Below are positions 1-46,718 of a stretch of DNA of 46,718 nt, piece by piece. Source of the DNA: Candidatus Doudnabacteria bacterium RIFCSPHIGHO2_01_FULL_46_24 (GTDB lineage: Bacteria > Patescibacteriota > Doudnabacteria > UBA920 > O2-02-FULL-48-8). The first letter of the stretch is position 1, and every line of letters starts with the position of its first letter. The stretch is from the NCBI GenBank assembly GCA_001777575.1, contig MFEL01000001.1:1-46718 (forward strand), written 5' to 3'. The position numbers were made by a program, and so were the translations under genes. The notes below the pieces were generated by a model. That model did not search any database. It had not been told where the DNA came from and was given only the letters and a program-made list of their open reading frames with translations.

Positions 1-52
1 CCGGGTCCCCCTTCTCCCCTTTACTCCCATTATCCCCCTTACTCCCCTTTAA
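1..52. repeat. 9-nt periodic C-tract/G-tract repeat, copy 1 of 3 (minus strand GGGGAGTAA-GGGGGATAA type)
   Basis: Plus strand reads ccccc ttct cccc tttact ccc attat ccccc ttact cccc. On the minus strand it encodes GSK-GDN-GSK-GEK-GDP of the ORF 1..844. Related strings occur at 27056..27086 and 30685..30722. Confidence 0.6.
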
Positions 53-844
53 CAAAGTCTTCAGGGACTCGGAATTGGCAATCAGGTCAGTCAGCTCGGC
101 TTCGGTAAGGGAAGCTTTGACTGTTACCTGGCGGAGAATGGTGGTGGAAGGCTGTATATCTTCGCCCATCCCCGAGGCATGGGTTGGGATTTGTAATCGG
201 GGATCTTGCTGAGGGTTTGGGTAAGATCCCGGATCGCCCGATGTGGCGTCCAGGATGGGAACCAGAGGGTTCTCAACCCTCTCCCCCGCGACCTGGGGCT
301 GGGGCTCTAGTTGCTCACTTGCATACGGGACAGTATGCAAGTATTGCTTGGCTTGCGCAAGAAAAGCGGAAAGGTTGGCAAACGACGGAACGTTATACGT
401 TATTCGTCGGCGCGGCGCGTATCGTAACTCGGCGGCGTCATGCGGTTTTTCAACGCCTGCCGCTAGACGCGCACCGATACGCGCAGCGCTGCCGTACAAC
501 GCGTTCACAGGCTCGGACACATCCAGCAGTTCGGAAGCGGCGGTTAGCCCAAAGGCCACCTTTGAGGTCAAGGGCTGCCATTCAGAAAAGGTGACCTTTG
601 GCAGAAGCTCGAAGGCGGCCTGCCGCAATTCGTCCGCCTGCGCCAAGGCTTCGGCGGATAAATAATTCGTGATTCGTAATTCGTTAATTCCATCGGAGAC
701 ATCCAGCGCCTCAAGTCCGGGGGCAAAATCCAAATGGCGCGAAGCGAAAGCCATGCTGCCGAACGACATAGCAAACACCACGGTCGCGGCCACCAGTTCC
801 GCTCCGCTCAGCCTAAGCCCTAAATTTTTATTTTTCGTTTTCAT
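1..844 (-). CDS. Secreted protein with N-terminal signal peptide and C-terminal collagen-like Gly-X-Y repeats (3' end runs off the left window edge)
   Basis: Hand translation of the minus strand from the ATG at 842-844 gives 281 codons with no stop down to position 1 (MKTKNKNLGLRLSGAELVAATVVFAMSFGSMAFASRHL...LKGSKGDNGSKGEKGDPG). It is absent from the supplied track because it is open-ended. ATGA start/stop overlap with ORF 841..1254. Hydrophobic core plus AFA-S cleavage-like site. An alternative shorter start (MGEDIQ, ATG at 167-169) cannot be excluded. Confidence 0.55.
   Translation of the reverse strand, partial: MKTKNKNLGLRLSGAELVAATVVFAMSFGSMAFASRHLDFAPGLEALDVSDGINELRITNYLSAEALAQADELRQAAFELLPKVTFSEWQPLTSKVAFGLTAASELLDVSEPVNALYGSAARIGARLAAGVEKPHDAAELRYAPRRRITYNVPSFANLSAFLAQAKQYLHTVPYASEQLEPQPQVAGERVENPLVPILDATSGDPGSYPNPQQDPRLQIPTHASGMGEDIQPSTTILRQVTVKASLTEAELTDLIANSESLKTLLKGSKGDNGSKGEKGDP
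165..259 (+). repeat. Nested-palindrome element, copy 1 (degenerate, lies inside ORF 1..844)
   Basis: cccatccccgaggcatgggttggg...aatcggggatctt...taagatcccggat...caggatggg. Same arm words as the copies at 3521, 26719 and 46335. Confidence 0.55.
399..500. repeat. ORF-less copy (A) of the inverted-repeat stem that flanks the four-helix-bundle gene
   Basis: Left arm gttattcgtcggcgcggcgcgtatcgt (399-425). Right arm accgatacgcgcagcgctgccgtacaac (473-500). The arms are mutually complementary over about 20 bp. About 47 nt of unrelated sequence lies between them. The copy lies inside ORF 1..844. Confidence 0.65.
633..658 (+). repeat. TCCGCC-loop-GGCGGA hairpin family, copy 1
   Basis: tccgcc tgcgccaaggcttc ggcgga. 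Same stem and near-identical loop as the copies at 9808, 43387 and (inverted) 2760. Confidence 0.6.
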
Positions 845-1254
845 TTTACCGGCCAAAAATTATTTATCTCAATGCTCGCTCCGGCCACTTGCCCGTTATA
901 AGTTGCGGCCGCAAAATCAGAAAAAGCCAAAAAATTTTCCCAGGTTGCCCAAAGCCCAAAGGTCACCTTTGGGTCTGGCACAGCCGCCACCTCGCCAAAC
1001 GCCACGTAAAACTCGTCCAAAAATTTTCCGCTGGTATCAAACATAAAGGCAATCGTCTCTACCGGCTCCTGCCAGTCATCATGCAAGTCGAGAATCCGGA
1101 AAGTATCAGCCGCTTGCATCTGTTCATCAGCCGGCAGCGACCCAAACGCCATGACGCCGATTAGAATCAGGCCAATCACGATTGCCGCGATCGTGGCGGA
1201 TTCAAAGTTGTTTAATTTCTGATAGTCAGTCTTCATAAATAATTCAAAAAGCAA
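841..1254 (-). CDS. Small membrane-anchored hypothetical protein
   Basis: ORF track entry, 137 aa. The codon at 1252-1254 is TTG, and the first ATG (MKTDYQKLNN) is at 1234-1236. One TM helix (ATIAAIVIGLILIGVMAF). Its stop overlaps the next start as ATGA. I recognise no family. Confidence 0.5.
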   Translation of the reverse strand: MLFELFMKTDYQKLNNFESATIAAIVIGLILIGVMAFGSLPADEQMQAADTFRILDLHDDWQEPVETIAFMFDTSGKFLDEFYVAFGEVAAVPDPKVTFGLWATWENFLAFSDFAAATYNGQVAGASIEINNFWPVK

Positions 1255-1257
1255 AAG

Positions 1258-1710
1258 TCAAGTGGTTATTCGTTGTTCGTCGGCGCCGCGCGTATCGTTT
1301 GACGGTGGCGAGGTGCGTCTCCTATTCGTAAACTTATCCCATGCCTCGGCTAGATTAAATAATTGCCTAGAAATTTTATCATAACTATCTACTAACTGGT
1401 CACACAATCCAGATTCGATATTATAGAGATCTTTGCATTGTTCCAAACCGACAATAGTTTCATTCGACTCAGTGTGCGCATCGTCTATGTATTTTTGAAA
1501 ACCGGCTTTCTGATGCTTCTTGGTATAACCTTCGGTTATCAATCTTGGGACTGCTTTGGTTGATCTAGACAGCTGATCAAAGAGATCGAACTTTTCGTGC
1601 TGGGGAAGTTTAGGTAGAATCTGCTTGTGGACTATAAGCATCGCTTTATAAGCATTTTGATAAACATCTAAATCTCTGAAGCTTCGGATTGGCTTTTTAG
1701 TTTCTGGCAT
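1258..1710 (-). CDS. Four-helix-bundle protein (23S rRNA intervening-sequence protein family; same fold family as DGR Avd)
   Basis: 150 aa. The N-terminal signature SFRDLDVYQNAYKAMLIVHK...LPKxEKFDLxDQLxRSxxAVPxLIxEG is typical of the PF05635/TIGR02436 family as I know it. The last 20 or so codons (RRRTSPPSNDTRGADEQRITT) are supplied by the left inverted-repeat arm. Confidence 0.75.
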   Translation of the reverse strand: MPETKKPIRSFRDLDVYQNAYKAMLIVHKQILPKLPQHEKFDLFDQLSRSTKAVPRLITEGYTKKHQKAGFQKYIDDAHTESNETIVGLEQCKDLYNIESGLCDQLVDSYDKISRQLFNLAEAWDKFTNRRRTSPPSNDTRGADEQRITT

Positions 1711-1781
1711 TTGGTTTAAAAGACCGCTTAACGATTAACGCTTACCGATACGCGCTGCGCTGCCGTTGAACGAGTTACTAT
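1265..1781 (-). mobile_element. IVS-like cassette: inverted-repeat stem enclosing the four-helix-bundle gene
   Basis: Left arm gttattcgttgttcgtcggcgccgcgcgtatcgt (1265-1298). Right arm taccgatacgcgctgcgctgccgttgaac (1753-1781). The same arm pair recurs at 399..500 and 10058..10152 without an ORF. Mobility is inference only. Confidence 0.4.
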
Positions 1782-1809
1782 TTTGCATTTTGACTTTTAA
1801 CTTATGACT

Positions 1810-2046
1810 TTACATTAAAAGATTCAAATACTTCGAAATCACGCTCACCCGCTGTTGGCTTTCGTTTTGCTGATATTTCAGATACTCAAAAAGATCGGCT
1901 TTGGTGATTAGCCAATCGCGGCCGATCTTGGTGGCGCGGATTTTCCCCTTGCGCGCGAGCAAGTTTAAGTAGTCCGCGCTGTACGGAGTCAATTCAGAAG
2001 CTTCCCTCAAGCTTAAAAGCTCAGGATTTAAGCCTAAATTTTGCAT
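1810..2046 (-). CDS. Helix-turn-helix DNA-binding protein (excisionase/MerR-like HTH_17 type)
   Basis: 78 aa. LSLREASELTPYSADYLNLLARKGKIRATKIGRDWLITKADLFEY matches the short HTH_17 pattern (...A..L.vs...l..l...G.i.a.k.gr.w.i...dl..y). Confidence 0.65.
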   Translation of the reverse strand: MQNLGLNPELLSLREASELTPYSADYLNLLARKGKIRATKIGRDWLITKADLFEYLKYQQNESQQRVSVISKYLNLLM

Positions 2047-2078
2047 TTTTTGATTTTTCTTTTGATTTTGGTTTCGCT

Positions 2079-2106
2079 CTAGCCGATGTTTTTTAGGCTA
2101 GCCGAT
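2079..2106 (-). promoter_or_regulatory. Direct repeat ctagccgat x2 (19-nt register) in the 5' leader of the HTH gene; candidate operator
   Basis: ctagccgat at 2079-2087 and 2098-2106, between the -10 box (2123-2131) and the start codon (2046). Confidence 0.3.
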
Positions 2107-2122
2107 ATCGTATCTTGATTAT

Positions 2123-2131
2123 ATTATAGCA
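2123..2131 (-). promoter_or_regulatory. Extended -10 promoter TGCTATAAT (HTH / four-helix-bundle operon)
   Basis: Plus strand attatagca equals minus TGCTATAAT, about 77 nt upstream of the ATG at 2046. This is one of six exact copies of the 9-mer in the window, all upstream of starts. Confidence 0.55.
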
Positions 2132-2153
2132 AATTTCTAGGATTATGTCAATG

Positions 2154-2177
2154 AAAAAACCCCAGGTACTCCTGGGG
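2154..2177 (-). terminator. Rho-independent terminator downstream of rplL
   Basis: The minus strand reads ccccagg agta cctgggg followed by tttttt. Confidence 0.6.
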
Positions 2178-2373
2178 TTGATATTAGCTCGCCTAACACT
2201 CAGTTAGATATTATTCTTGCCGAATTCTTGACCGGATATTCGGCTCTGCCTAACCCTTAGACTGATCTCGGCTTTATAACAATTAATATCCTTCCAAGCG
2301 TTGGGCTTGGGCAATATCTGTCCGAGAATTTTACAAAGCCGAGTATCTAGTGAAAATTAGACCGAGATAATAT

Positions 2374-2745
2374 CTATTTCAACGTCACTTTCGCTCCAGC
2401 TTCCTCGAGTTTCTTCTTCAACTCTTCCGCTTCAGCCTTGGCCACGTTTTCTTTTACCGGCTTGGGAGCTTGGTCCACCAAATCTTTGGCTTCTTTCAAC
2501 CCCTTGCCAGTGATTTCCCTCACCACTTTGATGACATTGATCTTATTAGCGCCCGCTTCGGAAAGCTCAACCGTAAACTCCGTTTTCTCTTCTGCTGGAG
2601 CAGCAGCGGCAGCAGGACCGGCAGCCATCATCATGGGAGCGGCCGCAGACACGCCGAACTTTTCCTCAAGCTTTTTGACCAGCTCGGAAAGTTCCAGGGC
2701 GGTCAGCTTCTCCACTTCGGAAATTATATTGTCTAGGTTTGCCAT
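2374..2745 (-). CDS. rplL: 50S ribosomal protein L7/L12
   Basis: 123 aa. N-terminal dimerisation helix, Ala/Pro hinge ([20 protein letters not shown]), and C-terminal domain [24 protein letters not shown]...[18 protein letters not shown]. Confidence 0.95.
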
Positions 2746-2759
2746 ATTTATTCCTTTCT

Positions 2760-2787
2760 ATCCGCCGTAGCTTTAGCGAAGGCGGAT
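2760..2787 (-). repeat. TCCGCC-loop-GGCGGA hairpin family, copy 2 (inverted orientation), rplJ-rplL spacer
   Basis: atccgcc gtagctttagcgaa ggcggat. The reverse complement of the loop (ttcgctaaagctac) matches the other copies. Confidence 0.6.
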
Positions 2788-2793
2788 CGACCT

Positions 2794-3342
2794 TTAGAAT
2801 TTTTTATCTTTAATTGCCTTCAGCGCATTCACCAGCCCCCGCATGTTGCCTGATAAAACCGTGACCAGTCCCCGGCTCGGGCCCTGCAGGACGGAAAGCA
2901 GTTGGGAAAGCAGCTGTTGTTTGGAAGGCAGGCTGGCCAGTTTCAGGATCACATCGCTGCCAACGATTTGTGAATTAAGGATCCCGCCGTCAAACACAAG
3001 CTGCGGATTGTCCTTCATCAGGCTTTTCAGCAACCTCGCCGGCGCGGCTTCTTCTTCCTGTGACACAGCCACGGCAATGGGGCCGCCGAACTTTGGCTTG
3101 CCAGGTACCGCGAAACTGGTACCTGGTTCTCCTGAAATATTCAAAGCGGCTAACGCTTTCTTCAAAAGAGTGAGCTTGATGACCTGAAACTTCACGTTCT
3201 GGGCGCGCAACAGCTTGCGCAGTCTCGTGACCGCGGCCACGCTTAAACCTTTGTACTGCGTAAAGACCACGCCGCGGGCGCTGCGCAAATCTTCGGTCAG
3301 CTGCTTAAGGGTTGTCTCTTTTTGTGCTCGGGTGATAGCCAT
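2794..3342 (-). CDS. rplJ: 50S ribosomal protein L10
   Basis: The ORF track gives 2794..3348, but the first codon is TTG and the ATG is at 3340-3342 (MAITRAQKETTLKQL...). L10-like sequence, directly upstream of rplL. Confidence 0.9.
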   Translation of the reverse strand: MAITRAQKETTLKQLTEDLRSARGVVFTQYKGLSVAAVTRLRKLLRAQNVKFQVIKLTLLKKALAALNISGEPGTSFAVPGKPKFGGPIAVAVSQEEEAAPARLLKSLMKDNPQLVFDGGILNSQIVGSDVILKLASLPSKQQLLSQLLSVLQGPSRGLVTVLSGNMRGLVNALKAIKDKKF

Positions 3343-3374
3343 AAACAAGTTGATAGTTAATAGTTTATAGTTGA

Positions 3375-3407
3375 TAGAAAAACAAAAACTGTCTTATCCA
3401 AAGACAG
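3375..3407 (-). promoter_or_regulatory. Terminator-like hairpin in the rplJ 5' leader (possible L10-leader attenuator)
   Basis: The minus strand reads ctgtctt tggat aagacag followed by tttttgttttt, about 30 nt upstream of the rplJ ATG and about 70 nt downstream of the candidate promoter. L10 leaders that act by attenuation are known in Firmicutes. Homology was not tested. Confidence 0.4.
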
Positions 3408-3481
3408 CGGAATGTATTCCTGCGCAGCGTTATTAAGCCTTATTGGCCGCTACGGTCTTTGGAGAGAGAAGTATTAAGAGA

Positions 3482-3510
3482 AGTATATAGTATTCGTAAA
3501 ACCTGGTCAA
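3482..3510 (-). promoter_or_regulatory. Candidate sigma70 promoter for rplJ-rplL
   Basis: Minus strand TTGACC, 17 nt, TATACT. Confidence 0.45.
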
Positions 3511-3520
3511 GTTCGACACT

Positions 3521-3608
3521 CCCATCCCCGAGGCGAGGGTTGGGTCGAAAAATCGGGGATCTAGTATAAGATCCCCGCCCAACTCGGGAAGTTCTCAGCG
3601 GGGATGGG
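3521..3608 (+). repeat. Nested-palindrome element, copy 2
   Basis: cccatccccgaggcgagggttgggtcgaaaaatcggggatct agtata agatccccgcccaactcgggaagttctcagcggggatggg. Outer stem CCCATCCCCG/CGGGGATGGG, middle GGGTTGGG/CCCAAC, inner ATCGGGGATCT/AGATCCCCG. It ends 6 nt from the mltG stop. Confidence 0.75.
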
Positions 3609-3614
3609 AAAACT

Positions 3615-4649
3615 TTACTGCAAGTATTTCGCCCTATTCGCATTATGCTCCTCAATCGTCCTGGCAAAATACGCCGCCCCATCCGGGGCATTGAGAAAAT
3701 ACAAATAATCGCTTTCAGAAGGCTCTAGCGCGGCTTTGATCGAGTCTAAGCCCGGGTTACTAATGGGCGTAGGCGGCAGGCCTTTGTTGACATAGGTGTT
3801 ATACGGCGACTTGATTTTGGTGTCCGCCAGCAGCGCCTGGCGGTCATTCTTGTCCGTGACGTAATTGACTGTGGCATCCGATTGCAAGGGCATGCCGATC
3901 TGCAGGCGGTTAGAAAACACGGACGCCACCAGCCTTCGTTCTTTTTGCATGGCTATTCGATCCTCATCTGTCAGCCACTCTTTGTTGCGTCCAACTTCTT
4001 TTTCGATAATCGAAGCCAGAATGACAGCCTCCCCGCTGACTGCAAACCCTTCGGTTTTTAGCTCAAAGTTGGCAAGCATTTTCTCAATCAAATCTTCAGA
4101 CGTGGCGTTTTTGCCGATGACGTAAGTGTCGGGGAACAAAAAACCCTGATAAGCGAATGGCTTGGCGATGTCCGTGTATCTGAACGCAAAATTCTTGCCG
4201 ACCAAAAACTCGGTCAATCCCTCTTCGCCTAACCGCTCCCCGATCTGCCTGTTGCTCCAGCCTTCGATGATTGTAATCTTGCGCTCATTGGGCACAACCT
4301 TGCCCTCAGTCAACACATCCACGATCTCGGCAACGCTCATTTTGCGGTTCAGCAGATATTCGCCGGCCTGGATTTTCTCGGATGCTCCTTTACTATAAAC
4401 GTAAAACCCAAAAATATACGGGCTGTTGATGAGTTTTTTACCAGCCAAACTGTCAGCCACTTTTTTTGCACTCTCCCCTTTTTCGACTTGAAAAGAAACT
4501 TCCGTGCCGTCAGCGCTTCCTGGCGAATTAACTTTAGTAAAAAAATAAAAAACCAGCGATACGCCAATCATCCCGGCCAAGGCCAAACTCCCCAAAAGAA
4601 TTTTAAGCTTCCCTTTTTCCGGATCTTGCACTTGGTATTCGTCGTTCAT
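3615..4649 (-). CDS. mltG: Endolytic murein transglycosylase MltG (YceG family)
   Basis: 344 aa. N-terminal TM helix, YceG-like body, conserved SPYNTY...GLPPTPISNPG motif. Confidence 0.88.
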   Translation of the reverse strand: MNDEYQVQDPEKGKLKILLGSLALAGMIGVSLVFYFFTKVNSPGSADGTEVSFQVEKGESAKKVADSLAGKKLINSPYIFGFYVYSKGASEKIQAGEYLLNRKMSVAEIVDVLTEGKVVPNERKITIIEGWSNRQIGERLGEEGLTEFLVGKNFAFRYTDIAKPFAYQGFLFPDTYVIGKNATSEDLIEKMLANFELKTEGFAVSGEAVILASIIEKEVGRNKEWLTDEDRIAMQKERRLVASVFSNRLQIGMPLQSDATVNYVTDKNDRQALLADTKIKSPYNTYVNKGLPPTPISNPGLDSIKAALEPSESDYLYFLNAPDGAAYFARTIEEHNANRAKYLQ

Positions 4650-4708
4650 GGCTTAATTATGGCAAAGAACGAATCACGAAGCAAGAATAACGAATCATGG
4701 CAACTAAA

Positions 4709-4729
4709 AACCTGAGATCGACCCAGGTT
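4709..4729 (-). terminator. Weak terminator downstream of the CAP-domain gene
   Basis: Minus strand aacctg ggtcgatct caggtt followed by tttta. Confidence 0.35.
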
Positions 4730-4760
4730 CCGTAATTCTTAATTCGTAATTCTTAATTCG

Positions 4761-5237
4761 CTACTCTCTCAAGCTCACCCGGTTGTTCCGGCTGCCAAAA
4801 AACTGCACCACAAGGGTAGTGTCGCCGCTAGCCACCATGGCCAAGCCCAATTCATCATAAAACGGCGAAAGAATGTTGGCCCGGTGCGGGGGCGAATTCA
4901 TCCAAGATTCCTCCAGTTCAGAGGCGTTCGTGTACCCGGCGGCCAGATTCTCGCCGGCGTAAGTGTAAGCATAACCCAAAGCCCTAAACCAATGCCAAGG
5001 CTTAACGCCAGACGGACTGATGTGCGCAAAATAATCATTGGCAATCATGTCCTGCGCTTTGGAATAAGCCGCCAGGCTCAATGTCGGGCTTAAAGACAGC
5101 TGGCTAAACCCGAGCTGCATCCTATCCTGATTGACCTCGTCCAAAATCGCCTGGGAAGAAATGGAAGGCTTGCTAAAACCAATACTTCCTGCGGCTATGG
5201 CGCATAACAATAGCAAAAAACGAATTTTGCCTCGCAT
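4761..5237 (-). CDS. Secreted CAP/SCP-domain protein (YkwD-like)
   Basis: 158 aa. Signal peptide MRGKIRFLLLLCAIAAGS. CAP motifs DYFAHISPSG...YAGENLA...W..SPPHRANIL. Confidence 0.8.
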   Translation of the reverse strand: MRGKIRFLLLLCAIAAGSIGFSKPSISSQAILDEVNQDRMQLGFSQLSLSPTLSLAAYSKAQDMIANDYFAHISPSGVKPWHWFRALGYAYTYAGENLAAGYTNASELEESWMNSPPHRANILSPFYDELGLAMVASGDTTLVVQFFGSRNNRVSLRE

Positions 5238-5286
5238 TTGTTTTGATTTTTCTTTTTGTTTCTAAACTGGAACTTTAACTATATGT

Positions 5287-5295
5287 ATTATAGCA
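5287..5295 (-). promoter_or_regulatory. Extended -10 promoter TGCTATAAT (CAP-domain gene)
   Basis: Plus strand attatagca, about 50 nt upstream of the ATG at 5237. Confidence 0.55.
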
Positions 5296-5312
5296 GATTT
5301 TCAAAACAAAAG

Positions 5313-5332
5313 CAACCGCTGGATTGCGGTTG
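5313..5332 (-). terminator. Rho-independent terminator after the membrane-protein gene 5442..6116
   Basis: Minus strand caaccgc aatcca gcggttg followed by cttttgtttt. Confidence 0.6.
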
Positions 5333-5441
5333 TCTTTGATTATGATGGAAACTTGTATAAAGAGCTATTGATTAGTTCTAAGTTTATAAAATTCTGAGTT
5401 CATAAAGTAACTTTACGAACTTTAGAACTTAGAACCCAGAA

Positions 5442-6116
5442 CTAACTTTTTATATCCCTTTCAATCTTATCAAGCACTTTGGACGCTTGTTCCTTCCCTC
5501 CCAAACCAAACGCCAACCCGCCGGCGATGGCCAACATGGCAATAACGCCGGTAAACAAGGTTTGGACGAAAGGCTGGGCCACTTTCAACTGGTCGAGTGT
5601 GGCAAGGATGGTAAAGATCATTACAGCCCACTGCGTCACTGACCCCAAAAGGTCAGCAGACTTAAGTCCCCCCGCTTGCACGCTGTGGCGGACCAGGCGC
5701 GAGAAGAAGCCGGCCACCAAAGTACCAACCAACAGGATCGCGGCGCCGGCGACGACGTTCGGGATGTAAGCCAGAACATCATTTAAGAACGCGGAGATCT
5801 GATCGAGCTGAAGCAAATCCGCTGCAGCCAAAAACACGGCAATCAGGAAGAACCATTTGACCAACCAAGCCAACGCGCCGGAAACGGACATTTTCATTCC
5901 GGTCCGCTCAGCCAGCTGATCGAGCCCCAATTTGTCCCCCACTTCGTCAATCTTCACGGAAGTCAAAACAGATTTGACCAGCTTGCCCAAAGCCGTGGCC
6001 ACGATCCAACCGACAACCAACACGATGACCGCAACTAGGAAGCCCGGCAGGAAATTTACGAAGCGAGCGTACAAATCCTGGAACGAAGCAGAAACCACAT
6101 CAGGATAATTAGGCAT
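5442..6116 (-). CDS. Integral membrane protein with repeated conserved-TM-helix modules (MscS N-terminal-like)
   Basis: The ORF track gives 5442..6149. I prefer the ATG at 6114-6116 (MPNYPDVV), which is preceded by aaGGGGGTGaatttc. There are four to five TM segments. The GWIVATALGKLVKSVL-type helix repeats resemble the 'conserved TM helix' family. The functional call is weak. Confidence 0.6.
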   Translation of the reverse strand: MPNYPDVVSASFQDLYARFVNFLPGFLVAVIVLVVGWIVATALGKLVKSVLTSVKIDEVGDKLGLDQLAERTGMKMSVSGALAWLVKWFFLIAVFLAAADLLQLDQISAFLNDVLAYIPNVVAGAAILLVGTLVAGFFSRLVRHSVQAGGLKSADLLGSVTQWAVMIFTILATLDQLKVAQPFVQTLFTGVIAMLAIAGGLAFGLGGKEQASKVLDKIERDIKS

Positions 6117-6163
6117 GAAATTCACCCCCTTTCGGTCCCCCAATCTCAATTTGCATTGAGACC

Positions 6164-6202
6164 GTCCTGCTTCCCCCGGACTTGATCCGGGAGAAGCAGG
6201 AC
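6164..6202 (-). other. Strong nested hairpin between yjbQ and the membrane-protein gene
   Basis: gtcctgcttc c cccgga cttga tccggg a gaagcaggac (10-bp outer stem plus 6-bp inner stem). There is no U-run on either strand, so it is not a canonical terminator. Confidence 0.5.
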
Positions 6203-6250
6203 TTTCGACCTGTTAATATTTTTTCCAAAAAAAATGGAAAACAAAGTCAT

Positions 6251-6697
6251 TTACCCTCCGTCTGTCACCGAAACAACCGCTTCCCGTTCTCGAGCACCGT
6301 CCAGCTCCACAAAAAATATGCTCTGTCGATCCCCCAACAGCATCTGTCCATTTTCGACAGGCACGGTTTCGGAAGAGCCCAGCAGGAAAGCTTTGACGTG
6401 GGCGTGGCCGTTGGAGCGCTCGTTGGCCTTAATGCCGGTGCGGATTTCAAACAGGTCGTGGGAATAATTCTCGTCAATGGGCACCAGGCGGTACAACATC
6501 TTCATCAGGTCCTGCAGCAACAGCGGCTCGTTGTGGTTAAGCCTGACTGACGCGGTCGTGTGCGGGGTAAAAACCGTGACAGTGCCGTTTTTTAAGCCGG
6601 ACTTGGAAACCGCGCTTTTGACCTGCTCGGTGATGTCGATCAGCTCAAATTGCTTCTGGCTCTTTAGTTTTAATTTCTCAATCATTGTCATTTTCAA
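6251..6697 (-). CDS. yjbQ: YjbQ/UPF0047 family protein (secondary thiamine-phosphate synthase-like)
   Basis: 148 aa. ...GTVTVFTPHTTASVRLNHNEP...DL...NGHAHVKAFLLGSSETVPV.G.L.LG.WQ-type pattern, characteristic of UPF0047. Confidence 0.8.
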   Translation of the reverse strand: MKMTMIEKLKLKSQKQFELIDITEQVKSAVSKSGLKNGTVTVFTPHTTASVRLNHNEPLLLQDLMKMLYRLVPIDENYSHDLFEIRTGIKANERSNGHAHVKAFLLGSSETVPVENGQMLLGDRQSIFFVELDGAREREAVVSVTDGG

Positions 6698-6790
6698 ACA
6701 AAAAAGACCACACCCAAATATACGGGTTTACATGGCCATTTTCGACAAATGCTTACTATGTGTTTCCATCAAAAAATTGACTCTGTATAT

Positions 6791-6799
6791 ATTATAGCA
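6791..6799 (-). promoter_or_regulatory. Extended -10 promoter TGCTATAAT (yjbQ)
   Basis: Plus strand attatagca, about 95 nt upstream of the yjbQ ATG. Confidence 0.5.
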
Positions 6800-6800
6800 C

Positions 6801-6824
6801 AAAAAAAGCCCCTTGTAAAGGGGC
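6801..6824 (-). terminator. Rho-independent terminator after the HU gene
   Basis: Minus strand gcccctt taca aggggc followed by ttttttt, 10 nt after the stop. Confidence 0.75.
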
Positions 6825-6833
6825 GTTCTTTTG

Positions 6834-7121
6834 CTAGGCGAGAATTGAGTCTTTTGCCGCCTTAGCCACCCGGAACTTAACCACGGTCTTGGCGGGAATC
6901 TTGATCTGTTCGCCGGTGGCCGGGTTGCGGCCCATGCGGGCTTCGCGGTGCTTCTTTTGAAGCTTACCCAACCCCGGGATGGTGAACTCACCGCTGCTCT
7001 TGGTCTCGTTGTACGCCAAGCTAACGAGCGCCTCGATCATTTCGGCGACTTCCTTGCGGCTCTTGCCGAATTTTTCGGCAAGGGCGGAAAGGACTTCTGA
7101 CTTTGACATGCCTTTGGCCAT
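6834..7121 (-). CDS. hup: DNA-binding protein HU
   Basis: The ORF track gives 6834..7190. HU homology begins at MAKGMSKSEVLSALAEK (ATG at 7119-7121, preceded by GGAGAC). It contains F.IPGLGKL......AR.GRNP.TGE.I.IPA..VVKF. Confidence 0.9.
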   Translation of the reverse strand: MAKGMSKSEVLSALAEKFGKSRKEVAEMIEALVSLAYNETKSSGEFTIPGLGKLQKKHREARMGRNPATGEQIKIPAKTVVKFRVAKAAKDSILA

Positions 7122-7161
7122 AAGGGTCTCCTTAATTAAATTATTAACAATAGCTAAAGCA

Positions 7162-7170
7162 TTATAGCAA
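7162..7170 (-). promoter_or_regulatory. Extended -10 promoter TGCTATAAT (HU gene)
   Basis: Plus strand attatagca, about 40 nt upstream of the ATG at 7121. Confidence 0.55.
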
Positions 7171-7244
7171 AATCCCGGGAAATAGGTCAATTCCGGTCAA
7201 GCGGTAAAAACCAAATCGCCGGATGACATGGAGACAGGCCATCC

Positions 7245-7273
7245 TTGCCAAATGTAAATAGACGGCTTATCAT
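7245..7273 (+). promoter_or_regulatory. Sigma70-type promoter of the small G+C-rich gene 7301..7504
   Basis: TTGCCA, 17 nt, TATCAT. Confidence 0.5.
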
Positions 7274-7300
7274 ATTGCTATTGCTTTCAAAGGAGGAACC

Positions 7301-7504
7301 ATGCTTAGAGTGGCTCTCGCCATTTCCCTCGTGTTCATGGCATTTGCAGCGGCCATGTCGCCCATGATTCTCGCTTCGTGGAGCGAGCGGCGAGATGAAC
7401 GCAAAGCCAAAAGGCAAGCCAAGCAAGTCGGAAACTTGACTGAGCGGCTGCCTGTCGGCACCTGGTTGCGCATGGTGCGCGAAGTCCGCACCCGCCCCCA
7501 CTAA
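7301..7504 (+). CDS. Small single-TM protein with a basic tail (G+C-rich island)
   Basis: 67 aa. Strong Shine-Dalgarno site caaAGGAGGaacc before the ATG, own promoter and own terminator. One TM helix followed by WSERRDERKAKRQAKQ. Confidence 0.55.
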   Translation: MLRVALAISLVFMAFAAAMSPMILASWSERRDERKAKRQAKQVGNLTERLPVGTWLRMVREVRTRPH

Positions 7505-7527
7505 CCTCCAAGCGCCGGCCCCACCCC

Positions 7528-7558
7528 GCGTCCGGGACTTCCCGTACGCTTTTTTTTT
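7528..7558 (+). terminator. Rho-independent terminator of 7301..7504
   Basis: gcgt c cggga ct tcccg t acgc followed by ttttttttt. Confidence 0.65.
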
Positions 7559-7562
7559 GCTC

Positions 7563-7594
7563 AAAAAAAAGCCGCTTGCGGACCAGTGGCGGCT
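7563..7594 (-). terminator. Rho-independent terminator of 7593..7895
   Basis: Minus strand agccgc cactggtccgca gcggct followed by tttttttt. It overlaps the stop codon. Confidence 0.55.
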
Positions 7595-7895
7595 AAAGAT
7601 CTTGCGGCGGGTCAATTGGGCGCGGGTTGGCAATGCTCCTGAGGGCTTCTGCACTGGTGCGAAATACTCTCACCCGAAACGGCCCGACGAAATCACTGAT
7701 GCCGAACAGCAGGCGCTTGCCCTCCACCCCATCCGTGGCGGCCTCAAGAAATGACGCCGGCCCGGGATTTCTGAGGCTGAGTAAAAGCGAAGAACCGTTC
7801 ATCGAAAAGATCACGCTCGGCAATGGCCCCACTGCCTTCAACACCGGCAGCTTCTGATCCAGGTGAGATACCGATGCCCATAAGCATCCATCCAT
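7593..7895 (-). CDS. Hypothetical protein (G+C-rich island)
   Basis: 100 aa. Shine-Dalgarno site gaAGGAGGGtgagtc before the ATG. Convergent with 7301..7504. I recognise no family. Confidence 0.5.
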   Translation of the reverse strand: MDGCLWASVSHLDQKLPVLKAVGPLPSVIFSMNGSSLLLSLRNPGPASFLEAATDGVEGKRLLFGISDFVGPFRVRVFRTSAEALRSIANPRPIDPPQDL

Positions 7896-7941
7896 GACTC
7901 ACCCTCCTTCTATCTATGCATTAAAGATAACACGGGCTTGT

Positions 7942-9693
7942 TTACCCCGCAAACCCGCCAGCCTGAATCTGCCACAGCTTCTGGTAAATCCCCTGTTTGG
8001 CTTTGATCAGCTCAGTGTGCTTGCCTTCCTCAGCCACCTGCCCTTTGTCAATGACAATGATCCGGTCCATTTGCATGATCGTGGAGAGCCTGTGGGCGAT
8101 GACAATCGTGGTTTTACCCAGCATCAACTTTTTCATGGCATCCTGGATCAAATGCTCGGATTCGGAATCCAGGCTCGAAGTGGCCTCGTCCAAAACCAAA
8201 ATTGGCGAATCTTTGAGAATAGCCCGGGCAATGGCCACGCGCTGGCGCTCCCCGCCAGAAAGCTTGAGTCCCCGCTCCCCTACAAATGTTTCGTACTCTA
8301 GCGGAAAGCTCATAATGAATTCGTGGCAGTGCGCAAGTTTCGCCGCACGATAAACTTCCTGCTCGGAGGCTTGCGGCTTGGCATAAGCGATGTTGTCATA
8401 AAGCGAACGATGGAACAAAATCGGCTCCTGCGGCACCAAACTTATATTCGCCCGCAGGCTTTCCTGGGTCACTTGCGCGATATTTTGGCCGTCAATCGAA
8501 ATCCCGCCGCCCTGCATGTCGAAAAACCGAAACAGCAATTTGACGATCGTGGTCTTGCCGCCGCCGGAAGGGCCGATTAAAGCCACCCTCTCGCCGCCTT
8601 GAATGCTTAAGCTAAAATTTTTGAACACCCGGCGCTTCTCATGGTAGCCGAAATTGACACCACGGAATTCGATGCTGCCCGTCGAAACCTGCAGACGAGT
8701 TGCATCGGCCCTGTCCTGAATTCCGTGCGGCATGGTGAGGATCTCGGTCATTTCTTCCGCATCGCTTAGGCGCGAATAAGTGTCCTTGATGTGCCGGCCC
8801 AAATCCCACAGCCGCCCGAAAACCTGGACCATATACCCTTGGATGAGGGCAAAATCACCAATCGTCAGCCTGCCCTCTTTCCAGAATTTGACCGCAAGGT
8901 AAAGAAGCGCGAATTCCAAAAGAACCATCAGACCTCCCTGGACCGCTTCGTTTATTGATCCCAGATTCCAGGAGAGCTTTTTTATTCGAAACAGTTTTTC
9001 CGTCAAAGCCTGGAAGGTTTTGAATTCCCAAGCAGTTCCGCCGAACAATTTCAAATTGATGTTGTTGGTGATCGTATCCGCCAACCTGCCCGCGACTTCT
9101 GTGTCCATTTTAGCGTTGCGGATGTCATAGGGGTATTTGAACCTGGCATAAAACACGCTGAAAACAAGATAGACCGCCATCCAGACCAGCAAGGCCAAAG
9201 ACAGCTGCCAAGCGACAAAATACAAAGCAATTAAAATAATGATGATTTTGAGGATGGTGTGGCCGAAGTTCCAATACAGCTGGTCAGCGATGTCTTCGAA
9301 TGCCCGCTCAAACCTGCCGACTTTTTTCACCAGGCTGCCGGCGAAGTTGTTGGTGAAAAAATTGTACGAATGGTCATGCATATACTTAAAGCAGGTGTTG
9401 ACGATATCGGACATGATCCGCGGCTGGAAAAAATCATTGGCAAAATTGGCCAGGCGCCAAAAACACCAGCTCAAGCCCCCTACGGCCAGAATCTTGAAAA
9501 CAACCGTCAACAATTCGCTTACCGACCCGTTTTGGATCAAGGAATTGAACAACTGCTTGTATAAAAACGGGCCATATGTATCAAAAACCACCGCCCCGAG
9601 CATGGCGATGATCAACAGCAAAATCGCCCGGGGGTAGACCGAAGCGTGTTGCCAAAATATGCGCAATGTCTGCTTTATCAGCGTTTTTTGCAT
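7942..9693 (-). CDS. ABC transporter, fused permease/ATPase (MsbA/MdlB-like exporter)
   Basis: The ORF track gives 7942..9735. The likely start is MQKTLIKQ (ATG at 9691-9693). Six-TM domain, Walker A GPSGGGKTT, signature LSGGERQR, Walker B ILVLDEATS. Confidence 0.9.
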   Translation of the reverse strand: MQKTLIKQTLRIFWQHASVYPRAILLLIIAMLGAVVFDTYGPFLYKQLFNSLIQNGSVSELLTVVFKILAVGGLSWCFWRLANFANDFFQPRIMSDIVNTCFKYMHDHSYNFFTNNFAGSLVKKVGRFERAFEDIADQLYWNFGHTILKIIIILIALYFVAWQLSLALLVWMAVYLVFSVFYARFKYPYDIRNAKMDTEVAGRLADTITNNINLKLFGGTAWEFKTFQALTEKLFRIKKLSWNLGSINEAVQGGLMVLLEFALLYLAVKFWKEGRLTIGDFALIQGYMVQVFGRLWDLGRHIKDTYSRLSDAEEMTEILTMPHGIQDRADATRLQVSTGSIEFRGVNFGYHEKRRVFKNFSLSIQGGERVALIGPSGGGKTTIVKLLFRFFDMQGGGISIDGQNIAQVTQESLRANISLVPQEPILFHRSLYDNIAYAKPQASEQEVYRAAKLAHCHEFIMSFPLEYETFVGERGLKLSGGERQRVAIARAILKDSPILVLDEATSSLDSESEHLIQDAMKKLMLGKTTIVIAHRLSTIMQMDRIIVIDKGQVAEEGKHTELIKAKQGIYQKLWQIQAGGFAG

Positions 9694-9807
9694 TTGGTTT
9701 ACTTCTAAAATCAAAAGCGGGAGCAGGGCTCCCATATGTTAAGACGTAAGCAAAGACAAATCTGTTTCTTGAAACGTCTGACGTTTCTTGGCAGGGGTGG
9801 AAGGAGT

Positions 9808-9835
9808 CCCCGCCTGCGCTAAAGCTTCGGCGGAT
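9808..9835 (+). repeat. TCCGCC-loop-GGCGGA hairpin family, copy 3
   Basis: tccccgcc tgcgctaaagcttc ggcggat. Confidence 0.6.
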
Positions 9836-9910
9836 TCCGTCAAAAAGTATTTGAATTTGTGCTCAAGAACCCACGCTCGGTTTTGCCTGTCCGCCGAAGT
9901 GATCGTCTCA

Positions 9911-9984
9911 TGGCAGGGGCATAAGGATTTGAACCTTAACTAACGGTTTTGGAGACCGTTGTGCTACCGTTACACTATGCCCCC
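9911..9984 (-). tRNA. tRNA-Trp (CCA)
   Basis: Hand fold of the minus strand: gggggca ta gtgt aacggta gcac a acggt ctCCAaa accgt tagt taagg ttcaaat cctta tgcccct g cca. 74 nt, CCA encoded. Confidence 0.9.
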
Positions 9985-9997
9985 ATCACCAAACGAT

Positions 9998-10042
9998 CAC
10001 GAAGGCGGAGAGACCGATGTTCTACCATTGAACTACACCCCC
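9998..10042 (-). pseudogene. tRNA 5'-half fragment (acceptor 5' strand plus D arm, Gly-like), no foldable anticodon or T arm
   Basis: Minus strand gggggtg ta gttc aatggta gaac a tcggtctctccgcc... After the D arm I can pair no anticodon stem, T arm or acceptor 3' strand before tRNA-Trp begins 5-6 nt downstream. Confidence 0.4.
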
Positions 10043-10057
10043 ATTAAAACGGTTGGC

Positions 10058-10152
10058 GTTATTCGTCGGCGCTGCGCGTATCGTCTTGCGGCTTGCGTCT
10101 TTCGGCCGCTCGCCGTCAGACACTTACCGATACGCGTTGCGCTGCCGTAAAC
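10058..10152. repeat. ORF-less copy (B) of the inverted-repeat stem that flanks the four-helix-bundle gene
   Basis: Left arm gttattcgtcggcgctgcgcgtatcgt (10058-10084). Right arm taccgatacgcgttgcgctgccgtaaac (10125-10152). It lies between the rpmG stop and the tRNA fragment. Confidence 0.65.
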
Positions 10153-10161
10153 CGAATTACG

Positions 10162-10317
10162 CTATTTCGTTTCTTTGTGCTCTGTGTGTTTCTTACACCA
10201 GCGACAAAACTTGCTCATATTCAGCCGGCTGGTGTTGAGTTTCTTATTTTTTCTGGAATGATAGTTAGTGCGGTGGCACGCCGTGCATTCCATCGTGATC
10301 AGATTATCTTGGGACAT
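10162..10317 (-). CDS. rpmG: 50S ribosomal protein L33
   Basis: Not in the ORF track (51 aa). Hand translation gives MSQDNLITMECTACHRTNYHSRKNKKLNTSRLNMSKFCRWCKKHTEHKETK, with the L33 CxxC...CxxC zinc ribbon and HKETK terminus. Confidence 0.88.
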   Translation of the reverse strand: MSQDNLITMECTACHRTNYHSRKNKKLNTSRLNMSKFCRWCKKHTEHKETK

Positions 10318-10357
10318 TATTGTAGTTAAAAGTTAATAGTTATCATTAATTTTTCCC

Positions 10358-10433
10358 TGGAGCCGTTGGCCAGAATTGAACTGGCGACCTACTCCTTACC
10401 ATGGAGTTGCTCTACCAACTGAGCTACAACGGC
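10358..10433 (-). tRNA. tRNA-Thr (GGT)
   Basis: Minus strand gccgttg ta gctc agttggta gagc a actcc atGGTaa ggagt aggtc gccag ttcaatt ctggc caacggc t cca. 76 nt. Confidence 0.9.
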
Positions 10434-10488
10434 ATGGGCACATTAGCTTGGATACTATAACAAATTTTCCCAGATTATTCAATATCAA

Positions 10489-10497
10489 TGCTATAAT
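10489..10497 (+). promoter_or_regulatory. Extended -10 promoter TGCTATAAT, 6 nt upstream of the ATG at 10504 (implies a leaderless mRNA)
   Basis: aaTGCTATAATactttcATG. Confidence 0.5.
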
Positions 10498-10503
10498 ACT
10501 TTC

Positions 10504-11061
10504 ATGAAACCTCTTATTTACTATCACGGTTGGCGATATAAAAATACGGCCTTGCTCGTGGTAAGCCTGGCCGCCCTGTTTCTGGCCTCCCAGTTTTTCT
10601 TTGCCCAACAATTAGTGAATTTCTTACAGCAGCTGAACTATTTTGGCGCCTTTATCACAGGCATTTTCTTCACATCCATGTTCACAGTGGCCCCAGCCAC
10701 GGTTGTGCTGTATTTAATCGCCCAAAACCACAATCCTCTCTTAATTGCCATTTTCGGAGGTTTGGGCACCATGCTTGGCGATTACATCATTTTCCGGTTT
10801 CTGAAAGACCGCGTGTTTGACGAATTCGCGTCAGTAGTCGCCAAAATCGGCGGCTCGCACCTTCGCCAGCTGCTGCACACCCCCTACTTTGCCTGGCTGC
10901 TGCCGGTCTTAGGTGCAATTATCATCGCCTCGCCCCTGCCGGACGAGCTGGGTATTACCCTCATGGGTTTGGGGAAAATAAAAAACTGGCAGTTTTTGAC
11001 TCTTTCGTTCGTCTTAAACTCAAGCGGCATCCTCATCATCGCCAGCCTAGCTCACGTCTGA
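10504..11061 (+). CDS. Integral membrane protein, unknown function
   Basis: 185 aa, about five hydrophobic segments. Family not recognised with confidence. Confidence 0.65.
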   Translation: MKPLIYYHGWRYKNTALLVVSLAALFLASQFFFAQQLVNFLQQLNYFGAFITGIFFTSMFTVAPATVVLYLIAQNHNPLLIAIFGGLGTMLGDYIIFRFLKDRVFDEFASVVAKIGGSHLRQLLHTPYFAWLLPVLGAIIIASPLPDELGITLMGLGKIKNWQFLTLSFVLNSSGILIIASLAHV

Positions 11062-11063
11062 GC

Positions 11064-11789
11064 TTAAGCTATCGGTAAAGTGAAGTAAAAAGTCGTGCCC
11101 TTATTTTCTTGCGACTTAAACCAGATGCGCCCGCCTGAGGCTTCGATGAAAGCCTTGGTAATATAAAGCCCCAATCCCGTGCCGTTGGTTTCGAACTTGA
11201 GAATATTACTGCCACGATAAAATTTATTAAACACCGACTTCTGCTGATCCTTGGGAATGCCCGCGCCTGTGTCGGAAATTTTACCCAAGATTTCATGATC
11301 CTGCTGTTTGAGGTCAATTTTCAGCTCCCCGCCTTCCGGCGTGTAAGCGATGGCGTTGGAAATCAGATTGCCAATGGCCTGACGGATTTTATTCAGTTCG
11401 GTTTTGACCAAGGGCAAAGGCTCCCGCTCTACGGCGAACTCGACATCCAGGCGTTTCTTTTTTATCTCATCGGCTTTTTCCCGAATCAAGCCGCGGACGA
11501 CGGAAGCAAGATCAGTAGGCTGCAAATACAGCTTGGCTTCGCCCGATTCAATGCGAGAAACCTCCAACAGGTCATTGACCAGCGCAATCATGCGCTCGTT
11601 GGATTGATAAATTTTCGACAAAAGCTTTTTCTGCTTCTTATTGAGATTGCCCACGGACGATTTCTGCATCAATTCCAAAAGCCACTTCATGCCGGAAAGC
11701 GGCGTCCTAAGCTGATGCGAAGTCAGGGTAATGAAATCCGACTGGATGCTGCCGATGTTGCCTTTTTTTTTGTCCTGGTCTTTAGCCAT
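11064..11789 (-). CDS. Soluble sensor histidine kinase (HisKA + HATPase_c)
   Basis: 241 aa. H-box SHQLRTPLSG, N-box LISNAIAYT, G-boxes DTGAGIP and GTGLGLYI. Confidence 0.88.
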   Translation of the reverse strand: MAKDQDKKKGNIGSIQSDFITLTSHQLRTPLSGMKWLLELMQKSSVGNLNKKQKKLLSKIYQSNERMIALVNDLLEVSRIESGEAKLYLQPTDLASVVRGLIREKADEIKKKRLDVEFAVEREPLPLVKTELNKIRQAIGNLISNAIAYTPEGGELKIDLKQQDHEILGKISDTGAGIPKDQQKSVFNKFYRGSNILKFETNGTGLGLYITKAFIEASGGRIWFKSQENKGTTFYFTLPIA

Positions 11790-13524
11790 GTTGTTTTAAG
11801 GGTAATGTAAAATAAAACGCTGACCCCTTGCCTTCCTCGGACGTCACGCCGATTTTGCCGCCATGCGCCTCCACAATCCCTTTGCTGATGACCAGCCCCA
11901 ATCCGGTGCCTTTTTTTTCCGAGGCTGCGGCGTGTTCAAGTTGCGTGAATTTGTTGAATAGCTTCGAAAGCTGATCTTGCGGGATGCCGATGCCGCTGTC
12001 AACGACAGCCAGCGCCACGGCATCCGAATCAAACTTCACGCTCTTCGGAGTCAGTCCAGGCCAAACCATGCCAAGACCAGCCACTTTTTCCACGAGATCC
12101 ATGCCGGCTGGAAGCATAAACGCGCAAACCGTGACTTTGCCGCGCTCCGCAAATTTAATCGCGTTGGACAGCAAATTGTTAAGCACTTGCCCAATCTTTG
12201 TCTCGTCTGCCTCCACTTGCGGCAAGCCGGGCTCGATTTTACTTTGCAAGTCAATTTGATTGTCAACGGCCAAGGTCTTATACGACAGCACGCGGCTGTC
12301 AATGACAGCAGACAGATTGGTCGGCTTTTTCAGGACTTGGAATTTCCCAGCCTCAAGTTTGGCCACGTCCAGCAAATCATTGACCAAATCGAGCATGGAC
12401 GCGGAATTGGTGACAATCAGATCCACGAATTCCTGGTATTTTTTTTGCTCTTTTTTGACGCTGTCCTCTTTCAAAAGATTGGCTATGGACCGAATGCCGG
12501 TCAGCGGGCTGCGCAGTTCGTGGACCATCATGGAGGTGAAGTCCTCGCGCATTTTTTCGATGGCTTTTTCCTTGGTGATGTCATGAAACAATATGACCGC
12601 CCCGAGCGGCTTTTGGTCTGTGTCCTTCACCGGACTGATCAAAACGCGCAAGACCCGATTTTCGATCTTGATATTTTCTTCCACGATAAGCTTGTTGAAC
12701 TTGATGCTTTCTTCAATCTTGGTGCGGATGTCAAGCTTGGAGGCCAAAGCGTCCAAAACGTCAAAAATGGAAACCTGCTTATTTTTGATTCCCAGCATCT
12801 CCAATGCCGCCGGATTGATGACCAAAAGCCGGTTTCTGGTGTCGACCATAAACACGCCGTCGGCCATGGAGGCGACCATGGCATTGAGTTTGCCTTTTTC
12901 CTGGCTTAGGATGTTTTCAAGTTTGGACACTGCGGTGGAAGCTTGATTCATGATCGTATAAAGAATGGTCATCTCCGCCTCTTTATACAAACCTTCCTCG
13001 GTCGAGGAAACACTAAGCAGGCCGACCGGCTGATTGTTGATGACTACCGGAATGTTGAAAAACGATTTGACTGTTGCCTCGTTCGATTCGTCAGTGATGG
13101 TGCCCGATACACTTTCATCCACCTCACTATTCTTAATCTCTCGGTCAATCAGAGCGGAAAAAGCGGTCACTATCCTTTTTTTTACGTCTTCCAAAAAATT
13201 CTTATTGACTGATTCTTCCAAAACGCAGTGGTAAATTAGCCGGCCCTCATCGGACCAAAGCAAGTAAGAGACCGTGGAATAAGGCAGAAGCTTGCGCAGG
13301 GAACCGGTGATGACGTCCACGATTTTCTGAACATTGAGGGAATAGCCGATTCGTTCCCCAAGCTCCTTTAGGATCGAGACCTCGTACATTCTGCGGCCCA
13401 TTTCGTCTTCCTTGTATTTGAGGCTGTGGCGCATTTGGCGGTTTTCCCACCAAATAAAAACAATGACAATCACTGTGTAGATTGCCAATGTCAAAAATAT
13501 GTAGATGAAGGGAGTCGTCTCCAT
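11782..13524 (-). CDS. Membrane-anchored sensor histidine kinase (TM, GAF-like, PAS-like, HisKA, HATPase_c)
   Basis: 580 aa. N-terminal TM helix, H-box VHELRSPLTG, N-box LLSNAIKF, G-boxes DSGIGIP and GTGLGLVI. 8-nt overlap with the downstream kinase gene. Confidence 0.88.
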   Translation of the reverse strand: METTPFIYIFLTLAIYTVIVIVFIWWENRQMRHSLKYKEDEMGRRMYEVSILKELGERIGYSLNVQKIVDVITGSLRKLLPYSTVSYLLWSDEGRLIYHCVLEESVNKNFLEDVKKRIVTAFSALIDREIKNSEVDESVSGTITDESNEATVKSFFNIPVVINNQPVGLLSVSSTEEGLYKEAEMTILYTIMNQASTAVSKLENILSQEKGKLNAMVASMADGVFMVDTRNRLLVINPAALEMLGIKNKQVSIFDVLDALASKLDIRTKIEESIKFNKLIVEENIKIENRVLRVLISPVKDTDQKPLGAVILFHDITKEKAIEKMREDFTSMMVHELRSPLTGIRSIANLLKEDSVKKEQKKYQEFVDLIVTNSASMLDLVNDLLDVAKLEAGKFQVLKKPTNLSAVIDSRVLSYKTLAVDNQIDLQSKIEPGLPQVEADETKIGQVLNNLLSNAIKFAERGKVTVCAFMLPAGMDLVEKVAGLGMVWPGLTPKSVKFDSDAVALAVVDSGIGIPQDQLSKLFNKFTQLEHAAASEKKGTGLGLVISKGIVEAHGGKIGVTSEEGKGSAFYFTLPLKQHG

Positions 13525-13537
13525 ATTGATTTTGATG

Positions 13538-13825
13538 TCACTTGGCGACGGAAGCCAACTTGGAAAATCCCATGGCCAAGAAAAACAAACCCAACAGCGT
13601 CAATACGTCCTGAGCCAGGCTTAGGTTGGGTGTGGCTTGCAGGAGCGCAAAATTCAACAGAATTTTTTCGATGACGGCAATGGTGATAAACAGCATCCCA
13701 ATCCCCAAAAATCTGACTGCTCTGCCTATAATGCCGCCATAAACCCTGGTCGAAACCCAGACGTTGTAAAATATGCCGACGAGGATGACGGCGATAAACC
13801 CTTGGATGACGAGGTTAAGTGACAT
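13538..13825 (-). CDS. Small three-TM membrane protein
   Basis: 95 aa, inside the two-component operon. Overlaps the upstream ORF by 11 nt. Confidence 0.6.
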   Translation of the reverse strand: MSLNLVIQGFIAVILVGIFYNVWVSTRVYGGIIGRAVRFLGIGMLFITIAVIEKILLNFALLQATPNLSLAQDVLTLLGLFFLAMGFSKLASVAK

Positions 13826-14087
13826 TGATCTTGATGTCCGGATATTTGGCGAACACCGGACTTAATATATTTTTAACAATCTGGCCCGACAGGGTGACAT
13901 ATTCGTCAATCAATTTCTGCAAAATTTCCTGCGGGTCGCCTTGCAGTTCCAAAACCTCGCCCCGATCCGACAGCCGGAGGCCAGAAACGTTTTTGGCTTT
14001 CATCAGCACGATGTCGGGTCCTAAAATCAAAATCTGCTTGGCGACAATCTCGTTGATGAGGTTTTTGTAATCTTCAGGACTAGCCAT
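13815..14087 (-). CDS. Small soluble hypothetical protein
   Basis: 90 aa. Overlaps the response-regulator gene by 8 nt. I recognise no family. Confidence 0.55.
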   Translation of the reverse strand: MASPEDYKNLINEIVAKQILILGPDIVLMKAKNVSGLRLSDRGEVLELQGDPQEILQKLIDEYVTLSGQIVKNILSPVFAKYPDIKINVT

Positions 14088-14472
14088 TGCCTTTACGCTC
14101 CAGAACGGTTTTTAGCTTGCTAACCAGCTCTTCCAGCCGGTAATTGGCCTTGACCAGATAATCCATCGCACCCAGTGACAAGGCATCGGAAATTTTGTCG
14201 TAATCGGATAAATTGGTCAAAATCACGACCGGCACGTCCTTGGTGTCCGGGCTGGCTTTCATCTCTTTGAGCGCCGTGATGCCATCCATGCGCGGCATGA
14301 CCAAGTCCAAAAGCACCAAATCCGGCTTTTCTGCCCTCAGTTTGTCCAAGCCCTCCTGCCCGTCTTTGGCGCCGACGATCTGGAAGCCGGCCTGTTTCAG
14401 CTCCTCTGACAGCGCGGTTAATAGAATCTCCTCGTCTTCCACGATTAGTATCTTAGTGTTACTTGGCTTCAT
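14080..14472 (-). CDS. Single-domain response regulator (CheY-like receiver)
   Basis: 130 aa. ILIVEDE...DLVLLDLVMPRMDG...PVVILT...K pattern. Confidence 0.9.
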   Translation of the reverse strand: MKPSNTKILIVEDEEILLTALSEELKQAGFQIVGAKDGQEGLDKLRAEKPDLVLLDLVMPRMDGITALKEMKASPDTKDVPVVILTNLSDYDKISDALSLGAMDYLVKANYRLEELVSKLKTVLERKGNG

Positions 14473-14511
14473 CGTTTTGTTTCCTTTTTTATTGGATAAT
14501 TTACGTATATA

Positions 14512-14520
14512 ATTATAGCA
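14512..14520 (-). promoter_or_regulatory. Extended -10 promoter TGCTATAAT (two-component operon)
   Basis: Plus strand attatagca, about 40 nt upstream of the ATG at 14472. Confidence 0.55.
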
Positions 14521-14565
14521 TAAGTCTTGAAATATTGGAAGTTCTTATGGTAAACTGCCTTACGC

Positions 14566-14640
14566 GCCGAAGTAGCTCAATGGTGGAGCAGCTGTTTTGT
14601 AAACAGCAGGTTGTCGGTTCGAGTCCGACCTTCGGCTCCA
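14566..14640 (+). tRNA. tRNA-Thr (TGT)
   Basis: gccgaag ta gctc aatggtg gagc a gctgt ttTGTaa acagc aggtt gtcgg ttcgagt ccgac cttcggc t cca. 75 nt. Confidence 0.9.
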
Positions 14641-14652
14641 GAGTTAAGGTGT

Positions 14653-14739
14653 GGGCAGGTGGCAGAGCGGACAATTGCACCTGACTGTAAATCAGGCGCC
14701 CTTGCGGCTACATAGGTTCGAATCCTATCCTGCCCACCA
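14653..14739 (+). tRNA. tRNA-Tyr (GTA)
   Basis: Acceptor gggcagg/cctgccc, anticodon loop ctGTAaa, long variable arm (class II), T arm atagg ttcgaat cctat, CCA encoded. 87 nt. Confidence 0.9.
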
Positions 14740-14740
14740 G

Positions 14741-14768
14741 AAAAAATTCCTCTTTCGAGGAATTTTTT
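14741..14768. terminator. Bidirectional terminator between the tRNA pair and the TPR gene
   Basis: aaaaaattcctc tttc gaggaatttttt. Confidence 0.7.
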
Positions 14769-14774
14769 CTTGCT

Positions 14775-15611
14775 TTATATTTTCAGCTTCATCAATTTTT
14801 CCCGCGCTGCCCGACTTGTCGGCTCGATTTCCAAAATCTGCTCCAATGCCTGCTCAGCTTTGATGCCGTTGCCAGCCTGGATGTAAAGATCGGCAAGCAG
14901 GGTCAAGTAATGCAAATTTCTTCTGTCCAAATTAAGCGCTCCCCGCACCGCGGTCACGGCCTTGCCCAAGTCTTCCATGGCGGCAAAACAAAGGCCTAAG
15001 TTTATCCAGCGAGTCGGAATCTTGCTGTTTAGGTTCAGCGCTTTCTCATAAGCATTGGCCGCTTCGCGAAATTTTTTGAGGGAATACAGGCTCAAACCCA
15101 AATTGCTCCAATAAATGTCGCGGCTTGGGTCGAATTTGGTCAAAAAATCGAAGGTCTCTGCCGCATCCTCAAATTTCTTCTCCTGCAAATAAAGTCGGCC
15201 CAGGCCCTCATAAGCCTCGCGGTTTTGCGGATCGCGCTTGATAGTTTCCAAATATACCTCTTCGGGCGATTGAGCTCGGCCAGAATCCGGCAAGCTGTTG
15301 CTGACCTCCGGCAGCCAGTCTTGCTCCCGCTCGCTGGTTCTGATGCGAATCTTAAAGGCTTGTTTGACCTTGTCGACCGGATGAAAATCCATGGCCGGAG
15401 ACAAGTCCTTGGCCTCCAAAATAAAATGCCAAATTTTGCGCAAAATAAGCCGGGATTGCTTGAGTAAATACTGCCAAACCCAAGCTGTCGGCAGTGAAGA
15501 TGCTTTCGGCCGAAACTGGGGTCGGCTCACCGTTTCCGGCAGTTTGGATAGAAATAACGCAAAAATTCCCCCGATCGAAAACACAATGATTGTCCAGCCT
15601 AAGAAAGCCAT
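14775..15611 (-). CDS. Membrane-anchored TPR-repeat protein
   Basis: 278 aa. N-terminal TM helix and four or more TPR-like units (A..Y..A..L.P pattern repeated). Confidence 0.75.
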   Translation of the reverse strand: MAFLGWTIIVFSIGGIFALFLSKLPETVSRPQFRPKASSLPTAWVWQYLLKQSRLILRKIWHFILEAKDLSPAMDFHPVDKVKQAFKIRIRTSEREQDWLPEVSNSLPDSGRAQSPEEVYLETIKRDPQNREAYEGLGRLYLQEKKFEDAAETFDFLTKFDPSRDIYWSNLGLSLYSLKKFREAANAYEKALNLNSKIPTRWINLGLCFAAMEDLGKAVTAVRGALNLDRRNLHYLTLLADLYIQAGNGIKAEQALEQILEIEPTSRAAREKLMKLKI

Positions 15612-15617
15612 GCGATA

Positions 15618-16073
15618 TTACGAACCCAAGACATAGCGGGTAAACCTTCGAAGTTGGATATTCTCACCGAGTTTGCCCACAGTTTCAGCCACCAAGTCTT
15701 TGACTTTCTTCTGCGGGTCGCGGATATAATCCTGCTCCAAAAGCTCTGATACATCAACCGGATAAACGGCTGCGATCTGCATTGCGACTTCTTGGGCGAG
15801 TTTTTTGAACTCTTCGTTTCTGGCAACAAAATCCGTCTCGCAATTCAGCTCCAGCAGCACTCCGACCTTGCTGCCGGTGTGGACATAAGAGACAATTAAG
15901 CCCTCGCCAGCCGCGCGCTCGGATTTTTTGGCCATGGCCGCATGCCCCCGCTTTTGGAGAAGTTTAACCGCTTCCTCAAAATTGCCGGCTTCTTGCAGGG
16001 CTTTCTTGGCATCCATCATCCCCGCGCCGGTTTGGTCTCTCAATTTTTTTACATCATCTGTTGTAATTTGCAT
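15618..16073 (-). CDS. tsf: Elongation factor Ts (short form)
   Basis: 151 aa. UBA-like N-terminus [19 protein letters not shown] and core [19 protein letters not shown]. Directly downstream of rpsB. Confidence 0.9.
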
Positions 16074-16110
16074 TTTTTATTACTGTCTACTTATTACTAA
16101 TTACTATTTA

Positions 16111-16839
16111 TTATTCCGCGACAGCGGCGGCTTCCGTCACCGTCACCGGCGATTGGAGGCTGGCTTTGCCTTCGTTAATTGAACCGGCAACGGCTTGGGC
16201 CATAAACTCCAGGACCTTGATGGCGTCGTCATTGGACGGAATGAGGTAATCTACGCCAGACGGGTCAGAATTGGTGTCCACCAAACCGATGACTTTGACT
16301 TTGGTCAGCTTGGCCTCAGCGACGGGGATTTTGTCATATTTGACGTCGAGGACGAAAATCGCGTCCGGCAATTTCTTCAGCTCCTTGATGCCCGAGAAGA
16401 ACAATTTCATTTTTTCCACTTCCCGCGAAATCTGGAGCCGTTCTTTCTTGGTGTACTTGGCAATCTCGCCGGTTTCCATCATCTTCTCATACCTTTCCAT
16501 TTTTTTGATCGAGCGCTGGATGGTGCGGAAATTGGTGAAAGTCCCGCCAAGCCACCTGGTCACCACATAGGGCATGCCGCATGACAGAGCGGCGGCCTTG
16601 GTGACTTCTTTGGCCTGGCGCTTGGTGCCCACGAACAAAATCGTCCCGCCCTTGCTCGCCACTTCCTTGGCGAATTGCAGAGCAGATTGCAATTTCTTGC
16701 GGGTTTTCTCCAAATCCAAAATATGGATGTTGTTGCGGGTGGTAAAAATGTATTCCTTCATCTTGGGATTCCACAAAGAAGTTTTGTGCCCAAAATGCAC
16801 CCCGGCCTTCAGCATTTCCATTAGCGTAATATCTCTCAT
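16111..16839 (-). CDS. rpsB: 30S ribosomal protein S2
   Basis: The ORF track extends to 16953. S2 homology starts at MRDITLMEMLKAGVHFGHKTSLWNPKM. ATG at 16837-16839 (alternative at 16843-16845). Confidence 0.9.
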   Translation of the reverse strand: MRDITLMEMLKAGVHFGHKTSLWNPKMKEYIFTTRNNIHILDLEKTRKKLQSALQFAKEVASKGGTILFVGTKRQAKEVTKAAALSCGMPYVVTRWLGGTFTNFRTIQRSIKKMERYEKMMETGEIAKYTKKERLQISREVEKMKLFFSGIKELKKLPDAIFVLDVKYDKIPVAEAKLTKVKVIGLVDTNSDPSGVDYLIPSNDDAIKVLEFMAQAVAGSINEGKASLQSPVTVTEAAAVAE

Positions 16840-17002
16840 GAACATTCCCTTTCTTGGGAGGGTCGAAGACTTACTCCCCTTCTGCTTTCTTCGCCTGACA
16901 TCGGATTCTAGTATCATTAAACTAGAACAGGCCCGAAAGTCATCCAAAAGCATGTGTGATTAATTGCCTAAGGATTTTAACAAATATCTTTATAAATGGC
17001 AA

Positions 17003-17025
17003 GGGCGCGACCTGTGGCCGCGCCC
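17003..17025 (-). terminator. GC-rich hairpin after gene 17052..17510 (terminator-like, weak U-run)
   Basis: gggcgcg acctgtggc cgcgccc. Confidence 0.4.
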
Positions 17026-17051
17026 TGACTGAACCTGCCTGTTCGATCCGC

Positions 17052-17510
17052 TCAAGAACCGAACAGTTGCGTTCGTAGCTCCCCAAAGGTCATCCGGGCC
17101 ATGTCGCCAGACGCCAAGGGCTTCCCGAATTGGCGAGCGCACGCGGCACGAATATTCAACGCCTCTGGCCCAAGCGGAGTCTGCTCCGCGATTTGGTCAA
17201 CCGGGACTCCGGTGTGCTTGCTGACAAGCACTGCTAGCTCGACAATCAGAGACGACCGCGAGCGTGGCGGTCCCGTTTTCTGATGAAGATACGGCCGAAT
17301 CCATCCGATCTCGTGGATCAAGATGCCACCGCCCGGCTGCTGTTCAGCCGGATGCCAGTTCTTCCCGCCGTCAACCGTGACCTCGAGCCCGCTCTGGATG
17401 TTGCGCTCCCCGTATCGCTTGTGTTTCAGCCGGTCCTGTTCACGGCGCCACAGGTAACCGACAAACAAACTGACGACCATTAACACGACCAGTCCTGGAA
17501 TGGTGACCAT
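17052..17510 (-). CDS. Single-TM hypothetical protein with one Asp-box-like motif (G+C-rich island)
   Basis: The ORF track extends to 17585. Preferred start MVTIPGLVV, ATG at 17508-17510, preceded by acGAGGAGGatttc. TM helix followed by WRREQDRLKHKR. TVDGGKNW resembles the S/T-x-D-x-G-x-x-W motif. Confidence 0.55.
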   Translation of the reverse strand: MVTIPGLVVLMVVSLFVGYLWRREQDRLKHKRYGERNIQSGLEVTVDGGKNWHPAEQQPGGGILIHEIGWIRPYLHQKTGPPRSRSSLIVELAVLVSKHTGVPVDQIAEQTPLGPEALNIRAACARQFGKPLASGDMARMTFGELRTQLFGS

Positions 17511-17556
17511 GAAATCCTCCTCGTATTTATTCCGCCGAGCTTTGGCAGAATAAGTT

Positions 17557-17585
17557 ACTATAATCCTGTTGACTTTGCCAGTCAA
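17557..17585 (-). promoter_or_regulatory. Sigma70-type promoter for 17052..17510
   Basis: Minus strand TTGACT, 17 nt, TATAGT. Its -35 box is the palindromic partner of the rpmE -35 box. Confidence 0.5.
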
Positions 17586-17597
17586 ATTTGATATGAT
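17569..17597 (+). promoter_or_regulatory. Sigma70-type promoter for rpmE
   Basis: TTGACT, 17 nt, TATGAT. The ATG follows 9 nt after the -10 box. Confidence 0.5.
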
Positions 17598-17606
17598 TTA
17601 AAAACC

Positions 17607-17837
17607 ATGAAGAATATCCATCCTCAATATTTCAGTACCTCAAAAGTAGTTTGCGCTTGCGGCAACAGCTTTACGACCGGCTCGACTAAACAGGAAATGC
17701 ATGTCGAAATTTGTTCGAATTGCCATCCATTTTACACCGGAAAGCAAATGTTGATTGACACCGCAGGCATTGTCGAGAAATTCCGCTCGCGCGCGGCCAA
17801 AGCCAAAATCAAGTTGCCTAAGAAAACGAAGGCTTAG
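17607..17837 (+). CDS. rpmE: 50S ribosomal protein L31
   Basis: 76 aa. MKNIHPQY...C.CG......T......[13 protein letters not shown]. Confidence 0.92.
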
Positions 17838-17847
17838 ATACACAAAA

Positions 17848-17887
17848 ACACGCCGAATGAGATATACTTATCTTAGGCGTGTTTTTA
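17848..17887 (+). terminator. Rho-independent terminator after rpmE
   Basis: acacgcc ...agata tact tatct... ggcgtgt followed by ttttt. Confidence 0.7.
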
Positions 17888-17962
17888 ATTTTCAAGTAGC
17901 AATTGTCAATTGAAAACTGAAAATTAATTGGAAATTGAAACTTGTAAATTGATAATTATTCT

Positions 17963-19033
17963 ATGAAGCCGCAATTCCAACAATTAAAAAAGAACTATGA
18001 CCAGCTGCTGGAAAAACTTTCCGGCACTACTGATCCCAAAACTTTGGCCGAGCTTGGCAAAAAGCAAGCCGAGCTTTTGACGATGGTCGAAAAGGTTAAA
18101 AAGTTAGAAAAGTTAGAAAGTGAAATAACTGACCATGGAAAACTTATCGCAGAAGGTGGTGATTTAGCTGTAGTCGCCAAAGATGAACTGCCACGACTGC
18201 AAAAACAGGCCGAGGAACTTGAGCGGGAACTAAATAAGGCCATGCTGCCCAAAGATCCGTATGATAATCATAATATCGTCATGGAAATCCGAGCCGGCGC
18301 CGGCGGCGATGAATCAGGACTGTTCGCCGCCGAATTGTTCCGCATGTACGCCAAATATGCCGAAAGGTTAGGCTACAAAGTGGCTATTGCTTCATCGAAT
18401 CGCACGACAATTGGCGGCTTCAAGGAAATTATCTTCGAAGTCCTGGCGAAGCTCGCCGAAGCCTCGGCGAAGGCGGGGCCATACTCCAAGTTTAAGTATG
18501 AATCCGGCGTGCATCGGGTGCAAAGAGTGCCGGAAACGGAAAAGTCGGGTCGGGTGCATACTTCCACGGCCACAGTCGTGGTTTTGCCCGAAATCGAAGA
18601 ATCGGATTTCAAAATCGATCCCAAAGACATCAAAATTGAAGCTACAACTTCTTCGGGCCACGGCGGTCAGAGCGTCAACACGACTTATTCGGCAATTCGA
18701 GCTACGCACATTCCGACCGGGATTATCGTCTCTATCCAGGATGAGCGAAGCCAGTCCCAAAACAAAGAAAAAGCTTTGAACATTTTACGCGCTCGCGTGC
18801 TGGCGTTAGAAGAAGAGAAAAAATCCAAGGAACTACGCGATAAAAAACGCTCGCAAATTGGCACCGGCGACCGCAGCGAAAAAATCCGAACCTACAATTT
18901 CCCGCAGGATCGCATCACCGACCACCGCATCAATCAAAACTTCAGCCAAATCCAAAACATCATGGACGGTGCGCTTGAAAAAATAATTGCCGCACTGGCA
19001 GCCGAGGATCAGAAACGCTTGTTAGAAAAATGA
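17963..19033 (+). CDS. prfA: Peptide chain release factor 1
   Basis: 356 aa. RVQRVPETE (PxT-type tripeptide region) and [11 protein letters not shown] (GGQ). Confidence 0.93.
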
Positions 19034-19081
19034 CAAAAGTTTGTCATTGGAAATTGGGAATTTGACATTCTTACTTACAGC

Positions 19082-20008
19082 ATGACCATCCGCCAAGCTC
19101 TTAGCCTCCATCCCGACGCAGCCATTCTTTTAAGCTTTGTATTGAAAAAAGACCGTGCCTACCGGCAGGCAGGCAAGGCTTTTTTGTACGCAAACCCCGA
19201 AAAACAGTTGCGTCTACGCAAACTACGTGGTTTGCGCAGACTCATCAAACAGCGCCAAGCCGGCTGGCCGGCGGCCTACTTGACCGGCGAAAAAAAATTC
19301 TATGGCTTGAAATTTTTTGTGAACAAAAATGTCCTCATCCCCCGCCCGGAAACCGAAGGATTGGTTGAGCTGGTGTTATCACGTATCACGAAACACATAC
19401 CACGTATCAGAATTCTTGATGTCGGCACTGGCTCGGGGTGCATAATTATTTCTTTGGCACGCAACCTGCAACCCGCAACCTGCAACCTGTTTGCCTCTGA
19501 TATTTCCTTGCAAGCTTTGACTGTTGCCAAAAAAAATGCCCGCCGGCATAAAGTCAAAATCGCCTTCCGGCAAGGTGACCTTCTTAACCCTTGGGTTGGC
19601 CGAAAATTCGACATCATTGTTGCCAATCTCCCCTATCTGGCCAAACTCGAGCATCCATCCATAAGGTTTGAGCCCAAACAAGCCTTGATCGCCAAAAAAA
19701 GAGGCTTGGCTTTATACGAAAAACTGTTTATTCAAATTGCTCAAAACTCCTCCCCTACCCCTCCTCTAAAGAGGAGGGGTAAACTGCAAGCTAGTTCTTC
19801 AGGTAAAGCGTTGGGTTCCTCTCCTCCACAGGAGGAGAGGTTAGGTGAGGAGGGGCAGGGTCCAAAGCTTATTTTCCTCGAGTTTGACCCAAGACAAACA
19901 TTGCAAATCAAAAACCTGGCGCGGAAACACCTGCCAGGCTTTCAACAAAAAATATTCAAAGATTTGTCTGGCCACAACCGGTTTATGCGTCTTTCTTCTC
20001 GTCTTTAG
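19082..20008 (+). CDS. prmC: Release-factor glutamine N5-methyltransferase PrmC/HemK, with a 40-codon insert
   Basis: 308 aa. SAM motif ILDVGTGSG, catalytic IVANLPYL (NPPY variant). Directly downstream of prfA. Extra segment at about 19745..19864. Confidence 0.88.
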   Translation: MTIRQALSLHPDAAILLSFVLKKDRAYRQAGKAFLYANPEKQLRLRKLRGLRRLIKQRQAGWPAAYLTGEKKFYGLKFFVNKNVLIPRPETEGLVELVLSRITKHIPRIRILDVGTGSGCIIISLARNLQPATCNLFASDISLQALTVAKKNARRHKVKIAFRQGDLLNPWVGRKFDIIVANLPYLAKLEHPSIRFEPKQALIAKKRGLALYEKLFIQIAQNSSPTPPLKRRGKLQASSSGKALGSSPPQEERLGEEGQGPKLIFLEFDPRQTLQIKNLARKHLPGFQQKIFKDLSGHNRFMRLSSRL

Positions 20009-20684
20009 TCTTGTCTTCGGCTTTCTCTTCTGCCGCTACCCCGTCCACCACTGCTTCCGGCTTGATGACACCCTCAACTTTAGTCACATCCTCAGCCACC
20101 GGCGCTTGTTCCAACTCTTTCAACTCTTCCTCTGACCTTGGCGGAGCCACGTTAACGACCATATCATCCGCATTGGTCAAAATTTTTACTTTGTCCGAAA
20201 CCATAAGCCCAGAAACCCTGAAAGCCTGATTCAGTTCGGCAAGTTTGGAAATATCCAGTTCAATAAACGGCGGCAAATCCGCCGGGAGGCATTCCACTTC
20301 CACTTCCTGCAAATTTTTGACCAACACGCCGCCCAAATTCTTGACTGCCGGCGATTCACCCACAAAATGGAGAGGGATTTTCGCGTGCAGTTTCTCGGTC
20401 ATGTCCACGGCGTAAAAGTCGACGTGCTGCACATAATCGCTCAAAAAATGGTTCTGCACTTCGTGGATAAGGACCGGCCGGGCTTGTCCATCCACCACCA
20501 AATTGATAAGTGTGCTCTCGCCGGCCTTCTTGAACACTTTCAAAAAATCTTTTTCATCCACTTCCAAGGAAGTGGCTTCAACATCGTGGCCATATAAAAC
20601 CCCCGGCAGTTTGCCGGTCTTACGTAAATTACTAACTTTTTTGCCAGTGGTATTGCGCTTAGTCGCAGCAAGTGTCATTTCCAT
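19983..20684 (-). CDS. rplY: 50S ribosomal protein L25/Ctc
   Basis: The ORF track first codon (20688-20690) is TTG. The first ATG is at 20682-20684 (MEMTLAATKRNTTGKK..LR..GK.PGVLYG). Acidic C-terminal tail. The 3' end overlaps the prmC 3' end (convergent). Confidence 0.88.
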   Translation of the reverse strand: MEMTLAATKRNTTGKKVSNLRKTGKLPGVLYGHDVEATSLEVDEKDFLKVFKKAGESTLINLVVDGQARPVLIHEVQNHFLSDYVQHVDFYAVDMTEKLHAKIPLHFVGESPAVKNLGGVLVKNLQEVEVECLPADLPPFIELDISKLAELNQAFRVSGLMVSDKVKILTNADDMVVNVAPPRSEEELKELEQAPVAEDVTKVEGVIKPEAVVDGVAAEEKAEDKTKDEKKDA

Positions 20685-20701
20685 AGCCAAAACAGTTTAT
20701 C

Positions 20702-20725
20702 AAAAAACCCTTGCTTATGCAAGGG
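20702..20725 (-). terminator. Rho-independent terminator after 20727..21083
   Basis: Minus strand cccttgc ataa gcaaggg followed by tttttt. Confidence 0.7.
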
Positions 20726-20726
20726 C

Positions 20727-21083
20727 TTACGCTTTCAAAGCAACCCGGAAGTCCCCGTCAAAAACTTTCAAAAACTGGTGCATGGCCAGGACGTCATCCG
20801 TGCTCAACGCCCGGGTGTTTTTGAAACGCGTCGTATCAATAGAGGTCAGGTCTGTCACCATGCCGACTGAAAAAATCTCCGGCCCATCAATAGCGATACT
20901 AAACACCACCGAGCTTTTGCATCGCTCGCAGTCAGTGTGGACCAACAGGTTGGCTCCCACTTGCGGCTTATTCTCCCGGGAGTCGATAAGCTTCGTCTGT
21001 TCCAGATTGTAGCGATATCCACAGATCGGGCATTTGAGAATGTATGTCAGCCACTCGATAATCTTTTTGAAATCGCTCTTCAT
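20727..21083 (-). CDS. Hypothetical zinc-ribbon protein
   Basis: 118 aa. CPICG...(26 aa)...CERC. Confidence 0.6.
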   Translation of the reverse strand: MKSDFKKIIEWLTYILKCPICGYRYNLEQTKLIDSRENKPQVGANLLVHTDCERCKSSVVFSIAIDGPEIFSVGMVTDLTSIDTTRFKNTRALSTDDVLAMHQFLKVFDGDFRVALKA

Positions 21084-21265
21084 AAGATAATTGTAAAGTC
21101 GATAAACTTAGGCGTCAACCCAGTAATACAACTTCGATTGTTTTTGCAGCCAAATGGTCAAAGTTAAAGCTTTGAGCGGCAACAATCTAGTTTTTATTTA
21201 TGACCAGCGTCCAATCAGACAAAAAATATTTAGACCATTTATCGAAGTTGATATACTGGGTCAAA

Positions 21266-22366
21266 TCAACCGCCAAATCTTATGACTTTCTGGCGGGCGA
21301 CGATGCTTTGGACAATCCCCAAAGCCAAAAAAGTCGTGATCAGCGAGCTGCCGCCATAGCTAAGAAGCGGCAGAGGGATTCCTGTGACAGGCAACAGCCC
21401 CAAATTCATCCCGATGTTAACCAGCGCCTGAGTCAGCATCATGAAAAACACGCCCAAGGACAAATACATGCCGAAATTGTCTCTCGAAATTTGCATGGTT
21501 TTCAGCAGGCGGAGAAACAGTATCAGGAATGCGATAAGGATGATGCTGCTGCCGATAAAACCGAGCTCTTCGGCTGTGGAGGCAAATATGAAATCCGTCT
21601 GGCGCTCAGGCAGAAATTTCAACTGGGACTGCAGTCCCCGCCCCACTCCCCTCCCCAAGTATTGGCCACTGCCCACGGCAATAATGGATTGCAGAACGTT
21701 ATAGCCTTGGCCTTGAGGATCAGCCGTTGGATTTAAGAAAGTATGGATCCTCTGTTTCTGGTAATCGTGCAGTACTGACGACCATGCCAAAATCGCGGCA
21801 ATCAGAAACGCCAGAAACAGCCACAGCAGATGAGTTTTTTTGACTTTGGAAAGCATGAGCATGCCCGCCCAGGTAAAAAAAATCACCAGCGCGGTGCCCA
21901 GATCCGGCTGGATGACAATCAGACCAAGCGGAATAAGTACATACATAAGTGAAAGCAGGACGTAGGGGAAGCTTTTGATTTTTTCGCCGTACTGGTCCAA
22001 AACCTTGGCGGTCACGATAACCAAGGCCAATTTGGCAAACTCCGCCGGTTGGAACCGAAAAAAACCCAGGTCAATCCAGCGAGCCGAGCCCCGGATGGGT
22101 TCGGCAAACCACCAAACCACAATCAGCGCCAAAACAATGAAGAGGTAGATATAACCTGTGGCTTTCTTGAGGTTGCGGTAATCGTACATGGCCAAGGCGA
22201 ACATCAGAATAAGCCCGACGAAGGCGAAAACGACCTGGCGATAAAAAAGGCCGGCTCCAGCTTCATAAGTATTGGAATATATCATCAAAAGACCTAAAAG
22301 CAGCAGTAGAACACTGCTGCCAAAAAGGACTAAATCAAAATACCTAAAAACGCTGAGCTTGTTCAT
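21266..22366 (-). CDS. FtsW/RodA/SpoVE-family peptidoglycan glycosyltransferase
   Basis: 366 aa, about ten TM segments. SEDS motifs FQPAEFAKL, PDLGTAL, and GLLPVTGIPLPLLSYGGSS near the C-terminus. Confidence 0.88.
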   Translation of the reverse strand: MNKLSVFRYFDLVLFGSSVLLLLLGLLMIYSNTYEAGAGLFYRQVVFAFVGLILMFALAMYDYRNLKKATGYIYLFIVLALIVVWWFAEPIRGSARWIDLGFFRFQPAEFAKLALVIVTAKVLDQYGEKIKSFPYVLLSLMYVLIPLGLIVIQPDLGTALVIFFTWAGMLMLSKVKKTHLLWLFLAFLIAAILAWSSVLHDYQKQRIHTFLNPTADPQGQGYNVLQSIIAVGSGQYLGRGVGRGLQSQLKFLPERQTDFIFASTAEELGFIGSSIILIAFLILFLRLLKTMQISRDNFGMYLSLGVFFMMLTQALVNIGMNLGLLPVTGIPLPLLSYGGSSLITTFLALGIVQSIVARQKVIRFGG

Positions 22367-23159
22367 CGGTTATCAAAATCCCGCTTTCAAACAAGTTAAC
22401 CTCCGACGTAACCTCCGCACGCACGGCCTCCGGAATGCTCTTTGGCCAAATATAACGGAACGTGCGGACCTCCGAAGATTTGACCAGATTGACGGTAGTG
22501 GAATTAACTCCGACGATGCGGTTTGAGCTGTCATACAGAAGCATCGGGAGATATATCTGCTTGATCGTAAAAGGCGACAAATTTTTAATCCCTCCGCTGA
22601 CCGCGATGGTCCCATTGGGATTTTCTATGCTCACCCGCTCCAATTCCAAATTCAGAGGCGGCAGCTGCGGCTTGTAGCGGAACTTCGGCTCTTCAAATTT
22701 GAAATCCAGCAATTCGGGAGTTTGATCGCTTGTGAACTTGGAGAACACCAGAATTTTTTCAGAAGCCGGCAGAACAAAAGTCTTGCCGCTGACTTTGGTG
22801 ATGGCCGTGTTGCCAAAAGTTTTGAACTCCGCGGTGAAAATAAGTTCCGGTATCCCCTGCTCGAGATTGATGTTGCGGATGCGCACTAGGCCGCTATAGC
22901 TGTTCTGGCTCAATTCGAAAATTTTATGGTCAACCAATTTGATCGGTTGAGGCTGCGGCCGGACCGTCACAACTTCCGGCGGCTGGTATTGGCTGATGAA
23001 TACGCTGGAGAAAGAGTATTTCAAAAACAAAAACAGCGGCAGTGCAGCGGCCAGCGCCACCACCAGACTGTACCAATATCCGATTTTTAAGGTTGAAAAG
23101 CGGTCGCTTATCAAAAGCATCCAGTCTTCAACCTGCTCATTTTTTATTTTGAAGGCCAT
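22344..23159 (-). CDS. Membrane-anchored hypothetical protein
   Basis: The ORF track extends to 23216, which would overlap the divergent dnaE start. Preferred ATG at 23157-23159 (MAFKIKNEQ). One TM helix and a beta-rich extracytoplasmic body. Overlaps the SEDS gene by 23 nt. Confidence 0.6.
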   Translation of the reverse strand: MAFKIKNEQVEDWMLLISDRFSTLKIGYWYSLVVALAAALPLFLFLKYSFSSVFISQYQPPEVVTVRPQPQPIKLVDHKIFELSQNSYSGLVRIRNINLEQGIPELIFTAEFKTFGNTAITKVSGKTFVLPASEKILVFSKFTSDQTPELLDFKFEEPKFRYKPQLPPLNLELERVSIENPNGTIAVSGGIKNLSPFTIKQIYLPMLLYDSSNRIVGVNSTTVNLVKSSEVRTFRYIWPKSIPEAVRAEVTSEVNLFESGILITDEQAQRF

Positions 23160-23199
23160 TTCCCAAATTATAACATTTTTGCAATAATTCAACCAAGCT

Positions 23200-26100
23200 A
23201 TGTCTGCAAATTTCACCCATCTCCACGTCCATTCGCATTATTCACTTTTGGACGGTATGCCCAAAATAGACGAACTGATTGGCTTTGCCAAAAAGCAAGG
23301 TTTTGAAGTGCTGGCCTTGACCGATCACGGAGTCATGTACGGGGCAGTCGAGTTTTACAAAAAAGCCAAAGCCGCCGGCATTAAGCCCATCATCGGCATG
23401 GAAACTTATCTGGCGCTGGACTCCTTAAACGACAAACGCGCCAAAATTGACAATGATTACTACCATCTGGTGCTGCTGACACAAAACTTTGAGGGGTACA
23501 AAAACCTCATGCGGCTGACCACCATCGCCCACCTCGACGGTTTTTATTACCGCCCGCGGATTGACAAACCGACTTTGGAAAAATATTCCAGCCACTTAAT
23601 CGCCCTCTCCGGATGCATGCGCGGCGACATTCCCCGCGCCCTGCTCAATTCCGATTTCGAAAAAGCCAAAAAACTCGTCGCTGATTACAAGCGGATTTTT
23701 GCCGACCGGTTTTATCTGGAAATCCAAAGACACGAAAGCAAGGATCAAGAGTATGATCGGAAGGAAAAATTGCTCAATCAGCGCCTGCTCAAGCTGGCCG
23801 GCGAAACGCAAACACCCATTGTGGCGACCAATGACAGCCACTACCTCCGGGCCGAGGACGCCGATGCACAAGATCTCATGGTTTGCGTAGGCCTAGGCAC
23901 CACCGTGGCCGACGCAAACCGCTTGGACATGCGCCACAACAATCTCGCTTTGAAGTCCGCTTCAGAGATGAAAAAACTGTTTGCGGATCTGCCGCAGGCT
24001 ATTGTCAACTCCAACCAAATTGCTTCGCTTTGCAACTTAGAGATCCCGCTGAATGAGCGCTACTTTCCGGATTTTCCCATCCCGGCCGGCTATGACGCGG
24101 CTTCGTTTCTGACGGAACAGGCTTTCCGCGGTTTGGCGAAAAAATACGGCATTGACTCTGAGCTGGCCATTCCCGAAATCAAAAACCAAATCAAACCCGA
24201 GATCGTGGAAAGGCTGGAATACGAACTGCACGTCATCACCAAAAAAAACTATTCCGGATATTTCCTCGTAGTAGCGGATTTCGTAAACTGGGCGCGCAAG
24301 GCCGGCATCATCGCCACCACGCGCGGCTCGGCAGCCGGCTGCCTCGTATCTTACTCCATCGGCATCACCACCATTAATCCGTTGGATTACAAACTCCCGT
24401 TTGAACGATTTTTGACTTTGGAACGGCCGCTGCCGCCGGACATTGACATGGATTTTGCCGATTCGAGGCGCGATGAGGTCATTGACTATGTCACGCACAA
24501 ATACGGCGAGGATAAGGTGGCGCAGATCGTGACTTTCGGGACCATGATGGCGCGAGCGGCAATGCGCGATTGCGGCCGGGCCTTGGGCATCCCCTATGCC
24601 AAGTGCGACAAAATCGCCAAAATGGTTCCGTTCGGCAAATTCGGCTTTCATATGACCATTGAAAAAGCGCTGGAAACCAATCCGGAGCTAAAAGACGCCT
24701 ATGACAAAGATCCGGAAACCATGCGGTTGATCAATCTGGCTTTGAAAGTCGAAGGCGTGGCAAGGCACGCCTCGGTCCATGCCGCCGGGATCGTCATTGC
24801 CCCCACTCCTCTGACTGATTACTGTCCCTTGCAAAAAGACCAGGACGGCAAAATCATTACGCAGTATGATATGTATTCCATCGAAGAAGCGGGCTTGGTC
24901 AAAATGGATTTCCTGGGAATCCGCAACCTCTCCATCCTCGGCAACACCGTCGAAATCGTAGACCATACCAGAGGAGTCAGGATTGATCTCAACAACCTGC
25001 CGCTTGATGACAAAAAAACTTTCGAACTCCTTTCTGCCGGCAAAACCATGGGGCTGTTCCAGTTGGGCGGCAGCGGCATGACCAAATACTTAAAAGAGCT
25101 CCGGCCCACCAACATCTTTGACATCATGGCCATGATTTCGCTTTATCGCCCCGGCCCCATTGAATCTATTCCCGAATACATACGCAGAAAACACGATCCG
25201 CGGTTAATTGCCTACACTGACCCAAAAATGGAAGATATCCTCTCTCAATCCAACGGCATTATCACCTACCAGGACGACGTTTTGCTCATTGCGATTCAGA
25301 TCGCCGGTTATACCTGGGAAGAAGCCGACAAGCTTAGAAAGGCTATGGGCAAAAAAATCCCCAAAGAAATGGCGGCCCAAAAGGAAAAATTTACCGAAGG
25401 ATGCAAGACCCACTCCAATTACAGTGAAACCCGTGCCCTCAATTTGTGGCAGCTGATAGAACCGTTCGCCGCCTATGGCTTCAACAAAGCGCACGCCGCC
25501 TCTTACGCCATCGTGGCCTACCAAACGGCCTATATGAAGGCGAATTTCCCGACTGAATTCATGGCCGCAGTCATGACTGCCGAAGCCGGCGACGCCGCCA
25601 CCATAGCAAGCGCGGTTGAAGAATGCCGACTGATGGGAATCGAAGTTCTACCGCCGGATGTCAACGAAAGTTTAAGCAATTTCACGGTGATTGACGACAA
25701 ACACATCCGCTTCGGGCTTAATGCCATCAAAAATTTGGGCAGCGACGTAGTCGCCGCCATTATCGCCCAGCGCAAAACCGGAGGCAAATTCGCCTCTCTG
25801 GAAGATTTTCTGATCCGCCAGCAAACCAACCTTCCTCCCTCGCCAGGGCAAGTTCGCCTGCCTGCCGGCAAGGTAGGGCGGGCAGGAAATTTCAACAAGA
25901 AATCCTGGGAGGCCCTGGCTAAGTCCGGGGCTTTGGATGGCTTAGGCGAGCGCAATCAGCTTTTGGCCAATACTGAAAGCGTTATGGATTTTGCGCGTTC
26001 CCAAACCAAAGCGGGTTTGGAAAAACAAGCCAGTTTGTTCGGTGAAAGTTCGGCCTTGCCCGCCAAACTTAAACTTCGAGAAGTCGAGCCGGCTGCCAAA

Positions 26101-26706
26101 AAAGACCGTTTAGGCTGGGAGAAAGAACTTTTGGGCCTGTATGTCACTGCCCATCCTTTGGATGAAGTCAGGGATAAACTGTCGAAACTTGCAACATCAA
26201 TAAAGCAAATGCCGCTTAACTCAAGCAGCATCACCATCGGCGGCATCATCAACAAGATCCAAAAAATCCTGACCAAAAAGGGCGAACAGATGATCTTTCT
26301 GGAGCTTGAAGATTCCACCGGCATGGTGGAAGTTATTGTGTTTCCGTCAGTGCTGCAAAAATACGGCCCGCTGATTGAAGAGTCGAAAATCGTGCTCATT
26401 GTGGGCAAAACTTCAGACAAAGACGGGGTTCCTAAGTTCCTGGCTGACGAAATTAAAGAACTTGGCCAGTCTACCCTCCCTCTTACTTCACCTCCCTCAC
26501 CAACCACCCCCACCCCTCCAACAGTCACCATCAAAATCCCGACCGAGGCCAATGACGAGCTCTTTCATGAGTTAAAAAAACTGTTCGAATCATCGCCAGG
26601 GACCATGGCGGTCTCCTTGCTGATTGCCGACCAGAAAGTTACTACGCCGTTTCGGATTAACTTAAGCGAGGATCTGAAAACTAAGATTAAACAGCTGCTG
26701 GGTTGA
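23200..26706 (+). CDS. dnaE: DNA polymerase III alpha subunit
   Basis: 1168 aa. PHP domain HLHVHSHYSLLDG, polymerase core, HhH and OB regions. Confidence 0.95.
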   Translation: MSANFTHLHVHSHYSLLDGMPKIDELIGFAKKQGFEVLALTDHGVMYGAVEFYKKAKAAGIKPIIGMETYLALDSLNDKRAKIDNDYYHLVLLTQNFEGYKNLMRLTTIAHLDGFYYRPRIDKPTLEKYSSHLIALSGCMRGDIPRALLNSDFEKAKKLVADYKRIFADRFYLEIQRHESKDQEYDRKEKLLNQRLLKLAGETQTPIVATNDSHYLRAEDADAQDLMVCVGLGTTVADANRLDMRHNNLALKSASEMKKLFADLPQAIVNSNQIASLCNLEIPLNERYFPDFPIPAGYDAASFLTEQAFRGLAKKYGIDSELAIPEIKNQIKPEIVERLEYELHVITKKNYSGYFLVVADFVNWARKAGIIATTRGSAAGCLVSYSIGITTINPLDYKLPFERFLTLERPLPPDIDMDFADSRRDEVIDYVTHKYGEDKVAQIVTFGTMMARAAMRDCGRALGIPYAKCDKIAKMVPFGKFGFHMTIEKALETNPELKDAYDKDPETMRLINLALKVEGVARHASVHAAGIVIAPTPLTDYCPLQKDQDGKIITQYDMYSIEEAGLVKMDFLGIRNLSILGNTVEIVDHTRGVRIDLNNLPLDDKKTFELLSAGKTMGLFQLGGSGMTKYLKELRPTNIFDIMAMISLYRPGPIESIPEYIRRKHDPRLIAYTDPKMEDILSQSNGIITYQDDVLLIAIQIAGYTWEEADKLRKAMGKKIPKEMAAQKEKFTEGCKTHSNYSETRALNLWQLIEPFAAYGFNKAHAASYAIVAYQTAYMKANFPTEFMAAVMTAEAGDAATIASAVEECRLMGIEVLPPDVNESLSNFTVIDDKHIRFGLNAIKNLGSDVVAAIIAQRKTGGKFASLEDFLIRQQTNLPPSPGQVRLPAGKVGRAGNFNKKSWEALAKSGALDGLGERNQLLANTESVMDFARSQTKAGLEKQASLFGESSALPAKLKLREVEPAAKKDRLGWEKELLGLYVTAHPLDEVRDKLSKLATSIKQMPLNSSSITIGGIINKIQKILTKKGEQMIFLELEDSTGMVEVIVFPSVLQKYGPLIEESKIVLIVGKTSDKDGVPKFLADEIKELGQSTLPLTSPPSPTTPTPPTVTIKIPTEANDELFHELKKLFESSPGTMAVSLLIADQKVTTPFRINLSEDLKTKIKQLLG

Positions 26707-26718
26707 CTTATTTTTATT

Positions 26719-26816
26719 CCCATCCCCGAGGCGAGGGTTAGGTCTAGTAATCGGGGATCTTATCTAGGCTTTAGCAAGATCCCCGCTTAACTAAGAAGAA
26801 TTCTCAGCGGGGATGG
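26719..26816 (+). repeat. Nested-palindrome element, copy 3
   Basis: cccatccccgaggcgagggttaggtctagtaatcggggatctt ... aagatccccgcttaactaagaagaattctcagcggggatgg. It starts 13 nt after the dnaE stop. Confidence 0.75.
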
Positions 26817-26824
26817 ACGAAAAC

Positions 26825-26854
26825 TTGCCAAATTAAACAGACAAGGGATATAAT
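26825..26854 (+). promoter_or_regulatory. Sigma70-type promoter of the thrS leader
   Basis: TTGCCA, 18 nt, TATAAT. Confidence 0.55.
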
Positions 26855-26860
26855 ACCCTT

Positions 26861-27055
26861 AAGCTTTTGAGAGCCTTGAAGCGGACTCACCAACCGCGGA
26901 GCTCTCACGCTGGCTTTAGAGCGTTATCAAAGAAACAAAGTGGGTTGTTAACGGTTAATCGTCAATAGTTAACAGTCAACTTGGGTGGAACCCCCAAGCC
27001 CCAGTTTGAAAAACTGGAGCTGGGCCCAAGCAGTGATGCTTGGTTATTTTATTTT
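26861..27055 (+). promoter_or_regulatory. T-box leader (Thr, specifier ACC) with intrinsic terminator, upstream of thrS
   Basis: T-box core caacttGGGTGGaACCcc at about 26977-26994. Terminator ccaagca gtga tgcttgg followed by ttattttatttt (27026-27055). cttggg (26980-26985) can alternatively pair with cccaag (27025-27030), the 5' arm of the terminator. Stem I is tgagagc...gctctca enclosing gcgg actcACCaa ccgc. Confidence 0.72.
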
Positions 27056-27086
27056 CCCCTTTACGCCCTTTAATCCCATTAACCCC
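27056..27086. repeat. 9-nt periodic C-tract/G-tract repeat, copy 2 of 3 (thrS 5' UTR)
   Basis: cccc tttacg ccc tttaat ccc attaa cccc. The minus strand reads GGGG TTAAT GGG ATTAAA GGG CGTAAA GGGG. Confidence 0.55.
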
Positions 27087-27092
27087 ATATCT

Positions 27093-28850
27093 ATGACAAA
27101 ACAATCTCAAGAATACCTCGACAATCTCCGGCACTCCTGCGCCCACCTTTTAGCCGCGGCAGTGATGCAATTGTGGCCCAACGCCAAGCGGGCCATCGGC
27201 CCGTCCATCGAAAACGGCTTTTATTTTGATTTTGACTTTGGTAAGGACAAAATTTCGGAAAAAGATTTTGGCAGGATTGAAAAAAAGATGCGCGAAATCG
27301 CCCCGACCTGGGACGGCTTTAAGCGCCACGAACTGCCCAAAGAAGCGGCCAAAAAAGAATACCCGGGCAACCCGTACAAGCACGAACTGATTGATGAATT
27401 TGCCAGCAAAGGCGAAAAATTAAGCTTTTACAAATCAGGAAATTATTGGGACCTTTGCCGCGGCGGGCACATTGACAATCCCAAAAAAGAGCTGCAGCAC
27501 TTCAAGCTTTTGAGCGTAGCCGGCGCCTACTGGCGCGGCTCCGAAAAAAACCCGATGCTAACGCGCATCTACGCCACCTGCTGGCCGAGCCAAAAAGAAC
27601 TGGACGATTATTTGAAGATGCGGGAAGAAGCGGAAAAACGCGACCATAGGATTTTGGGTGAAAAATTGGGCATATTCACTTTTGCCGAGGAAGTCGGCAT
27701 GGGCTTGCCGCTTTGGCTGCCAAAAGGCACAATCATCCGCGAAGAACTGGAAGCCTGGGCTAAGGAAACCGAAAAACAATGGGGCTATCAAAGAGTGGCC
27801 ACTCCGCACATCACCAAGGAAGAGTTGTATAAAATCTCGGGACATCTTCCCTATTACGCCGAAGACATGTATTCACCCATAGATATCGAAGGCGCGAAAT
27901 ATTACCTCAAGCCCATGAACTGTCCGCATCACCATATGATTTACAAATCAAAAATCCACAGCTACCGCGAATTGCCCCTGCGTCTGACTGAATACGGCCA
28001 GCTTTACCGGTTTGAACAATCTGGAGCATTACATGGCCTGATGCGCGTACGCGGCTTTTGCCAAAACGACGCCCATATTTATCTGGCAGAAAAAGATGTT
28101 CCGGGGGAATTCGCCCGTGTCATGGAAATGCATAAGTATTACTATGACAGGCTGGGAATAAAAAACTTCAAAATCAAGCTCGGGCTGCGCGACCCTAAAA
28201 ATCTGCGGAAAAAATACCACGGCGACGATGCCATGTGGAAACGGGCCGAAAAATTGACGCGCGAAGGGTTGGAAAAATCCAAAGTGAAGTTTGAGGAAGA
28301 TATCGGGAGCGCGGCGCACTACGGCCCCAAAGGCGATGTCATAATCGAGTCAGTCATTGGCAAAGAATATGCAATCGGCACGGTCCAAGTTGACCTATAC
28401 ATGCCTAGTCGGTTTGGCCTTTATTTTGTCAACGAACGGGGCGAGCATGAACAGTCAGCTATTATCCACCGCGCGCCCTTGGGCAGCCACGAGCGCATGG
28501 TTGGATTTTTGATCGAGCATTTCGCCGGCGCTTTCCCAGTTTGGCTCTCTCCGGTCCAGGTGGCCGTGCTGCCGATTTCCGACAAACAGGTCAAATACGC
28601 GCAAAAGGTTGTGGATGAGCTTGTCAAGAACAATATCCGCGTGGATTTTTACAACCGCCCTGAATCAATTGGCAAAAAAATCCGCGAAGCGGAAATACAA
28701 AAAATTCCCTATATGCTGATCATCGGCGAAAAAGAGCAGAGAGCCAAATCAATAGCCGTGCGGGCGAGGAACAACAAAAATTTGGGGGTCATGAAATTGG
28801 ATAGATTTGTTGACCGGGTGCTGAAAGAAATAAAAACCAAGAAAATATAA
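27093..28850 (+). CDS. thrS: Threonyl-tRNA synthetase (no N-terminal TGS domain)
   Basis: The ORF track begins at 26985 with a non-ATG codon inside the T-box terminator region. The ATG at 27093 gives MTKQSQEYLDNLRHSCAHLLAAA..., which aligns to the start of the editing domain (HxxxH...CxxxH family) as I recall E. coli ThrRS. Class II core and anticodon-binding domain follow. Confidence 0.92.
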   Translation: MTKQSQEYLDNLRHSCAHLLAAAVMQLWPNAKRAIGPSIENGFYFDFDFGKDKISEKDFGRIEKKMREIAPTWDGFKRHELPKEAAKKEYPGNPYKHELIDEFASKGEKLSFYKSGNYWDLCRGGHIDNPKKELQHFKLLSVAGAYWRGSEKNPMLTRIYATCWPSQKELDDYLKMREEAEKRDHRILGEKLGIFTFAEEVGMGLPLWLPKGTIIREELEAWAKETEKQWGYQRVATPHITKEELYKISGHLPYYAEDMYSPIDIEGAKYYLKPMNCPHHHMIYKSKIHSYRELPLRLTEYGQLYRFEQSGALHGLMRVRGFCQNDAHIYLAEKDVPGEFARVMEMHKYYYDRLGIKNFKIKLGLRDPKNLRKKYHGDDAMWKRAEKLTREGLEKSKVKFEEDIGSAAHYGPKGDVIIESVIGKEYAIGTVQVDLYMPSRFGLYFVNERGEHEQSAIIHRAPLGSHERMVGFLIEHFAGAFPVWLSPVQVAVLPISDKQVKYAQKVVDELVKNNIRVDFYNRPESIGKKIREAEIQKIPYMLIIGEKEQRAKSIAVRARNNKNLGVMKLDRFVDRVLKEIKTKKI

Positions 28851-28959
28851 TACTCCGACGCGTCGGTCAGAGTTATTTTGCGAGTAAAAATAAAAACAAG
28901 GCGTCCGGTCCTGCAGAGCAGAACACGAACGCCCGAGAAGCAACCAACGCCGAAGCGCT

Positions 28960-29763
28960 TTAGCGGATGCGCGCGTAGCCGCGTTCCGGCGAACGCACAT
29001 CGAAGCGATACATCGCGCCTTGGGGCGAGATGTACAGCACAGTGTACGGATCCAGCGCCTCGCCTTCGTAGTACACGACGGTCGTTGGCCTGCCTGAGTT
29101 CGCCGAGAACATCGGCGTGATCAAGCTAGCCGCCTCTTGCGTGTCCTGCGCGAAGCTCATGGATGTGAACGATGGCGTCAGCGAGCTGAGCGGCCCTTTG
29201 ATCCACCAATGCCCGCCTTCCTGCGAAGCGCGGAGACTAGACGGGTTAATGGCCGCCTTGCTGTCCGGCAGTTCGAGTTCGAACCGCATCTTCTGGAAGG
29301 ACTCACCCTTCCAGAAATGGACAACGTCGCCGTCCTTGGCCGGCACATTGGACAGCACCGTGCTGTCCGATTCCGGGTAACGGGGCTGCCCATTGGCATA
29401 ACCGGTGACCACAGTCCAGCCGCAGCTGAGGACACCGACGGTTCCGCCCGAAAGCGTATCGTTGGGTGCCAGCTGAGGCACCACTGCATTGCGCATCTGG
29501 CCGGACGCGATGGCCCTGAACGCCTCAGGGCAGGAAGTCCGCCAAGGAGCCGCGGGGTCCGGTGTGGTCCGCGTGTAGTCTCCGATCAGGCGCGTGAGCG
29601 CCAGGTTGGGCGCATTGGTAGCGCCGGAACCGGGATTCCCTGTCCCCGGCGTGGTCCGCGACGGACCGGTCGGCGACCCGTTGTCATCCTTGCCGCAACC
29701 GAACCCGGCTGCGGAGATCACCATCACGAACGCGAGAGCCAGTTTCCAGTTGCGCATGTGCAT
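28960..29763 (-). CDS. Lipoprotein, unknown function (G+C-rich island)
   Basis: The ORF track extends to 29829. Preferred start MHMRNWKLALAFVMVISAAGFGC (ATG at 29761-29763, Shine-Dalgarno site acGGAGGAG). The sequence has a lipobox-like AAGFGC. A spot count of one 60-nt line gives 37/60 G+C here against 23/60 in thrS. Confidence 0.6.
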   Translation of the reverse strand: MHMRNWKLALAFVMVISAAGFGCGKDDNGSPTGPSRTTPGTGNPGSGATNAPNLALTRLIGDYTRTTPDPAAPWRTSCPEAFRAIASGQMRNAVVPQLAPNDTLSGGTVGVLSCGWTVVTGYANGQPRYPESDSTVLSNVPAKDGDVVHFWKGESFQKMRFELELPDSKAAINPSSLRASQEGGHWWIKGPLSSLTPSFTSMSFAQDTQEAASLITPMFSANSGRPTTVVYYEGEALDPYTVLYISPQGAMYRFDVRSPERGYARIR

Positions 29764-29820
29764 CTCCTCCGTATAGTGTGATTGCCTAGTATCCTCCCTG
29801 ATGTTGCTAGGGAACGCTAT

Positions 29821-29849
29821 ATCATACAAGAAACCTAAGCATTCGTCAA
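29821..29849 (-). promoter_or_regulatory. Sigma70-type promoter of the lipoprotein gene
   Basis: Minus strand TTGACG, 17 nt, TATGAT. Confidence 0.5.
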
Positions 29850-29913
29850 TAGCTTAATTAGGCTAAGTATTAGCGGCTATTGTATAATTGAACAGCCATC
29901 TAATCTAATTATC

Positions 29914-30048
29914 ATGAAAAAACGCACAGAACACGGCTTGAAAGCGGAAAAAAGACAGCTCAAAAAGCGCCCCCGGATGCGCGTCCATGGAGCGGGGTTG
30001 AAAAAACCATCAAAATACGCAGGCCAGAGGCTTGCGAAAATTAAATAA
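29914..30048 (+). CDS. Candidate 44-aa highly basic protein
   Basis: Hand translation gives MKKRTEHGLKAEKRQLKKRPRMRVHGAGLKKPSKYAGQRLAKIK. TATAAT at 29883-29888. No Shine-Dalgarno site. It does not match any small ribosomal protein I can recall. Confidence 0.3.
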   Translation: MKKRTEHGLKAEKRQLKKRPRMRVHGAGLKKPSKYAGQRLAKIK

Positions 30049-30063
30049 TTGTTTTATTACGGA

Positions 30064-30095
30064 TTGCGGATTACGGATTAATCCGTAATCCGTAA
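30064..30095. repeat. 32-nt near-perfect palindrome built from ttacgga words
   Basis: ttgcggattacggatt / aatccgtaatccgtaa (one mismatch), 14 nt upstream of the miaA ATG. Confidence 0.7.
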
Positions 30096-30108
30096 ATTCG
30101 TAATTTCC

Positions 30109-31083
30109 ATGAACTCAGCAAAGAATAAACTAATTGTTATTTTGGGGCCAACCAGTTCCGGCAAATCCGATCTTGCCATCAGGCTCGCTAAAAAATTTAG
30201 TGGCGAGATTATTTCCGCTGATTCGAGACAGATCTATAGAGGCATGGATATCGGGACCGGAAAAGTGCCGATTTCGCGCGGCTTGCGAAGTAAGACGCTT
30301 GCGAAATCGAGCATCCCCGCGAAAGCGGGGATCTATTCCGGAGGAATACGCCATCACCTGCTCGATATTGTCTCGCCCAAAAAGCAATACACCGTCTCCC
30401 ACTTCAAACGGGACATGAATTCCGCGGTCGCGCAAATCACGTCACGCGGCAAAATCCCCTTTCTGGTCGGCGGCACAGCGTTTTACATTTATGCGGCGAT
30501 CGACGACTGGCAAATTCCGGAAGTCAAGCCCAATCCCAAGCTTCGGAAACTTCTGCAACGAAGATCACCTTCACAGCTCTTTCAAATGCTCAAAAAACTC
30601 GACCCGCGCCGGGCCAAGACAGTCGACTCCAAAAATAAAGCCCGGCTCATCCGCGCCCTGGAAATCATCAAGTTTACCGGCAAACCCATTCCCCCTTACT
30701 CCCCTTATCCCCCTTACTCCCCTTATCTAATCCTCGGTCTGAATCCTCCTACTCTTAAAAAACTCATCAGCCAGCGCGTCGAGCAAAGATTCAAACAAGG
30801 CCTGCTCAAAGAAGTTAAACATATGTTAAACATAGGTATAACATTTTCCCGGCTCAAACAAATCGGGCTGACTTATGCTTTGGCCGCCGAATATGTCAAG
30901 CAAGGCTCGCCAAAAGACAAACTGGCGGAGCTCAAACAAAAAATCAAAACCGCCGAATGGCAGTACTCCCGCCGCCAAATGACCTGGTTTAAGCGCGATA
31001 AAAGGATCCGCTGGATAAAACATCAGAAAGAAGCGGAGAAACTTGTAAAAAACCATTTGCGCAAATACTTCACTGCTCTGTAG
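30109..31083 (+). CDS. miaA: tRNA dimethylallyltransferase, with a hairpin-bearing extra segment
   Basis: 324 aa. P-loop GPTSSGKS, SADSRQIYRGMDIGTGK, HHLLDI, RALEI. Extra residues ISRGLRSKTLAKSSIPAKAGIYSG lie between GTGK and HHL. Confidence 0.9.
   Translation: MNSAKNKLIVILGPTSSGKSDLAIRLAKKFSGEIISADSRQIYRGMDIGTGKVPISRGLRSKTLAKSSIPAKAGIYSGGIRHHLLDIVSPKKQYTVSHFKRDMNSAVAQITSRGKIPFLVGGTAFYIYAAIDDWQIPEVKPNPKLRKLLQRRSPSQLFQMLKKLDPRRAKTVDSKNKARLIRALEIIKFTGKPIPPYSPYPPYSPYLILGLNPPTLKKLISQRVEQRFKQGLLKEVKHMLNIGITFSRLKQIGLTYALAAEYVKQGSPKDKLAELKQKIKTAEWQYSRRQMTWFKRDKRIRWIKHQKEAEKLVKNHLRKYFTAL
30685..30722. repeat. 9-nt periodic C-tract/G-tract repeat, copy 3 of 3 (inside miaA, antisense to a Gly-X-Y reading)
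   Basis: ccc att ccccc ttact cccc ttat ccccc ttact cccc. It encodes PIPPYSPYPPYSPY in miaA. The minus strand reads KGSKGDKGSKGE. Confidence 0.6.
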
Positions 31084-31098
31084 TAGTGTAATATTTCT

Positions 31099-31134
31099 AA
31101 AAATGAAAAAAGCCTGAAGCAGCGCTGTCAGGCT
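31099..31134 (-). terminator. Rho-independent terminator of the Cys-rich operon (also closes miaA)
   Basis: Minus strand agcctga cagcgctgct tcaggct followed by ttttttcattttt. Confidence 0.65.
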
Positions 31135-31192
31135 CTCACTGTAATACAGTCGTGTATCATAGTGTTATTTGTTGACCTTGTGTGCCACGTGG

Positions 31193-31399
31193 TTAGGGCG
31201 AGCCGTTGCACCACGTGCCCGGCTGCCGCAGACAGTGGTTGGCGTAGTCAACCAAGATATCGCCTTCGCCAGCCTTCTGGTCACGTTCAGGCTTTGGAGA
31301 TCCGGCACCCTCCACCCGATTACTCAACCACTGTTTGAAGTGTCGTGGATCTGATTTCTGGAAATCCTCGCCAATCCTGCGCATCGTGCAGTCGCACAT
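31193..31399 (-). CDS. Candidate 68-aa Cys-containing protein (third gene of the G+C-rich island)
   Basis: ATG at 31397-31399, preceded by ccAGGAGGaacacg (MCDCTMRRIGEDF...ANHCLRQPGTWCNGSP). It overlaps the 3' end of 31320..31706 in another frame. I cannot decide which of the two frames is translated in the overlap. Confidence 0.4.
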   Translation of the reverse strand: MCDCTMRRIGEDFQKSDPRHFKQWLSNRVEGAGSPKPERDQKAGEGDILVDYANHCLRQPGTWCNGSP

Positions 31400-31706
31400 C
31401 GTGTTCCTCCTGGTTTCTTTGTGGAATCTCCCTAACCGTGAAGGTGTGGCCATAGGGACATCGGAATACCGCTCCTCCCATGAATCGCTTGAAAAGCCGC
31501 CAACTGTCCTGATCATCACGGCCACATCTGGGGCATCGCTTGCTGGTTTTCCCACTGCTCTCACAGACAGTGCTGAAACAGTAACCAACTTGTTCATGCT
31601 CGCTGCGCACGAGCTGCTGGTCACAGATCCGGCATCTAGTCTTCATCAGCCACCAGCCTCTGCGGTGACTGAACCGTTGGGGCACCCAGACCTTTGGTCG
31701 AGGCAT
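31320..31706 (-). CDS. Cys-rich double zinc-ribbon protein, paralog 2
   Basis: 128 aa (or 108 aa from MKTRCRIC at 31646). CRIC-14-CFSTVC-9-CPRCG-21-CPYGH. Same Cys spacing logic as 31718..31963. Confidence 0.5.
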   Translation of the reverse strand: MPRPKVWVPQRFSHRRGWWLMKTRCRICDQQLVRSEHEQVGYCFSTVCESSGKTSKRCPRCGRDDQDSWRLFKRFMGGAVFRCPYGHTFTVREIPQRNQEEHDVRLHDAQDWRGFPEIRSTTLQTVVE

Positions 31707-31717
31707 GGATTCTTCCC

Positions 31718-31963
31718 TTAGACTCCCGCCGCAGCGAATCCCTGGAGCAGTTCATGTCGCAAATTGTTCCGCCCGCAGTCATCGCACTCCAGCCGCGTCA
31801 CGTTGACGCCGCCCACGACCTGAGACGAGCCACATGCCGGGCATCTGGCAGAACGCCCGGGAAACTTCAAGATCAGCGGACAAGCCGCGTTGTCACATCG
31901 CCCCCAGTCCTGATCGCCGTGCAGACGCTCAAAGCAGTATTTGCAGCACACATCCAGCATCAT
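31718..31963 (-). CDS. Cys-rich double zinc-ribbon protein, paralog 1
   Basis: The ORF track extends to 31996. Preferred start MMLDVCC (ATG at 31961-31963), preceded by aaAGGAGGaaagcg. CKYC-12-CDNAAC-12-CPACG-15-CDDCG. Confidence 0.55.
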   Translation of the reverse strand: MMLDVCCKYCFERLHGDQDWGRCDNAACPLILKFPGRSARCPACGSSQVVGGVNVTRLECDDCGRNNLRHELLQGFAAAGV

Positions 31964-31991
31964 CGCTTTCCTCCTTTTTTGAAATTGATTT

Positions 31992-32023
31992 AACAAACAA
32001 AAACGCCTCTCTTTCGAAGAGGC
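31992..32023 (-). terminator. Intrinsic terminator inside the 5' leader of the Cys-rich operon (attenuator hairpin 3:4)
   Basis: Minus strand gcctctt cgaaa gagaggc followed by gtttttgtttgtt, about 30 nt upstream of the Shine-Dalgarno site of 31718..31963. Confidence 0.5.
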
Positions 32024-32051
32024 TTATGTTTGCGGTTTTACGCAACAGCAA

Positions 32052-32114
32052 TCACGCCTCTTCGAGCAAAGAGGTGGTAGTGGTCATCGCTGAATTGCTG
32101 ATTTGCTGTCGCAT
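32052..32114 (-). CDS. Candidate 20-aa leader peptide with four consecutive Thr codons
   Basis: Hand translation gives MRQQISNSAMTTTTSLLEEA-stop. The ATG lies 6 nt after the -10 box (leaderless geometry). Thr codons ACC ACT ACC ACC are at 32073-32084. The stop abuts hairpin segment 2. Confidence 0.35.
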   Translation of the reverse strand: MRQQISNSAMTTTTSLLEEA

Positions 32115-32120
32115 GTTGCA

Positions 32121-32149
32121 ATGTTAGCCGACAAAAACGATTTTGTCAA
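32121..32149 (-). promoter_or_regulatory. Sigma70-type promoter of the Cys-rich operon leader
   Basis: Minus strand TTGACA, 17 nt, TAACAT. It starts 6 nt after the gatB stop. Confidence 0.5.
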
Positions 32150-32155
32150 AACGAT

Positions 32156-33616
32156 CTAGATCCCAAGCTCTTTTTTGAGCAACTCGTTTATGACCTGTGG
32201 ATTACCCTTACCTTTAAGCTCTTTCATGACCAACCCGACCAAAAATCCGATCGCTTTCGGGTTCCCTCTCGCGTCCTCTACTCCCTTTGAGTTCCCTGCA
32301 ATAACTTTTTTAACCGATTCCAAAATAACTGACTCATCCGAAACCTGGCTTAGACCCATTGATTCCAAAAGGTTGCTGGGATCTTCGCCGGTTGCGAACA
32401 TTTTGGCAAAGACGTCTTTGGCCGCCAGCTGAGAGACTCTGCCTTGGGCGATCAATTTCATGAGCTCGGCAAAATTTTCGGCCGTGACTTTTGACTGGGC
32501 AGGAAGCAGTTTACGCTCATTTAGCAGCGCGGAAAACTGACCCAATGCCCAATTAGCGGCCATCTTCGTATGCAGAGCGTGGTCTTGCTGGTTGAATTGG
32601 ATATGCTCAGCGGCCAGCCACGCATCAAACTCCGAAATCACGTCTTCAAAATAATCAGCCAAGATTTTATTGGAAACCAAAATTTGCGCATCTTTCTCGT
32701 TCAAACTTACTTGGCTTATTAACCGCTGTTTCCGTACTGCCGGCAGCTCCGGCAGCTGCCTTCTTATCTCTTCCACCCACTCCCTGGTCAGGTGCAGAAC
32801 CGGCAAATCTGGTTCAGGAAAGTAGCGATAATCCTGGGATTCTTCTTTTGATCTCTGTGAAACTGTAATCCCCTTCTCCTCCACCCAGCCGCGCGTTTCC
32901 ATAACCGGCATCTTGCCCTCATCCAGAAGTTCAGACTGCCGCTTGATTTCGTATTCCAACGCCTGGGCCACGGCCTTAAACGAATTCATGTTTTTGACTT
33001 CCACTTTATACGGCGGGAATCCGCGCTGTCCTTGCTGACGCAGTGAAATGTTGGCGTCACAGCGCAAGTGCCCTTTTTCCATGTCCGCGTCAGAAACACC
33101 CAGGTAGCGCATGAGATTTTGCAGCTCCTGAAGGTAAGCCTTGGCCTCTTCCGACGAGCGAATGTCCGGTTCGGAAACAATTTCAAGCAAAGGGGTGCCA
33201 GCGCGATTGTAGTCAACCAGGCTATAATTTTTTCCCGGAGGATGCACCAGTTTGCCGGCATCCTCCTCGAGGTGGACTCTGGTGATGCCAACTTTTCCAA
33301 GCCGCCCCTTGCGATTGATCGGCTGGTCGAACTGCGAAATCTGATAACCTTTCGGCAAATCGGGATAAAAATAATTCTTGCGGTCAAATTTCGAATACTC
33401 GGCAATTTCGCACTCCAAAGCCAGGCCCACCATCACGGTTTTTTTTATGGCTTCGCGGTTGATGACCGGAAGCACGCCCGGCTGGGCGGTGCAGATTTCG
33501 CAAATGTGCACATTCGGCTTATCCGATTCGGCGTTTTTGGAGCGGCAGAACATTTTGCTCTGCGTGTTAAGCTGGACATGCACCTCCAGCCCTATGATTG
33601 GTTCCCAGGGATTCAT
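32156..33616 (-). CDS. gatB: Asp/Glu-tRNA amidotransferase subunit B
   Basis: 486 aa. WEPIIGLEVHVQL..., GatB/YqeY C-terminal domain. Confidence 0.95.
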   Translation of the reverse strand: MNPWEPIIGLEVHVQLNTQSKMFCRSKNAESDKPNVHICEICTAQPGVLPVINREAIKKTVMVGLALECEIAEYSKFDRKNYFYPDLPKGYQISQFDQPINRKGRLGKVGITRVHLEEDAGKLVHPPGKNYSLVDYNRAGTPLLEIVSEPDIRSSEEAKAYLQELQNLMRYLGVSDADMEKGHLRCDANISLRQQGQRGFPPYKVEVKNMNSFKAVAQALEYEIKRQSELLDEGKMPVMETRGWVEEKGITVSQRSKEESQDYRYFPEPDLPVLHLTREWVEEIRRQLPELPAVRKQRLISQVSLNEKDAQILVSNKILADYFEDVISEFDAWLAAEHIQFNQQDHALHTKMAANWALGQFSALLNERKLLPAQSKVTAENFAELMKLIAQGRVSQLAAKDVFAKMFATGEDPSNLLESMGLSQVSDESVILESVKKVIAGNSKGVEDARGNPKAIGFLVGLVMKELKGKGNPQVINELLKKELGI

Positions 33617-34005
33617 GGATTGCCTCCTCTCGGACCTGGAGGCGTTGGCTGGAATTCCGTGTTAATTTCCAACTTGGTCAAATCCGGATTGATGGTCCGA
33701 AGCAGCAGATACGCGCCGAACAGCAGACAGAGTCCGACGATGGCAGACATGATGAAGCTCCCGCCCTTCCCCGTCTGTTCCGCATTACCCCCGGCAGTCA
33801 TATACAGATATCCTCCAAGGACCATCATAAGCAGTGCCGCAAGCGCAGCCACAGCCATGGACCAAAGATATATTTGGTTGACGCATTTGCCCAAATCCGC
33901 CCGGGCATTGCCGGTGGCTGTGCAAGGGTTGGCGGCAAGGGCAAATTGGGGCAAAATAGCAATGATAAAGATGACGATTGCTATGATCGCGGCAGGGTAT
34001 TTCAT
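33613..34005 (-). CDS. Small secreted two-TM protein resembling TrbC/VirB2-type (T4SS-like) pilins
   Basis: 130 aa. Signal peptide ending FALA-AN, a Cys pair (NPC...GKC), two hydrophobic helices separated by a short polar loop, and a Pro/Gly tail. ATGA overlaps with both gatA (34002-34005) and gatB (33613-33616). The family call is inference from topology. Confidence 0.6.
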   Translation of the reverse strand: MKYPAAIIAIVIFIIAILPQFALAANPCTATGNARADLGKCVNQIYLWSMAVAALAALLMMVLGGYLYMTAGGNAEQTGKGGSFIMSAIVGLCLLFGAYLLLRTINPDLTKLEINTEFQPTPPGPRGGNP

Positions 34006-35453
34006 AAATCAGGTTTAAGCTTAAGGCCTAATGCTTGCTCCAAGGCGCTACCGGCTTGCAGGAGTCTTTCTTCGGCAAAATGCGGGGCGATCAACTGGAC
34101 GCCAATGGGCAGGCCTGATTTGCTTAAGCCTGCGGGCAAAGACAAACCCGGCACGCCGGCGATATTCAAAGGTCCGGTAAAAATGTCCTCTAAATACAGG
34201 GAAAGAGGATCAGAGCTCTTCTCGCCGATGCCAAACGCCGGATGCGGAGAAACGGGAGTCAGTAACAAGTCGTGTTCGCCGAAGGCTTGTGTAAACTCCG
34301 ACTTAATCAATCCCTGCACCTGTTTGGCCTTTTTATAATAGGCGTCATAATATCCGGCAGACGAGGCATAAGTCCCGATCATAATCCGCCGCTTAGGCTC
34401 CGGCCCAAAGCCTGACGCGCGGCTCTGGTAGTAGCCGGAAGCCAAATCCTCCGAAGGCACGGACAATCCGTAGCGAATGCCGTCGTACCGGGAAAGATTG
34501 GCGGAAATTTCCACCGGCAAGATTATGTAATATGCCGCGATTGAATACTGCACGTGCGGCAGGCTGGTTTCGGAAACGATAGCGCCCAGTTCTTCCATTT
34601 TTTTGATCGTCCCTTCCACAACCGCCCGGACTTCCGGATCAATCCCTGCCACGAAATATTCTTTGGGGATCCCAATTTTCATGCCCTTCACCCCTTGGTG
34701 CAAATGTTTGGAATAATCGGGCACGGCCTTTGGCAGCGAAGTCGAATCAAATTCATCTTGCCCGGCCATGAGCTGAAAAACCGAAAATGCATCTTCCACG
34801 GTTTTGGCCATGACCCCAGGCTGATCGAGCGAGGAACCCAACGCGATCAAGCCGTAGCGCGAACAGCGCCCGTAGGTGGGTTTAAGCCCGACCACTCCAC
34901 AGAAGCTGGCTGGCTGCCTGACCGAACCGCCGGTGTCCGTACCTAGAGCAAACAGCGCCTCTGAGGCTGCCGCAGCACAGGCTGACCCGCCGGATGAGCC
35001 GCCCGGCACTTTTTCCAAATTATACGGGTTTCGCGTCAATCCGAAAGCCGATGTTTCCGTCGACACCCCCATTGCGAACTCGTCCAAATTCGTCTTACCC
35101 AAAAAAACCGGGCCCGCTTGCTTTAATTTTTTAATTACCGTGGCGTCATAAGGGGCAATATAATTTTCCAAAATTTTTGAGCCGGCCGTGGCTTGGAATC
35201 CCTTCACCAAAATATTGTCCTTCACCGCGTAAGGAATCCCGGTTAGCACCGAGTTTTCACCTTCACCAATCAGCCGGTCCGCTTCCTCTGCCTGCTTCAA
35301 TGCTTCTGATTCCGCCACGTGCAAAAAAGCGTGCAGTTTCGGCTCCAGTTTTTTTATGCGCTCAAGATGCGCCTGCGTCAACTCGACTGACGAGATTTCT
35401 TTGCGCCTAAGCAGTTCGGCGGCCTGCTTGATTGTGAGGTCGGTTAGGTCCAT
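34002..35453 (-). CDS. gatA: Glutamyl-tRNA(Gln) amidotransferase subunit A
   Basis: 483 aa. Amidase signature GGSSGGSA. Confidence 0.95.
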   Translation of the reverse strand: MDLTDLTIKQAAELLRRKEISSVELTQAHLERIKKLEPKLHAFLHVAESEALKQAEEADRLIGEGENSVLTGIPYAVKDNILVKGFQATAGSKILENYIAPYDATVIKKLKQAGPVFLGKTNLDEFAMGVSTETSAFGLTRNPYNLEKVPGGSSGGSACAAAASEALFALGTDTGGSVRQPASFCGVVGLKPTYGRCSRYGLIALGSSLDQPGVMAKTVEDAFSVFQLMAGQDEFDSTSLPKAVPDYSKHLHQGVKGMKIGIPKEYFVAGIDPEVRAVVEGTIKKMEELGAIVSETSLPHVQYSIAAYYIILPVEISANLSRYDGIRYGLSVPSEDLASGYYQSRASGFGPEPKRRIMIGTYASSAGYYDAYYKKAKQVQGLIKSEFTQAFGEHDLLLTPVSPHPAFGIGEKSSDPLSLYLEDIFTGPLNIAGVPGLSLPAGLSKSGLPIGVQLIAPHFAEERLLQAGSALEQALGLKLKPDL

Positions 35454-35523
35454 ATTTATTCTACGAAAGTACGAAAGATCGAATTACGAACGGTTCGCAG
35501 TTTCGCAATTTCGTGTTTCGTAG
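35454..35523. repeat. 70-nt imperfect palindrome of acgaa/ttcg words filling the gatC-gatA spacer
   Basis: ctacgaaa gtacgaaagatcgaattacgaac / ggttcgcagtttcgcaatttcgtg tttcgtag. Confidence 0.65.
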
Positions 35524-35811
35524 TCATTCTAATACGCTTTTTACCTTTACAAACCCTTGCTCGCGCGCCGGCGCTTGAGCCAGCAACTCCAGCTTGATCG
35601 GCGACTCTTCGGCCACGTCATCCCGCATCAAATTCACGCTGTCCGGGTCATCGTATGGCTTCTCAACAATTTTGTCTTGCACTTCTTTGAGTTGCCCAAC
35701 ATAATCCAAAATCGCGGACAGTTCCTGCTGCAATTTCTGTTTCTCTTCCGGACTAAAACTCAACCGTGCCAGCCTGGCGATTTTCTCCACTTCTTCTATT
35801 GATATACTCAT
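35524..35811 (-). CDS. gatC: Asp/Glu-tRNA amidotransferase subunit C
   Basis: 95 aa. IARLARLSFSPEEKQKLQQELSAILDYV. Confidence 0.92.
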   Translation of the reverse strand: MSISIEEVEKIARLARLSFSPEEKQKLQQELSAILDYVGQLKEVQDKIVEKPYDDPDSVNLMRDDVAEESPIKLELLAQAPAREQGFVKVKSVLE

Positions 35812-35848
35812 GAAATTATTCTATCATAAAAGCGAAAGGAAACAAATT

Positions 35849-36397
35849 ATGCTATATGTCTTAATTGCGCTTGCAATCATAGTGCTTTGGTTCATCTACA
35901 TTTACAACAGTCTGGTCACTTCCAGAAACCGGGTCGACGAAGCTTGGTCAGACATCGAGGTTCAGCTCAAACGCCGCTATGACCTGATTCCCAACCTGGT
36001 CAACACGGTCAAGGGCTACGCCAAGCAAGAGTCCACAGTACTGCAGAACGTCACCGAAGCGCGCACGCAAGCCATGGGAGCCCAAACCTTGGCGGAGAAA
36101 GCCAAGGATGAAAACATGCTCTCCGGCGCTCTGAAGAGCCTGTTTGCCGTGTCGGAAAATTATCCGGACCTCAAATCAAACCAAAACTTCATGCAGATGC
36201 AGCGGGATTTGACTGACACGGAAGACAAAATCCAGGCCTCCCGGCGCTTCTACAACGGCAACGTCCGCGACTTCAACACCAAGTTGCAAACCTTCCCGAC
36301 CAATATGTTCGCCGGCCTGTTGGGCTTTGCCGCCAAGCTCTTTTTCGACATTGACGAAAAAGGGGCAGAAGGACAGCCAGTAAGCGTTCAATTCTGA
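35849..36397 (+). CDS. lemA: LemA family protein
   Basis: The ORF track starts at 35810, overlapping the divergent gatC start codon. Preferred ATG at 35849 (MLYVLIALAII), preceded by gaaAGGAaac. NRVDEAWSDIEVQLKRRYDLIPNLV is the LemA core. Confidence 0.88.
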   Translation: MLYVLIALAIIVLWFIYIYNSLVTSRNRVDEAWSDIEVQLKRRYDLIPNLVNTVKGYAKQESTVLQNVTEARTQAMGAQTLAEKAKDENMLSGALKSLFAVSENYPDLKSNQNFMQMQRDLTDTEDKIQASRRFYNGNVRDFNTKLQTFPTNMFAGLLGFAAKLFFDIDEKGAEGQPVSVQF

Positions 36398-36523
36398 TTT
36401 AATTATCAATTTACAAATTACAATTTTGCAATTAATGATCAATTGCCAATTTTCAATTGAACATTAATGCTTGAAAATTAATTGATCATTGAAAATTGAT
36501 TATTGAAAATTGATTATTTATCC
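36398..36523. repeat. AT-rich word-repeat spacer (caatt / ttgaaaattga units)
   Basis: aattatcaatttacaaattacaattttgcaattaatgatcaattgccaattttcaattgaacattaatgcttgaaaattaattgatcattgaaaattgattattgaaaattgatt. Confidence 0.6.
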
Positions 36524-37417
36524 ATGGTTTATACCGAGATTTCCCGCAATAAACGGCGCACCGCTTTATTCATCACATTCTTCCTCGCCCTGATAATCGG
36601 CTTGGGATGGTTTTTTTCGTATTCGGTCAATGAGCCGCTGCTGCTGCCAATCGCAGTCGGCTTTTCGGTTCTGATGAGCTTAACCAGCTACTATTTTTCC
36701 GACAAAATCGTGCTAGCCATGTCGCACGCCAAGGAAATCAAAAAAGCCGATGATCCCGAGCTTTACAATGTTGTAGAAAATTTGGCTATCGCCGCCGGCT
36801 TGCCCACACCCAAGATTTACTTAATCGACGACACTGCCCCCAATGCCTTTGCCACGGGCCGGGACCCCAAACACGCGGTCGTGGCCATCACGACCGGGCT
36901 ACGGAGCAAACTGACCAAGCAGGAACTGGAAGGAGTCATGGCTCATGAGCTGTCGCACATTGGCAACTATGATATCCGCCTGTCCACCATGATCGTTGTC
37001 TTAGTGGGCATTGTCACCCTGCTTGCTGACTGGATGCTTAGGATTTCTTTTCACGGCCGGCGGCGAAGCCAGGAAGGCGGCGGGATATTGATTATAGTTG
37101 GCTTGGTTTTTGCTCTCCTATCCCCCGTTGCCGCAACCCTGATTCAGCTGGCGATCTCGCGCCGACGGGAATACCTGGCCGACGCTTCAGGATGTTTGCT
37201 TACGCGCTATCCTCAAGGGCTGGCTTCAGCCTTGGAAAAAATCGCGGCGGACAGCGAGCCGCTGGAAGTGGCCAACAAAGCCACAGCGCATCTTTATATC
37301 GTCAACCCGCTCAAAGAACACACCGGCCGGGACAAAATTGGCTGGTTCGCCGGCCTGTTTCAAACGCATCCGCCGATCCAGGATAGGATAACTAAGTTAA
37401 AACAAATGAACTTCTAG
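36524..37417 (+). CDS. htpX: Zinc metalloprotease HtpX (M48)
   Basis: The ORF track starts at TTG 36503. The first ATG is at 36524. HELSHIGNYD (HExxH), four TM segments. Confidence 0.9.
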   Translation: MVYTEISRNKRRTALFITFFLALIIGLGWFFSYSVNEPLLLPIAVGFSVLMSLTSYYFSDKIVLAMSHAKEIKKADDPELYNVVENLAIAAGLPTPKIYLIDDTAPNAFATGRDPKHAVVAITTGLRSKLTKQELEGVMAHELSHIGNYDIRLSTMIVVLVGIVTLLADWMLRISFHGRRRSQEGGGILIIVGLVFALLSPVAATLIQLAISRRREYLADASGCLLTRYPQGLASALEKIAADSEPLEVANKATAHLYIVNPLKEHTGRDKIGWFAGLFQTHPPIQDRITKLKQMNF

Positions 37418-37513
37418 TTATTCGTTTAAGGGTGACGATGCCCGTTTCGTCATACGGTTACGTTTGACGTCTAACTCTCAACGATACGGGTTTCGTTACC
37501 GACTAACGATAAA

Positions 37514-37930
37514 CTATAAGTCTAATATGCGCTTTATCACCTGGTTCCTGAATCCCTTTCTCGATAAACTTTGAGCCAGCTTAACCTTATCTGTTTCCTT
37601 TTGTTTTTCAACAAACCGCTCGGCAATTTCTTTTTCTTTCTCCAGCGGCAGATATTCCTTGAGCAAAGTTTCGGCTTCTTGGCTATCAATCCCCCGGCTT
37701 AATAGCTTAGCCTTAAGGCCGAAGAAGCCAAAAGTCTTGTACTTGATCAAACTATCCAAAAAGGCTTGGGCAAATTGGGCATTGTCAAGCAATCCTTCTT
37801 TGGTTAGCCTAAATATAACATCGTTAACTTCGCTTTGTTTATACCCCCGCAGCGACAATTTCTTGGCCAACTCCTCCGAGTGATGCAGCCGAATTTTAAG
37901 TAAATTTATGGCTTTATCGTAGGCATTCAT
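37514..37930 (-). CDS. recX: RecX family regulator
   Basis: 138 aa. Three-helix repeats. L..RGY...EV..V...L...G.LDD..FA..F and L.RKGF motifs. Confidence 0.8.
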   Translation of the reverse strand: MNAYDKAINLLKIRLHHSEELAKKLSLRGYKQSEVNDVIFRLTKEGLLDNAQFAQAFLDSLIKYKTFGFFGLKAKLLSRGIDSQEAETLLKEYLPLEKEKEIAERFVEKQKETDKVKLAQSLSRKGFRNQVIKRILDL

Positions 37931-37946
37931 GATTGCTTGACTTTTC

Positions 37947-37955
37947 TGGTATAAT
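37947..37955 (+). promoter_or_regulatory. Extended -10 promoter TGGTATAAT (clpC)
   Basis: tcTGGTATAATgt, about 45 nt upstream of the ATG at 38000. Confidence 0.45.
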
Positions 37956-37999
37956 GTAAGTACAGTATAACCTAATTAATCAAATTTCTAATACCTGGC

Positions 38000-40513
38000 A
38001 TGAATCACTTCTCTTACATTCTAGAACGGCTTTCGTCCCGAGCCAAGGGCGCCTTGGTCACGTCCCAGCGGCTCTCGGAAGAGCTTCATCACGACCATAT
38101 CGGCTCCGAACACTTGCTTTACGGCATCGTGGCGGAGATTTCTTCGTTCGCCTCGGAAATCCTTCTGAAAAACAAAGTCACGCCTGAGGTCGTGCGTCAG
38201 GAAGTCATCCGCCTAAACCAATTTCGGCTCATAGGCGGCATGGAAAACCCGCCCAAGCTATCCAATAATTTGCGGGAAATCATCGAAAAAGCCGCGATCG
38301 CGGCCACCCGCTACCAGTATCAATTCATCGGCACTGAACATTTCCTTTACGGTATTACCGAAATGAACAATGACGAAGCCCGCTCCATTCTTCTCAACCT
38401 CAAGGTTTCGGTCAACGAACTGAAGAAGAATCTTATGTCCATATTTGAAAATGTCTCCCGTTTCCCTGACCTTTTGAACGTGGATGAACCGCAGCTTGCG
38501 GACGAACGTCCGGCCAAAACCCCGGCACTGGATTACTTCACATCTGACCTGTCCAAAAAAGCCCACAGCGGCAAAATTGACCCTGTGATCGGGCGGAGAG
38601 CGGAAATTGAAAGGCTGATCAGCATCTTAAACCGCCGGACCAAAAATAACCCGGTCTTAATCGGCGAGCCGGGCGTGGGCAAGACCGCGATTGTGGAAGG
38701 GTTGGCTCTGGCCATTACCCATCACGAGGTGCCGGATTCGCTGTTAGATAAAAAAATCCTGACTTTGGACATGGCTTTGATCGTGGCTGGCTCCATGTTT
38801 AGGGGCGAATTTGAACAGCGGCTGAAGCAGGTTATCGACGAGGTAAAGGACAACTCGAACATCGTCTTATTCATCGACGAGCTGCACACCATTGTCGGCG
38901 CCGGCGCTACGACCGGTTCTTTGGACGCGGCTAATATCCTAAAACCGGCGCTGGCGCGCGGCGAAATCCGGGTGATTGGCGCGACCACTTTGGCGGAATA
39001 CAAGAAGCACATCGAGCACGATGCAGCTTTGGAGCGGCGGTTCCAGCCGATTTTGGTGGAAGAGCCGAGTATGGAAGAAACCGTGCAGATTTTATCCGGG
39101 GTCAAGCCAAACTACGAAAAGCACCATGGCGTGACCTTCACTGACGAGGCCGTCAAAGCCGCGGTTGAGTTGTCTGAACGATACATCAACGACCGCTTCC
39201 TGCCGGATAAAGCGCTGGACCTTTTGGACGAAACCGCCGCATACATCAAAACCATCAACGCCAAAAGCCGCTCGACTCGGATTGTCAAGAAAATCGAAGC
39301 GGAACTGCGGAAGCTGGAAGAAGAAAAAACCAAGGCCGTGATGCTGCAGGATTTCACCACGGCATTGCATCTGAAATCCCAGGAAGACAAACTGAAGAAA
39401 CAGAAAACAGAATACCAAAAGCTGACAGTCAAAAAACCAGGAACATCAATTGAAATCGGATCCGAAGATATCGCCCGGACTGTTTCCAATATCACCAAAA
39501 TTCCTCTCAATAAATTGGCCAAAAGCGAAATCAGAAAGCTCGTTAACTTGGAAAAAAACCTGCAATCGAGGATTGTCGGGCAGGAAGAGGTGGTCAAAAT
39601 CATTGCCTCTGCCCTGCGCCGATCCAGAGCCGGTATTACCTCGCCCAAGCGCCCGATCGCCTCGTTTCTGTTCTTAGGCCCGACCGGCGTGGGCAAAACC
39701 GAGACTGCCAAAGTCTTGGCGCAGGAAGTGTTTGAGGATCGCAACGCGCTGATCCGCGTAGATATGTCGGAATTCATGGAGCGCCACAATGTTTCGCGCC
39801 TTATAGGCGCTCCGGCCGGCTATGTCGGCTACGAGGAGGGCGGGCGGTTGACCGAGGAAATCCGCAAAAAACCTTATGCCGTCATTCTGTTTGATGAAAT
39901 CGAAAAAGCCCATCCCGACGTCTTCAATATTCTCCTGCAGATTTTGGAAGAAGGAGAATTGACTGATGCGGCGGGCAGGCGCGTAAATTTCCGCAACACG
40001 ATAGTTATCATGACCTCCAACATCGGTGGCGCGGATCTGACCAGGCAGGCCAGCGCGTTCGGTTTTGCGGTGGACAAAGAGCAGGATGCGGATGCCCGCA
40101 AACAGGCTGAAATTGAATACGAACGAACCAAGGAAAAAGTCCTGGACTCGCTGAAATCAGCCATGCGGCCCGAGCTTCTCAATCGCATTGACAAAATTTT
40201 GGTTTTCCGGCCGCTGACCATGGAAGAAATAAAAAAAATCGCCCAGATCCAACTTAACGATCTCGCTGATCACGTCCTCAAACAACAAAACATCCAACTC
40301 GCTTTTGAGCGTGAATTGGTTAAATATATCGCGGACAAAAGCTTCGACGCGGTGCAGGGAGCAAGATTGATCCGCAAAAAAATCCAGGAAACGATCGAAG
40401 ATCCGCTGGCCGAAAAAATTATCAGCGGTGAAATCCTTCCAAGCAGCGAGGTTCGGGTCTCAATGGAAAACGGTTCGGTGAAAATCCGCCAGCTGGACTT
40501 GGCTCGGGCCTAA
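38000..40513 (+). CDS. clpC: ATP-dependent Clp protease ATP-binding subunit (ClpC-type, two AAA+ modules)
   Basis: 837 aa. Clp_N repeats, Walker A GEPGVGKT and GPTGVGKT, short middle domain, ClpB_D2-small. Confidence 0.9.
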
Positions 40514-40516
40514 CTT

Positions 40517-41215
40517 ATGCTGGAAAAGCTCAAAAAACTAGGCCGAGAAATTACGGACCTGCTCTTTCCTATATCGTGCCTGATATGCGGTAAGCCAAAT
40601 GTTTATTTGTGCACCCCTTGCTCAGCCAAGCTGCCCAGGCAAAAACAACAGTGCCTGTCTTGTCAGAAACCATCGGCATTCGGCAAAACGCATGCCAATT
40701 GCCTGACTAAAAACACGTTAGATGGATTCATCACGTCTCTGCCCTACTCGCATCCTGACATCAAGAAACTGATCCAGGTATTTAAGTTCGACCTGGTTGA
40801 TTCCCTCGCCGAGACCCTCGGCAACATCATGGCTGATGAGATCGAACGGCAGGGCCTGCAAGATTATTTCCAGGAATTTGTCCTTTTGCCCGTGCCGTTG
40901 CATCCGCGCAGGCTCAATTGGCGGGGCTTTAATCAAGCCGAACTTTTGGCGCAAAAAATTTCTCAAAGGTTCAGCACGATTATTGATCAATCCCTGCTCA
41001 GGATTAAAAACACCAAACCTCAAGCTGATTTAGACCGAGAATCAAGAAAAACCAATATTGCCGGCGCCTTTGCCTTGGCTAAAGAAATTGCCGGCAAAAA
41101 ATTCCTGTTGGTTGATGATGTAGCCACCACAGGAGCAACCCTCAGCGAAATCGCCAAGCTCTTAAAATCAGCTCACGCGTCAGAAGTCTGGGCCATCACC
41201 GTCGCGCATGGTTAA
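40517..41215 (+). CDS. comFC: ComF family protein (phosphoribosyltransferase-like)
   Basis: 232 aa. N-terminal Cys4 (CLICG...CTPC...CLSC), PRT motif LLVDDVATTGATL. Confidence 0.85.
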   Translation: MLEKLKKLGREITDLLFPISCLICGKPNVYLCTPCSAKLPRQKQQCLSCQKPSAFGKTHANCLTKNTLDGFITSLPYSHPDIKKLIQVFKFDLVDSLAETLGNIMADEIERQGLQDYFQEFVLLPVPLHPRRLNWRGFNQAELLAQKISQRFSTIIDQSLLRIKNTKPQADLDRESRKTNIAGAFALAKEIAGKKFLLVDDVATTGATLSEIAKLLKSAHASEVWAITVAHG

Positions 41216-41237
41216 TTGTCTCTTTCAGAGAGGGGCC

Positions 41238-41852
41238 TTACCGCAAAGGGACGAATGCAAACCCCGGGAATTCTTCCCGGTTTATTTTTGTCTCCGAAAC
41301 TTTGTCTATCTTCCAAACCGAATTCTCAATCGGCAACACCAGCCGGCCGCCAAGCTTGAGCTGCGCAAGCAGTCCTTCGGGGAGTTCATGAGCTGACGCA
41401 GAAACCAAAATTTTATCGAATGGGGCTTTCTGGGGAAAGCCGATTGTCTCACCCGCAGGCAAAATTTTTGCTTGCGGTAAATGATATTTAGCCAAATTGC
41501 TTCGGCCAAATTCCACCAGGTCTGGCACAATTTCGATCCCGAAAACCTGGCCGGTATCCCCTATGGCTGTTGCGAGCAAAGCCGTGGTCCACCCCGAACC
41601 TGAGCCAATATCTAAAATCTTCTCACCTGGCCTGGGATCGAGTAAGCTGACCATAAACAAAACCGTAGCCGGCTGGGAAATAGTCTGGCCAAAACCTATG
41701 GGTAAGGGGTAATCGCCATATGCATCATCGAAATATTCACCTCTGACAAAGTCCCTGCGGTCGATTTCATCAAAGGCCCGCCGAAGCTGCATAGACCTAA
41801 AACCCTGTGTGGATTCCAAGTATTCAATTAATCCTTTCTTGCCCATATTCAT
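41238..41852 (-). CDS. pcm: Protein-L-isoaspartate O-methyltransferase
   Basis: The ORF track extends to 41882, which is 10 nt from the divergent tRNA-Ser. Homology starts near MNMGKKGLIEYL (ATG at 41850-41852 or 41844-41846). GQTISQP and ILDIGSGSGW motifs. Confidence 0.85.
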   Translation of the reverse strand: MNMGKKGLIEYLESTQGFRSMQLRRAFDEIDRRDFVRGEYFDDAYGDYPLPIGFGQTISQPATVLFMVSLLDPRPGEKILDIGSGSGWTTALLATAIGDTGQVFGIEIVPDLVEFGRSNLAKYHLPQAKILPAGETIGFPQKAPFDKILVSASAHELPEGLLAQLKLGGRLVLPIENSVWKIDKVSETKINREEFPGFAFVPLR

Positions 41853-41892
41853 ATTCTGCGCTAAAATTATCTGTAACTTCAAGTGGCATTAT

Positions 41893-41982
41893 GGAGAGGT
41901 GCGTGAGCGGCTTAAACGAAAGGTTTGCTAAACCTTGACCCCTTCGGGGGTCTCGTGGGTTCGAATCCCACCCTCTCCGCCA
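41893..41982 (+). tRNA. tRNA-Ser (GCT)
   Basis: Acceptor ggagagg/cctctcc, anticodon stem aaggt/acctt with loop ttGCTaa, long variable arm, T arm gtggg ttcgaat cccac, CCA encoded. 90 nt. Confidence 0.9.
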
Positions 41983-42045
41983 AAATTTGGCGGTTTTGTT
42001 TTGCTTGTCTCTTGTAACAAATTGTGGAATAATCCGTCTTAACCT

Positions 42046-42609
42046 ATGACAGAACCGGAGCTTACAAACATCATCATTCGGGCGCAACAAGGCGATCGCG
42101 ATGCTTTTGGCCTGATTTTCGAAGAGTATTCCCACAAAATTTACAAATTTATATTCCTCCGGGTCCGGCACAGGGAGGTTTCGGAAGACATTCTCTCCGA
42201 CACTTTCATCAAAGCCTGGATCAAGCTTTCCCAGATTACCTCTCAAAAAGCCCTGGTCAGCTGGCTTTATCGGGTCGCGTCCAACAACATCATCGACTAC
42301 TATCGCCTCCGAAAAGAAACTGCGACTCTGGAAGAAATCGAAAACCTGATCGAAGACTCATATAATCCTGTGAAAGAAACGGACCTCAGCCTCGATCAAA
42401 AACGAATGCTGGAATTGATGAGGCATTTGCCGAAAGAACAAGCACAAGTCATCCAATATCGATTCTTTGAAGACCTGACGAATGCCGAAATCGCCCACAT
42501 TATGGACAAAACCGAAGGGGCAGTAAGAGTTGTCCAGCACCGAGCCATCAATAATCTCAAACAGCTTCTCAACAAGCAAAACCATGAAAAAAAGCATAAA
42601 GCAAATTGA
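42046..42609 (+). CDS. ECF-type sigma-70 family RNA polymerase sigma factor
   Basis: 187 aa. Region 2 (FGLIFEEYSHKIYKFIFLRV...DI.SDTFIKAW) and region 4 (QVIQYRFFEDLTNAEIAHIMDKTEGAVRVVQHRAI). Confidence 0.88.
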   Translation: MTEPELTNIIIRAQQGDRDAFGLIFEEYSHKIYKFIFLRVRHREVSEDILSDTFIKAWIKLSQITSQKALVSWLYRVASNNIIDYYRLRKETATLEEIENLIEDSYNPVKETDLSLDQKRMLELMRHLPKEQAQVIQYRFFEDLTNAEIAHIMDKTEGAVRVVQHRAINNLKQLLNKQNHEKKHKAN

Positions 42610-43366
42610 ACAATTGCTTTACTCCATGCCCAAGACCCCGGTTGAGCAGTTTGATTTTATGCGCGTGAAAAACCAAATTTTAGACCGGATTTCAATTCCA
42701 GTTGAAGCTGCAGTACCGGCCTCAGGCACGCTAGCCGCTTTTCTCCCGCGCCTGCTTAAAATTTCCGCTGCCACTCTGGGCAGCCTGCTCATCGTGATAA
42801 GCCTGGCTCTGGGCACTGCGGTGGCGGCTTTGGAAAGCACTCCTGGCCAGCCGATTTACCCGCTTAAGAAAGTGGTGGAAAATATCCAGTTAAGAATGGC
42901 CTCTGACGAAGACGAGGCCGCTAATCTGCAGATCAAGTTCGCCAACAAGCGACTGGAAGAGCTGGAAAAAGTCTTGGAACAAAACAAGGCTGGCGAGGCA
43001 TCCGAAGCAGAAGTTTCAAAAGCCGTCGCTGACTTACAAAAAACTACGAAAGCCGCAGTGACCGCGTCCGGCAAAACCAAATCAGCCCAGCCAAAAGTCG
43101 CAGTGCTAACCAAGCTGGTCGCCCAATCCGCGGTGCTGAAAAGCGCGGCAATAGAATCGGAGGGTGAAGTAAAATTGGAAATCGAAAAAGCCTTGGAGAC
43201 TGTGATCATTTCCCAAAAGCAGGCAATCGAAAACATTGAACGGGCCGGGCTAAAAGTGGAAGCCGTGCCCATTGAAATCAACGTTGAACCTGCAGAAGAA
43301 GCATCTCCGGCAGAACAAACAGAAACAGGTGAATCTGAAGAAAAGGCAAACAAAGCTCGCAATTAG
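42584..43366 (+). CDS. Membrane-anchored coiled-coil protein downstream of the sigma factor (possible anti-sigma / DUF5667-like)
   Basis: The ORF track starts at 42530 inside the sigma gene. Preferred ATG at 42584 (MKKSIKQIEQ), overlapping the sigma stop by 26 nt. One TM helix and a long Ala/Glu/Lys-rich helical region. The role is inferred from position only. Confidence 0.6.
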   Translation: MKKSIKQIEQLLYSMPKTPVEQFDFMRVKNQILDRISIPVEAAVPASGTLAAFLPRLLKISAATLGSLLIVISLALGTAVAALESTPGQPIYPLKKVVENIQLRMASDEDEAANLQIKFANKRLEELEKVLEQNKAGEASEAEVSKAVADLQKTTKAAVTASGKTKSAQPKVAVLTKLVAQSAVLKSAAIESEGEVKLEIEKALETVIISQKQAIENIERAGLKVEAVPIEINVEPAEEASPAEQTETGESEEKANKARN

Positions 43367-43386
43367 CGGCGTTAAGCCAATAATTG

Positions 43387-43412
43387 TCCGCCTACGCTAA
43401 AGCTATGGCGGA
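43387..43412 (+). repeat. TCCGCC-loop-GGCGGA hairpin family, copy 4
   Basis: tccgcc tacgctaaagctat ggcgga. Confidence 0.6.
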
Positions 43413-43470
43413 TCTGCCGAAGCGCAAAGCGCGAAGGCTGAAAATTAAGAAAAACCTCATATGCGGAACA

Positions 43471-43496
43471 AGGCCGCGGGCAACCGCGGCCTTTTC
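43471..43496 (+). terminator. Rho-independent terminator after 42584..43366
   Basis: aggccgcgg gcaa ccgcggcct followed by tttcc. Confidence 0.6.
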
Positions 43497-43547
43497 CGTG
43501 GCCAGAAAAAATGATAAGATATGATGGCGGGAAAAACTGCTCTAGGG

Positions 43548-43637
43548 GGTGGGGTCGCATAGCGGTTTAGTGCACCGGTCTTGAAAACCGGAGTCGGTGA
43601 AAGCCGACCGAGAGTTCGAATCTCTCCCCCACCGCCA
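43548..43637 (+). tRNA. tRNA-Ser (TGA)
   Basis: Acceptor ggtgggg/ccccacc, anticodon stem ccggt/accgg with loop ctTGAaa, long variable arm, T arm gagag ttcgaat ctctc, CCA encoded. 90 nt. Confidence 0.9.
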
Positions 43638-43641
43638 AAAT

Positions 43642-44115
43642 ATGCCTCAACAAAAACAAACCATCATCTGGGAAGCGCCGGAGTTTCGGCTCCACAAAAA
43701 AAGCCCGGCTTGGTATTTGATATTCGGAATTATCGCGCTTTTGCTGATCGTGTTTGCGGCATTTTCCAAAAGCATCATGACTGTCATCACGTTTGTCTTG
43801 CTCATCCTCCTAAGCTACGCCTTCGCGGTCAAACCGCCAAAAAGCCTCAGGCACTCCATTGGCCAAGTCGGCATTAAAGTCGGCAATGTCGCTTACCCCT
43901 ACAAAAACATCAAGACTTTCTGGGTCGTGTATAATCCGCCGGATGTGAAAACCCTGAATTTCGAAACCACGGCATACCTCAACAATCCCGTGAGTGTTGA
44001 GCTTGGTGACCAGGACCCGGTGGAAGTCAAGATGCTGCTGAAAAATTTTTTGGTCGAGGACTTGGAACGGGAAGAATCGTTAAGCGAAGTCATCGCGAGA
44101 AAAGCCAGATTTTAA
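43642..44115 (+). CDS. Two-TM membrane protein, unknown function, wedged between two tRNA genes
   Basis: The ORF track starts at 43597 inside tRNA-Ser. The ATG at 43642 (MPQQKQTIIWEAPEF) lies 4 nt after the tRNA-Ser CCA. The stop at 44115 lies 5 nt before tRNA-Arg. Confidence 0.65.
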   Translation: MPQQKQTIIWEAPEFRLHKKSPAWYLIFGIIALLLIVFAAFSKSIMTVITFVLLILLSYAFAVKPPKSLRHSIGQVGIKVGNVAYPYKNIKTFWVVYNPPDVKTLNFETTAYLNNPVSVELGDQDPVEVKMLLKNFLVEDLEREESLSEVIARKARF

Positions 44116-44120
44116 TTTAT

Positions 44121-44195
44121 GCGCCCGTCGTTCAACGGATAGGACGCAGGATTGCGGATCCTGCAATCGAGGTTCGATTCCTCGCGGGCGCACCA
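44121..44195 (+). tRNA. tRNA-Arg (GCG)
   Basis: gcgcccg tc gttc aacggata ggac g cagga ttGCGga tcctg caat cgagg ttcgatt cctcg cgggcgc a cca. 75 nt. Confidence 0.85.
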
Positions 44196-44263
44196 GACAG
44201 GAAAAGCTACTTTGCGGCAAATGCTTCGAGAATATCTAAAAGACAAAAACAATAAAAAATAAA

Positions 44264-44272
44264 TGTTATAAT
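44264..44272 (+). promoter_or_regulatory. Extended -10 promoter TGTTATAAT (recG)
   Basis: aaTGTTATAATta, about 24 nt upstream of the ATG at 44296. Confidence 0.45.
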
Positions 44273-44295
44273 TAAGGCGGCACAAGCCGCTTTTT

Positions 44296-46323
44296 ATGGA
44301 CCTCAAAACCCCGATAGAAAATTTATACCTAGTAGGACCTGCGCGGGCAAAAATTCTCAAAAAACTCGGAGTTCAAACTTTAGGCGACCTGCTTTATTAT
44401 TTTCCCCGCGCCCATCAGGATTTAACAAAGATCACCTTCGTCAAAGACCTGAGACCGGGCGAATTTTCCAATATCAAGACGCGCGTTTTAGAAATCAAAT
44501 CGTTCCGCACCAAAGTGCGCAAACTGACTCTGACGCAAGCCTTAGTCGAAGACGACACAGGCAGCCTTTTATGCATGTGGTTTAACCAGCCTTATCTTAA
44601 CAAAGTCATCAGGCCGCACGAAACCTTTCTTTTTTCAGGCAAGGCCGTGATCGAAAAAAACAAGCTGATGCTGCAAAACCCGATTTATGAACAGGAAAAA
44701 ACCGAACAGGTCCATACCGCCCGGCTCGTGCCAATTTATCCCCTCACTTCTCAAATCACTCAAAAACAGCTGCGTCATATCATCAAAACTTACCTGGATA
44801 AATCCACTATACCGGAATATATACCTGAGTATATATTGAAATCTGAAAAACTGTTGGACGAAGATGCGGCCGTCAAATCTTTCCACTTCCCGCCTGATCA
44901 AAGCTCGCTCAAACGGAGCAAAAACCGTCTGGCTTTTGACGAAATATTCGTAACGCAAGTCAGGGTTCTGCAAAATAAAAAACGGCTGCAAAAACAATCC
45001 GTTGTGCCAATATCCGATGACTCACGGTTGGCATCCAAACTCGCTTCGCTCCCCTTCCAGCTCACCTCCTCCCAGCAACAGGCTTTAGATGAAATCACAA
45101 CTGACCTCAGAGAGCCTTATCCGGCCAACCGCTTGTTGGAAGGGGATGTGGGATCAGGCAAAACCATTGTGGCAGCGCTATCCGTGTGGCTGATGGCCAA
45201 ACACGGCTTGCAAGCCGCGATATTGGCCCCGACCGAGATTCTGGCTGCACAACATTACAACAATTTGCTTAAATTCTTCGCAGACGACGGTGTCGTGGCT
45301 TCACTTTATACCTCCCAAATTCAAAAAATCAACGGGTATGCCATGTCCAGGCAGTCGATTTTGAATTCCTTGGCGGACGGCAGCAGCAAAATCGCTTTCG
45401 GCACCCATGCTTTGCTTGAAAAAAAGATAAAATTCAAGAATTTATCTTTGGTGGTGATCGACGAACAGCATCGCTTCGGCGTAGAGCAACGTTCCGTTCT
45501 TAAAAATCTGCACAACACGCATCTGTTGACAATGAGCGCCACCCCCATCCCCCGCACCCTGGCGCTGACCCTCTACGGCGATTTGGACATTTCCATGCTC
45601 AAGGAACTGCCGGCGGGTCGGCAGGCAATCTGGACCAAGATCGGAACTGAGGAGAACCGAAGTCAAGCCTATGAGTTTATAAAAAAACAAACCCAAGCCG
45701 GCAGGCAGGCATTCGTCATCTGCCCGCGCGTGGAAGAATCCGACAAGTTAGGAGTTAAGTCTGCGACTGCCGAATACAAAAAATTGGCCTATGAAGTTTT
45801 TCCCCAACTGACCGTTGGCCTCTTGCACGGCAAACTTAAGGCTTCCGAAAAAGAAGCCGTGATGCAGGCTTTCAAAGACAATGAAATCAATATCCTGGTG
45901 GCCAGCTCGGTTGTCGAAGTAGGTGTGGATGTGCCCAATGCCACGATCATGATGATCGAAGGATCGGAGCGGTTTGGGCTGGCCCAACTGCACCAATTCC
46001 GCGGCCGCGTGGGGCGCAGTTCACACAAATCCTATTGTTTCCTGTTCACGACCGATCCTGAAAATCCGCGCCTGCAAGCCTTGATTGAAAGTCAAAATGG
46101 CTTTGATCTGGCCGAGAAAGACCTCCAAATCCGAGGCTTGGGCGACCTTTATGGCACAGAACAATCAGGCTACAACTTTCGCATCGCCACGCTTTCGAAC
46201 CTGGAAATGGTGCAGCGTTCTAGAACTCTTGCCGAGCAGCTCTTGGCTTCTGACCCAAGCTTGAGCAACTATCCTCTGCTGAAGCAAAAAATTGAGGCCC
46301 AGCCCGAGGTGCACTTGGAATAG
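44296..46323 (+). CDS. recG: ATP-dependent DNA helicase RecG
   Basis: 675 aa. Wedge/OB N-terminus, helicase motifs GDVGSGKT, VIDEQHRFG, TATPIPRT, QLHQFRGRVGR. Confidence 0.93.
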   Translation: MDLKTPIENLYLVGPARAKILKKLGVQTLGDLLYYFPRAHQDLTKITFVKDLRPGEFSNIKTRVLEIKSFRTKVRKLTLTQALVEDDTGSLLCMWFNQPYLNKVIRPHETFLFSGKAVIEKNKLMLQNPIYEQEKTEQVHTARLVPIYPLTSQITQKQLRHIIKTYLDKSTIPEYIPEYILKSEKLLDEDAAVKSFHFPPDQSSLKRSKNRLAFDEIFVTQVRVLQNKKRLQKQSVVPISDDSRLASKLASLPFQLTSSQQQALDEITTDLREPYPANRLLEGDVGSGKTIVAALSVWLMAKHGLQAAILAPTEILAAQHYNNLLKFFADDGVVASLYTSQIQKINGYAMSRQSILNSLADGSSKIAFGTHALLEKKIKFKNLSLVVIDEQHRFGVEQRSVLKNLHNTHLLTMSATPIPRTLALTLYGDLDISMLKELPAGRQAIWTKIGTEENRSQAYEFIKKQTQAGRQAFVICPRVEESDKLGVKSATAEYKKLAYEVFPQLTVGLLHGKLKASEKEAVMQAFKDNEINILVASSVVEVGVDVPNATIMMIEGSERFGLAQLHQFRGRVGRSSHKSYCFLFTTDPENPRLQALIESQNGFDLAEKDLQIRGLGDLYGTEQSGYNFRIATLSNLEMVQRSRTLAEQLLASDPSLSNYPLLKQKIEAQPEVHLE

Positions 46324-46334
46324 ACGCTGCTAAG

Positions 46335-46432
46335 CCCATCCCGGGCTTGACGTGTCCCAGACCTGATCTGGGATCCGGGATCTATATTAAGATCCCCGAT
46401 TTCATGCACTAACCCTCGCCTCGGGGATGGGG
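46335..46432 (-). repeat. Nested-palindrome element, copy 4 (inverted orientation)
   Basis: The reverse complement reads ccccatccccgaggcgagggttagtgcatgaaatcggggatctt aatat agatcccggatcccagatcaggtctgggacacgtcaagcccgggatggg. It starts 12 nt after the recG stop. Confidence 0.7.
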
Positions 46433-46441
46433 ACAGCCGCC

Positions 46442-46470
46442 TTGACCAAAGCATAATTATTCCGTAAAAT
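46442..46470 (+). promoter_or_regulatory. Sigma70-type promoter of the terminal G+C-rich ORF
   Basis: TTGACC, 17 nt, TAAAAT. Confidence 0.5.
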
Positions 46471-46538
46471 AAACCCCATAAAGTGCGGAGTGTTTCCGCA
46501 CCCCTTTCCAAAAAACCACACAGGGAGGATATCACACA

Positions 46539-46718
46539 ATGCCCCAGTTTCGCTTCGGTTCCCGCCGCGAACGCCAGGAGGCTGAGCAGGCCTTGGCTGC
46601 GATTCGCATCTTCTCTCCCCAGGACGCCCTGCGCCACATCAAGAAACATGGCAGGATCCTGGACGAGACCCACCTCAGCCACATCACGACCGTGTTCGGC
46701 CACGAGCCGGACATCCAG
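46539..46718 (+). CDS. Hypothetical protein, 5' part only (G+C-rich island, runs off the right window edge)
   Basis: Shine-Dalgarno site caGGGAGGAtatcacaca before the ATG. 60 open codons (MPQFRFGSRRERQEAEQALAAIRIF...). Two antisense ORFs in the track (46269..46703 and 46532..46714) compete. I chose this frame because of its promoter and Shine-Dalgarno site. Confidence 0.4.
   Translation, partial: MPQFRFGSRRERQEAEQALAAIRIFSPQDALRHIKKHGRILDETHLSHITTVFGHEPDIQ

What the first reader, a model, noticed from the sequence alone, without database searches (positions are those of the whole stretch)
1265..1781. Free-standing IVS-like cassette: a four-helix-bundle (IVS-protein/Avd-fold) gene enclosed by a ~25-bp inverted-repeat stem, plus two ORF-less copies of the same stem
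Seen in sequence:
- The 150-aa ORF 1258..1710 is bracketed by the arms gttattcgttgttcgtcggcgccgcgcgtatcgt (1265-1298) and taccgatacgcgctgcgctgccgttgaac (1753-1781). These are complementary over about 20 bp.
- The same arm pair recurs at 399-425/473-500 and at 10058-10084/10125-10152. There it encloses only 40-47 nt of mutually unrelated sequence.
- The left arm encodes the last 20 or so residues of the ORF.

Established knowledge: this protein family was first described as ORFs inside 23S rRNA intervening sequences, which are bounded by long stems cut by RNase III. The DGR accessory protein Avd has the same fold.

Inference: no rRNA, reverse transcriptase or template/variable repeat pair is nearby. 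The cassette sits inside an mRNA operon (HTH, cassette, membrane protein, secreted protein). This looks like an autonomous copy and MITE-like empty copies of an IVS-type module. It would be either a mobile hairpin element or an RNase III processing cassette that excises its own mRNA from the polycistron.
Basis: partly seen in the sequence, partly recalled or inferred. Interest (0 to 1): 0.75.

Follow-up and report, generated by a model that had tools for sequence, protein, structure and literature searches.

The report
Hairpin-enclosed four-helix-bundle gene cassette
A small four-helix-bundle gene sits inside a long hairpin-forming inverted repeat, built like the 'intervening sequences' that interrupt ribosomal RNA genes, but here it lies in an ordinary operon with two gene-less hairpin copies nearby, and the same arrangement recurs in roughly ten bacterial phyla, which suggests an overlooked family of mobile elements.

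Summary
A PF05635/TIGR02436 four-helix-bundle gene (window 1258-1710, minus strand) is enclosed by imperfect inverted repeats. Two ORF-less hairpins (398-502 and 10056-10162) carry the same arms.

The pattern is general. 84 relatives of this protein, from roughly ten named phyla and none seen in rRNA, mostly carry a 5' arm just upstream of the ATG and a 3' arm over the last codons. The arms co-vary: 73% of cells are paired, against 62% when shuffled and 30-37% when slid. The arms are built of units of about 7 nt, each with a CpG. Several genomes also hold ORF-less hairpins that match their own cassette.

Close homologues (80-86% identical) lie in unrelated gene neighbourhoods, co-oriented with their neighbours and more AT-rich than the host. 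A genuine 23S rRNA IVS (Azospirillum) and 5 of 7 distant cyanobacterial plasmid genes have the same build.

Best reading: a mobile IVS-type cassette that is not restricted to rRNA. Its terminal repeats should pair in the transcript into a duplex that RNase III can cut. The ORF-less copies look like internal-deletion derivatives.

Not shown: RNase III cleavage, the transposition mechanism and the role of the protein. No target-site duplication or empty site was found. I found no description of this in the literature searched.

The parts
1262..1772 (-). Conserved cassette, about 511 nt: 5' arm, short leader, four-helix-bundle ORF, 3' arm.
   Evidence: Alignment with five homologous cassettes from other contexts. 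Homology starts at CGTTnAnCGGCAGCGC and ends at ...GACGAAnAACGnATnACC, and the flanks are unrelated.
1743..1790 (-). 5' arm in the sense of the gene. The core GGCAGCGCAGCGCGTATCGG is at 1745-1766. Weaker outer pairing extends to 1790.
   Evidence: Base-paired with 1253-1297 in the MFE and centroid folds.
1253..1298 (-). 3' arm. The core is CGATACGCGCGGCGCCGACGAA. It overlaps the last ORF codons and the stop codon at 1258-1260.
   Evidence: In close relatives, third codon positions in this stretch are as conserved as the other two (0.42/0.67/0.50). In the ORF core the values are 0.68/0.85/0.12.
1258..1710 (-). Four-helix-bundle protein gene, 150 aa. The folded core is residues 1-133. The tail, residues 134-150, is the translated 3' arm.
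   Evidence: PF05635 and TIGR02436 hits. AlphaFold2 pLDDT 86.6, four helices, tail at low confidence. Foldseek best matches are 2GSC and 2RLD, with DGR Avd 8UBE_D further down. Purifying selection on the core.
398..502 (-). ORF-less hairpin copy A, in the same orientation as the cassette. It lies inside a long open frame.
   Evidence: It aligns to the cassette's 5' part through ...AAGCGGTC and to its 3' part from AGGAGACGC onwards. The frame reads through it.
10056..10162 (-). ORF-less hairpin copy C, intergenic, between rpmG (L33) and a tRNA-like fragment followed by tRNA-Trp.
   Evidence: Fold energy -48.5 kcal/mol on the minus strand and -53.5 on the plus strand, z -2.75 and -3.87.
1810..2046 (-). 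HTH_17 / excisionase-family gene just upstream of the cassette. It is context, and possibly associated with the cassette.
   Evidence: PF12728 and TIGR01764 hits. An HTH_17 gene also flanks the cassette in L092 and in L219-L224.
2123..2151 (-). Consensus sigma-70 promoter (TTGACA-17-TATAAT, 12 of 12 matches) that would transcribe HTH, cassette and the downstream genes.
   Evidence: It follows the rplL terminator at 2179-2158.

Best explanation
This is a free-standing member of the same kind of element as the ORF-bearing intervening sequences (IVS) of rRNA genes. It is a mobile cassette of about 0.5 kb made of one promoterless four-helix-bundle (PF05635) gene between imperfect terminal inverted repeats of about 30-50 bp. 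The repeats are themselves built of units of about 7 nt, each containing a CpG.

The cassette inserts between co-oriented genes and is transcribed by read-through from the host promoter. In the transcript the two arms should pair into a long duplex closing a loop of about 400 nt that holds the ORF. As in rRNA IVSs, host RNase III can cut such a duplex. That would separate the cassette from the flanking RNA and so limit the harm of the insertion.

The two ORF-less hairpins are the same element with about 395 internal nucleotides missing (MITE-like derivatives). They keep the arms because the arms are the cis-acting part.

Shown here: the architecture, the covariation, homology to a true rRNA IVS, different insertion sites in relatives, a foreign base composition and purifying selection on the protein.

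Inferred: RNase III cleavage, the direction ORF-bearing to ORF-less, and that movement is by transposition. Who catalyses movement, the four-helix-bundle protein or a host enzyme, is unknown.
For: 1. Family and fold of the protein.
2. 319 relatives in species-representative genomes. The best 80 are 57-78% identical and their records are labelled Patescibacteria, WOR-3, Omnitrophota, Planctomycetota, Ignavibacteria, Bacteroidota, Desulfobacterota, Chloroflexota, Cloacimonadota, Spirochaetia and others. No rRNA was found in 20 short loci.
3. Arms at the same positions in most loci. 53 of 82 exceed the 99th percentile of shuffles, and a locus's own 3' arm is among the 8 best partners in 37 of 82 cases, against about 8 expected.
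4. Covariation, with the 5' and 3' arms aligned independently of each other. 73.4% of cells are paired, against 62.4 +/- 0.8 when shuffled (0 of 500 shuffles reach it) and 30-37% when slid. Cells with a change on both sides number 217 against 115 +/- 8. The covariation score is 0.332 against 0.162.
5. Homologues 80-86% identical lie in unrelated neighbourhoods: SdrD/sortase, GH1/EamA, T4SS pilins, YggT/holA. Homology stops at the arm ends.
6. Neighbours are on the same strand in 69 of 79 cases upstream and 73 of 79 downstream, with short spacers.
7. The cassette ORF is more AT-rich than the host flanks in 64 of 70 loci, by 6 points on average. In the window it is 39.7% GC against 49.5%.
8. Third codon positions are free in the ORF core (invariant fraction 0.12) but not in the arm (0.50).
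9. ORF-less hairpins matching the resident cassette's arms occur in L022, L023, L026, L029, L030, L035, L039, L050, L053 and L059. Those whose surroundings were checked (8 of these loci; L030 and L050 were not) lie outside the long ORFs, mostly between co-oriented genes. ORF-less copies with the window-type arms occur in six other low-GC contigs.
10. The window's ORF-less copies align with both inner flanks of the cassette.
11. A genuine rRNA IVS has the same build. In Azospirillum lipoferum plasmid AZO_p2, a 34%-identical ORF sits inside the 23S gene between stems of about 25-30 bp made of 7-nt units. The Coxiella IVS has a 28-bp stem with one mismatch and a bulge, heptamer repeats, and is cut in mid-stem by RNase III (PMC4990558).
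12. 5 of 7 distant free-standing four-helix-bundle genes on cyanobacterial plasmids are also enclosed by inverted repeats of 21-51 nt made of 7-8-nt units.
Against: - No target-site duplication is visible at the six aligned junctions.
- No empty site was found. At least 23 contigs of this species from different samples were read, and the cassette sequence was identical or differed by one base in all seven compared.
- The flanking TM protein and the collagen-like protein are orphans, so no orthologous locus without the cassette could be examined.
- No transposase or recombinase lies within the element.
- G.U and A.C oppositions are equally frequent on the sense strand (83 against 87). There is therefore no signature that selection acts specifically on sense-RNA pairing. 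The constraint could be on DNA, or on recognition of both ends by one protein.
- An RNase III cut in mid-stem would remove the stop codon, so processing and translation of the full ORF would compete.
- ORF-less copies occur in both orientations relative to local genes.
The genome-wide copy number in the source organism is therefore unknown.
Confidence: 0.6

Rival explanations
1. A protein-plus-binding-site system acting on DNA, analogous to REPIN/RAYT. The four-helix-bundle protein would recognise the hairpin arms sequence-specifically (as single-stranded or cruciform DNA, or as duplex). It would be the trans-acting factor that spreads or maintains both its own cassette and the ORF-less hairpins. 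RNA pairing and RNase III cutting would be incidental.
For: - Within the Patescibacteria-type group the arm core is invariant across 9 ORF-less copies (selected by a pattern covering the 5'-arm core). The ORF-less inner loops, and synonymous sites in close-relative cassettes, vary freely. That fits sequence-specific recognition better than mere pairing.
- There is a conserved 2x2 internal loop and recurrent A.A mismatches at fixed stem positions.
- The roughly 7-nt unit periodicity of the arms resembles an array of binding sites.
- There is no G.U over A.C bias.
- ORF-less copies occur in either orientation.
- The protein is under strong purifying selection, and homologues form pentameric rings (2GSC; PMC4990558).
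Against: - No nucleic-acid cleavage or strand-transfer activity is known for PF05635, and no catalytic motif was identified here.
- Cassettes are strongly co-oriented with host transcription.
- Mismatches are purine-biased on the sense strand (245 purine.purine against 116 pyrimidine.pyrimidine), which suggests a strand-specific role.
- The arm match between ORF-less copies and the resident cassette is also expected from simple descent.
Confidence: 0.2
2. A host-serving RNA module rather than a selfish element. The hairpins would be operon-internal processing or stability signals, like REP or RNase III sites. The four-helix-bundle protein would be an RNA-binding regulator that controls its own mRNA and the other hairpin-bearing transcripts, such as the rpmG-tRNA junction.
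For: - Hairpins sit between co-transcribed genes. Copy C lies between rpmG and tRNA genes.
- In the same window tRNA-Trp is bracketed by another extension stem.
- The protein is conserved under purifying selection.
- The cassette DNA was essentially invariant in every contig of this species that was compared.
Against: - The distribution is patchy across phyla at 57-78% identity.
- Closest relatives sit in unrelated insertion contexts.
- The composition is AT-rich relative to hosts.
- Tandem arrays of ORF-less hairpins flank some cassettes (L026, L059).
- The cassette's operon partners here are orphan proteins.
All of these fit an accessory mobile element better than a housekeeping regulator.
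Confidence: 0.12
3. A remnant of a diversity-generating retroelement. The gene would be an orphaned Avd accessory gene and the repeats decayed TR/VR or IMH-type elements.
For: The fold is shared with DGR Avd, although the match is weak (8UBE_D: TM 0.62, E 0.62, ranked 24th). PF05635 is the commonest Pfam family near DGR reverse transcriptases (PMC10053308).
Against: - There is no reverse-transcriptase gene and no direct repeat pair of about 100 nt within 3.5 kb on one side or 1.2 kb on the other.
- None is present in the annotated contexts of four close homologues.
- The repeats are inverted and enclose the gene, which is not the DGR layout.
- The closest structural matches are the non-DGR proteins 2GSC and 2RLD.
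Confidence: 0.03
4. Ordinary terminators, or chance inverted repeats around an unremarkable gene.
For: The stems are GC-rich. Overall folding energy of the 551-nt region is not exceptional (z -0.46).
Against: - The arm patterns are far above chance.
- There is no T-tract after the stems, and the terminator scan does not call them.
- The same long-range pairing with covariation recurs in 57 or more independent loci.
Confidence: 0.02

Closest known systems
ORF-bearing intervening sequences (IVS) of 23S rRNA genes (Leptospira, Coxiella burnetii, Brucella; here also Azospirillum lipoferum plasmid AZO_p2)
   Same: - The size is about 0.4-0.5 kb.
- Complementary termini form a stem of about 25-30 bp with a few mismatches.
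- Short tandem units of about 7 nt make up the arms or the leader.
- There is a single PF05635 ORF in the loop that runs up to or into the 3' arm.
- The distribution is sporadic and attributed to horizontal transfer (PMC4990558; PMC11270868; direct comparison).
   Different: - It is not in an rRNA gene but in a protein-coding operon.
- It is accompanied by ORF-less copies.
- The protein is under strong purifying selection here, whereas the Coxiella ORF is reported as decaying and probably untranslated.
- The protein is only 34% identical to the Azospirillum IVS protein.
- RNase III excision is shown for rRNA IVSs and is not tested here.
REPIN / RAYT systems (REP doublets and their REP-associated tyrosine transposase); from my own knowledge
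   Same: - A single protein gene is flanked by inverted copies of a short repeat.
- Gene-less hairpin doublets of the same repeat are dispersed in intergenic sites of the same genome.
- The repeat sequence is specific to the resident protein gene.
   Different: The protein is a four-helix bundle, not an HUH/Y1 transposase. The arms are not themselves REP palindromes with a GTAG/CGTC tag. Copy numbers seen here are small.
MITEs and Rickettsia palindromic elements; from my own knowledge
   Same: Short non-autonomous palindromic derivatives that share termini with a longer ORF-bearing element. One copy lies within an open reading frame.
   Different: No transposase-encoding parent and no target-site duplication were found. 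In-frame insertion of copy A could not be verified because the host ORF is an orphan.
Avd, the accessory protein of diversity-generating retroelements
   Same: Same protein superfamily and fold (PMC10053308).
   Different: No reverse transcriptase and no TR/VR repeats. The gene is enclosed by an inverted repeat.
Integron gene cassettes with attC sites; from my own knowledge
   Same: Promoterless, tightly packed, co-oriented small ORFs. They are associated with imperfect inverted repeats whose structure, including conserved unpaired bases, is better conserved than their sequence.
   Different: Here the two arms enclose the ORF rather than forming one attC downstream of it. The ends read 5'-GTTAT...ATAAC-3', not RYYYAAC...GTTRRRY. 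No integrase or array is present.

Membership tests
PF05635 / TIGR02436 four-helix-bundle proteins (23S rRNA IVS protein family) | The profile HMM match is above the curated cut-off. | tested here: met
   PF05635 scores 63.4 bits against a cut-off of 33.8. TIGR02436 scores 52 bits against a cut-off of 24.
PF05635 / TIGR02436 four-helix-bundle proteins (23S rRNA IVS protein family) | An up-down four-helix bundle like 2GSC and 2RLD. | tested here: met
   The AlphaFold2 model has pLDDT 86.6 and four helices. Foldseek gives TM 0.87-0.90 to 2GSC and 0.79-0.83 to 2RLD. The pentameric assembly was not tested.
rRNA intervening sequence (IVS) | It lies inside a 23S or 16S rRNA gene, at the tip of a helix. 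| tested here: not met
   There is no rRNA in the window and none in 20 related short loci. The neighbours are protein-coding genes.
rRNA intervening sequence (IVS) | It is bounded by complementary termini that form a long stem. | tested here: met
   Compare the true IVS in L213.
rRNA intervening sequence (IVS) | It is excised from the transcript by RNase III without religation. | not testable with these tools
   This needs transcript-end mapping or an in vitro cleavage assay.
MITE / non-autonomous transposon derivative (the ORF-less copies) | It shares terminal inverted repeats and subterminal sequence with a longer parent element. | tested here: met
MITE / non-autonomous transposon derivative (the ORF-less copies) | Target-site duplications flank the copies. 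| tested here: not met
   No duplication was seen at the junctions of six cassettes or of the ORF-less copies. The element ends are fuzzy, so short duplications cannot be strictly excluded.
MITE / non-autonomous transposon derivative (the ORF-less copies) | The parent element encodes a transposase. | tested here: not met
   The only ORF is the four-helix-bundle protein. It has no hit in PADLOC or PHROGs and no transposase family hit.
MITE / non-autonomous transposon derivative (the ORF-less copies) | Presence/absence polymorphism between related genomes. | tested here: inconclusive
   Cassettes of close relatives lie at different loci. No empty site was found, and the sampled contigs of this species were essentially identical across the cassette.
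REPIN/RAYT | The flanked gene encodes an HUH (Y1) REP-associated transposase. | tested here: not met
   The protein is PF05635.
Diversity-generating retroelement | A reverse transcriptase and a TR/VR repeat pair lie next to avd. | tested here: not met
   The ORFs and Pfam content around the cassette and around four close homologues show none. No suitable direct repeats were found. The window ends 1.26 kb beyond the cassette on one side.
Any Rfam RNA family | A covariance-model match to the hairpins. | tested here: not met
   There is no hit at gathering score or at E up to 1 on 350-1850 and 9700-10200.

The most novel reading that the evidence does not exclude
PF05635 four-helix-bundle proteins may be the dedicated partner of a class of hairpin mobile elements found across many bacterial phyla. 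The protein, possibly as a pentameric ring reading the array of roughly 7-nt units, would recognise the arms of its own cassette and of the ORF-less copies, and would promote their spread or retention. This would be a third protein/hairpin partnership beside RAYT/REPIN and IS200-IS605/PATE, built on a non-HUH protein. The rRNA intervening sequences would be the subset of these cassettes that landed in rRNA helix tips, and DGR Avd a recruited relative.
Probability: 0.25. Interest if true: 0.9.

Novelty: new variant of a known kind. Interest (0 to 1): 0.72.

Why it matters
The origin, mobility and function of rRNA intervening sequences, and of the protein they encode, have been open questions since the early 1990s. 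PMC4990558 still calls them unclear and cites the old proposal that the ORF is needed for mobility.

This analysis suggests that the rRNA location is a special case. The same stem-plus-ORF cassette is common in ordinary operons of many phyla. It moves between loci and comes with gene-less hairpin derivatives.

That turns a curiosity of a few pathogens into a widespread element family with clear, testable parts: arms made of roughly 7-nt units, a conserved internal loop, and a protein under selection. It also gives a functional lead for thousands of genes annotated only as 'four helix bundle protein', including relatives of DGR Avd.

For annotation, it explains why gene callers extend these ORFs into the arms, and why upstream genes or 'genes' run through such hairpins.

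Tried and rejected
- **Metagenome arm scan.** 108 of 121 matches were chance hits in contigs of 50-74% GC. Only seven real ORF-less hairpins were recovered, and none from the source genome. The genome-wide copy number and the source organism's rRNA genes therefore could not be examined.
- **In-frame insertion of copy A.** The host ORF has no homologue apart from a truncated copy of itself. It has no paralogue among the other collagen-like ORFs of the window. The region is also open in three frames, so the coding status of the stretch around copy A is uncertain.
- **Empty-site search.** I searched through the flanking HTH and TM proteins. The cassette DNA was identical, or differed by one base, in every contig compared; apparent differences were gene-calling differences only. 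The TM protein has no orthologue.
- **Phage or plasmid vehicle.** No relative was found in viral contigs. Only distant homologues were found on plasmids.
- **Strand of the structure from G.U against A.C counts.** There was no bias. This neither supports nor excludes an RNA role.
- **Link between the D3 repeat family and the end of the ORF** (I9). It rests on a 12-nt seed, which is expected by chance in a window of this size, so I dropped it.
- **tRNA with a giant intron next to copy C.** ARAGORN with introns allowed finds only tRNA-Trp.
- **The 1993-1995 papers.** The Leptospira and Coxiella IVS papers are not held in the library. I cannot exclude that extra-ribosomal copies were noted there.
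- **A covariance model from the nine same-type ORF-less hairpins.** Their arms are invariant, so I did not build one.
Full report
**1. The observation**

On the minus strand a 150-codon ORF (1710 to 1258) is preceded by GGCAGCGCAGCGCGTATCGG and ends in CGATACGCGCGGCGCCGACGAA. The same two arms recur at 398-502 and 10056-10162.
- The arm patterns are far above chance: 5 matches against 0.05 expected, and 3 against 0.00.
- The cassette stem is the longest local inverted repeat in the window (45 nt, 71% complementary). The ORF-less pairs come next (27 nt, 81% and 74%).
- The terminal stem forms in both the MFE and the centroid fold of the whole cassette.
- The ORF-less copies fold into long hairpins.
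- One coordinate is off: the right-arm string lies at 1743-1771, not 1753-1781.

**2. The gene and its setting**

The ORF is a PF05635/TIGR02436 protein.
- AlphaFold2 gives four confident helices (pLDDT 86.6). The tail, residues 134-150, which is the part encoded by the 3' arm, is at low confidence.
- The best structural matches are the pentameric XCC0516 (2GSC) and BT_0352 (2RLD). DGR Avd ranks far lower and is only a weak match.
- Rfam finds only tRNAs in the window, and nothing on the hairpins even at E up to 1.
- All nearby genes are on the minus strand. After the rplL terminator (2179-2158) comes a perfect consensus promoter (2151-2123). It is followed by an HTH_17/excisionase-family gene, the cassette, an orphan membrane protein and a long collagen-like ORF.
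- Copy A lies inside that last open frame. Copy C lies between rpmG and tRNA genes.

**3. The arrangement is general**

The protein has more than 1,200 relatives in the 90%-clustered database, with the top 120 at 65-99% identity. At 50% clustering this collapses to 38 representatives at E <= 1e-30, within 3,710 for the wider family.

In species-representative genomes 319 relatives were found. The best 80 are 57-78% identical. Their records are labelled Patescibacteria, WOR-3, Omnitrophota, Planctomycetota, Ignavibacteria, Bacteroidota, Desulfobacterota, Chloroflexota, Cloacimonadota, Spirochaetia and others. Twenty short contigs among them contain no rRNA.

In most loci a 5' arm ends 5-50 nt before the start codon. 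A complementary 3' arm begins around residue 136-143 and overlaps the stop codon. The C-terminal peptide NRRRxxPxxDTRxAxE is conserved because it is the arm.

**4. The stem is under selection**

Three tests agree.
- **Partner test.** Each 5' region was scored against every 3' region. A locus's own partner is the best in 14 of 82 cases and among the best eight in 37 of 82, against about 8 expected. 53 of 82 exceed the 99th percentile of shuffles.
- **Independent alignment.** The 5' and 3' regions were aligned separately, without reference to pairing. Of 38 positions, 66% are paired, against 32-38% when shifted and 58.4 +/- 0.7% when partners are permuted.
- **Pair counts.** On 57 gap-free arm pairs, 73.4% of cells are paired against 62.4 +/- 0.8. 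Double-sided changes number 217 against 115 +/- 8. The covariation score is 0.332 against 0.162. In each case 0 of 500 shuffles reach the observed value, and the slid controls give 30-37% paired. Several pairs show three Watson-Crick types, for example UA 22 / GC 15 / AU 10.

One column is mismatched in most sequences, giving a conserved internal loop. An A.A opposition in the CGTATCG/CGAAACG core is frequent.

The arms are periodic. CpG-to-CpG spacing peaks sharply at 7, then 6 and 5, with a harmonic at 12-13. Controls are flat.

**5. Protein against nucleotide constraint**

Among six close relatives, the fraction of invariant sites by codon position is 0.68/0.85/0.12 in the ORF core. This shows clear purifying selection on a protein. 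In the arm-encoded tail the values are 0.42/0.67/0.50. The non-coding 5' arm is 0.67 invariant. So the protein is functional, and the arms are constrained as nucleic acid.

**6. Evidence for mobility**

- Homologues 80-86% identical sit between SdrD-like and sortase genes, between GH1 and EamA, before T4SS pilin genes, and between yggT and holA.
- When aligned, homology begins at CGTTnAnCGGCAGCGC and ends at GACGAAnAACGnATnACC. Beyond those points the flanks are unrelated. This defines an element of about 511 nt (window 1262-1772).
- Cassettes are co-oriented with the upstream neighbour in 69 of 79 cases and with the downstream neighbour in 73 of 79, with short spacers.
- The cassette ORF is more AT-rich than its host in 64 of 70 loci.
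- Some genomes carry two cassettes (L016, L063, and L024 with L048).

Against this, I saw no target-site duplication. No empty site was found: the cassette DNA was identical, or differed by one base, in every contig of this species that was compared. The orphan neighbours prevent comparison with other species. No phage copy was found, and plasmids hold only distant homologues.

**7. ORF-less copies**

The window's two copies align with the cassette beyond the core arms. On the 5' side the match runs through ...GGTAAGCGTTAATCGTTAAGCGGTC. On the 3' side it starts at AGGAGACGC, the RRR codons. They are the cassette minus about 395 nt, or conversely the cassette is a hairpin with an ORF in its loop.

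ORF-less hairpins matching the resident cassette's arms (at most 3 mismatches in 16 nt, correctly spaced) occur within 10 kb of the cassette in L022, L023 (two), L026 (tandem), L029 (two), L030, L035, L039, L050, L053 and L059 (tandem). The surroundings were checked for eight of these loci (not L030 or L050). There the copies lie outside the long ORFs, mostly between co-oriented genes, and in either orientation.

The arm scan of metagenomes mostly returned chance hits. It also gave seven minimal hairpins (12-nt loop) with the same arms in six low-GC contigs. Across these nine ORF-less copies the arm core is invariant, while the two-nucleotide internal loop, the hairpin loop and the flanks vary. 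This set was selected by a pattern covering the 5'-arm core, so the invariance of that arm is partly built in.

**8. Relation to rRNA IVSs and to the wider family**

A tblastn hit with no annotated gene, on Azospirillum lipoferum plasmid AZO_p2, proved to lie inside a 23S rRNA gene. The LSU rRNA spans 2804-6002 of L213, and the 34%-identical ORF spans 4001-4369. It is closed by a stem of about 25-30 bp made of the units GAGGACG/GATGACA.

The Coxiella IVS is described as 428-444 nt with a 28-bp stem (one mismatch, one bulge). It has heptamer repeats before the ORF, an ORF extending further than first annotated, and RNase III cuts in mid-stem (PMC4990558). PF05635 ORFs also occur in rRNA insertions of CPR bacteria (PMC11270868).

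Of seven distant (27-34% identical) free-standing genes on cyanobacterial plasmids, five are enclosed by inverted repeats of 21-51 nt made of purine-rich 7-8-nt units. The stem-plus-ORF build therefore belongs to the family as a whole, inside or outside rRNA.

**9. Mechanism**

What is shown is a conserved, co-varying long-range inverted repeat around a selected gene, plus comparative evidence of movement.

By homology with rRNA IVSs, the transcribed arms should form a duplex of 30 bp or more, and RNase III would be expected to cut it. This is an inference. G.U and A.C oppositions are equally common on the sense strand (83 against 87), so there is no specific signature of sense-RNA selection. 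Purine.purine mismatches do outnumber pyrimidine.pyrimidine ones two to one on that strand.

Near-invariance of the arm core within a clade, compared with free synonymous sites, suggests sequence-specific recognition by a protein. The obvious candidate is the encoded four-helix bundle, but nothing here tests that.

The cassette has no promoter of its own in the window. In L219 it sits in the leader of a polysaccharide operon, behind a strong promoter.

**10. Novelty and verdict**

Full-text searches for the family names found the Coxiella, CPR-rRNA and DGR papers. They found no description of stem-enclosed free-standing cassettes or of ORF-less derivatives. PMC4990558 states that the origin and function of IVSs remain unclear. 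The 1993-95 papers could not be read.

I classify this as a new variant of a known kind: an IVS-type element outside rRNA, with non-autonomous copies, across phyla. Its two mechanistic alternatives are compatible with each other, and only the mobile-element side has comparative evidence so far.

Noticed in passing
window 165-218, 3521-3574, 26719-26772 (+) and 46377-46431 (-): A second repeat family of about 60-70 nt, CCCATCCCCGAGGCGAGGGTTrGG...AATCGGGGATCT...AGATCCC. It has two overlapping small hairpins (ATCCCCGA/TCGGGGAT and GGGATCT/AGATCCC). There are four copies at 70-89% identity and no Rfam match.
   Followed up: partly
window 634-659, 9810-9835, 43388-43413 (+); 2760-2786, 18454-18476 (-): A third small hairpin family, TCCGCC-N14-GGCGGA. 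Three of the five copies lie just outside rplL or tRNA genes, one is in the open frame that also holds copy A, and the fifth (18454-18476) is a degenerate copy inside ORF 17963-19033.
   Followed up: no
window 9887-9923 / 9976-10012: tRNA-Trp is bracketed by an extension stem of about 16 bp beyond its acceptor stem (CCGCCTTCGTGATCG ... CGATCACTTCGGCGG). This is a second example in the window of a gene enclosed by a long-range stem, reminiscent of rRNA/tRNA processing stems.
   Followed up: partly
window 10010-10041 (-): A tRNA-like 5' half (GGGGGTGTAGTTCAATGGTAGAACATCGGTCT) lies immediately downstream of ORF-less copy C, and a matching CACCCCTGCCA lies near 9786-9796. Neither ARAGORN (with or without introns allowed) nor Rfam calls a tRNA there. 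It could be a disrupted or degenerate tRNA gene.
   Followed up: partly
window 1810-2046 (-); L092 2022-2237; L219-L224 (e.g. L219 1884-2129): An HTH_17/excisionase-family small gene lies next to the cassette in three different genomic contexts, upstream in two and 15 nt downstream in one. A two-sequence HMM of these genes found no other copy in 1.15 Mb of related loci. This could be an association or a shared target preference.
   Followed up: partly
window 1-844 (-), continued in L002 and L232: A long orphan ORF (706 aa in L232) has a signal-like N-terminus and collagen-like GxxGxx repeats. It contains members of three different repeat families (the TCCGCC hairpin, IVS-type copy A and the CCCATCCCC element), all read through in frame. 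The stretch 184-665 is also open in two plus-strand frames, so its coding status is uncertain.
   Followed up: partly
L225, L226, L228, L229, L231 (cyanobacterial plasmids): Distant four-helix-bundle genes are enclosed by inverted repeats of 21-51 nt made of purine-rich 7-8-nt tandem units (GCAGAGGA, GCAGGGG, GGAGATA). The 5' arm is purine-rich in the sense of the gene. Two further genes (L227, L230) lack such arms.
   Followed up: partly
L026 4040-4934 and L059 9776-10609: Tandem arrays of ORF-less hairpins (period about 124 nt in L026 and about 110 nt in L059) flank the cassette on both sides in an Ignavibacteriales genome and a Bacteroidota genome.
   Followed up: no
window 1020-1089 (compared with L003): One strain variant has a 60-nt in-frame deletion in the orphan membrane-protein gene downstream of the cassette (131 aa reduced to 111 aa).
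   Followed up: no
L219 1290-1345: A triple direct repeat CTCTTGACAC provides three overlapping -35 boxes ahead of a TAAAAT -10 box, immediately upstream of a cassette that sits in the leader of a polysaccharide-synthesis operon. Gene callers extend that cassette's ORF upstream through the 5' arm (166 aa instead of about 146).
   Followed up: no

What the first reader, a model, noticed from the sequence alone, without database searches (positions are those of the whole stretch)
31964..32150. Candidate ribosome-mediated attenuator with a Thr-Thr-Thr-Thr leader peptide upstream of the Cys-rich operon
Seen in sequence, read on the minus strand:
- The promoter is TTGACA, 17 nt, TAACAT. Six nt later an ATG opens a 20-codon ORF, MRQQISNSAMTTTTSLLEEA-stop (32114..32052).
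- Segment 1 (cctctt, overlapping codons 14-16) pairs with segment 2 (aagagg, in codons 18-20).
- Segment 2 extended (tcgaagaggc, 32056-32065 on the plus strand) is a perfect 10-nt complement of segment 3 (gcctcttcga, 32014-32023).
- Segment 3 also pairs with segment 4 (agagaggc) to form a hairpin followed by gtttttgtttgtt. This lies about 30 nt before the Shine-Dalgarno site of 31718..31963.
- The leader stop codon sits directly after segment 2.

Established knowledge: this is the geometry of classical trp/thr/his attenuators, which combine a run of regulatory codons with 1:2, 2:3 and 3:4 alternative pairings.

Caveat: the two hairpins are near-copies of one palindrome, so the 2:3 complementarity arises automatically and may be coincidental.

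Inference: expression of the Cys-rich proteins may be coupled to the charged tRNA-Thr supply. A Thr T-box on thrS lies in the same window.
Basis: partly seen in the sequence, partly recalled or inferred. Interest (0 to 1): 0.7.

Follow-up and report, generated by a model that had tools for sequence, protein, structure and literature searches.

The report
Conserved attenuator-like leader in Doudnabacteria
A short structured RNA leader, with a tiny ORF at the transcript start and a terminator, precedes orphan zinc-ribbon genes in two groundwater CPR bacteria; it probably turns them on when translation slows, but the proposed link to threonine is weakly supported.

Summary
These are the promoter, the 20-codon ORF with ACC-ACT-ACC-ACC, the 1:2, 2:3 and 3:4 pairings and the U-run.

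Three elements were missed:
- an outer helix A:A' that pairs the 5' AUG with the sequence around the stop codon;
- a 'pre-3' block that lengthens the antiterminator;
- a start codon 6 nt after the -10 box, which makes the small ORF leaderless.

The window is from a Candidatus Doudnabacteria (CPR) genome. The leader and Cys-rich genes occupy a variable slot between gatB and miaA and are absent from most relatives.

One relative, L011 (GatB 76% identical), carries a homologous cassette. It has the same promoter-to-ATG spacing, an open small ORF, A:A', hairpin 1:2, an 8-bp 2:3 core, a terminator, a Shine-Dalgarno site and a Cys-rich zinc-ribbon gene. Stems are 79% identical and unpaired positions 52%.

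The leader is therefore a real, selected two-state switch that Rfam does not contain. The four-Thr run and the peptide sequence are not conserved, and the target genes have no link to threonine.

Best reading: a ribosome-mediated attenuator driven by a leaderless uORF (confidence 0.45). Thr-specific sensing has probability about 0.2. Nothing has been tested experimentally.

The parts
32121..32149 (-). Sigma-70-type promoter TTGACA-17-TAACAT, starting 6 nt after the gatB stop codon
   Evidence: It matches 10 of 12 positions. Sites this good are enriched in the window (17 against 6.0 +/- 2.5). L011 has TTGACT-17-TATTAT in the same position relative to its ATG.
32052..32114 (-). Leaderless 20-codon uORF MRQQISNSAMTTTTSLLEEA, with its ATG 6 nt after the -10 box; the Thr codons lie at 32084..32073
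   Evidence: L011 has a 23-codon ORF from an ATG at the same distance from its -10 box. The same spacing occurs at rpmE and at a 118-aa gene in this window.
32099..32114 (-). Helix A, 5' arm (AUGCGACAGCAA plus UCA); it contains the start codon
   Evidence: Minimum-free-energy folds. It is conserved and forms the same helix in L011.
32069..32074 (-). Segment 1, CCUCUU
   Evidence: It is identical (ACCUCUU) in L011.
32056..32065 (-). Segment 2, UCGAAGAGGC; it pairs with seg1 or with seg3
   Evidence: Repeat I7. The core CGAAGAGG is identical in L011.
32040..32054 (-). Helix A' (UGA-UUGCUGUUGCGU); it pairs with A, or its 5' half pairs with the pre-3 block; it overlaps the uORF stop codon
   Evidence: The core UUGCUGUU is identical in L011.
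32026..32033 (-). Pre-3 block GCAAACAU, the 3' strand of the extended antiterminator
   Evidence: L011 has GCAACAU in the same place, pairing with A' in its antiterminator fold.
32005..32023 (-). Terminator hairpin, seg3 GCCUCUUCGA with seg4 AGAGAGGC
   Evidence: -11.3 kcal/mol. L011 has a terminator at the same place, with one G-C to C-G swap at the base of the stem.
31992..32004 (-). U-run GUUUUUGUUUGUU
   Evidence: L011 has UUUUUUGUUG.
31970..31976 (-). Shine-Dalgarno site AAGGAGG of ORF1
   Evidence: AAGGAGG is also present in L011.
31718..31963 (-). ORF1, an 81-aa orphan double zinc-ribbon protein
   Evidence: It has 9 Cys and 3 CxxC motifs; shuffles reach these counts in 9 and 2 of 5000 trials. 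No homologues were found. It shares the CxxC..CxxxxC..RCPxCG pattern with ORF2 and the L011 protein.
31320..31706 (-). ORF2, a 128-aa probable paralogue; gene callers did not call it
   Evidence: It shows weak similarity to the L011 protein (E = 0.002) and aligns with it and ORF1.

Best explanation
This is a cis-acting transcription attenuator carried by a small gene cassette: its own promoter, a leader, then one or two fast-evolving double zinc-ribbon genes.

Proposed steps:
1. Transcription starts at or next to the AUG at 32114, so the 20-codon uORF is leaderless.
2. OFF state. Helix A:A' (which buries the AUG) and hairpin 1:2 form. Seg3 is then free to pair with seg4, and transcription stops at the U-run, 28 nt before the ORF1 SD site.
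3. Fast translation. A ribosome that runs quickly to the stop codon covers seg2 and A'. The terminator again forms.
4. ON state. A ribosome that is slow or stalled inside the uORF keeps A and/or seg1 occupied. Seg2 plus the 5' half of A' then pair with pre-3 plus seg3. The terminator cannot form, and ORF1 and ORF2 are transcribed.

The signal would be slow elongation. The Thr codons just before seg1 may give some threonine bias, but that is the weakest part of the model.

Shown: the sequence elements, their alternative pairings and their conservation in two species. Inferred: the transcription start site, translation of the uORF, termination, and the trigger.
For: (1) The anatomy is verified.

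(2) A homologous cassette exists in L011, in the same gatB-miaA slot.
- nhmmer E = 4.5e-4 over 1.07 Mb.
- A covariance model built from the window sequence alone scores 43.9 bits, E = 1.6e-6.
- The independent minimum-free-energy fold of L011 gives the same A:A' plus 1:2 plus terminator architecture, z = -4.3.

(3) Stems are more conserved than unpaired positions.
- Stem columns are 44 of 56 identical; unpaired columns are 35 of 67 (Fisher P = 0.003).
- Seg1, seg2, the A' core and seg3 are invariant. Seg4, the loops and the linker drift.
- This pattern fits strands that each have two alternative partners.

(4) The OFF-state structure pairs in 98% of cells, with 4 double-sided changes. Slid controls pair in about 50% of cells. 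The 8-bp 2:3 core is kept.

(5) The ATG lies exactly 6 nt after the -10 box in both species. Both ORFs are open and read seg1 in the same frame (the AUG-to-seg1 distance is 39 nt against 36 nt). In L011, with the linker shuffled, P(open) = 0.20 and P(open with at least as many Thr) = 0.026.

(6) Leaderless spacing occurs at rpmE and at a 118-aa gene in this window.

(7) Ribosome-mask folds:
- With a ribosome at the Thr codons and the 5' side occupied, P(2:3) is 0.87 to 0.99.
- With a ribosome at the stop codon, P(terminator) is 0.995.
- L011 gives P(2:3) of 0.94 (Thr8 ACC) and 0.73 (Thr11 ACU) under the same masks.

(8) There is no room for a promoter between the terminator and the ORF1 SD site.

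(9) The same genome has other attenuation leaders: an L10 leader at 43 bits against a gathering score of 44, and a T-box.
Against: - Only two sequences are available, and there are no experimental data.
- The peptide sequence and the Thr run are not conserved, and the conserved helix-A nucleotides are read in different frames. Translation of the uORF therefore rests on the AUG position and on ORF openness, which are modest statistics.
- With a single stalled ribosome and a free 5' arm, equilibrium still favours A:A' plus the terminator: P is at least 0.93 at full length and 0.64 at 110 nt.
- With no ribosome and 110 nt of window RNA, a nested 1:4/2:3 fold is favoured (P = 0.92). Default termination in the window therefore depends on kinetic trapping.
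- In L011 the stop codon lies 16 nt past seg2, so a terminating ribosome does not cover seg2.
- The target genes are orphans with atypical codon usage and no link to amino-acid metabolism.
Confidence: 0.45

Rival explanations
1. The uORF senses charged tRNA-Thr. Stalling at the four Thr codons is the trigger, coupling the Cys-rich genes to threonine supply.
For: - Four consecutive Thr codons lie directly 5' of seg1. With the linker composition kept, a run this long has P = 0.008.
- ACC is the main Thr codon and is also the specifier of the thrS T-box.
- L011 still has 3 Thr in the 6 codons before seg1.
- Ribosome masks at the Thr codons give the antiterminator.
Against: - The run is not conserved: L011 reads T-K-K-T-N-T. 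Thr enrichment there is not significant on its own (P = 0.15).
- The last ACC is part of seg1, so it is constrained by the structure.
- The linker is rich in A and C, which favours ACN codons.
- The target proteins are unrelated to threonine, and ORF1 has 1 Thr in 81 residues.
- There is no match to Rfam Thr_leader or to any other amino-acid leader family.
Confidence: 0.2
2. The two-state leader is real, but a trans-acting factor flips it rather than uORF translation. One candidate is autoregulation by the encoded zinc-ribbon proteins binding the repeated CCUCUU/AAGAGG hairpins. Another protein or RNA could also do it.
For: - Sequence conservation, rather than covariation, in the two near-identical hairpins would also fit sequence-specific recognition.
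- The peptide is not conserved.
- Autoregulatory attenuation by a protein has a precedent in the L10 leader, which is also present in this window (PMC4538822).
Against: - No unpaired nucleotides are conserved. The loops and the linker drift, although binding sites are often found in such positions.
- This model does not explain why the ATG stays at -10 plus 6 nt, or why the ORF stays open in an A-rich linker (P = 0.20).
- There is no evidence that these proteins bind RNA.
Confidence: 0.25
3. There is no regulation. The 3:4 hairpin is simply the terminator of the gatCAB operon, and hairpin 1:2 is a duplicated copy of it. The promoter match and the small ORF are chance features, and ORF1 is expressed, if at all, by leaky read-through.
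For: - gatB has no other terminator, whereas relatives have one within about 15 nt of the stop codon.
- The two hairpin units are similar to each other (2 of 2000 shuffles score as high).
- Small ORFs with runs are common.
- The cassette is absent from most relatives.
Against: - In L011 the homologous leader does not follow gatB. It follows an extra 124-aa gene and has its own promoter.
- Five sequence blocks are conserved across deeply diverged species, including the A:A' and pre-3 blocks that a plain terminator does not need.
- Promoter-like sites of this quality are about 3-fold enriched in the window.
Confidence: 0.1
4. The promoter, the roughly 120-nt structured RNA and the terminator form a stand-alone small RNA gene. 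It may be dual-function, and the downstream genes are expressed only incidentally.
For: - The layout is a promoter, a stable fold (z = -3.3 and -4.3) and a terminator.
- Terminated attenuator RNAs can act in trans, as rnTrpL does (PMC6614838).
Against: - The element is linked to a Cys-rich gene with a strong SD site directly after the terminator in both species.
- No target is known.
- This reading is not exclusive with attenuation.
Confidence: 0.08

Closest known systems
Classical leader-peptide transcription attenuators of amino-acid operons (trp, thr, his, pheA, leu; Rfam Thr_leader, Phe_leader and related families)
   Same: A small ORF close to the promoter. Mutually exclusive anti-antiterminator, antiterminator and terminator helices. 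A terminator with a U-run just before the first structural gene. A stop codon placed so that a terminating ribosome blocks the antiterminator strand. A 5' helix that can close the leader start site after the first round of translation.
   Different: No sequence or structure match to any Rfam leader family (best hit Phe_leader, 17 bits against a gathering score of 55). The uORF has no SD site and starts at the predicted transcript 5' end. The regulatory codon run is not conserved. The targets are orphan zinc-ribbon proteins, not biosynthetic genes. The host is a CPR bacterium.
Polycysteine leaderless short ORFs that act as cysteine-responsive attenuators in mycobacteria (Canestrari et al., bioRxiv 10.1101/834739)
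   Same: A sensory small ORF that begins with the 5'-terminal AUG of a leaderless mRNA. Ribosome stalling in a codon tract remodels downstream RNA structure and raises expression of the operon.
   Different: According to its abstract, the mycobacterial system frees a sequestered ribosome-binding site, so it acts on translation. Here the structure that changes is an intrinsic terminator. There the tract (Cys) matches the regulated pathway. Here it does not.
Leader-peptide attenuators that respond to translation inhibitors, for example tylosin-dependent stalling upstream of B. subtilis yxjB (PMC6851288)
   Same: A uORF with a terminator/antiterminator pair controls non-biosynthetic genes. The signal is ribosome slowing rather than shortage of one amino acid.
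   Different: Those leader peptides have specific arrest sequences and SD-led starts. Here the peptide is not conserved, and nothing indicates what stress, if any, is sensed.
Other attenuation leaders in the same window: the L10 leader upstream of rplJ and the T-box upstream of thrS
   Same: The same layout of promoter, structured leader and gene in the same genome. An intrinsic terminator is present only in the L10 leader; none was identified in the T-box leader.
   Different: Those leaders are triggered by a protein (the L10-L12 complex) or by tRNA. The present leader has no T-box sequence, no UGG to pair with a tRNA 3' end, and no match to either model.

Membership tests
Rfam amino-acid leader families (Thr_leader, Phe_leader, His_leader, Trp_leader and others) | Covariance-model score at or above the family's gathering threshold | tested here: not met
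   There is no hit at gathering threshold in the window. With permissive settings only Phe_leader appears, at 17.2 bits against 55, E = 5.5.
Ribosome-mediated transcription attenuator (mechanistic class) | A small ORF in the 5' leader, placed so that it can be translated | tested here: met
   There is a 20-codon ORF from an ATG 6 nt after the -10 box. L011 has a 23-codon ORF with the same spacing. Leaderless spacing is seen at rpmE in this window. Translation itself is inferred.
Ribosome-mediated transcription attenuator (mechanistic class) | Mutually exclusive 1:2, 2:3 and 3:4 helices, kept across relatives | tested here: met
   All three pairings exist in both species. Only two sequences are available.
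Ribosome-mediated transcription attenuator (mechanistic class) | An intrinsic terminator between the leader ORF and the first structural gene | tested here: met
   a 7-bp stem plus a U-run in both species.
Ribosome-mediated transcription attenuator (mechanistic class) | A conserved cluster of regulatory codons for the sensed amino acid | tested here: inconclusive
   The window has TTTT. L011 has T-K-K-T-N-T. Enrichment in L011 alone has P = 0.15.
Ribosome-mediated transcription attenuator (mechanistic class) | A stop codon placed so that a terminating ribosome prevents antiterminator formation | tested here: inconclusive
   In the window the stop is 1 nt after seg2, and the ribosome mask gives P(terminator) = 0.995. 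In L011 the stop is 16 nt after seg2; a ribosome there covers A' but not seg2, and the minimum-free-energy fold still shows 1:2 plus the terminator.
Ribosome-mediated transcription attenuator (mechanistic class) | Regulated genes belong to the pathway of the sensed amino acid | tested here: not met
   ORF1 and ORF2 are orphan zinc-ribbon proteins.
Ribosome-mediated transcription attenuator (mechanistic class) | Premature termination that depends on translation of the leader ORF | not testable with these tools
   This needs 3'-end mapping and reporter mutants.
T-box leader | A specifier loop plus the conserved T-box sequence, with UGGN to pair with the tRNA 3' end | tested here: not met
   There is no T-box hit at this locus, and the leader contains no UGG. 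The thrS leader at 26867..27006 is the window's T-box.
Leaderless sensory sORF attenuators (mycobacterial type) | A sensory ORF that starts at the 5'-terminal AUG of the transcript | tested here: inconclusive
   The spacing of -10 box plus 6 nt to the ATG in two species predicts this. No transcription start-site data are available.

The most novel reading that the evidence does not exclude
A self-contained, patchily distributed cassette in CPR bacteria uses a leaderless uORF and a terminator/antiterminator switch. It induces fast-evolving double zinc-ribbon proteins when translation slows, for example when a host-dependent cell runs short of charged tRNA-Thr. This would be the first leader-peptide attenuator described in Patescibacteria. 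It would also be a case of amino-acid-sensing attenuation recruited to control non-metabolic, possibly host-interaction or stress, genes.
Probability: 0.2. Interest if true: 0.6.

Novelty: new member of a known kind. Interest (0 to 1): 0.4.

Why it matters
Almost nothing is known about gene regulation in CPR (Patescibacteria) bacteria, because they cannot be grown alone. A compact leader conserved in two species, with a leaderless uORF and a clean terminator/antiterminator switch, would show that these reduced genomes use ribosome-coupled attenuation. The same 47-kb window also holds a T-box and an L10 leader. The motif is a short, testable element that could be moved into a model host. It also marks a family of orphan zinc-ribbon proteins as conditionally expressed, which gives a starting point for working out their function.

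Tried and rejected
**Searches that found nothing**
- Strain variation. Ten contigs carrying ORF1 are the same strain (99.5-100% identical), and the leader is identical in all of them, so they give no information.
- Protein homologues. ORF1 matches only itself in 5.8e9 clustered proteins and in an exhaustive search of 1.84e9 representatives. The three weak hits are Cys-rich matches with no biological relation. ORF2 has no hits.
- PHROGs, PADLOC and phage DNA gave nothing.
- Four of five scans of viral contigs found nothing. The fifth used a loose pattern and returned 120 chance hits, none of which matched the covariance model.
- A profile of the three zinc-ribbon proteins against the PDB gave only generic zinc-finger hits.

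**Searches limited by the tools**
They did supply L011.
No further copy of the cassette was found.
- AlphaFold on ORF1 alone gave pLDDT 43, so I ran no fold search.

**Ideas rejected**
- A REP-like repeated palindrome: there is only one copy in the window.
- A pyrBI-like model using the 40-codon TTG ORF 32051..31929, which starts right after the uORF stop: in L011 that ORF is only 3 codons long.
- A weak promoter for ORF1 inside the terminator (TCGAAA-18-TTAAAT): it lacks the A at position 2 of the -10 hexamer.
- A Zur-like operator at the inverted repeat GACAAAA-N4-TTTTGTC, which overlaps the -35 box: it is not present in L011.
- A T-box-like mechanism: the leader has no UGG and no model hit.
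Full report
**1. Observation**

- Promoter: TTGACA (32149..32144), a 17-nt spacer, TAACAT (32126..32121), then 6 nt.
- Small ORF: ATG at 32114 opens MRQQISNSAMTTTTSLLEEA. The Thr codons ACC ACT ACC ACC lie at 32084..32073, and the stop TGA at 32054..32052.
- Segments: seg1 CCTCTT (32074..32069), seg2 TCGAAGAGGC (32065..32056), seg3 GCCTCTTCGA (32023..32014) and seg4 AGAGAGGC (32012..32005). Seg2 and seg3 are a perfect 10-nt complement.
- Downstream: a U-run (32004..31992), the SD site AAGGAGG (31976..31970) and the ORF1 ATG at 31963.

Fold energies:

| Element | Energy (kcal/mol) | z-score |
|---|---|---|
| Hairpin 1:2 | -8.2 | -1.7 |
| Terminator 3:4 | -11.3 | -3.0 |
| 2:3 conformer | -26.0 | -5.5 (0 of 200 shuffles as good) |

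**2.

- An outer helix dominates the minimum-free-energy fold of the full leader (-46 kcal/mol, z = -3.3). AUGCGACAGCAA (32114..32103) pairs with UUGCUGUUGCGU (32051..32040). This helix, A:A', buries the start codon and abuts the stop codon.
- The antiterminator is longer than 2:3 alone. The 5' half of A' pairs with a block GCAAACAU (32033..32026) just upstream of seg3.
- The ATG lies 6 nt after the -10 box, so the predicted transcript starts at or next to the AUG. The small ORF would therefore be leaderless.

**3. Organism and context**

- GatB places the window in Candidatus Doudnabacteria (CPR). The contigs come from groundwater metagenomes.
- The gene order is gatC-gatA-(pilin-like)-gatB | leader-ORF1-ORF2 | convergent miaA | an orphan gene | thrS.
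- The nearest GatB relatives are only 76-79% identical.
- In the Doudnabacteria loci I could read, gatB is followed directly by convergent miaA in L171, L173, L295, L296, L298, L299, L300, L012 and L057.
- In three other loci an unrelated gene follows gatB: a 429-aa orphan in L172, a CBS-domain protein in L294, and a 101-aa ORF on the P0017 contig.
- The leader and Cys-rich genes are therefore a cassette in a variable slot.
- ORF1 has no homologue in 5.8e9 clustered proteins or in 1.84e9 representatives searched exhaustively. ORF2 has none either and is not even called by gene callers.
- Codon usage of both ORFs is unlike native genes: log-likelihood ratio per codon -0.10 and -0.23, against +0.30 +/- 0.11.
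- The Cys and CxxC content of ORF1 is far above shuffles (9 and 2 of 5000), so it is probably a real zinc-ribbon protein.

**4. The decisive find**

nhmmer with the leader against the 163 loci from other organisms held at that point gave one hit, in L011 (Doudnabacteria JACQHB010000004.1, GatB 76% identical), E = 4.5e-4. Reading that locus shows this order:
- gatB, then an extra 124-aa membrane gene;
- TTGACT-17-TATTAT, 6 nt, and an ATG opening a 23-codon ORF, MTAIYGKTKKTNTSYPKRFELLL;
- hairpin ACCTCTT-atccg-AAGAGGT, then GAGTTGCTGTTAT and GCAACAT;
- terminator CCCTCTTCGCTAGGAAGGGG followed by TTTTTTGTTG;
- AAGGAGG and a 105-aa Cys-rich ORF, then convergent miaA.

Supporting results:
- A covariance model built from the window sequence alone scores L011 at 43.9 bits, E = 1.6e-6. 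Nothing else matched in about 2 Mb of held DNA.
- L011 folds on its own into the same architecture: a 14-bp A:A' helix enclosing 1:2, then the terminator, z = -4.3.
- The three Cys-rich proteins share CxxC...L...CxxxxC...RCPxCG. ORF2 against the L011 protein gives E = 0.002.

**5. Pattern of conservation**

- In the structure-guided alignment, stem columns are 44 of 56 identical and unpaired columns 35 of 67 (Fisher P = 0.003).
- Identity per block:

| Block | Identical positions |
|---|---|
| seg1 ACCUCUU | 7 of 7 |
| seg2 CGAAGAGG | 8 of 8 |
| A' core UUGCUGUU | 8 of 8 |
| seg3 | 8 of 9 |
| pre-3 | 9 of 11 |
| A, 5' arm | 10 of 12 (with a 2-nt indel) |

- The 2-nt indel in A is matched by a change in A'.
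- Seg4 (4 of 8), the hairpin loop and the linker are poorly conserved.
- The OFF-state structure pairs in 98% of cells, with four double-sided changes. One is a G-C to C-G swap at the base of the terminator. Slid controls pair in about 50% of cells.
- The 2:3 core is eight invariant pairs.
- Frozen stem sequence, rather than free covariation, is what is expected when each strand must pair with two partners: seg2 with seg1 and seg3, and A' with A and pre-3.
It also weakens the reading as a plain tandem terminator.

**6. Is the small ORF the sensor?**

For:
- The ATG is exactly 6 nt after the -10 box in both species.
- Both ORFs are open through seg1 and seg2 and read seg1 as ACC-UCU in the same frame. 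The AUG-to-seg1 distance is 39 nt against 36 nt.
- With the A-rich L011 linker shuffled, P(open) = 0.20 and P(open with at least as many Thr) = 0.026.
- The drifting linker is what a spacer that only needs to stay translatable would look like.
- rpmE and a 118-aa gene in this window have the same leaderless spacing.
- Promoters of this quality are about 3-fold enriched in the window.
- Many native genes lack an SD site.

Folding with ribosome footprints:

| Condition | Result |
|---|---|
| Ribosome at the stop codon | P(terminator) = 0.995 |
| Ribosome at Thr codons, 5' region also occupied | P(2:3) = 0.87-0.99 (window) |
| Same mask in L011, A site at Thr8 (ACC) or Thr11 (ACU) | P(2:3) = 0.94 and 0.73 |

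Against:
- With one stalled ribosome and a free 5' arm, equilibrium keeps A:A' plus the terminator (P at least 0.93 at full length, 0.64 at 110 nt). A helix that closes around a ribosome is sterically doubtful, however.
- With no ribosome and 110 nt of window RNA, a nested 1:4/2:3 fold wins (P = 0.92). Default termination in the window therefore needs kinetic trapping. L011 does not have this problem.
- The peptides are unrelated, and the conserved helix-A nucleotides are read in different frames.

**7. Threonine**

- The run of four Thr codons is unusual in the window: P = 0.008 with the linker composition kept. Small ORFs with some homopeptide run of 4 or more are nonetheless common, 5 of 398 against 4.9 expected.
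- L011 has T-K-K-T-N-T, not a run. Its enrichment alone has P = 0.15.
- The last ACC is part of seg1, and the linker is rich in A and C, which favours ACN codons.
- ACC is the major Thr codon and is also the specifier of the thrS T-box.
- Nothing connects the zinc-ribbon proteins to threonine.
- I put Thr-specific sensing at about 0.2, and uORF-dependent attenuation in general at 0.45.

**8. Comparison with known systems**

- No Rfam family matches.
- Mechanistically this is closest to classical leader-peptide attenuators. It differs in three ways: leaderless initiation, non-metabolic orphan targets and a CPR host.
- Leaderless sensory sORFs are known in mycobacteria (bioRxiv 10.1101/834739), but they act on a ribosome-binding site rather than on a terminator.
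- Stress-responsive leader peptides control non-biosynthetic genes in Firmicutes (PMC6851288).
- The same window holds a near-threshold L10 leader with a terminator before rplJ (43 bits against a gathering score of 44; precedent PMC4538822) and a reduced T-box before thrS. Attenuation leaders are therefore part of this organism's repertoire.

**9. Verdict**

- The element is a real leader, conserved in two species and not described before, with a terminator/antiterminator switch.
- The ribosome-mediated reading is the best-supported mechanism, but it is unproven.
- The threonine coupling is weak.
- This is a new member of a known kind. Interest is moderate (0.4).

Noticed in passing
window 26867..27006 (+), upstream of thrS (27033..28850): A reduced T-box that Rfam misses at gathering threshold (33 bits against 93, E = 1.5e-5). 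Stem I is a short hairpin whose loop ACUCACCAA carries ACC-A, a Thr specifier. The conserved UGGGUGGAACC is present. A TTGCCA-18-TATAAT promoter lies just upstream. It resembles the short-stem-I translational T-boxes of Actinobacteria.
   Followed up: partly
window 3374..3480 (-), upstream of rplJ-rplL: An L10_leader (RF00557) hit at 43.0 bits, one bit below the gathering score of 44 (E = 4.4e-6). It lies between the promoter TTGACC-17-TATACT and rplJ, and ends in a terminator-like hairpin plus U-run at 3408..3378. This is a second module of promoter, leader, terminator and gene in this CPR genome.
   Followed up: partly
window 17569..17609 (+) and 21118..21081 (-): Leaderless geometry at real genes. 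The rpmE (L31) ATG at 17607 is 9 nt after its -10 box. The ATG of a 118-aa zinc-ribbon ORF (21083..20727) is 6 nt after TACAAT. Many long ORFs in the window lack any SD-like motif.
   Followed up: partly
window 28960..29829 (-): A second orphan gene fills the neighbouring variable slot between miaA and thrS. It encodes 265-289 aa, has GC of 0.59 and gives no Pfam, PHROG or PADLOC hit. It has its own promoter (TTGACG-17-TATGAT at 29849) and a strong GGAGG SD site, unlike most native genes. Relatives carry different small ORFs there.
   Followed up: no
window 33613..34005 (-): A 130-aa T4SS-pilin-like gene (PF18895) lies inside the gatCAB operon, between gatA and gatB. It overlaps both genes and is conserved in that position in every Doudnabacteria relative examined.
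   Followed up: no
window 31193..31706 (-): Public gene calls annotate a 68-aa ORF (31399..31193) in another frame instead of the 128-aa Cys-rich ORF2 (31706..31320). Neither has homologues. The shared CxxC..CxxxxC..RCPxCG pattern with ORF1 and the L011 protein favours ORF2.
   Followed up: partly
window 32130..32147 (-): A perfect 7-bp inverted repeat, GACAAAA-TCGT-TTTTGTC, overlaps the -35 box and the spacer of the leader promoter. It looks like an operator, but it is not present at the L011 promoter.
   Followed up: partly
window 6791..6824 (-): A compact terminator/promoter overlap. The -35 box TTTACA of an 11-of-12 promoter lies in the loop of the terminator GCCCCTTTACAAGGGGC, which is followed by TTTTTTT.
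   Followed up: no
window 31929..32051 (-): A 40-codon TTG ORF starts directly after the uORF stop (TGATTG), with seg2 acting as an SD-like site. It runs through the terminator into ORF1. In L011 the equivalent ORF is only 3 codons long, so this one is probably fortuitous.
   Followed up: yes
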